Shown here piece after piece: positions 1 to 27,534 of a stretch of 27,534 bases of DNA (the first letter of the stretch is position 1; each line of letters starts with the position of its first letter). The position numbers and the translations under genes are program-made. This DNA is from Candidatus Heimdallarchaeota archaeon (GTDB lineage Archaea > Asgardarchaeota > Heimdallarchaeia > Heimdallarchaeales > Heimdallarchaeaceae), in assembly GCA_019057375.1 (NCBI GenBank), contig DXJF01000067.1, positions 1 through 27,534 on the forward strand, written 5' to 3'. The notes beneath the pieces were generated by a model. That model did not search any database and had not been told where the DNA came from. It saw only the letters and a program-made list of their open reading frames with translations.

Positions 1-534
1 CTTGAAAACAATGTCAAGAAAAAGCTAAAAGTCAATCTTGATAAACCAGAGTACACCTTGCAGGTTGAAGTAAGGGACAAGAACGCTTACATTTTCGATA
101 GGATATCTAAAGGAATTGGGGGCCTTCCAGTTGAAAGTCAAGGTCGAGTATTAGTTATTGCTTCAAATGAAGAGGAAGATATTTCAAATATTTTACATCT
201 CTATAAAAGAGGAGGAATAACATATGTTTATTCGATTGAAAATCAAGAGAATATTAATGATGAAACCTTACAATTATTACACAAGATGTTGGATTTACAA
301 CCAAGGCTGAAAAACGATAAAAATCGTATGTTTCTACTAACCAATGAATTCGATATTAGCCAAATGCTTGATTTTTATAAAGAGAATCAATGTCTAGCTA
401 TGACAATGACAAAAGCAATTTTCAATAAGATCTCTTCTGAAATCCCCACCTCAATTCCAATATTTATTCCTCATCTAGCAGTTGATATTGATAAACACGA
501 AATAGAAGATTTTCTTTCAGTACTAACCAATTAA
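1..534 (+). CDS. ThiI-like THUMP-domain protein, 5'-truncated, with degenerate PP-loop
   Basis: Frame 1 is open from base 1: LENNVKKKLKVNLDKPEYTLQVEVRDK...GIGGLPVESQGRVLV matches the ThiI THUMP end and linker (VNLxxP...EVR...GxGGLPxGxxG). SNEEED occupies the SGGxDS position. IPHLAVDIDKHEI resembles the ThiI RPLxxxDKxEI motif. Confidence 0.7.
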   Translation, partial: LENNVKKKLKVNLDKPEYTLQVEVRDKNAYIFDRISKGIGGLPVESQGRVLVIASNEEEDISNILHLYKRGGITYVYSIENQENINDETLQLLHKMLDLQPRLKNDKNRMFLLTNEFDISQMLDFYKENQCLAMTMTKAIFNKISSEIPTSIPIFIPHLAVDIDKHEIEDFLSVLTN

Positions 535-1136
535 TGTCTTATAATCTCTCCATCAGGATATTCTTCGGAAAAAATAATTCCTTGGAATTTTTGAACAGTA
601 ATCGTTTCTTTTTTCCAAATGTCAATTGGTAAGTAAGCTTTTCTGCATGTATATGATAGAAATTCTTCCTTATTCCAATTCTGCTCTATTGGAACTTGAG
701 GAAGTAACAAACCTTTAGATCCTTTATATTCAACTATGAGACCATCACCAGGTACAGTTATTTGATCAAGTAATTCTTGTGGTGTTTCATATACTATTGT
801 TTGAGGAGGAGTCATAATTGTAACTTCAAAAACTAACTCAGAAAACTCTGCTTTCTCAACTGGAGGAAACCTAGGATCTTCCATCGTGGAAGATTTAGCT
901 AAATTAATAATCTCCTCGTATAATGGTTTTATGCCTATCGGATAACCTATACATCCTCTCAGAGATGTTAGACCATCAACTTGGGTTTTGACAGTAACAA
1001 AAGCTCCTGTTACAATTTCAGCTTGTGAAGGGATTGGCTCTATAGCTTGTGGCTTTAAATTATCTACAATCCATTGTTTTGCAGCAAACCTCGCTAATTT
1101 AACTAAATAAATACCAGTTTCATCCTCAATTTCCAT
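531..1136 (-). CDS. AMMECR1 family protein
   Basis: Motifs GAFVT, LRGCIGY, EDPRFPPV, GLLLPQV, EQNW and CRKA are typical of AMMECR1/TIGR00296. Confidence 0.93.
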   Translation of the reverse strand: MEIEDETGIYLVKLARFAAKQWIVDNLKPQAIEPIPSQAEIVTGAFVTVKTQVDGLTSLRGCIGYPIGIKPLYEEIINLAKSSTMEDPRFPPVEKAEFSELVFEVTIMTPPQTIVYETPQELLDQITVPGDGLIVEYKGSKGLLLPQVPIEQNWNKEEFLSYTCRKAYLPIDIWKKETITVQKFQGIIFSEEYPDGEIIRH

Positions 1137-1150
1137 TTATCTCACTATTG

Positions 1151-1609
1151 CTATAGTTCACTAATTGTCTTTTTTATATCTTCCCAGTGGCTCCCAAGCC
1201 AATAAATTTGCAAGCATTTTGAGCACTCCCAAAAATCATCGTAATTCTTAGCAGTTCCCTCAGGGATTCTATTTAAAACATCTAATTTGCTTTTCTCTTT
1301 CAAATCACCATTGCAGAGACTACATCGCATCTTTAGAGGATGACAAGTGAAATCAACATCAAAATAGTCTTTTATTTCTCTAAGCTGCCCAGAAACTTCT
1401 ATATTAGAAAGAAAAAGAGTTTTTATCTCCCTTTTTATACATAATTGAAAAACTTCTTGAGATCTAGAAAGAACATTTCTATTATCATCTACTGAGACTT
1501 GGAGCATTTCATCAACAGATTCATTAGTACGATACAATGTATCAAACCCTAAAAAGCGTAAATATCGGGATAATTTCCCGAGCATTGAATCTGCATAAAA
1601 TTTACACAT
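1151..1609 (-). CDS. Mut7-C RNase (PIN-like, DUF82) domain protein with Zn ribbon
   Basis: FYADSMLGKLSRYLRFLGFDT at the N-terminus; RCSLCNG and FWECSKCLQIYWLGSHW at the C-terminus. Confidence 0.92.
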   Translation of the reverse strand: MCKFYADSMLGKLSRYLRFLGFDTLYRTNESVDEMLQVSVDDNRNVLSRSQEVFQLCIKREIKTLFLSNIEVSGQLREIKDYFDVDFTCHPLKMRCSLCNGDLKEKSKLDVLNRIPEGTAKNYDDFWECSKCLQIYWLGSHWEDIKKTISEL

Positions 1610-2201
1610 TACTTTCTATCAACTCTTCAGGAGCACAACTTGAACACATGTATAAACCTTGACTGAAAATCAAACGATCAGAATATTCTCTACAATCATC
1701 ACAATAACCTGCAAAATCTAGGGATTCATCGTGTTCTGTGTCTTCTGCCATTAATTTAAGATATTCTTGTTCTAGTAAGATTAATTGCGGAACTACTTTG
1801 AATACATCTGAATCTGTACATATTCCAAAAATTTTTCCTTCAGAGTTTGTAATAACAAGATGTCTTATACCTTCTGTGAACATAGTTTGCATAGCTTGGA
1901 TGATAGTTAGGGATGGAGATGCTGTAATCAATGGTGAAGACATAGCCTCTTTTGCAGTAACACTATCCGCTCTTTTGTTCTTGGCAATAACATGTTTGAT
2001 TAAATTCTCTTTAGTTATGATACCAACATTTTTTTCACCATTATCAACTACTACAACAGATCCGATTCGATTTTCAATTAGAAGCTTTGCACAAACTTCA
2101 GTTGAGGTATTTGGAGTAACTGTAATAACACTCTTAGTCATAATTTCTTTTACAGCCATATCGAATTTTTTCTCATCGAAGATAGATTTCATTTTTTCCA
2201 T
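1602..2201 (-). CDS. CBS-pair protein with C-terminal Zn ribbon
   Basis: Two CBS repeats (VKEIMTKSVITV...IGSVVVVD...VGIIT; AKEAMSSPLIT...IRHLVIT...GICTDSD) followed by CDDC...CSSC. Start placed at ATG 2201 because a TATA-like palindrome lies at 2233-2244; the ORF track extends to 2261. Confidence 0.85.
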   Translation of the reverse strand: MEKMKSIFDEKKFDMAVKEIMTKSVITVTPNTSTEVCAKLLIENRIGSVVVVDNGEKNVGIITKENLIKHVIAKNKRADSVTAKEAMSSPLITASPSLTIIQAMQTMFTEGIRHLVITNSEGKIFGICTDSDVFKVVPQLILLEQEYLKLMAEDTEHDESLDFAGYCDDCREYSDRLIFSQGLYMCSSCAPEELIESNV

Positions 2202-2232
2202 CCTTTGTTTTATAATAACAAATAAATTTAGT

Positions 2233-2244
2233 ACCTTTAAAGGT
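2233..2244 (-). promoter_or_regulatory. Palindromic TATA-like element ACCTTTAAAGGT upstream of the CBS gene
   Basis: Perfect 12-bp palindrome with a TTTAAA core about 30 bp upstream of ATG 2201, which is archaeal TATA spacing. Confidence 0.4.
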
Positions 2245-2274
2245 TTTACACTATTAGTCAATATGGCCCAGATT

Positions 2275-4293
2275 TTACATTTTAACTATGTCTGAATCTC
2301 CTGGGATGAATGGTAAAAGATCATTTACTGACAACGCATCAATTTTGTATTTTTCTTCTTCTTGACATTGTACGAGTAGTTTTCCTTTTATCTCTTTTAC
2401 AATTTTTCCCTTAGGAATATCTCCAGGTTTTATTTGAACATAAATATCAGTCTTACTGCTAATACTACTAGTAGGACCTCCAATCACTTGTGCATAGTTC
2501 TCGTAAAGGATTACCCCTATTGCATGATCTATTTCTATATTTTTTGAATAGGTTTTTTCTCCATAGATCATTACACTTCCTTTAGCCAAGAATTGACCTG
2601 AGGGAGCTGTTAGACTTACTTGATCTGGAAGTACATTGTAAACATCTCCAACCAATTTTTTATCCTTCCACAAACTAGAATAGTTAAGTGCAAAAGTAGC
2701 TACCTCTTGTATACACTCATCAGAAAGATCACTCTGACCATCTTTAACTACAACATAAGGGGCCCCATGGACATCAGCATGGAAGAACAAATCATTTTCA
2801 TCTAGATATGTTTTCAAGATTCTTTCATTCACTTTTGCGTCAGTTCCTCCTAGAACTATGTGTTCTTGACAAATAAACCAGTGGAATTTCTCATACCACT
2901 TCTTTGAGCGTTTGACAACCAGAGGTTTGCTTTCCTTTTCTTTCACAATTATTTCTTTAGTTGATTCAGTATCGTTAATTTGGATTTTAGTCCGTTCTAT
3001 AGCTTGTAATGCACCGGGTATTTTTCTTCTACCTTTCTTTGCCTTTTCATAGAATAAGTTTGCACTCTCAGTTAATGTTTTTGTAAAGTCTAATTCAAGC
3101 AATTCATAATTTCCTGATTCAGTATCTAGAAGTTTAACAACAATCGATTTTGTTTTGGGTTCTATTTTCTCCAAAATCTTAGCTGAAGGCATTTCTTTTT
3201 CTTTTGCTAATGATAATTTGGCTATTATTTCTTCCCAAGGAACATCAGACCTTCTAGCCTGTAAAATTGTTGTTAAAAGCTCTTCTACATTTACAAAATT
3301 GGAATATATTAAATCACCTTTCTTCTTCTCATCGATTTCTTGCTTCCTGAGTTTCTCTAAATGTTTCTCTTGATTTGAAAGCTTTTTCTGATATTTTGTT
3401 AATTTACTAGAAACTTGTGACCTATCTTCAACAAATTCAGGTTCTTCTTCAAAAAGTGAAAAGAACTCATCAAGCTCATCATTAAATGAACTGACTTCTT
3501 CTTGTTCAAGGTCTTCATAACGGGAAAGAGGTATGGGAGTAATATCAACCATTTCACCCTCATCTAAGTATTTGATTGGTTCGAAGTCAGTGGTCTTAAT
3601 AATTTCTTGAAGGGATAGAACTTCTTCACATAACTTCTTAATTTCATTTTCTTTTAATTCTTCTGAGTTCTTTGAAACTATCCCTGCACGAGCAAGTACT
3701 TCTTTTGAGTAAATAGGCCCTAAGTCCATCATTTCATTTAAAACAGCAACAATTTTACCTGAAGAACTAGTGATCTTTTCAATAATGGCGGGTTCAGTAA
3801 GATTAGTGATGTTATCTGAAGATGCAGGGGGGAAAATGTATTCTTTTCCAGGATGAATATCACGATCTCTCATTCTTCGGTATTTGTATGCAAGAATAAT
3901 TTTATCGTTAGGACCGATTAAAATAAGATTTCCATTTCCAAAAAGTTCTACTACAAGCTTGTAAAATCCGCCTTTGTAAGCAATTTCTATAACAATTACT
4001 CTATCAATTTTTCTTTGATAAAAATTCTTAACTGGTAAATCCCTAATATGCTTCCTCATTGATAGGACTTTATTATTAGGTGTAGTAGGTTTCTTTCTCT
4101 CATAGTTGGTTATATGGATTCGCTTTCCTGGTTCTATTAAGAGTTCAAAAGGACTTTCTGTTGACTTGCGAAACCTTAATATAACCAAATTTTCCCCGAT
4201 TGAATAAATATTGTTAACCCAGCTGTCAACAATCTTTGGGCATATTTCAGCGACCAAAGCAGCTATGTCAATGCTTGATAATGAAGTCTTCAT
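2275..4293 (-). CDS. rqcH: Ribosome quality-control factor RqcH/Rqc2 (NFACT/NEMF family)
   Basis: MKTSLSSIDIAALV start with GGTGA RBS at 4299-4303; DR motifs (IDRVI, RMRDRDI); ELFGNGNLIL; central coiled coils; NFACT-R motifs WYEKFHWF and FFHADVHGAPYVVVK. Confidence 0.93.
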   Translation of the reverse strand: MKTSLSSIDIAALVAEICPKIVDSWVNNIYSIGENLVILRFRKSTESPFELLIEPGKRIHITNYERKKPTTPNNKVLSMRKHIRDLPVKNFYQRKIDRVIVIEIAYKGGFYKLVVELFGNGNLILIGPNDKIILAYKYRRMRDRDIHPGKEYIFPPASSDNITNLTEPAIIEKITSSSGKIVAVLNEMMDLGPIYSKEVLARAGIVSKNSEELKENEIKKLCEEVLSLQEIIKTTDFEPIKYLDEGEMVDITPIPLSRYEDLEQEEVSSFNDELDEFFSLFEEEPEFVEDRSQVSSKLTKYQKKLSNQEKHLEKLRKQEIDEKKKGDLIYSNFVNVEELLTTILQARRSDVPWEEIIAKLSLAKEKEMPSAKILEKIEPKTKSIVVKLLDTESGNYELLELDFTKTLTESANLFYEKAKKGRRKIPGALQAIERTKIQINDTESTKEIIVKEKESKPLVVKRSKKWYEKFHWFICQEHIVLGGTDAKVNERILKTYLDENDLFFHADVHGAPYVVVKDGQSDLSDECIQEVATFALNYSSLWKDKKLVGDVYNVLPDQVSLTAPSGQFLAKGSVMIYGEKTYSKNIEIDHAIGVILYENYAQVIGGPTSSISSKTDIYVQIKPGDIPKGKIVKEIKGKLLVQCQEEEKYKIDALSVNDLLPFIPGDSDIVKM

Positions 4294-4439
4294 TGAAATC
4301 ACCGGTGAGTAAATTGCGTCTTGATATAAAAGGAATATTTATCCGAGTTAAAAATTATTTGAAAGGGAAGATATCCCGAGGATATAAGAAAACAAAAGAG
4401 GGATTGAAACCTAAAAATATTATTGAAAAATTAAAAAAT

Positions 4440-4739
4440 ATGCCTACACTTGACAAGGTTTACTGGTCCAAAGTTCTTACAGCATTTGGTGGTGGAATCA
4501 TCTTTGGTGTGTCTAATTTTACATCATGGCCCGCAGGATTAACAATGTTAGCTATATTCTTAGCAATTTCTACTTTCTGGTTTCTAAGATATAGAAAGAT
4601 AGAAACAGGAATTAAAGTACGTCAATATTATATGTCTGCCATGTTTCAGTATTTCCTATCATTTGTAGCTGTATGGGCGCTAATATGGAATATAACATAT
4701 GTTCCCGCTACTCAGTGGTTTTTCCCAATTAAAGGATAA
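4440..4739 (+). CDS. EMC6/RAB5IF(OPTI)-like three-TM membrane protein
   Basis: DKVYWSKVLTAFGGGIIFGV...FQYFLSFVAVWALIWNI parallels the RAB5IF pattern DVIYW...A...G.IWG...F..F...W.I.Y, with three hydrophobic segments. The ORF-track start at 4236 overlaps rqcH and is unlikely; ATG 4440 or TTG 4404 is more plausible. Confidence 0.65.
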   Translation: MPTLDKVYWSKVLTAFGGGIIFGVSNFTSWPAGLTMLAIFLAISTFWFLRYRKIETGIKVRQYYMSAMFQYFLSFVAVWALIWNITYVPATQWFFPIKG

Positions 4740-4763
4740 GTCAAATATCTAAGGTGAGGTCAA

Positions 4764-5084
4764 ATGAGCTCAAAGAAGAGAAAACAAGAACCTGAACCGG
4801 AAACTGAAATCAATCTTCCATTGATGCAAAGACCAAAATTCAAACTATTTTATACAATGGCGGTCATTAGTTTCTTCAGTTTAGGTGTAATTCTTCTTAT
4901 TCTTTCATATTCAATTTGGGCTGATAATAGCTATGTTATGTTCATTGCACTCGGAGTCCTTGGAGTTGGAATTATTCTTCTTACAATGAGATCCTCACAT
5001 AGAGGTTCTTCTCCCTCAAGTGATAAGCAAGAAGAAGAAAAAGAAAAAGACAAAGACACTCTTCAAATGAGAACCCGAAGATGA
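4764..5084 (+). CDS. Small two-TM membrane protein with charged termini, function unknown
   Basis: AAGGTGAGG RBS upstream; two hydrophobic segments; oligo-T run right after the stop. Confidence 0.75.
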   Translation: MSSKKRKQEPEPETEINLPLMQRPKFKLFYTMAVISFFSLGVILLILSYSIWADNSYVMFIALGVLGVGIILLTMRSSHRGSSPSSDKQEEEKEKDKDTLQMRTRR

Positions 5085-5170
5085 TTTTTTTCTTACCTTA
5101 ACACCAAACACTTTTATTTAGTAATACTATGGAGTTACCAACAATCAAATATTCCGACAAAAATTGTTAG

Positions 5171-5542
5171 TTGAACGATATGAATGAATTAGGATTTCAG
5201 GAAAAAGTTGGTCAATTTCTTAATAGGTATGGTAAAGTAAAGAAACTAAAAGAAGATAAGATAGATAATAGTAGTAGAATTTTACCATATATTGTTGAAA
5301 ATGAAGACCAAAAGTTTGCAGTTTTTGCTTATCATTGGAAGAAGAGTATTGGAACAAATACCATTATCAGAACTGAACATCAAATTAGTGATATGAATTG
5401 TGATGGGGCTATAATCATTGGTAATAGATTTTCACAAAATTCCTACGATATGGTTAGTGACACAAATAAAAGAAGAACTACAAGAATCATCCTCATCAAG
5501 ATGAATGAGATGGAAGAAATCCTAAGCATTAGAGCCTCATAA
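5171..5542 (+). CDS. Mrr-like restriction-endonuclease-fold protein, apparently inactive
   Basis: FQEKVGQFL...FAVFAYHWKKSIG...DGAIIIGNRFS...IILI follows the Mrr_cat pattern (FE..V..LL / AVQCKxY...VG / GIxVT..FT / I.LID), but the catalytic D and QxK are absent. Start is TTG 5171 or ATG 5180. Confidence 0.5.
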   Translation: MNDMNELGFQEKVGQFLNRYGKVKKLKEDKIDNSSRILPYIVENEDQKFAVFAYHWKKSIGTNTIIRTEHQISDMNCDGAIIIGNRFSQNSYDMVSDTNKRRTTRIILIKMNEMEEILSIRAS

Positions 5543-5702
5543 GATACTTTCCACCAGGAAGAAAAATAATTAATAACCAAATCAATGTTTTATATGCAGA
5601 TAATATAGTAGAGGCTTTATTTTTCAAATATTTCTTTAACTTGTAATTCAACAAACATTACAGAAACATTAAAAAGCGTACGGAATAAATTTACTTTGAC
5701 TA

Positions 5703-6362
5703 ATGATTTCGCAGATACGAGAACCACTTTCAAAACTTGCTCAACCTATAATTATTTTCTTTGCGAAAATGAAAATTCACCCAACTGTCTTCACATATAT
5801 TGGTTTGTTATTATCAGTAGCAGCAGGTGTTTTTCTTGCATATGAAAATCCTCTAGTTGGATTTATTTTTATTTGGTTTGCTGGGGCAATGGATTTCGTC
5901 GATGGAGGTGTAGCAAGATACAGGGGTTTAGATTCAAAGAAAGGATCCTTCATTGATAGTGTTATTGATAGAGTAAGTGACTTAGCAGTCTTTACAGGCA
6001 TAATCTTCAGTGACTGGGTAGATGGTGTAACCGGTGGTATAATGGTAGGGTCAGCTCTTCTGATCAGTTATGTTCGAGCCAAAGGCGAGAGCGTAGGAGT
6101 CGAAAGAATGACTGTAGGCATTATGGAAAGAGCAGAAAGATGGATGGTTTTGATGGTATTACTGTTTGTAGCAGTAATTGTTCCAAATCAAACATTCATA
6201 GCAACAAGATGGTGGATTGCAGGAGAACCTATTTCATATTTCTCTCTAGGATATATGATCTTAACAGCTCTGTGTGTTCTAACAGTACTTCAAAGGTTCA
6301 TCTATGTATCTATTCAACTCAAAAAAGCAGAAACTTCACAAGAGGTTCAAGTGCAAAAATAG
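5703..6362 (+). CDS. CDP-alcohol phosphatidyltransferase, archaetidylinositol-phosphate synthase-like
   Basis: Signature DGxxARx8GxxxDxxxD (DFVDGGVARYRGLDSKKGSFIDSVIDRVSD), plus SYVRAKGES and GIMERAER typical of PgsA/AIP synthases. Confidence 0.88.
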   Translation: MISQIREPLSKLAQPIIIFFAKMKIHPTVFTYIGLLLSVAAGVFLAYENPLVGFIFIWFAGAMDFVDGGVARYRGLDSKKGSFIDSVIDRVSDLAVFTGIIFSDWVDGVTGGIMVGSALLISYVRAKGESVGVERMTVGIMERAERWMVLMVLLFVAVIVPNQTFIATRWWIAGEPISYFSLGYMILTALCVLTVLQRFIYVSIQLKKAETSQEVQVQK

Positions 6363-6489
6363 AAAAAAACTGTTTCTTTTTTTATTATTTCTTGTTTTAT
6401 ACATTCAAATAAGCCTAGAACACAGATTTAACCCCAAGGATAAATGTTTTATAGTTAAGAACCTTTGGGACATCAGAAATGGTGATTTT

Positions 6490-6810
6490 GTGGCTAATAA
6501 TAGAGGTAGAAAGAACAAGAAACAGAATATTAACGACTTGAAAGCTGATAAACAAAAAGAACCAATAAAAGATTTTTCACAAACAAAGGATATAGTCAAA
6601 GCTCTATCTGGAGAAATTGGACCTTTAGTAGAGCAACTTCTTGGAGCAGTCTATAATGTTGAGGTTGCAGAAGATTTTGCTGACTCCTTAATTCGAATTT
6701 ACAAAAAATTAAGGGATGAAGGAATTACCAAAACAACAGCAGAAAAAATACTTTGTGAATACTCATCCAATGTAGACCGGTTCGCTTCTATGTTGAAGAA
6801 AAAAGAATAA
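6490..6810 (+). CDS. Small helical hypothetical protein
   Basis: Likely GTG start at 6490 (MANNRGRK...); the longer ORF-track version overlaps the upstream gene and its terminator. Amphipathic helices such as FADSLIRIYKKLRDEGITKTTAEKIL. Confidence 0.65.
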   Translation: MANNRGRKNKKQNINDLKADKQKEPIKDFSQTKDIVKALSGEIGPLVEQLLGAVYNVEVAEDFADSLIRIYKKLRDEGITKTTAEKILCEYSSNVDRFASMLKKKE

Positions 6811-6889
6811 TCACCAAACAGACACATTTCCTATTGACCAAGTTTAAACAAGGGATAAAGTTCCAAAAAGATAACTCTGAGGTACAAAA

Positions 6890-7180
6890 ATGGGTAAATT
6901 TTCAATATTTAATCTAATAACTACTCTGTATTATAGATTTGTACTTAGAATAAAACTCAGTTGGTACTCCAGAAAGAAAAGTAAGAAGAAAAAAATGATT
7001 AAAGCGTTCTTAGTTAACAAACTAGAAAAGGAAAAATATAATGAAAAATATATTGAAAAAATTGCAGAGAACTATCTTAAAACCGGCGAAATCTTTTTAG
7101 ATCAAAAAAATATGCGCACTGCATTTAGAGTCAATAGGTTATTGGTTCCTAAAAAAACTAAGGGTAAAAGCAAGAACTGA
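6890..7180 (+). CDS. Small basic hypothetical protein
   Basis: ATG-started 96-aa ORF in the run direction, Lys-rich, with a helical core FLVNKLEKEKYNEKYIEKIAENYL. Confidence 0.6.
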   Translation: MGKFSIFNLITTLYYRFVLRIKLSWYSRKKSKKKKMIKAFLVNKLEKEKYNEKYIEKIAENYLKTGEIFLDQKNMRTAFRVNRLLVPKKTKGKSKN

Positions 7181-7260
7181 AAACCTTTTTGTCTGAGAAG
7201 TGTTTTATCCATTTCAAAATCTTTATTTTAGTGAAAGAAAGCTCTAATTTGGGTTATTCT

Positions 7261-7947
7261 ATGTCTAAACCAAAGAAGTATAAAGGCGAAACTATCTATG
7301 ATTATGTTCCTGATTATTATCCAACTACAAATGTAGACAATCCTGTTTTTACAAAACTACCGCCAGGAAGAAAGGATTCAAGGATGAAAGATGTTGAAAG
7401 AGAACTTGTACAATATTGGGAAATTATCCATCCGATGGTAAGAGAATATCTAATCACAGTGGTTAGATATATGAATGAATTTGGAGAAGGATCTGAGGAT
7501 CTCGAACATCTAAGAAGAGCATTAGATTTGGAATTAACAAACTCATCAGAGTTGTCTGAAGAAAATAGACAACTGAAAGCTCAAATTTCTGACTTAGTAA
7601 TTGATAAGAAAGCTTTGAATGAGAAAATAAATGACCTTTTAGATGCAAGACCAAAAGCATCAGCAGAGGAAATTAATGCTATGAAACTTCTTGTTTCTTC
7701 ACAAACAGATTTGTCAGCAGCTGATATTGATGAGAAAATGAGAAAAGCAATTCAAGAAGTCAGAGAAAGTGTAGAGATGAAAAAAGCAAATGAGGATCGA
7801 GCTAAGATGAAAAAGGAACTTGAGGTAGCAAAAGAGCACTTTGAGAAAACTCAAACTGAAGTAGGTACAACATTTCAGAAGAAACTACTAGAAGCTCAGA
7901 GTAGAATAGATGAACTAGAAGAAGAATTAGCTCAGCATAAAGAGTAA
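7261..7947 (+). CDS. Coiled-coil protein, function unknown
   Basis: ATG 7261; heptad-rich segments (LSEENRQLKAQISDL; LLEAQSRIDELEEEL); stop overlaps the next start by 1 nt (TAATG). Confidence 0.8.
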   Translation: MSKPKKYKGETIYDYVPDYYPTTNVDNPVFTKLPPGRKDSRMKDVERELVQYWEIIHPMVREYLITVVRYMNEFGEGSEDLEHLRRALDLELTNSSELSEENRQLKAQISDLVIDKKALNEKINDLLDARPKASAEEINAMKLLVSSQTDLSAADIDEKMRKAIQEVRESVEMKKANEDRAKMKKELEVAKEHFEKTQTEVGTTFQKKLLEAQSRIDELEEELAQHKE

Positions 7948-8717
7948 TGAGGATGAATAATTTGCGCAAATGGAATTTCAAAGTGGTTTTAGCAGGACCA
8001 GGAGCAGTTGGTAAAACCTCTATTCGAGAAAGATATATGGGAAAGGGATTTGAGTCTAGTTATCTCAAAACTATTGGTGCTGATTTCGCAAGTAAAAAAA
8101 TACAAAAAGAGGAAGACCTAATCACATTTCAAATCTGGGATTTAGCTGGTCAAGACAGCTATCAAGTTGTTCGAAGTACCTTCTATAAGGGCGCCATAGC
8201 AGGAATTCTCGTTTTTGATTGTCAAGATCCCACTACAATGACCAATCTAAAAGAATGGTTAGATGAAGCTATCAAAGGGTCAAATAATAGCATACTTGTT
8301 TATATTGTCATTGCCAATAAAATCGATTTAGAAGAGGAGAGGCGAGTTTCTCGTGATATGGCTTTAGAGTTTTGTAATCGTATGAAAACTGAAACAGGCA
8401 TTCGGTTTTATTATAGTGAAACCAGTGCTTTAACTGGACAAAACATACAAGAAACTTTTGAATTTCTTTCTGACAAATTACTTGAAGTTAACAACATAAA
8501 AAATGCAATACCTTTTGCAAAGACTAATGGTATCATTGATCTTGATGATTATGATGAAACCCCAAAAGAGGTTTTATCTGTTTCAGTTTCTTCAGATTCA
8601 GTTTCTCGAGATGAATTCACTGAACTTCAGAATAGAATACAAGCAATTGAAGAGAGATTAAATACTATTCAAACAATAATTAAGAAAATCGTTGAAAAAA
8701 TCCAAGAAGAAGAATAG
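7947..8717 (+). CDS. Rab-like small GTPase with C-terminal coiled-coil extension
   Basis: G1 GPGAVGKT, G2 YLKTIGADF, G3 WDLAGQ, G4 NKID, G5 ETSA; tail FTELQNRIQAIEERLNTIQTII. Confidence 0.92.
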   Translation: MRMNNLRKWNFKVVLAGPGAVGKTSIRERYMGKGFESSYLKTIGADFASKKIQKEEDLITFQIWDLAGQDSYQVVRSTFYKGAIAGILVFDCQDPTTMTNLKEWLDEAIKGSNNSILVYIVIANKIDLEEERRVSRDMALEFCNRMKTETGIRFYYSETSALTGQNIQETFEFLSDKLLEVNNIKNAIPFAKTNGIIDLDDYDETPKEVLSVSVSSDSVSRDEFTELQNRIQAIEERLNTIQTIIKKIVEKIQEEE

Positions 8718-8728
8718 AGTTTTACACC

Positions 8729-10009
8729 CTATATAACAATCTTTTTTCCACAGTCAGTACAAAATTCTGCCCCTTCTATCATTAATGCAGAGCAAGCTGG
8801 ACATCTTTCTTCTCTTTCACCATTAAAATGTCTTGATCCAGTTTCTTTATTATTTTTCTTTTCACTTTCTGATTGAGAGGAAGAATATTTGCTTTTTATC
8901 CAGCTTAGACTTGGTGGTTCCGCATATTCTTTGATCAATCCTTCATAGTAGTAAATTTCATTTATATCCACAAAACTCCCAACAATCACACTAACTGAAA
9001 AGAAGAGGAAGACTAAGCTACATATAGCATAGTCTGAACCTGAAACTGCTGAATCAACTGCTGGTGAAAAAATGCTAAGAAAGATCTTAGAAAATGAATT
9101 TAATCCTGCAATAAATATTGAAGCTGGTACCAAGAAGGATATCAACCCACTTTGAACAATACGTTTAGTGCTATATTTTGGAAATTGGAAAGCATCCGAA
9201 AAACTCTGAAAAACGCTAGATTCTCGTAGAGATGATAGCATTTTAGCTATTCTGAATATAGGGGATATAATGGAGAGAACAATTGCTGTTAATAAGAAGG
9301 GGAAGTAGATAGCAATATTCTGATTTGATCCCTGGGAGATGCTTTGAAATATCTCAACAAATGTCATTGATATTGCGCTAATAGTAACTATTTGAATTAG
9401 ATAAATTAGTCCATAAGTAAATATGTTTGAATTCTTAGTTTCTGAACTAGTGCCTTTCCAAGCCCCTATAGTTTGTGCAATTCTACTATTAAACACATAA
9501 ATCAGAAATGTAATTGCAAAAAATGAAAGAATCGTAAACAACACTGAGGCCCAAGAAGTTGGAAGAATACCAAGCACCAACAACAGTGATAAATTAATAA
9601 AAATAATCAACGCTAATGATGTTAAAACACCTAAAACCCCAATGAGAAACATCTCTCCAAGGGATAGGTTTTTGAAAAACCTTAGTTGTAATTTGGGTGC
9701 TTTGAAGTTATCGCTATAGCTTATTTGGCCCTTCATCCTCAATGGTACAAATGAATCGGAAGCACTCCATGCAAATTGAGTTGAATCTAGCACATAATCT
9801 CCGCTCTCGGTCTTAGTTTCTATTGGTTCATCTCTAAAAGAAGGTCGAGATGTGGGATTGTTTGGTGGAAAATCATATGATGATTCAGAAGTTGGTGCAA
9901 TTTTTGCTACTTGTGTTTCCAACTCTGTTCCGCAAATAGGACAAAATACCACTTTTGTCGGGAATGTAGAGTAACATATAGGACATCTCTTATCAGAAAT
10001 AATATTCAC
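8729..10009 (-). CDS. Multi-pass membrane protein with N- and C-terminal double Zn ribbons
   Basis: CPIC...CPICG near the N-terminus, CPAC...CTDCG at the C-terminus, and about six hydrophobic segments in between. Confidence 0.8.
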   Translation of the reverse strand: MNIISDKRCPICYSTFPTKVVFCPICGTELETQVAKIAPTSESSYDFPPNNPTSRPSFRDEPIETKTESGDYVLDSTQFAWSASDSFVPLRMKGQISYSDNFKAPKLQLRFFKNLSLGEMFLIGVLGVLTSLALIIFINLSLLLVLGILPTSWASVLFTILSFFAITFLIYVFNSRIAQTIGAWKGTSSETKNSNIFTYGLIYLIQIVTISAISMTFVEIFQSISQGSNQNIAIYFPFLLTAIVLSIISPIFRIAKMLSSLRESSVFQSFSDAFQFPKYSTKRIVQSGLISFLVPASIFIAGLNSFSKIFLSIFSPAVDSAVSGSDYAICSLVFLFFSVSVIVGSFVDINEIYYYEGLIKEYAEPPSLSWIKSKYSSSQSESEKKNNKETGSRHFNGEREERCPACSALMIEGAEFCTDCGKKIVI

Positions 10010-10183
10010 CTTATAGTTACATCCAGTATTTTCTTTATATAACTGGGCAATACGTGGATATTTTTAGAGAAAATCTTTATTATAAAAAACTCCTTAAAAC
10101 AATGGTTTCGAGCTTTCATTCTCATTAAGCAATTTCGACTAGTTTAAATATTTCGAAGGTTGATAATAAATTGGTTATAAGAC

Positions 10184-11644
10184 ATGAGTGAATCACCAAA
10201 AGAAAAACCTCAATCTCTTTCTGGTTATGTTTCTTTAGTAAAAAAAATAGAGAATATAATCAACCAAATTACAGAAAAAGAAGAATCAACTAAAACAGAG
10301 GAGGAGGATTCACTTGAGCATCAAGATTCAGAAATAGTGACTGAAAAGGAAACAGCAGTAGAAGCAGTAACAAATGTTGAAAAACAAACCTTACAATTAG
10401 AAGAAAGTATTACAAAAGTTGCAGATGAAGAAAAAAAAGTAGTTCATGCTGAGAGACTTCCAGATTTAGTGAAGATTGAGAAAGAACTGGAAGAATTATA
10501 TCCTGGAGCAGAAGTTCAAGTTACAGACTTTTACTATGTAAAAGATGAATTACCTGATAATGAGATTAAAAAAAGGATTATGAGTAAAATCCCTTCAATA
10601 GAATCAATAGACATCAAAAACAAGGAAAATTATGGTTTCCCATTTGTACTCTGTAAACTTGAAGGAAAATACGAAGCAATTATTCCTATTAATCTAGAAA
10701 ATATCAGTTTACCAACAATTCAACATGGTGTGAATAGACAATTTAAACTTCTTTTTGCTGGAACTGAAGAGGTTTTAGAGTTAACTCCAAGTGAAAACGA
10801 GATTTGGAATCAATCCTTTAATCGGTTCCAGATTAAGCTAACACAACTTTTGAATACAAAAGCAAAAAGCAACCTGAGTAAGAAACCACACAAGATGAAA
10901 CTCATCAATTTAGATTCTATTCTGATTAAAGACTTCATCAATGAATATCATAAGAAACTGAAAAATCTGCAGAATTATCAAGATGATATTCTATTACACT
11001 TAAACGAGTTAATTGGAATAGTAGAAAAGCGAGAAAGCATTTGGAAGAACACAGATGATTTCAATAAAACTAAGAATATACTTAAGCTGCAAATGATAGA
11101 TTTTGAAAAGAAACAAAAGAATCTTAGTAAAGTAACGCAGATAGAATTTTTTCAACTTAAAAAAACACAACGAAAGTTGGATGCTAGAACAAAGAAATTC
11201 AAGCTAGATGAAAAAAGAAACAAGACAATAACAAGGGAAGAGAAAGAAGCATTAATTAATGATGTTAGAAAGTTTCAGAGGAAGAAAACAAAAATACAAA
11301 AGGAAATAGAGCATGCAAAGAAGATAGATGAAACGCTGAGGGAATGGATAGAAATTCTAACGAGCTTGGAATTGGAACAAGCAAATGAAAAGTTTTTAGA
11401 AACTTTCTCAGAAGATTTTTCAAAAAACATCTTAGAATTACTTGAACATGAAAATCTAGAAGAGCTTATTGAAAACGCAACTATTGAAAGAGTAGATTTC
11501 TCAAATATTACACTACATGTTCTGTATATTCCAACACTAATCTATTCTTTTAAAGCAAAGCAAGGTAATCAAAAAATAGAAGGAAAAATACTCTATCTAG
11601 CTCCAGCACAAGAAACTATTTTTCTCAAACCTCCAGTAGCTTAA
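10184..11644 (+). CDS. Hypothetical protein with acidic N-terminus and central coiled coil
   Basis: 486-aa ORF with a Glu-rich N-terminus and a Lys/Glu heptad region at about aa 250-400; no recognisable catalytic motif. Confidence 0.75.
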   Translation: MSESPKEKPQSLSGYVSLVKKIENIINQITEKEESTKTEEEDSLEHQDSEIVTEKETAVEAVTNVEKQTLQLEESITKVADEEKKVVHAERLPDLVKIEKELEELYPGAEVQVTDFYYVKDELPDNEIKKRIMSKIPSIESIDIKNKENYGFPFVLCKLEGKYEAIIPINLENISLPTIQHGVNRQFKLLFAGTEEVLELTPSENEIWNQSFNRFQIKLTQLLNTKAKSNLSKKPHKMKLINLDSILIKDFINEYHKKLKNLQNYQDDILLHLNELIGIVEKRESIWKNTDDFNKTKNILKLQMIDFEKKQKNLSKVTQIEFFQLKKTQRKLDARTKKFKLDEKRNKTITREEKEALINDVRKFQRKKTKIQKEIEHAKKIDETLREWIEILTSLELEQANEKFLETFSEDFSKNILELLEHENLEELIENATIERVDFSNITLHVLYIPTLIYSFKAKQGNQKIEGKILYLAPAQETIFLKPPVA

Positions 11645-11722
11645 AACAAGACTGTTTGTTAGTAAATAAAATAATATGTCTTTGAACAAGTTTATTAGTG
11701 CTTAATTGTCTAAAAAAGACAG

Positions 11723-12451
11723 ATGACTGAAGAGATTGTTGTTTGTGAGAATTTATCAAAACGGTTTATAGTAGGAAATAGTGTTGTAAAAGCTGTAAAC
11801 GGTGTGGATCTAACATTTCATAGAAAAGAATTTACTTCAGTAGTTGGACCAAGCGGAAGTGGAAAAACAACTCTGTTAAATCTAATTGGAACGTTGGAAA
11901 TTCCGACAACTGGAAAGATAATAGTAAATGGAACAGATTTAAGTCAATTTTCTACAGCAGATTTGACAGATTTTAGAAGAAAGAATCTAGGATTTGTTTT
12001 TCAATTTTTTAATCTAGTTGAAGGATTAACAGGAAAAGAAAATGTAGAATTGCCATTGATTTTTGATGGAGTTCCATATGAAGAAAGACAAAGAAGAGTG
12101 GACAACATATTCAAGGAATTTGAAATAGTATATTTGCAGAATAAGTTCCCAGAAGAGTTAAGTTCAGGAGAAAGACAAAGAGTAGCTATTATGAGAGCAT
12201 TAATCAACGAACCTATTTTACTTCTAGCAGATGAGCCAACAGGAAATCTAGACACAAATACAGGACAAACAGTACTGGATTTGTTCAAGCAACTAAATGA
12301 GGAGAGGGGAACATCAATAGCATTAGTAACACATGATCTATCAGCAGCAAAAAGAGCAAAAAGAATCCTACATATGCATGATGGAAAAATAACTTTTGAC
12401 CAACAAAACTTAGATGAAGAACCTAAAGGAATGAACGAAGAAGCAAAATGA
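11723..12451 (+). CDS. ABC transporter ATP-binding protein, LolD/MacB family
   Basis: Walker A GPSGSGKTT, LGFVFQFFNL, signature LSSGERQRVAIMRAL, LLLADEPTGNLD, VTHD. Confidence 0.93.
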   Translation: MTEEIVVCENLSKRFIVGNSVVKAVNGVDLTFHRKEFTSVVGPSGSGKTTLLNLIGTLEIPTTGKIIVNGTDLSQFSTADLTDFRRKNLGFVFQFFNLVEGLTGKENVELPLIFDGVPYEERQRRVDNIFKEFEIVYLQNKFPEELSSGERQRVAIMRALINEPILLLADEPTGNLDTNTGQTVLDLFKQLNEERGTSIALVTHDLSAAKRAKRILHMHDGKITFDQQNLDEEPKGMNEEAK

Positions 12452-12578
12452 AGTAGAAGCAAAGAAGAGAGAGTGAGGGAGCAAAAAAAACAATTTTGGG
12501 AAATAACCCTAGACTGTTCCTACTTATATAGATTTCCCCTAGTTTCTTCATAAGACTTAAAAATGCATAAACTGCCCA

Positions 12579-12617
12579 TAAATATAATTAGTGACTCACT
12601 AATACTCGTATGAGTAT
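12579..12617 (+). promoter_or_regulatory. dppB promoter: TATA-like box followed by two abutting palindromes (putative operators)
   Basis: TAAATATA at 12579-12586, ATTAGTGA-C-TCACTAAT at 12587-12603 and ATACTC-GTAT-GAGTAT at 12602-12617, upstream of ATG 12639. Confidence 0.55.
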
Positions 12618-12638
12618 AAACTTCGCGGAGAAAAATAT

Positions 12639-13646
12639 ATGTCATTAAAAGGATTCATAATTAGAAGAACCATATATATTGTCCCGGTTATGCTTGGAAT
12701 TACTTTGATGAATTTCACACTTATCAATGTCAGTCCAGGAGATCCAGTTATAGTTAGACTTGGTTTGATTCATTGTGATCATGATGACTGCTATAATGCA
12801 GCATATAATGGTGAAGCAATCGAAATGGGGCTTTTAGATAGAGATTATTATACCATCCCATGGTTTAAACGATATGTAAGTTTTGTTAATGATTTGCTTC
12901 ATTTTGACCTAGGAAAATCATGGTACTATACGCAAGCGGGTGAAGGTATACCTATTGCGAAGATTATATCAGATCGAGCTATATATACAGTTGTACTTAA
13001 TGTACTCGCGTTTTTCTTCTCGCTATTACTCGCAACAGCAATTGGTGTAGTATCAGCAACAAGACAAAACTCTTTCTGGGATAGGTCGTTAACAATAGCG
13101 ATGCTGCTAGGGTATTCAATGCCTTTGTTTTGGTTAGCGAAACTCTTGATGTTATTATCATTTCAATTATTCAATTTCACAGGAGTAGCAAATAAAGATG
13201 CATTCAAGACACCACTGTTTTTGAATCCAAACTTCTATAAATATCTGATATTGCCAACACTGGCGTTAACACTAGGTGGTCTGGTATTTATGGCAAGATT
13301 GGTAAGATCACAGTTACTAGAGATTCTGAGACAAGATTATATAACGACAGCGAAAGCAAAAGGATTGGACAACAGAGCAGTAATTTACAAGCACGCATTC
13401 AGAAATGGATTGCTACCAATAGTAACAATAATTGGTAACTCCTTACCAGGATTACTAGCAGGATCAGTAATGATTGAATCAGTATTTGGATGGCCAGGAC
13501 TTGGTACAGTCTTCCTAGAAGGAGCTCTATTTAGAGACTACCCCATGATGATGGCTACGAACACGATCTTTCCGTTGCTATTTCTTGTAGCGCGTTTACT
13601 TACGGATATCACGTACGTTTTCATCGACCCGAGGATTAGATATTAA
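12639..13646 (+). CDS. dppB: Peptide/nickel ABC transporter permease, DppB/OppB family
   Basis: FIIRRTIYIVPVMLG...SPGDP, DLGKSW, EAA-loop region QDYITTAKAKGL, IESVFGWPGLG, DPRIRY. Confidence 0.93.
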   Translation: MSLKGFIIRRTIYIVPVMLGITLMNFTLINVSPGDPVIVRLGLIHCDHDDCYNAAYNGEAIEMGLLDRDYYTIPWFKRYVSFVNDLLHFDLGKSWYYTQAGEGIPIAKIISDRAIYTVVLNVLAFFFSLLLATAIGVVSATRQNSFWDRSLTIAMLLGYSMPLFWLAKLLMLLSFQLFNFTGVANKDAFKTPLFLNPNFYKYLILPTLALTLGGLVFMARLVRSQLLEILRQDYITTAKAKGLDNRAVIYKHAFRNGLLPIVTIIGNSLPGLLAGSVMIESVFGWPGLGTVFLEGALFRDYPMMMATNTIFPLLFLVARLLTDITYVFIDPRIRY

Positions 13647-13660
13647 GGTGTGATTTACAT

Positions 13661-14722
13661 ATGGCAACAGCAGAACAAGAACAAACAGGCGAATTTCTGT
13701 TAGACGAAAAAACACTTCGAGAAATTGAAACCATGAAAGGAGCTGGTCAATGGTCAATTGTCTGGCGACGTATTAAGAAAGACAAGATGGGTATGCTTGG
13801 TCTTTACATCGTCCTTTTCCTGATTTTAATGGCTTTTTCATCTTGGATTTTACTTGGGTTTGACAACTGGCTTACTAGTCAAGGCTATCTTCTTGGAGAT
13901 CCCCTTAATCCCCGTAGTTTTAATAACCTCTATATTGAGCTATGGTTACCGGGAATGCCTGCGGACAGTCCTCTGGTATTGTTCCAACATCCCAGGCATC
14001 ATTTCCCTGAATTAGCTAAGCTTCCTCCATCATTTAAGCATCCTTTTGGTACTGATGGAATCGGTCACGACATGGTGTCACGTATTTTCTTTGGAGCTAC
14101 AGTCTCCTTAGCTCTTGGTTTCATTGGTCAAATGACCACAGTTATCATTGGTACATTCTTAGGATCAATTGCGGGTTTTTATGGTGGAGCTATTGATGAC
14201 ATCCTACAAAGGGTTATAGAACTACTTTACTCAATGCCAGGCTTTATCCTGATGATTTTCATTATTGTGCTCTTTGAGGACGTGAATATACCAGGAGGCA
14301 GGTACGCGGTAGTGGTGATATTCTTCTCACTCATTGGGTGGGGAGGAACAGCGCTCATCGTAAGATCAAACTTCTTCTCGTTGAAGCAACAAGACTTCGT
14401 TGAAGCGGAACGTGCACTCGGTGCGAGTGATATGAGAATTATTTTCAAGCATATCCTACCGAATTCGTTGGCACCTCTGATTATTATAGTAACGCTAGGG
14501 ATTGCAAATACAATCTTCCTCTTCGCAGCATTAGCCTTCTTCGGTTTCGGAGATCCAAATGCTGTAAGTTGGGGAGACGATTTGAATAAATGGCAAAACG
14601 AGTTACTATATTTTCCATGGATGCCTATGTTCCCTGCGCTTTTCATCTTCTTCACGGTGCTCGGTTTCAACCTTCTCGGTGACGCTTTAAGGGATGCTCT
14701 CGACCCAAGACTGAAGGATTAA
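13661..14722 (+). CDS. dppC: Peptide/nickel ABC transporter permease, DppC/OppC family
   Basis: HPFGTDGIGHDMVSRI, DFVEAERALGASD.RIIFKHILPNS, GFNLLGDALRDALDP. Confidence 0.94.
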   Translation: MATAEQEQTGEFLLDEKTLREIETMKGAGQWSIVWRRIKKDKMGMLGLYIVLFLILMAFSSWILLGFDNWLTSQGYLLGDPLNPRSFNNLYIELWLPGMPADSPLVLFQHPRHHFPELAKLPPSFKHPFGTDGIGHDMVSRIFFGATVSLALGFIGQMTTVIIGTFLGSIAGFYGGAIDDILQRVIELLYSMPGFILMIFIIVLFEDVNIPGGRYAVVVIFFSLIGWGGTALIVRSNFFSLKQQDFVEAERALGASDMRIIFKHILPNSLAPLIIIVTLGIANTIFLFAALAFFGFGDPNAVSWGDDLNKWQNELLYFPWMPMFPALFIFFTVLGFNLLGDALRDALDPRLKD

Positions 14723-14728
14723 ACCCTT

Positions 14729-14762
14729 CTTTCAATTCTTTTTTCTTCTTTTTATTTACTTT
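14729..14762 (+). terminator. Oligo-T/pyrimidine tract after dppC
   Basis: CTTCTTTCAATTCTTTTTTCTTCTTTTTATTTACTTTC directly after the stop, as in archaeal intrinsic terminators. Confidence 0.55.
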
Positions 14763-15006
14763 CTTGCAAATAAACTGCAATTATTTTTTCTTCCTTTATT
14801 AATCAAAGTGGTCATTATCTTTTTGATGTGCCTTGTCTGTTGCACGTCATAAGTCATAAATCTTGTAGATTGGGTGTAGATGGGAGGGAGTCTCACCACC
14901 TACATGTAAGTAGGTTTGCTGATAGCATATTTCTAGCTGTAACCTAACTGCACAAAAATTCTATGGGGTATTTAAATCAAATTCCATATATATTTTCGAG
15001 GAAAAA

Positions 15007-15807
15007 ATGACTACTATCGTTGACAGAGTGCACTTTCAACCCCTTGAAAAAACTATCCGCGAATTGCAAACCCCGCTCTTTCTAATTAATGGGAAATTGG
15101 AGCGCATAGATTGGAGCCATGACCTTCGTCATATCTTCAGATTTATCGAGATTATTTCTGATTTAGCCAAGAGATCTATACCTGAAAATATCTTTGCGGA
15201 AGCATTCATCCAATTCCAATATTTAAGTGGTTTATTGCTGGAAAGTCACTCAGGTGACAATAGCTTCAACAACGATGATATGCTAGCATATTTTCTTGCT
15301 CTTCTTGATAGTACCTTAGCTTATTATGGTAGAGAATTACAACAACAATTGTTGCATAGAATCTTACGATTTTGGGGTGTTGACAGAGACATAGGTATTT
15401 ACACTAGAAAAGTCACACAAGCAAAAAAAATTCTAGAAAATGCCAAATTATTACGCAATGATAGCGAAAATGTTACTGATGAGCTGCATGCAAAAGTCAA
15501 TCTCCTGGCAAAATACTTGAAACAAATTCTCCCACAGGCTAGTGAGGAGCTAGATGTAGTGTTGGAAGAAATCACTAAACTTATCCGAAAGAAAATTATT
15601 CCCTTTGCAAGTATAAGTAATGCTGCACTAACGATGATAGTAGCTTTTTTCCCTCTCCATTTAGACTATCCAGCAATGAAACTCTATATCATGATTCACT
15701 TGCAAGAGGACCTAAATGTACACCTCCCAACATTAAGAAAAGATGCAAAAAGATTTAGAAATAAATTACTAAAAACCGATATTCCAAAAAAAATGAACAA
15801 TTTTTGA
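15007..15807 (+). CDS. Helical protein, possibly a divergent cyclin/TFIIB-fold protein without Zn ribbon
   Basis: Own TATA-like TTTAAAT at 14971-14977. Weak matches to TFB repeat 1 (DLRHIFRFIEIISDL..IPENIFAEA) and repeat 2 (ASISNAALTMI; NVHLPTLRKDAKRF versus GVTEVTIRNRYKEL). The ORF is well supported; the fold is tentative. Confidence 0.55.
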   Translation: MTTIVDRVHFQPLEKTIRELQTPLFLINGKLERIDWSHDLRHIFRFIEIISDLAKRSIPENIFAEAFIQFQYLSGLLLESHSGDNSFNNDDMLAYFLALLDSTLAYYGRELQQQLLHRILRFWGVDRDIGIYTRKVTQAKKILENAKLLRNDSENVTDELHAKVNLLAKYLKQILPQASEELDVVLEEITKLIRKKIIPFASISNAALTMIVAFFPLHLDYPAMKLYIMIHLQEDLNVHLPTLRKDAKRFRNKLLKTDIPKKMNNF

Positions 15808-15999
15808 CATTCATTAGGTTTTTTTCATCTAATAGAAACTTCGTCTAAATCCATTTTTGTAAGGTTTTACTCAACTAGTGGATATATTTTAATAGGCTCT
15901 TGAAATCTTGAGTAAAAATAGACAAACTTATAAAAGTTAGAATAACAAAATCAACCAAGTGATTTAAGATTATTAGTTAATAATATGAAAAGTGATTTT

Positions 16000-17058
16000 A
16001 TGAGTAGACCATCAGAAGAAGTATTGTTGGAGATAAACAGGCTCAAAACGTATTTCTTCACTGAAGAGGGTGTAGTTAAAGCAATAGAATCAGTTGATCT
16101 TGAGGTATATAAGTCTGAAACTCTTGGACTAGTAGGTGAGTCAGGATCAGGTAAATCAGTTACAGCTTTATCTATATTAGGTATTGTCCCAGATCCGCCA
16201 GGTAAGATACTTGATGGGGAGGTAATTTTCCACGGACAAGATCTTCGCAAACTTAGTGATTCAGATATGCGTAAAATAAGAGGTAACCAGATTGCAATGA
16301 TTTTTCAAGATCCTATGACTTCTCTCAATCCAGTCTTCACTGTAGGAGATCAGATTAGCGAAGCCATTATACTTCACCAAAAAGTTACTAAGAAAGAAGC
16401 AAAAGAAAAGTCCATTAAAATCATGTCTCTTGTCGGTATTCCAAGTGCAGATGAACGTGTGGATAATTACCCATTTGAGTTCTCAGGCGGAATGCGTCAA
16501 CGTGTCATGATAGCTATGGCCTTGAGTTGCAATCCTGAACTCTTGATTGCTGATGAACCCAGCACTAGTTTAGATGTGACCATTCAGGCACAAATTCTCG
16601 AATTGCTCAAAGCAACCTCTGAGGAGTTCGACATGAGTATTATTTTAATTACTCACGATATGGGTGTTATTGCAGAGATGTGCGATAGAGTTGCCGTCAT
16701 GTATGCTGGTTTTATTTGTGAGATTGGTGATATCATGATTATATTCAAATCCCCTTATCACCCCTATACTCGTGGTTTATTAGGTGCGATTCCTCGTCCT
16801 GATGCAGCACGTGATGATTTACAGATTATTCGCGGAGCCATTCCCAATCTTATCAATCCTCCATCTGCTTGTCGATTCCACCCACGTTGTGATTATTACA
16901 TGTTGGGTCTTTGTGAAAATATCCTTCCAGAATTAGTTGAAATAGAACCTGGACATTCAGTTCGATGCCATCTTTATACTGATGAAGGTAAAGCTTGGAT
17001 GGCTGAAAGAGGAGACAAACGCGTTATTGGTACTATACCAAAAAGTATTGCAGGTTAG
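16000..17058 (+). CDS. dppD: Peptide ABC transporter ATPase, DppD/OppD family
   Basis: GLVGESGSGKS, IFQDPMTSLNP, FSGGMRQRVMIA, ADEP, C-terminal CRFHPRC...C...C cysteine cluster. Start at ATG 16000 preferred (AGTGA RBS); the track gives 15985. Confidence 0.94.
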   Translation: MSRPSEEVLLEINRLKTYFFTEEGVVKAIESVDLEVYKSETLGLVGESGSGKSVTALSILGIVPDPPGKILDGEVIFHGQDLRKLSDSDMRKIRGNQIAMIFQDPMTSLNPVFTVGDQISEAIILHQKVTKKEAKEKSIKIMSLVGIPSADERVDNYPFEFSGGMRQRVMIAMALSCNPELLIADEPSTSLDVTIQAQILELLKATSEEFDMSIILITHDMGVIAEMCDRVAVMYAGFICEIGDIMIIFKSPYHPYTRGLLGAIPRPDAARDDLQIIRGAIPNLINPPSACRFHPRCDYYMLGLCENILPELVEIEPGHSVRCHLYTDEGKAWMAERGDKRVIGTIPKSIAG

Positions 17059-17066
17059 GTGAAAAA

Positions 17067-18290
17067 ATGAGTAGTACAGATTCTTTTATTGATAAACTTC
17101 ATGATAAACAGCAAAAAAAAGGTTTACTTGCAGATCGTATTCGAACTAAGGAAATGGGAGAAGATGTTATTCTGGAAATACAAAATCTGAAGAAATTCTT
17201 CGACATCCCAGTTCCCTTTGAAACTACATGGTTTATGATAGCGTTCGTAGCAGCAATCGTAGTCTTCGCTTTTGAACAAATTGTTGGACTTATTCTTATT
17301 GGTTCTATTATTGTTCTCTACTTTGCTTTACCCTATGTTCCTCCTTTCAATAAGCGACCTCGAGTAGCGCATCTGAAAGCTGTTGATGGTATAACCATTC
17401 AGATTAAAAAAGGGAAAATTGTTGGTTTAGTAGGTGAATCTGGTTGTGGGAAAAGTACAGCTGCAAAAACTATTATTAGGTTACACGAACCTACCGAAGG
17501 ATCGGTTTATTTCAAAGGTATTGACATCAATCGTTTAACTTCCGATGAAATGAAGGAGATTCGAAGACATTTACAGATAGTATTTCAAGACCCTTATGCT
17601 TCATTAAATCCAAGAGCTACAGCTCACGATATTATTATCGAACCATTTGACATTCATGGAGTTGCATCTGGTGACGAAGCTAGTTACAGAGTTTTAACTC
17701 TTCTAAAGGATGTAGGCCTTGCCCCTCACCACGCATACCGTTATCCTCACGAATTCAGTGGTGGTCAAAGGCAAAGACTAGGTATTGCAAGAGCATTAGC
17801 CTTAGAACCAGATTTCATTGTAATGGACGAACCTGTATCTAACCTTGATGTATCAGTCCGTGCAGCTATTATCCAACTAATTTTATATTTGCAGAAAAAA
17901 ATGGGATTAACTTATCTTTTTATTGCTCACGATCTTTCACTCGTTAAGATTCTTTGTGATGAAGTAAACGTCATGTATCTCGGTAAAATCATGGAAGCAG
18001 GAACCAGCGATGAAATCTTTGAATCAATGATGCATCCTTATACTAAAGCCTTGATTTCAGCAGTACCAATTGCTGACCCTACCAAACGCTCAAAGAAAAT
18101 CTTCTTGACCGGAGATATTCCAACTCCTATTAATCCACCTCCAGGATGCAAATTCCAAACACGCTGTCCTCTAGTATCGGATATTTGCCGTGTTGATGAT
18201 CCACCAGCCAAATGGTACACTGCATCTCATGTTGCATATTGCCACAATATTGAAGGTGGAGAAGAAAACCCTGATTCATATACTCAGTAA
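17067..18290 (+). CDS. dppF: Peptide ABC transporter ATPase, DppF/OppF family, with inserted hydrophobic hairpin
   Basis: GLVGESGCGKS, VFQDPYASLNPR, YPHEFSGGQRQR, FIAHDL, CKFQTRC; GGTGA RBS upstream. Confidence 0.93.
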   Translation: MSSTDSFIDKLHDKQQKKGLLADRIRTKEMGEDVILEIQNLKKFFDIPVPFETTWFMIAFVAAIVVFAFEQIVGLILIGSIIVLYFALPYVPPFNKRPRVAHLKAVDGITIQIKKGKIVGLVGESGCGKSTAAKTIIRLHEPTEGSVYFKGIDINRLTSDEMKEIRRHLQIVFQDPYASLNPRATAHDIIIEPFDIHGVASGDEASYRVLTLLKDVGLAPHHAYRYPHEFSGGQRQRLGIARALALEPDFIVMDEPVSNLDVSVRAAIIQLILYLQKKMGLTYLFIAHDLSLVKILCDEVNVMYLGKIMEAGTSDEIFESMMHPYTKALISAVPIADPTKRSKKIFLTGDIPTPINPPPGCKFQTRCPLVSDICRVDDPPAKWYTASHVAYCHNIEGGEENPDSYTQ

Positions 18291-18291
18291 G

Positions 18292-18318
18292 CTTTTTCCT
18301 TTCTCTCTTTTTCTTTTG
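18292..18318 (+). terminator. Oligo-T tract after dppF
   Basis: CTTTTTCCTTTCTCTCTTTTTCTTTTG immediately after the stop. Confidence 0.55.
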
Positions 18319-18406
18319 TCATTTAAGCTTTAACAAGATTTATTTAGCTAGGTACTGGTGTATTATTTGTTATTGTTTACACAGATTAGTAATGTGAGGA
18401 AATAAA

Positions 18407-19159
18407 ATGAGTAGAGTAAATCTTGAATCAGCTCAAAACAATATTGAGAGGTTAGCTGCAAACCTTGAAGAATTGCAACAGGTTTTAGCTAGCAAAAAAG
18501 AAGAGATTAACGGGAAGATTAGAGAACTTACGGAAGTACTTTCCTCCTTTTTCAAAGAAGCTGATGATATCAATCAAACTATTAATTCAGGAGAAGAAAA
18601 GAAAAGTCAAAGCTCGAATCAATTAGATCAACTCAATAATGAATTACAGGAGCTAAATCATAGAAGAGATGTTCTTCAATCTGAAATCTCTAGTAAACAA
18701 AGAGATATTGAACAATTATCAGCTTTAATTTTGGAAAGAGAAAAAATCAGTACAGAAGTCATTCTTCAAGTTGATTCCTTAAAAGAAAGAGTTGCGGATT
18801 TGAAACGCAAAATTGAAGAATTTGATGTGTTAACAAATGCATTAAATGAAGAAACAAAAGAACAAACAAGAACTAGAGAGATTAAAAACGCTGAACTTGA
18901 TAACAATTATAATCGAATACTTTCCCGTTCTAAATCTTTACAATATTTGGTGAAGAAAGATATTGTTACTTTACCGGAAATAAAGATTTTACGTAGTTTG
19001 AATACCCCAGGAGTAGATAATGCTGAAAATCTTAAGAAAACCGTTGGTGTTTCTGATGACATTATTCGTAAAATTCTCCAAGACTTATCTCGAAGAGAAA
19101 TTATCGAATATGAACCTACCTCTGGAAAGTTCAAATTGCTCTCAAGTATTGATATTTAG
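18407..19159 (+). CDS. Long coiled-coil protein with C-terminal winged helix (paralog A)
   Basis: About 180 aa of heptads, then LPEIKILRSL...ENLKKTVGVSDDIIRKILQDLSRREIIEY...GKFKL, a wHTH pattern; GAGGA RBS. Confidence 0.8.
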   Translation: MSRVNLESAQNNIERLAANLEELQQVLASKKEEINGKIRELTEVLSSFFKEADDINQTINSGEEKKSQSSNQLDQLNNELQELNHRRDVLQSEISSKQRDIEQLSALILEREKISTEVILQVDSLKERVADLKRKIEEFDVLTNALNEETKEQTRTREIKNAELDNNYNRILSRSKSLQYLVKKDIVTLPEIKILRSLNTPGVDNAENLKKTVGVSDDIIRKILQDLSRREIIEYEPTSGKFKLLSSIDI

Positions 19160-19168
19160 GTGATTATG

Positions 19169-19921
19169 ATGTCAGATGAAAAACTAACAAACTTACTTGA
19201 AGAGATTAAAAGAGATATCGAGGAATTAGCCTCTCGTGTTTCGGCTACTATTTCCACTTCTAAAGTGACAATAGATTCCACAAAAGATGATATTAGAGTC
19301 ATTCCAGACTATATTGATTCATTAAAAAATTCTTTACATGGATTGAAGGAGAACAATGAACAACTAGAAGAGAAGGATATGCATACACAACAATCAATCG
19401 AGACCACCAAAACTGAAATAGAGATCAATACTGTTAAGAAAAGTGAACTGGAATCAACGGAAATCAGTAAAAGACAATACAAAGAAGAAATTGAACGTAA
19501 AATTTTGGAACATCAACAGAAGATTAGTCAACTCGAATCAGAATATAACCAATTTAGTTCCGATGTCAAAGGTAAAGAACTGATTTATACTCAACTTCAA
19601 ACTCAATCGAAGGAAACTGTAGATGGATTGGATCACAAAATAGCTGAAGCAACTGCTAGGCTAGCACATGTAGAAAATGAAAATAAACTGATTGTGTATC
19701 TGATGGATGCTGGTCTAATGGATGTTCCTGAAGCAGAGGTTGTAGCAACTATTGCATCTCATCCTGAAGGTCTTAAGCTGGCTGAGATTAAAGAAAAGGT
19801 CAATATGCCTCCTGTTAGAGTTCAACCAACAATCAATAATCTGTTGGAAACTGTTATAGAATATGACGCAATGAATGATTCTTACAAAATACTTGATATA
19901 ATAAAGAAAGAACTGGAATAG
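19169..19921 (+). CDS. Long coiled-coil protein with C-terminal winged helix (paralog B)
   Basis: AGGTGA RBS overlaps the stop of A; heptads followed by VPEAEVVATI...GLKLAEIKEKVNMPPVRVQPTINNL...VIEYD...YKI. Alternative starts at 19160 and 19166. Confidence 0.8.
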   Translation: MSDEKLTNLLEEIKRDIEELASRVSATISTSKVTIDSTKDDIRVIPDYIDSLKNSLHGLKENNEQLEEKDMHTQQSIETTKTEIEINTVKKSELESTEISKRQYKEEIERKILEHQQKISQLESEYNQFSSDVKGKELIYTQLQTQSKETVDGLDHKIAEATARLAHVENENKLIVYLMDAGLMDVPEAEVVATIASHPEGLKLAEIKEKVNMPPVRVQPTINNLLETVIEYDAMNDSYKILDIIKKELE

Positions 19922-19928
19922 AAATATA

Positions 19929-19959
19929 TTTTTCAATCTTTTTTTACTTTAATTTTTTT
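19929..19959 (+). terminator. Oligo-T tract after the coiled-coil/wHTH pair
   Basis: TTTTTCAATCTTTTTTTACTTTAATTTTTTT after stop 19921. Confidence 0.55.
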
Positions 19960-20070
19960 AAGCCTCTAGTTAAACGTGTGCTCAACTACCCGTATTCTTG
20001 TGAATCTATAATACGTAATTTTACAGTTATATCACAATGGTTTTAAATAAAATTTAGATTAGCAGATTAA

Positions 20071-21444
<1,374 letters not shown>

Positions 21445-21449
21445 AAACT

Positions 21450-21479
21450 AAATTTCGATGGATCATCCATCGATAATTT
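21450..21479. terminator. Hairpin between convergent gdhA and the PPDK_N gene, possibly a bidirectional terminator
   Basis: TCGATGGA-TCA-TCCATCGA (21455-21473) is a perfect 8-bp stem, extendable by AAATT/AATTT with one bulge, and is flanked by A- and T-rich tracts. Confidence 0.6.
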
Positions 21480-21482
21480 TTC

Positions 21483-24377
21483 TTATTTTTTAGGTTTTAA
21501 TATTATTCCTTCTCGTTTTTGAGCATCAATTCTGACTGTTAAAGGGTTTTTCAACTCAATGTGTCTTACAAACTTTAAATCAGTTTCAGATTTTTGTTTG
21601 TTTATCCAATCCCAGTCTATCTTATGATGTTCAGATTTGTGCTTAATATGGAAATACCCAATATTAGCTGATACAATATTATGGAAGAAATGAGTACCTT
21701 GAGAAAAATCAATTGAGAAACCTTCTAGAGATGTCTCAATTATAGTTTTCGCCCCATTAATATTACTCCATTTAGCTGGGATTCCTAAAAATCTATCAGC
21801 TGTCCCCCATCTACCAAAACCTATTAACAAGTAGGGACGATTCTTTTTAGTTAATTGGGCATTTAGTAAATTTATTTCTTCAACAATTTCTAGAGTTTTG
21901 GTCTTATCAAACATTTCTGCTTTAACATAAACAATATCCTTGATATCCGATTGGAGAAGATTTCCTGACACATGCGAAGAAAACGCTAAGATTTGATTAA
22001 CGTCTACAATCTCAAAATCATCCAATAAAAGGGCTTCTTGTTGTAAGAATGGTCGTATTTGTAATATAGAGAATTGATCCTTCTCGCGCTTCGAATTACT
22101 GAAGTTTCCAGCAAACTCAATTTCTATTGAAGAACCTAGAGCTCTTTCACCAATAGATAAAATTCTGGTTATCAATCTTGCTAAAGGTGTAGTTTCAAAT
22201 TTTAATTGCTGATTGAATGTTATAATAGGTGATCCTTCTCCAAAGAAACCTTCCTCTAAAGATTCTGTATTGAAATTATAATTATCTGCGATTTTAGCTA
22301 AGGTTCCCTCTTCAATGGCATCTCCAAGGTGTAAGCGTTTAATATATGGATCATCATCTAGAATATCAAATTCAGTTTTTGTTAAATCAACACCATAATA
22401 ATATTTTTGGCTTTGATCTAATAATAAATCAGGTGTCGAGTGGTAATTTAATTTAGGATACTTTGGACAAAACCGAACAGAAGATTCTCCTTCAACAATT
22501 GTTTTACCAAGTCCTAGAGCTAGATGTGCAATTCTATCTTCAGGTTTCATATAGTCTCCAAATGGGTAATAATTATATGATGCAGCAGTTCCAGAGAAAT
22601 CTGGATAATAATGATTGTGTCTTTCCTTTCCTACTACTTTTTGTATAACAACTGCCATTTTCGATTCTTCAACGGTCTGTTGAATGGTTTCAGCATATGA
22701 CTTTGCAAGTTTTAAGAATTGAGATGCATAAACAAGTTTTATAGCTGTACATAGTTGCTCAAGCTTTTCCTTCTTACTTCCTTGATTATTGGGAATCATG
22801 TATGTATCGAATATACCTGCAAATGGTTGATATGCTGAATCTTCTAGAAGACTTGATGAACGAACAGCTAAAGGACCATCTAAATCTTTGAGAAGAAACG
22901 TTAAATCATTTCTTAGACTCCTTGATAGTTTGCTATTAACAAAACTCTTCTTTATTTCAGAATCTTGAGCATCTGATAAAGCGAATTCATATAGATTATT
23001 ATCTTCCATAAACTTATCATATTCATCAGTACCAATAACAATGGTTTTTGGAATTTCAATATTTACAGTAGGAAATTCATCTTTAATTGTGAAAGAGTTA
23101 AGAAGGAACATCAAGAAAGCAATACCTCTTCCTTTTCCTCCTAATGAACCGGGTCGTAATCTTAGATAGAGAGTCTCAGGGTGATAATTATCTCGAGAGA
23201 AATCATTAATAACACCTCTTGTTTTTTCTATTACAATATTATCTATTGTTCTAATTAGAAAGTCTCTAAGCTCAATTTCAGTAAATTCAGAAACTTTCCG
23301 AGGTTTCAATGTTTCAGCAATTTCGAATTCACCTCTTGCATGTAACCAGTTAGAGAAATGATCACTTTTTCCATGATAAACTAAGGAATTTAAAGGTACT
23401 TCAGAAAGTTGCTTGTAAAAAGTAATTACATCAGTAGCATGACCATAAATATTGTCATCCTGATCTTTAAATATGAACTCTCCAAATCCAACATATTCAA
23501 GAAGCCATTTCCGAAGATCCCACAGCATTCCATGTGACCGTTTATGAATGAAATAACAGTGCATCTCTTCGGCTTGTTCTCGATAAAAATCTTTACTTGA
23601 TTGTAAAACAATAGGTAAGTTGGGAAAATCTTCTTTTATTCTCTCTGCGAAGAGAAATCCAGCATTTTTGTTGAGTTCTCCATCAAGAGGAAACTCGATA
23701 TCTGAGATAACACCCATTACGTATTCTTTATAGCGTTCATAATATGACATAGCTTCTTCATAATTCTCTGCAAGCAGAATTTTTGGTCTTACCCGCATCT
23801 TGAGTAAATCCTGATAATCATTTGTACCTTCAGTAATTAACCGATGAGTTTGTCTCATAATTTCTCCATAAACTTCTGGAAGCATTAGAGAATAGAACCT
23901 AATCGAATCATCAACGAAGATAAAAACTCTTACATTACCAGCATTTGTATCGAAATCTGCATTAAGTTTATCCTCAAGATGTTTGATAATAGCAATGAAA
24001 ATTTTACTATCTCCATTCCAAACAAAGACTCTATCTATACCTTTTCGTTTACTAAATTCTGGAAGATACTTGATTTCTACAACACTATTTAATAGAAGAA
24101 TTACAGGAATATCTTGGATTTCTTTAACATTTGCTCCAAAAGAAAAAGCATCCATATCACCTAATCGTCTCATGGTAATAACTAAATCAAATTTTTTCTC
24201 TTCTAGCAGATCCAAGGCTTCATTAGCAGAAGATACACGAGTAATTCTTGGTAGAGTTCGAAGATTGAGATTTTGAAATTCTTCATAAATTTGATCAGAT
24301 AATCGACCATCCTCTTCGAGCATAAAACTATCATAAATACTAGAAACAAGAAGGACATTGCTCATTCTTCTATTCAT
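21483..24377 (-). CDS. Receiver-domain + PEP/pyruvate-binding (PPDK_N ATP-grasp) protein, PEP-synthase-related
   Basis: ATP-grasp motifs LGGKGRG, PLAVRSSSLLEDS..PFAGIFDTY, MAVVIQKVVG, LGLGKTIVEG, IEIEFA, LQIRP. Two N-terminal receiver-like folds. No pyruvate-binding TIM barrel. The true start is probably upstream of 24377. Confidence 0.85.
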   Translation of the reverse strand: MNRRMSNVLLVSSIYDSFMLEEDGRLSDQIYEEFQNLNLRTLPRITRVSSANEALDLLEEKKFDLVITMRRLGDMDAFSFGANVKEIQDIPVILLLNSVVEIKYLPEFSKRKGIDRVFVWNGDSKIFIAIIKHLEDKLNADFDTNAGNVRVFIFVDDSIRFYSLMLPEVYGEIMRQTHRLITEGTNDYQDLLKMRVRPKILLAENYEEAMSYYERYKEYVMGVISDIEFPLDGELNKNAGFLFAERIKEDFPNLPIVLQSSKDFYREQAEEMHCYFIHKRSHGMLWDLRKWLLEYVGFGEFIFKDQDDNIYGHATDVITFYKQLSEVPLNSLVYHGKSDHFSNWLHARGEFEIAETLKPRKVSEFTEIELRDFLIRTIDNIVIEKTRGVINDFSRDNYHPETLYLRLRPGSLGGKGRGIAFLMFLLNSFTIKDEFPTVNIEIPKTIVIGTDEYDKFMEDNNLYEFALSDAQDSEIKKSFVNSKLSRSLRNDLTFLLKDLDGPLAVRSSSLLEDSAYQPFAGIFDTYMIPNNQGSKKEKLEQLCTAIKLVYASQFLKLAKSYAETIQQTVEESKMAVVIQKVVGKERHNHYYPDFSGTAASYNYYPFGDYMKPEDRIAHLALGLGKTIVEGESSVRFCPKYPKLNYHSTPDLLLDQSQKYYYGVDLTKTEFDILDDDPYIKRLHLGDAIEEGTLAKIADNYNFNTESLEEGFFGEGSPIITFNQQLKFETTPLARLITRILSIGERALGSSIEIEFAGNFSNSKREKDQFSILQIRPFLQQEALLLDDFEIVDVNQILAFSSHVSGNLLQSDIKDIVYVKAEMFDKTKTLEIVEEINLLNAQLTKKNRPYLLIGFGRWGTADRFLGIPAKWSNINGAKTIIETSLEGFSIDFSQGTHFFHNIVSANIGYFHIKHKSEHHKIDWDWINKQKSETDLKFVRHIELKNPLTVRIDAQKREGIILKPKK

Positions 24378-24520
24378 AAGTTCATGAAAGATTTTGTACT
24401 TTGGTTTATATTCTAGAAAGAAGCTTACTGCTTCTTGATCAGTAGTCAGTTTATCACATCCTGAGAACTTCTTAACAGACAGTTAGACATAACATCATAT
24501 GACATTTAAATATGTTGAAG

Positions 24521-24553
24521 TTCAATCTTTAAAAAAGAAAAAAAAGTAAAAAA
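24521..24553 (-). terminator. Oligo-T tract on the minus strand
   Basis: Plus strand reads AAAAAAGAAAAAAAAGTAAAAAAA, i.e. a long T run on minus, just downstream of a minus-strand TAA at 24568-24566. Confidence 0.45.
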
Positions 24554-24565
24554 AGGTAGCTTTAC

Positions 24566-24778
24566 TTATTCTGCTGCTGTTTCATCAGTTTCAAGATTTG
24601 TTGTTTTTATGAAAAGTGTACTAATAAAGCAGCAATAAAAAATACAACAGAATATTGTTTATATGGAAATAATCAACTGGGTGCATATCATAATTACAAC
24701 TTGTGAAACTCTCATTCTCTCCACATTAGCTAAACCATTCCAATGATTAGAAGTAAGTAAAAATATTTTTATTACCAT
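24566..24778 (-). pseudogene. Possible degraded 3' end of a membrane transporter gene
   Basis: One frame reads LFPYKQYSVVFFIAALLVHF; a 1-nt shift continues IKTTNLETDETAAE-stop, followed by the oligo-T tract. Stops interrupt all frames upstream. Confidence 0.25.
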
Positions 24779-24840
24779 GTTTCAATATAAAGTACATACA
24801 AAGCTATATTGTTATAGCTCCTTAGTGGAAAATTTCAAAG

Positions 24841-25722
24841 TTGATTAAAATGGAACCTATCAATCAAGGAGAAGAAGCTCTATTGGAGGAAAATATTCCA
24901 GTTATGTTAGGGGACGTTCCACTAAATGAAAGAGACGCACTAATAGTAGAAATGTATGAGGATGGCCTTTCTACATATGAGATTGCTATAGAACTTGAAC
25001 TGAATAGGCACACAGTTTCAAGAGTTCTCAAAGAAAATGGAATTGAAACCCGTACAATTGCAGATTATCATAAATTCAAGCATGAAGATATTGAAGATCT
25101 TTTTAATCGAGGTAAATCAAAACACGAGATAGCTAAAGAGCTGGGATTGACATATTACACAGTTAGAAAAGTTCTAGAAGATAGAGGTTTCATTCGAAAT
25201 AGGAAAGATAGAGAAACAGTACGCATTGCCAACTATATCCAAATGAAGAATAGAGGTTATGATAATGAAGCTATATCAATCTATCTTGGTTTAAATGATG
25301 TGAAGCAACTTAACAAACTAATCCGTAATTCAACTGTAAATGTAACAGCTGTAAGGCAAAAGACAAAGAAAATTGAGAGTCTTCCAGACATTGTTAGAGA
25401 TAGATTAGAAGGCAAATCCATTCACGATATTTCCATGAAATATAACCTTTACATTCTAGATGTTATTGACATCTTATACGAATTTGGTTTAACTATTGCC
25501 AAATATAAAGAAATCTACGTTTATCACAAACAAGGAAAAACAATAGAGGAAATTGCGGAAAAACTAGAGCTTTCTGTTTTTACAGTTAGGGGAGTTTTGA
25601 AAAATTTGAAGGAAATTGAAAAATCTGTTAAACTGGCAATTACACCTAAGCAAATAGCAGAGAAGTTGAACATTACTACTCTAGCAGTAAAAAGAACTAT
25701 AGAAACGCTTCAGCTAGTATGA
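24841..25722 (+). CDS. Protein made of about six tandem helix-turn-helix repeats
   Basis: Repeats GLSTYEIAIELELNRHTVSRVL, GKSKHEIAKELGLTYYTVRKVL, GYDNEAISIYLGL, GKSIHDISMKYNL, GKTIEEIAEKLELSVFTVRGVL, AITPKQIAEKLNITTLAVKRTI. Start TTG 24841 or ATG 24850. Confidence 0.85.
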   Translation: MIKMEPINQGEEALLEENIPVMLGDVPLNERDALIVEMYEDGLSTYEIAIELELNRHTVSRVLKENGIETRTIADYHKFKHEDIEDLFNRGKSKHEIAKELGLTYYTVRKVLEDRGFIRNRKDRETVRIANYIQMKNRGYDNEAISIYLGLNDVKQLNKLIRNSTVNVTAVRQKTKKIESLPDIVRDRLEGKSIHDISMKYNLYILDVIDILYEFGLTIAKYKEIYVYHKQGKTIEEIAEKLELSVFTVRGVLKNLKEIEKSVKLAITPKQIAEKLNITTLAVKRTIETLQLV

Positions 25723-25847
25723 ATTAAACCAAACATTTCCACGTATTTATAATTATATTTCTATTTTTAAGGAGGGTTTGATGGCTTAAATTTTATATAC
25801 TGCTTTTCTCAATTTTGAAGAAAGAAATCTTAATTTTGTGATGATTG

Positions 25848-26741
25848 ATGTGTGATCATTGTTTAGAACATGGAACAGCTGGAAAATGGTACTTGAATGC
25901 TAGAAATTATACTACTGAAGTATTAGATGACATAAACGTTGATGAGGAATTTCTCAAGGAGTTTTTGCTTGAACAGTACAAAACCTTTGAGGCAATGCAA
26001 GTAAGGAAGCTGGCAGGATTTAGTGCAGAAGGATTGGGTTACAAAATTAAAATGCCAATTATTGGAAGAATTGTAAAACATTTTGCAGAGAAAATGTTGC
26101 ATTCAAAAAAACCTAAATTCAATCCCTTTCAAGCTGAAGGCCATATAGGTCAGGTTGTCCCTCTTGATGACGCAATCGCCATTTTGGAAAACTGTGTAGA
26201 CGAAAATACAATCATCATGAAATATTGCATGTGTAGGTTTATGGCAAGAGCTGAGAAAGAAGCTTGTTGTATCAACTTCGGTGTTATGAGTGACATAATA
26301 GATAAGTTGCCACGTTTTATTCCTGAGCCTGAAGATAGTAAATATAGACTAACAAAAGAAGAAGCTATTGAAAAGTTTACAGAATTCAATAAAAAAGGAT
26401 ACATAGGCACAATCTGGTATGGAGCTTTTCCATACATCAATAATCTGTGTGCATGCCAAACACCTGAGTGTGCAGGATTCAGACCTCGAGTAGATTTTGG
26501 GATTAATTCTATTTTCAAGGCAGAATATGTTGTCCAGAACAATCCAAACAACTGTCAGGGATGTAAGAGATGTTTGACAATGTGTCAGTTTGGAGCTATA
26601 AGTTTTAATGAAATTACACAAAGAGTAGAGATTGATCAAGAGAGTTGTTATGGCTGCGGTGTTTGCGTTCATGCTTGTAGATTTGATGCTTTAAGCATTA
26701 TCGAGAGAAAAGAAGTTCCAATTCTGGTTGGAAAGTATTGA
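25848..26741 (+). CDS. Iron-sulfur protein with Cys-rich core and C-terminal 2x[4Fe-4S] ferredoxin domain
   Basis: CQGCKRCLTMC and CYGCGVCVHAC; extra Cys motifs CDHCLEHG, CMCR, CC, LCACxxxxC. Start ATG 25848 or TTG 25845. Confidence 0.85.
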   Translation: MCDHCLEHGTAGKWYLNARNYTTEVLDDINVDEEFLKEFLLEQYKTFEAMQVRKLAGFSAEGLGYKIKMPIIGRIVKHFAEKMLHSKKPKFNPFQAEGHIGQVVPLDDAIAILENCVDENTIIMKYCMCRFMARAEKEACCINFGVMSDIIDKLPRFIPEPEDSKYRLTKEEAIEKFTEFNKKGYIGTIWYGAFPYINNLCACQTPECAGFRPRVDFGINSIFKAEYVVQNNPNNCQGCKRCLTMCQFGAISFNEITQRVEIDQESCYGCGVCVHACRFDALSIIERKEVPILVGKY

Positions 26742-26753
26742 GGGGATAATATT

Positions 26754-27011
26754 TTGGGTAAAACGAAAATCAAGATAGATTATGCCACTTGTGGAGATGG
26801 TAATAAAATCGATCCGAGAGAATGTGCTATTTGCATGAAAGTTTGTGATCCAGCTCTATTTCTAATACATCAAACTCTTGAGAAATTCGAAAATGACAAC
26901 CAATTCAATCCGCAGATTTGGAGAATTACGCCATTGTATCCCTCACTTTGTACACGTTGTATGAAATGTGTTGAAGCATGTCCAGAACAAGCAATTACTG
27001 TTTCTTGGTAG
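26754..27011 (+). CDS. Small ferredoxin-like protein
   Basis: One canonical CTRCMKCVEACP motif and one stretched motif, C-x10-CAICMKVCDP; GAGGGG RBS. Confidence 0.85.
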   Translation: MGKTKIKIDYATCGDGNKIDPRECAICMKVCDPALFLIHQTLEKFENDNQFNPQIWRITPLYPSLCTRCMKCVEACPEQAITVSW

Positions 27012-27023
27012 GAGAGTAAAAAG

Positions 27024-27534
27024 ATGACAGAGCAAGAAGAAGATTTAGGAAAATGTTTAGTTATAGGTGGAGCAGGAATGCTAGGTTTTGAGATTGTTTC
27101 ACAGCTTCATCTTCAAGGACATTTTGTAAGAGTTCTCGATTTAGAACCAATCAGTGCGAACGGAATAGATTCTATAATCGGTGACATTAGAAATCTAGAA
27201 GATGTGGAAAAAGCTTGTGAGGGAATAGATACTGTTTTTCAAACAGCTGCAACAGTATGGAATCCTAGAACACCTAGTCAGATGTTTGATGATGTCAATG
27301 TAAAAGGAAATCAAAATGTAATTGACACATGCCTCAAATTTAATATTCCTAGACTGATTTATACAAGCACTTTAGATGTTGTTGTAGATGGAAAGAAACC
27401 TATCGTGTATGGTGATGAAACCCTACCTTATCCATCAAAAATGCCTAAAGATCATTACTCAAGAACCAAAATTATCGCAGAAAAGGATACTATTGAAGTA
27501 AATGGAAAAAAAGTTTTACTAACATGTTCTTTGC
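27024..27534 (+). CDS. 3-beta-hydroxysteroid dehydrogenase/NSDHL-like extended SDR, 3'-truncated (absent from the ORF track)
   Basis: Own translation: MTEQEEDLGKCLVIGGAGMLGFEIV...GDIRNLEDVEKACEGIDTVFQTAA...VNVKGNQNVIDTC...LIYTST...DETLPYP...HYSRTKIIAE. This gives GxxGxxG, the catalytic S/T region and YxxxK. Confidence 0.88.
   Translation, partial: MTEQEEDLGKCLVIGGAGMLGFEIVSQLHLQGHFVRVLDLEPISANGIDSIIGDIRNLEDVEKACEGIDTVFQTAATVWNPRTPSQMFDDVNVKGNQNVIDTCLKFNIPRLIYTSTLDVVVDGKKPIVYGDETLPYPSKMPKDHYSRTKIIAEKDTIEVNGKKVLLTCSL

What the first reader, a model, noticed from the sequence alone, without database searches (positions are those of the whole stretch)
21483..24377. Candidate non-canonical phosphorelay: receiver domains + ATP-grasp + cryptic phospho-His domain in one protein
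Seen: pseudo-receiver 1 has Met69 at the acceptor position (DLVITMRR). Receiver 2 looks intact (VDD156-157, acceptor-like SD226IEFP, LQSS, FIHK). A full PPDK_N ATP-grasp follows, then a C-terminal segment AKTIIET...SQGTH896FFHNIVSANIGYF. That segment aligns in register with the PEP-synthase swivel motif AIVT...TSHAAIVSRELGIPAV (T/S-H, then I at +10). Known: in PEP synthase, PPDK and rifampin phosphotransferase the ATP-grasp phosphorylates the swivel His, which passes phosphate to a substrate domain. Here the pyruvate barrel is missing and no HisKA/HATPase kinase is in the window. Inference: the acceptor may be its own receiver Asp226 or a partner protein, giving a His-to-Asp relay built from PEP-synthase parts rather than a classical histidine kinase. 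A 'PEP synthase' label would hide this.
Basis: partly seen in the sequence, partly recalled or inferred. Interest (0 to 1): 0.82.

Follow-up and report, generated by a model that had tools for sequence, protein, structure and literature searches.

The report
Receiver-gated dikinase-like enzyme beside GDH
This Heimdall-type Asgard archaeal gene encodes an untested signalling enzyme (two receiver domains, the ATP-using half of PEP synthase and a remodelled phospho-histidine carrier domain) whose relatives sit next to glutamate dehydrogenase genes in many phyla, so it probably controls that central nitrogen enzyme rather than making PEP.

Summary
Models and fold searches show two receiver folds (REC1 without the acceptor Asp, REC2 complete) and an intact PPDK_N ATP-grasp. 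The 185-aa C-terminal domain has a swivelling beta/beta/alpha fold. Its best solved matches are phospho-histidine carrier domains (PPDK, rifampin phosphotransferase, Enzyme I; Z 5.6-7.2). No sequence profile detects this relationship.

H896 is invariant in every homologue examined. D226 is present in 64 of 65 long forms. However, homologues of 516-590 aa with no receiver keep the His, so the His does not depend on the receiver. The proposed His-to-own-Asp relay is therefore neither refuted nor favoured. A receiver-regulated dikinase module with an external acceptor fits better.

The strongest new lead is context. Glutamate dehydrogenase is the commonest neighbour: 48 of 80 species loci in about 12 phyla, and 39 of 39 loci in two Heimdallarchaeial families, in different orientations. 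A GDH-module complex prediction gave weak support.

The REC-PPDK architecture is already catalogued (Galperin 2018), but no member has been characterised. This scan reached the same reading earlier on orthologues in other genomes.

The parts
21483..24377 (-). Whole gene: 964 codons plus TAA stop (21483-21485), counted from ATG 24375-24377
24378..24449 (-). In-frame upstream stretch of 24 codons, conserved with the N-termini of 988-991-aa homologues. The homologous start position is CTG (24447-24449), and there is no ATG/GTG/TTG between the upstream stop and ATG 24377
23958..24368 (-). REC1, aa 4-140: receiver fold without the acidic pocket (SS12-13 for DD, M69 at the acceptor position, codon 24171-24173). 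An aspartate-less receiver
   Evidence: Pfam Response_reg 38-95, 29.8 bits, just under the cut-off of 30.2; model and VIA Z 14.4 to PorX REC; position 69 never Asp
23490..23936 (-). REC2, aa 148-296: complete receiver with D156/D157, acceptor D226 (codon 23700-23702) at the end of beta3, S260 at the end of beta4, and K279 after beta5
   Evidence: model; VIA Z 15.4 to ComE REC and many others; conservation
23154..23489 (-). Linker domain, aa 297-408: beta-hairpin plus helices. Weak DUF5752-like match, function unknown, with conserved W344 and R371
22041..23147 (-). PPDK/PEP-synthase-type ATP-grasp nucleotide-binding domain, aa 411-779. Invariant GGK415, R506-S-S, E512-D513, E752/E754 and Q773
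   Evidence: Pfam PPDK_N E 3.9e-34; invariants
21486..22040 (-). C-terminal domain, aa 780-964: remodelled swivelling beta/beta/alpha domain, the candidate phospho-His carrier. Invariant R856 W857 G858 G865 E881 S892 G894 H896 (His codon 21690-21692)
20104..21444 (+). Glutamate dehydrogenase gene (446 aa), convergent with the gene with a 38-bp gap. The conserved neighbour of the family
21455..21473 (.). Perfect 9+9 palindrome (TCGATGGAT C ATCCATCGA) flanked by T-runs, between the two convergent stop codons. Likely a shared terminator
   Evidence: sequence read directly; function inferred

Best explanation
The gene encodes a member of the uncharacterised 'REC-PPDK' response-regulator family. 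Its domain order is an Asp-less receiver (REC1), a complete receiver (REC2, D226), a small linker domain, an intact PPDK/PEP-synthase-type ATP-grasp, and a strongly remodelled swivelling phospho-histidine carrier domain (H896). It has no PEP/pyruvate barrel.

Proposed mechanism:
1. Inferred: REC2 is phosphorylated on D226 by a histidine kinase encoded elsewhere. With REC1 as an adaptor or dimerisation partner, it gates the catalytic core.
2. Inferred by analogy with PPDK, PEP synthase, rifampin phosphotransferase and VadK: the ATP-grasp transfers the beta-phosphate of ATP to H896.
3. Inferred: the swivelling domain carries the phosphate to an acceptor outside this polypeptide. Conserved gene linkage suggests the acceptor is the neighbouring glutamate dehydrogenase or something in its reaction. 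The protein would then be a two-component-controlled regulator of GDH, not a gluconeogenic enzyme.

Shown here: the domain folds, the residue conservation, the absence of a barrel, and the GDH linkage. Not shown: any phosphorylation, or the identity of the acceptor.
For: - Architecture: PPDK_N at 411-779, E 3.9e-34, with no barrel. The REC1 and REC2 folds give Z 14.4 and 15.4.
- C-domain model: pLDDT 91, pTM 0.89. In an all-against-48,161-chain structural search, five of the top eight matches are phospho-His carrier domains: 2fm4 PPDK carrier domain (Z 7.2, 119 aligned, rmsd 3.9), 2e28 pyruvate kinase C-terminal domain (Z 6.7), 5hv1 rifampin phosphotransferase 754-867 (Z 6.7), 1vbg PPDK 384-512 (Z 6.5), and Enzyme I (Z 5.6). 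The second look gives the same picture.
- Motif geometry: H896 sits at the N-cap of a helix after a G-[ST] loop, as the catalytic His does in the GG-x-TSH motif (the motif is visible in the canonical domains).
- Conservation: H896 is invariant in 79 diverse C-domains, 39 divergent full-length proteins and 65 species-level proteins. The ATP-grasp residues K415, R506, E752, E754 and Q773 are invariant. The REC2 residues D226 (64/65), S/T260 (65/65) and K279 (65/65) are conserved.
- Modularity: forms of about 580 aa (ATP-grasp plus C-domain only), about 990 aa (with receivers) and 1500-1650 aa (two modules) all exist. The receivers are therefore an add-on to a self-sufficient core.
- GDH linkage in Heimdallarchaeia: GDH is adjacent in 22/22 loci of family f1 (genera g1 and g6), mostly convergent, and in 17/17 loci of family f5, divergent.
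- GDH linkage across species: GDH lies within a few genes in 48 of 80 species loci, in Bacteroidota, Ignavibacteriota, Acidobacteriota, Eisenbacteria, Calditrichota, Cloacimonadota, Gemmatimonadota, Planctomycetota, Fibrobacterota, Actinomycetota and Pseudomonadota. The receiver-less forms lie directly downstream of a second GDH subfamily (30-33% identity), on the same strand.
- Complex prediction of GDH with the core 412-964: weak support. Score 0.48 against a best control of 0.00 (3 controls). The pass mark was reached by 58 of 80 solved complexes and 2 of 110 mismatched pairs, but at 0.60 or under by only 7 of those 80 and by both mismatches that passed. Runs agree in at least 93% of contacts, and partner pLDDT is at least 78.
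- Precedent: VadK, a barrel-less PPDK derivative, autophosphorylates its His and acts as a regulator (PMC13400623).
- Kinases elsewhere: the genome has at least 7 HATPase_c matches outside the window.
Against: - No sequence method links the C-domain to PEP-utilizers. Pfam finds nothing, a profile search of PDB sequences gives only a spurious longin hit, and hhalign against 25 canonical swivel domains gives probability 0.45%.
- The structural Z scores (7.2 or less) fall in the range the tool calls common. An unrelated DRTGG domain scores 6.8, and Foldseek alone finds nothing at E <= 0.001.
- The His register against the canonical catalytic His could not be checked by superposition, because no coordinates are returned.
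- The C-domain has many further invariant residues (R856, W857, D861, E881, S892) that canonical carrier domains lack. It may do more than carry phosphate, or do something else.
- GDH adjacency is absent in several Heimdallarchaeial families (f2, f3, f4, f6, f7, and f1-g9) and in 32 of 80 species loci.
- Related genomes are not independent samples.
- The complex score is a weak pass, and no interface was reported.
- No conserved histidine-kinase neighbour was found among the 80 loci.
Confidence: 0.55

Rival explanations
1. One reading: a self-contained His-to-Asp relay. The ATP-grasp phosphorylates H896, and the swivel domain then delivers the phosphate to D226 of REC2, in cis or across a dimer. 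This would replace a classical histidine kinase.
For: H896 and the complete REC2 phospho-acceptor set are both conserved in the long forms. They share one polypeptide. No histidine kinase is encoded in the window, and none is a recurrent neighbour in 80 loci. Receivers catalyse their own phosphorylation from various phospho-donors (established knowledge of two-component systems).
Against: Homologues of 516-590 aa without any receiver keep H896 and every C-domain invariant and still pair with GDH. The His therefore serves a purpose that does not need D226. The genome encodes kinase-type ATPase domains elsewhere, and orphan response regulators are common. I know of no precedent for phosphotransfer from a swivel domain to a receiver Asp, and found none. 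No structural test of H896-D226 proximity could be run.
Confidence: 0.12
2. The C-terminal domain is not a phospho-carrier. It is a substrate-binding or GDH-binding (or catalytic) domain that merely shares the common swivelling fold. H896 acts as a ligand or general base, and the ATP-grasp acts directly as a kinase or ligase on a small molecule of glutamate/2-oxoglutarate metabolism.
For: There is no detectable sequence homology to PEP-utilizers. The Z scores are only middling, and many unrelated swivelling-fold domains appear in the same list: chaperonin apical, PA, aconitase domain 4, MccF. The domain is about 60 residues larger than canonical carriers and has its own invariant cluster R856-W857-G858, D861, E881, S892. 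Some Bacteroides loci also carry 2-oxoacid:ferredoxin oxidoreductase genes upstream.
Against: The domain follows a PPDK_N ATP-grasp, as the carrier domain does in PPDK, PEP synthase and RPH. To my knowledge every characterised PPDK_N enzyme uses a phospho-His intermediate. The only invariant His lies in a G-[ST]-H loop at a helix N-cap, as in carriers. The top structural matches are carrier domains.
Confidence: 0.2
3. It is an ordinary PEP synthase or pyruvate phosphate dikinase, as database names such as 'PEP/pyruvate-binding domain-containing protein' imply.
For: The PPDK_N match, weak NCBIfam hits to PEP synthase models, and names given by sources.
Against: All NCBIfam scores are far below the cut-offs, for example 49 against 883 bits. 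There is no PEP-utilizers_C barrel or canonical PEP-utilizers domain. The genome has a separate canonical gene of about 906 aa with the GGLTSHAAIVAR motif.
Confidence: 0.02

Closest known systems
'REC-PPDK' response regulators catalogued by Galperin et al. 2018 (J Bacteriol 200:e00681-17, PMC5847659); ALR-PPDK association noted by Maule et al. 2015 (PMC4395418)
   Same: This is the same family. [quoted passage not shown] Heimdallarchaeota'. Maule et al. note that aspartate-less receivers are enriched on PPDK-type effector domains.
   Different: In the passages read, those censuses record only the domain combination. They give no C-terminal carrier-like domain, no GDH linkage and no function.
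VadK (Rv1127c) of Mycobacterium tuberculosis, a barrel-less PPDK-derived autokinase (PMC13400623)
   Same: It has an ATP-binding domain plus a phospho-His domain without the PEP/pyruvate barrel. It autophosphorylates its His with ATP/Mg and acts as a regulator of metabolic enzymes rather than as a PEP-forming enzyme.
   Different: VadK has no receiver domains, and its catalytic His was placed by overlaying a predicted structure on solved PPDK structures. Here the carrier domain is remodelled beyond sequence recognition. The linked pathway is GDH rather than the methylcitrate cycle. Sequence kinship to VadK was not tested.
Rifampin phosphotransferase, PEP synthase and PPDK (ATP-grasp plus swivelling His domain dikinases; PMC4844700, PMC5371819)
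   Same: It has the PPDK_N ATP-grasp with conserved nucleotide and Mg residues, followed by a swivelling-fold domain. The RPH swivel domain 754-867 and the PPDK carrier domains are among the best structural matches.
   Different: There is no third substrate domain (neither a TIM barrel nor a rifampin-binding domain). The C-domain is about 185 aa with extra conserved elements. Two receivers and a linker domain lie at the N-terminus.
Tandem-receiver response regulators with one degenerate receiver (for example the REC-REC-GGDEF regulator 3luf)
   Same: Two consecutive CheY-like domains precede an enzymatic output. 3luf aligns over residues 5-298 (224 aligned, Z 13.4).
   Different: The output here is a dikinase-type module, and the degenerate receiver is the first of the two.

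Membership tests
CheY-like receiver (REC) - REC2, aa 148-296 | (beta-alpha)5 flavodoxin-like receiver fold | tested here: met
   Model pLDDT 87. VIA Z 15.4, rmsd 2.3, 128 aligned to ComE REC, plus dozens of other receivers.
CheY-like receiver (REC) - REC2, aa 148-296 | Acidic pair after beta1, acceptor Asp at the end of beta3, Ser/Thr at the end of beta4, Lys after beta5 | tested here: met
   D156/D157, D226, S260 and K279 lie at those strand ends. In the family: D226 64/65, S/T260 65/65, K279 65/65, E/D156 65/65, D157 59/65.
CheY-like receiver (REC) - REC2, aa 148-296 | Match to Pfam Response_reg above the gathering score | tested here: not met
   Pfam reports no Response_reg stretch over REC2. 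The only hit is on REC1, residues 38-95, at 29.8 bits against a cut-off of 30.2.
CheY-like receiver (REC) - REC2, aa 148-296 | Phosphorylation of the acceptor Asp | not testable with these tools
   Needs biochemistry.
Aspartate-less receiver (ALR) - REC1, aa 4-140 | Receiver fold with the phospho-acceptor Asp replaced | tested here: met
   VIA Z 14.4 to PorX REC. M69 is at the end of beta3. Position 69 is M/T/S/F and others but never D in 116, 39 and 65 homologues. SS12-13 replaces the acidic pair.
PPDK_N ATP-grasp nucleotide-binding domain (PF01326) | Profile match above the gathering score | tested here: met
   118.8 bits against a cut-off of 27, E 3.9e-34, covering profile positions 3-311 of 328.
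PPDK_N ATP-grasp nucleotide-binding domain (PF01326) | Conserved nucleotide and Mg-binding residues (GGK, RSS, ED, ExE, QxR) | tested here: met
   G413-G414-K415, R506-S507-S508, E512-D513, E752/E754 and Q773 are invariant, and R775 is R or K. The mapping onto PPDK catalytic residues is from memory of the PPDK literature.
PEP-utilizers phospho-histidine swivel domain (PF00391) | Sequence or profile match to the family | tested here: not met
   No Pfam hit for the query or for any of 79 homologous C-domains. hhalign against 25 canonical domains gives probability 0.45%. The PDB profile search finds none.
PEP-utilizers phospho-histidine swivel domain (PF00391) | Swivelling beta/beta/alpha fold closest to solved phospho-His carrier domains | tested here: inconclusive
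   Top matches are 2fm4 (Z 7.2), 2e28 (Z 6.7), 5hv1 (Z 6.7), 1vbg (Z 6.5) and Enzyme I (Z 5.6). The Z values are middling and DRTGG scores 6.8. Foldseek finds nothing at E <= 0.001.
PEP-utilizers phospho-histidine swivel domain (PF00391) | Invariant His in a G-x-[ST]-H loop at a helix N-terminus, between two strands | tested here: met
   S892-Q-G894-T-H896 precedes helix 895-903, with flanking strands 876-882 and 907-911. The His is invariant. Superposition on the catalytic His was not possible.
PEP-utilizers phospho-histidine swivel domain (PF00391) | Phospho-His intermediate formed from ATP | not testable with these tools
   Needs labelling with beta- against gamma-32P ATP and an H896A mutant.
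PEP synthase / pyruvate phosphate dikinase (enzymes) | C-terminal PEP/pyruvate-binding TIM barrel (PEP-utilizers_C) | tested here: not met
   No such Pfam hit. The protein ends 68 residues after H896. All NCBIfam PEP-synthase scores are far below their cut-offs.
Classical histidine kinase | HisKA/DHp and HATPase_c domains | tested here: not met
   Neither is found in the protein.

The most novel reading that the evidence does not exclude
The ATP-grasp and swivel pair is an autokinase unrelated to histidine kinases. Its phospho-H896 feeds REC2-D226 (in cis or across a dimer) as well as, or instead of, an external acceptor. That would be a His-Asp phosphorelay built from PEP-synthase parts, coupling cellular ATP status to covalent or allosteric control of glutamate dehydrogenase in Asgard archaea and about a dozen bacterial phyla.
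Probability: 0.1. Interest if true: 0.85.

Novelty: new variant of a known kind. Interest (0 to 1): 0.6.

Why it matters
No member of this family has a known function, yet it is very widespread. There are 1430 clusters at 50% identity, at least 599 species genomes matched one peptide pattern, and 77 of 83 sampled Heimdallarchaeia genomes carry it. If it is a receiver-gated phospho-His enzyme acting on glutamate dehydrogenase, it would be a previously unrecognised post-translational or signalling control of the main carbon-nitrogen junction. That control would be shared by gut Bacteroidota, many sediment bacteria and the archaeal relatives of eukaryotes. It would also add a second example, after VadK, of PPDK machinery recruited for regulation. 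The result also corrects a misleading annotation ('PEP/pyruvate-binding', 'PEP synthase') and defines an unannotated domain with a clear mutational target, H896.

Tried and rejected
- Plus-strand reading of the given coordinates: full of stops. The gene is on the minus strand.
- Sequence routes to the C-domain's identity all failed. Pfam on the query and on 79 homologues found nothing. The PDB profile search gave only a spurious longin/VAMP7 hit at E 0.01. hhalign with -glob was meaningless, and in local mode gave probability 0.45% with a different, unreliable register. Foldseek against PDB had no hit at E <= 0.001.
- ESM Atlas searches, by features and by fold, returned only the family itself.
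- The weak HisF half-barrel hits over residues 263-372 are taken as the known flavodoxin-like/half-barrel resemblance, not as a domain assignment.
- The neighbouring genes in the window other than GDH (coiled-coil pair, six-HTH protein, Fe-S protein, Dpp transporter) are not recurrent neighbours across phyla and were dropped as partners.
- The PAS proteins next to GDH in family f5 have only a marginal HATPase_c match (E 0.028), so they cannot be called the cognate kinase.
- Literature searches found nothing for DUF5752, for reversible inactivation of Bacteroides GDH, or for gdhA together with PEP synthase and response regulator. My recollection of 1980s reports on reversible inactivation of Bacteroides fragilis GDH could not be verified and is not used as evidence.
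- A full-length model to measure the H896-ATP site and H896-D226 distances was not possible.
Full report
**What is there.** The coordinates 21483-24377 hold one open reading frame on the minus strand, not the plus strand. It gives 964 residues from ATG 24375-24377 to TAA 21483-21485. The window has 34% G+C. The closest homologues (55-94% identity) are named Candidatus Heimdallarchaeota, Heimdallarchaeaceae or Hodarchaeales, so this is an Asgard archaeal genome.

**N-terminal half.** Pfam recognises only PPDK_N (411-779, E 3.9e-34) and a sub-threshold Response_reg match on residues 38-95. An AlphaFold2 model of residues 1-408, built on 67 homologues (pLDDT 87), shows two (beta-alpha)5 units followed by a beta-hairpin and helical module. 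A structure search places both units firmly among receivers: residues 148-300 against ComE REC at Z 15.4, and residues 4-137 against PorX REC at Z 14.4.
- In REC2, D226 ends beta3, S260 ends beta4 and K279 follows beta5.
- In REC1, the acidic pair is SS and the acceptor is M69.
- In 65 proteins of at least 900 aa (the query plus one per species across many phyla), D226 is present in 64, K279 and S/T260 in all, and position 69 is never Asp.
- Residues 297-408 give only a weak DUF5752-like match, and their role is unknown.

**Catalytic core.** The ATP-grasp keeps GGK415, R506-S-S, E512-D513, E752/E754 and Q773 without exception.

The last 185 residues match no Pfam family. They define a large family: a search of 1.84 billion representatives found 1430 clusters at E <= 0.001. 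In 79 diverse copies, R856, W857, G858, G865, E881, S892, G894 and H896 are invariant.

The domain models with high confidence (pLDDT 91, pTM 0.89). Foldseek alone gives nothing significant. An exhaustive alignment to 48,161 chains puts the following at the top, and the second look agrees:
- the NMR structure of the PPDK phosphoryl-carrier domain (2fm4: Z 7.2, 119 of 128 residues aligned, rmsd 3.9);
- the PEP-utilizer-like C-terminal domain of Geobacillus pyruvate kinase (Z 6.7);
- the swivel domain of rifampin phosphotransferase (5hv1 residues 754-867, Z 6.7);
- maize PPDK residues 384-512 (Z 6.5);
- Enzyme I (Z 5.6).

The rest of the list is aconitase domain 4, chaperonin apical domains, PA domains, the N-domain of the CPS small subunit, RraA, cyclases, and LD-carboxypeptidase/MccF. 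From my memory of SCOP, that is essentially the membership of the 'swivelling beta/beta/alpha domain' fold. So the fold assignment is solid, while the superfamily assignment rests on rank, on position after a PPDK_N domain, and on the His motif.

H896 lies at the N-cap of helix 895-903, after strand 876-882 and before strand 907-911. This is the order strand, G-x-[ST]-H, helix, strand of canonical carriers, whose motif is visible. The C-terminal 'PLxIxxDGxxxxGxI' also resembles the canonical 'Gd.i.vDG..G.v' ending.

There are three caveats:
- Profile-profile comparison with 25 canonical domains from related genomes finds no homology (probability 0.45%).
- The Z values are in the range the tool calls common.
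- I could not superpose coordinates.

I put about 0.75-0.8 on 'derived phospho-His carrier domain'.

But conservation does not separate that model from an ordinary receiver-regulated enzyme. Three observations lean against the relay as the primary function:
- The family occurs as a bare core of 516-590 aa (ATP-grasp plus C-domain), as the roughly 990-aa receiver form, and as 1500-1650-aa double modules. The receiver-less forms keep every C-domain invariant.
- The genome has at least seven HATPase_c matches elsewhere, so the lack of a kinase in the window means little.
- The literature available to me holds no precedent.

The relay remains possible as an additional feedback route. I give it about 0.1.

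**Context: the unexpected part.** The gene converges on a glutamate dehydrogenase gene (20104-21444) with a 38-bp gap that contains a perfect palindrome.

Within the class, 77 of 83 sampled genomes carry the gene. GDH is adjacent in 22 of 22 loci of family f1 (genera g1 and g6), mostly convergent with one tandem case. It is adjacent in 17 of 17 loci of family f5, but divergent there, with a 270-1270-bp gap. It is not adjacent in families f2, f3, f4, f6 and f7, in f1 genus g9, or next to second paralogues.

In 80 loci drawn one per species from a collection of 185,579 genomes, GDH is by far the commonest neighbour: 43 loci by clustering and 48 by direct BLAST, confirmed as ELFV_dehydrog. These loci come from Bacteroidota, Ignavibacteriota, Acidobacteriota, Eisenbacteria, Calditrichota, Cloacimonadota, Gemmatimonadota, Planctomycetota, Fibrobacterota, Actinomycetota and Pseudomonadota (titles).

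The receiver-less forms lie directly downstream of a different GDH subfamily (30-33% identity to the window's GDH), on the same strand, with gaps of 28-290 bp. Linkage that survives changes of orientation, architecture and GDH subfamily argues for a functional partnership. Related genomes are not independent, however, and 32 of 80 loci lack GDH.

The second commonest neighbour is a tandem paralogue (28 of 80 loci), which suggests the module works as a pair.

A complex prediction of GDH with the core 412-964, using matched 41-row alignments, gave weak support:
- The score was 0.48 (runs 0.43, 0.51, 0.48), against a best of three controls of 0.00.
- The pass mark was reached by 58 of 80 solved complexes and 2 of 110 mismatches. 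At 0.60 or under, it was reached by only 7 of those 80 and by both mismatches that passed.
- Runs agreed in at least 93% of contacts, and partner pLDDT was at least 78.
- No interface was reported.

Given the prior from gene linkage, I treat this as a modest increment.

**Most likely mechanism.**
- Shown: the architecture, the residue conservation, the missing barrel, and the GDH linkage.
- Inferred by analogy with PPDK, PEP synthase, RPH and VadK (PMC4844700, PMC13400623): ATP-dependent autophosphorylation of H896 with the beta-phosphate, and swivelling delivery to an acceptor.
- Inferred from general two-component logic: phosphorylation of D226 by a separate kinase gates the core, with REC1 as adaptor.
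- Inferred from context: the acceptor or target is GDH or its reaction.

**Relation to what is known.** The domain combination is already catalogued. Galperin et al. [quoted passage not shown] Heimdallarchaeota'. Maule et al. 2015 note aspartate-less receivers on PPDK effectors. The passages I read from those papers record only the domain combination, and my other searches found no paper that describes the C-terminal carrier-like domain, the GDH linkage or any function.

It is not a PEP synthase or PPDK, because the barrel feature was tested and not met. A canonical gene of about 906 aa exists elsewhere in the genome. It works most like VadK or RPH: a barrel-less ATP-grasp plus His-domain phosphotransfer enzyme, here placed under receiver control.

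**Earlier findings of this scan.** Notes on the same stretch (e1-5718383) and follow-up reports on orthologues in other Heimdall genomes (e1-1465100, e1-5646008) reached the same reading: a receiver-fused dikinase-like protein linked to GDH. My fold, conservation and context tests were run independently here and agree with them.

**Verdict.** This is a new variant of a known kind, and it is of moderate to high interest because of its breadth and the testable GDH link.

Noticed in passing
window 24378-24449 (minus strand): The 24 codons upstream of ATG 24377 are in frame and nearly identical to the N-termini of 988-991-aa homologues (MTTDQ.AV.FFLEYKPKYKIFHEL). The homologous start codon is CTG here, and there is no ATG/GTG/TTG before ATG 24377. 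Either a CTG start is used or the start has recently shifted. Residue numbers in this report follow ATG 24377.
   Followed up: partly
window 21455-21473: A perfect 9+9 palindrome with flanking T-runs lies in the 38-bp gap between the convergent GDH gene and this gene. It is probably a shared bidirectional terminator.
   Followed up: no
L110, L112, L116, L119, L122, L130, L141, L162, L169, L178: Receiver-less 516-590-aa family members lie immediately downstream, on the same strand, of a second GDH subfamily that is only 30-33% identical to the window's GDH. The GDH link is therefore independent of the receivers and of GDH type.
   Followed up: partly
28 of 80 loci, e.g. L106:3088-6573 and 6570-9575; fused forms P0125, P0128, P0135: In many bacteria two paralogous REC-PPDK_N genes lie in tandem, and proteins of 1500-1650 aa carry two complete modules. 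This suggests the functional unit is a pair.
   Followed up: no
L030:4294-6216, L031:2338-4260, L032:2253-4169: In the Hodarchaeales-like family f5, a 640-aa multi-PAS protein lies beside the GDH/REC-PPDK pair, together with a roughly 1520-aa PAS protein. Its C-terminus has an H-box-like SHF motif and only a marginal HATPase_c match (E 0.028). It could be a divergent cognate kinase.
   Followed up: partly
L106:91-2960: In some Bacteroides loci, 2-oxoacid:ferredoxin oxidoreductase subunits (POR/POR_N and TPP_enzyme_C) lie directly upstream of the module. This is another tie to 2-oxoglutarate/glutamate metabolism.
   Followed up: no
P0001 residues 263-372 (window about 23262-23591): phmmer gives weak hits (E 4e-6 to 0.04) to HisF half-barrels and CheY-HisF chimeras, spanning the end of REC2 and the linker domain. 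This is probably the known flavodoxin-like/half-barrel resemblance.
   Followed up: no
P0094: One Hodarchaeales homologue carries a precomputed Pfam family PF27715.1 that I do not recognise and that did not appear among the Pfam matches I obtained. It may already cover one of the unannotated domains.
   Followed up: no
class-level genome sample: The gene is nearly universal and mostly single-copy in the class: 77 of 83 genomes, and 13 of 14 high-quality ones. A second paralogue at about 44% identity occurs in some f5 genomes, not next to GDH.
   Followed up: partly
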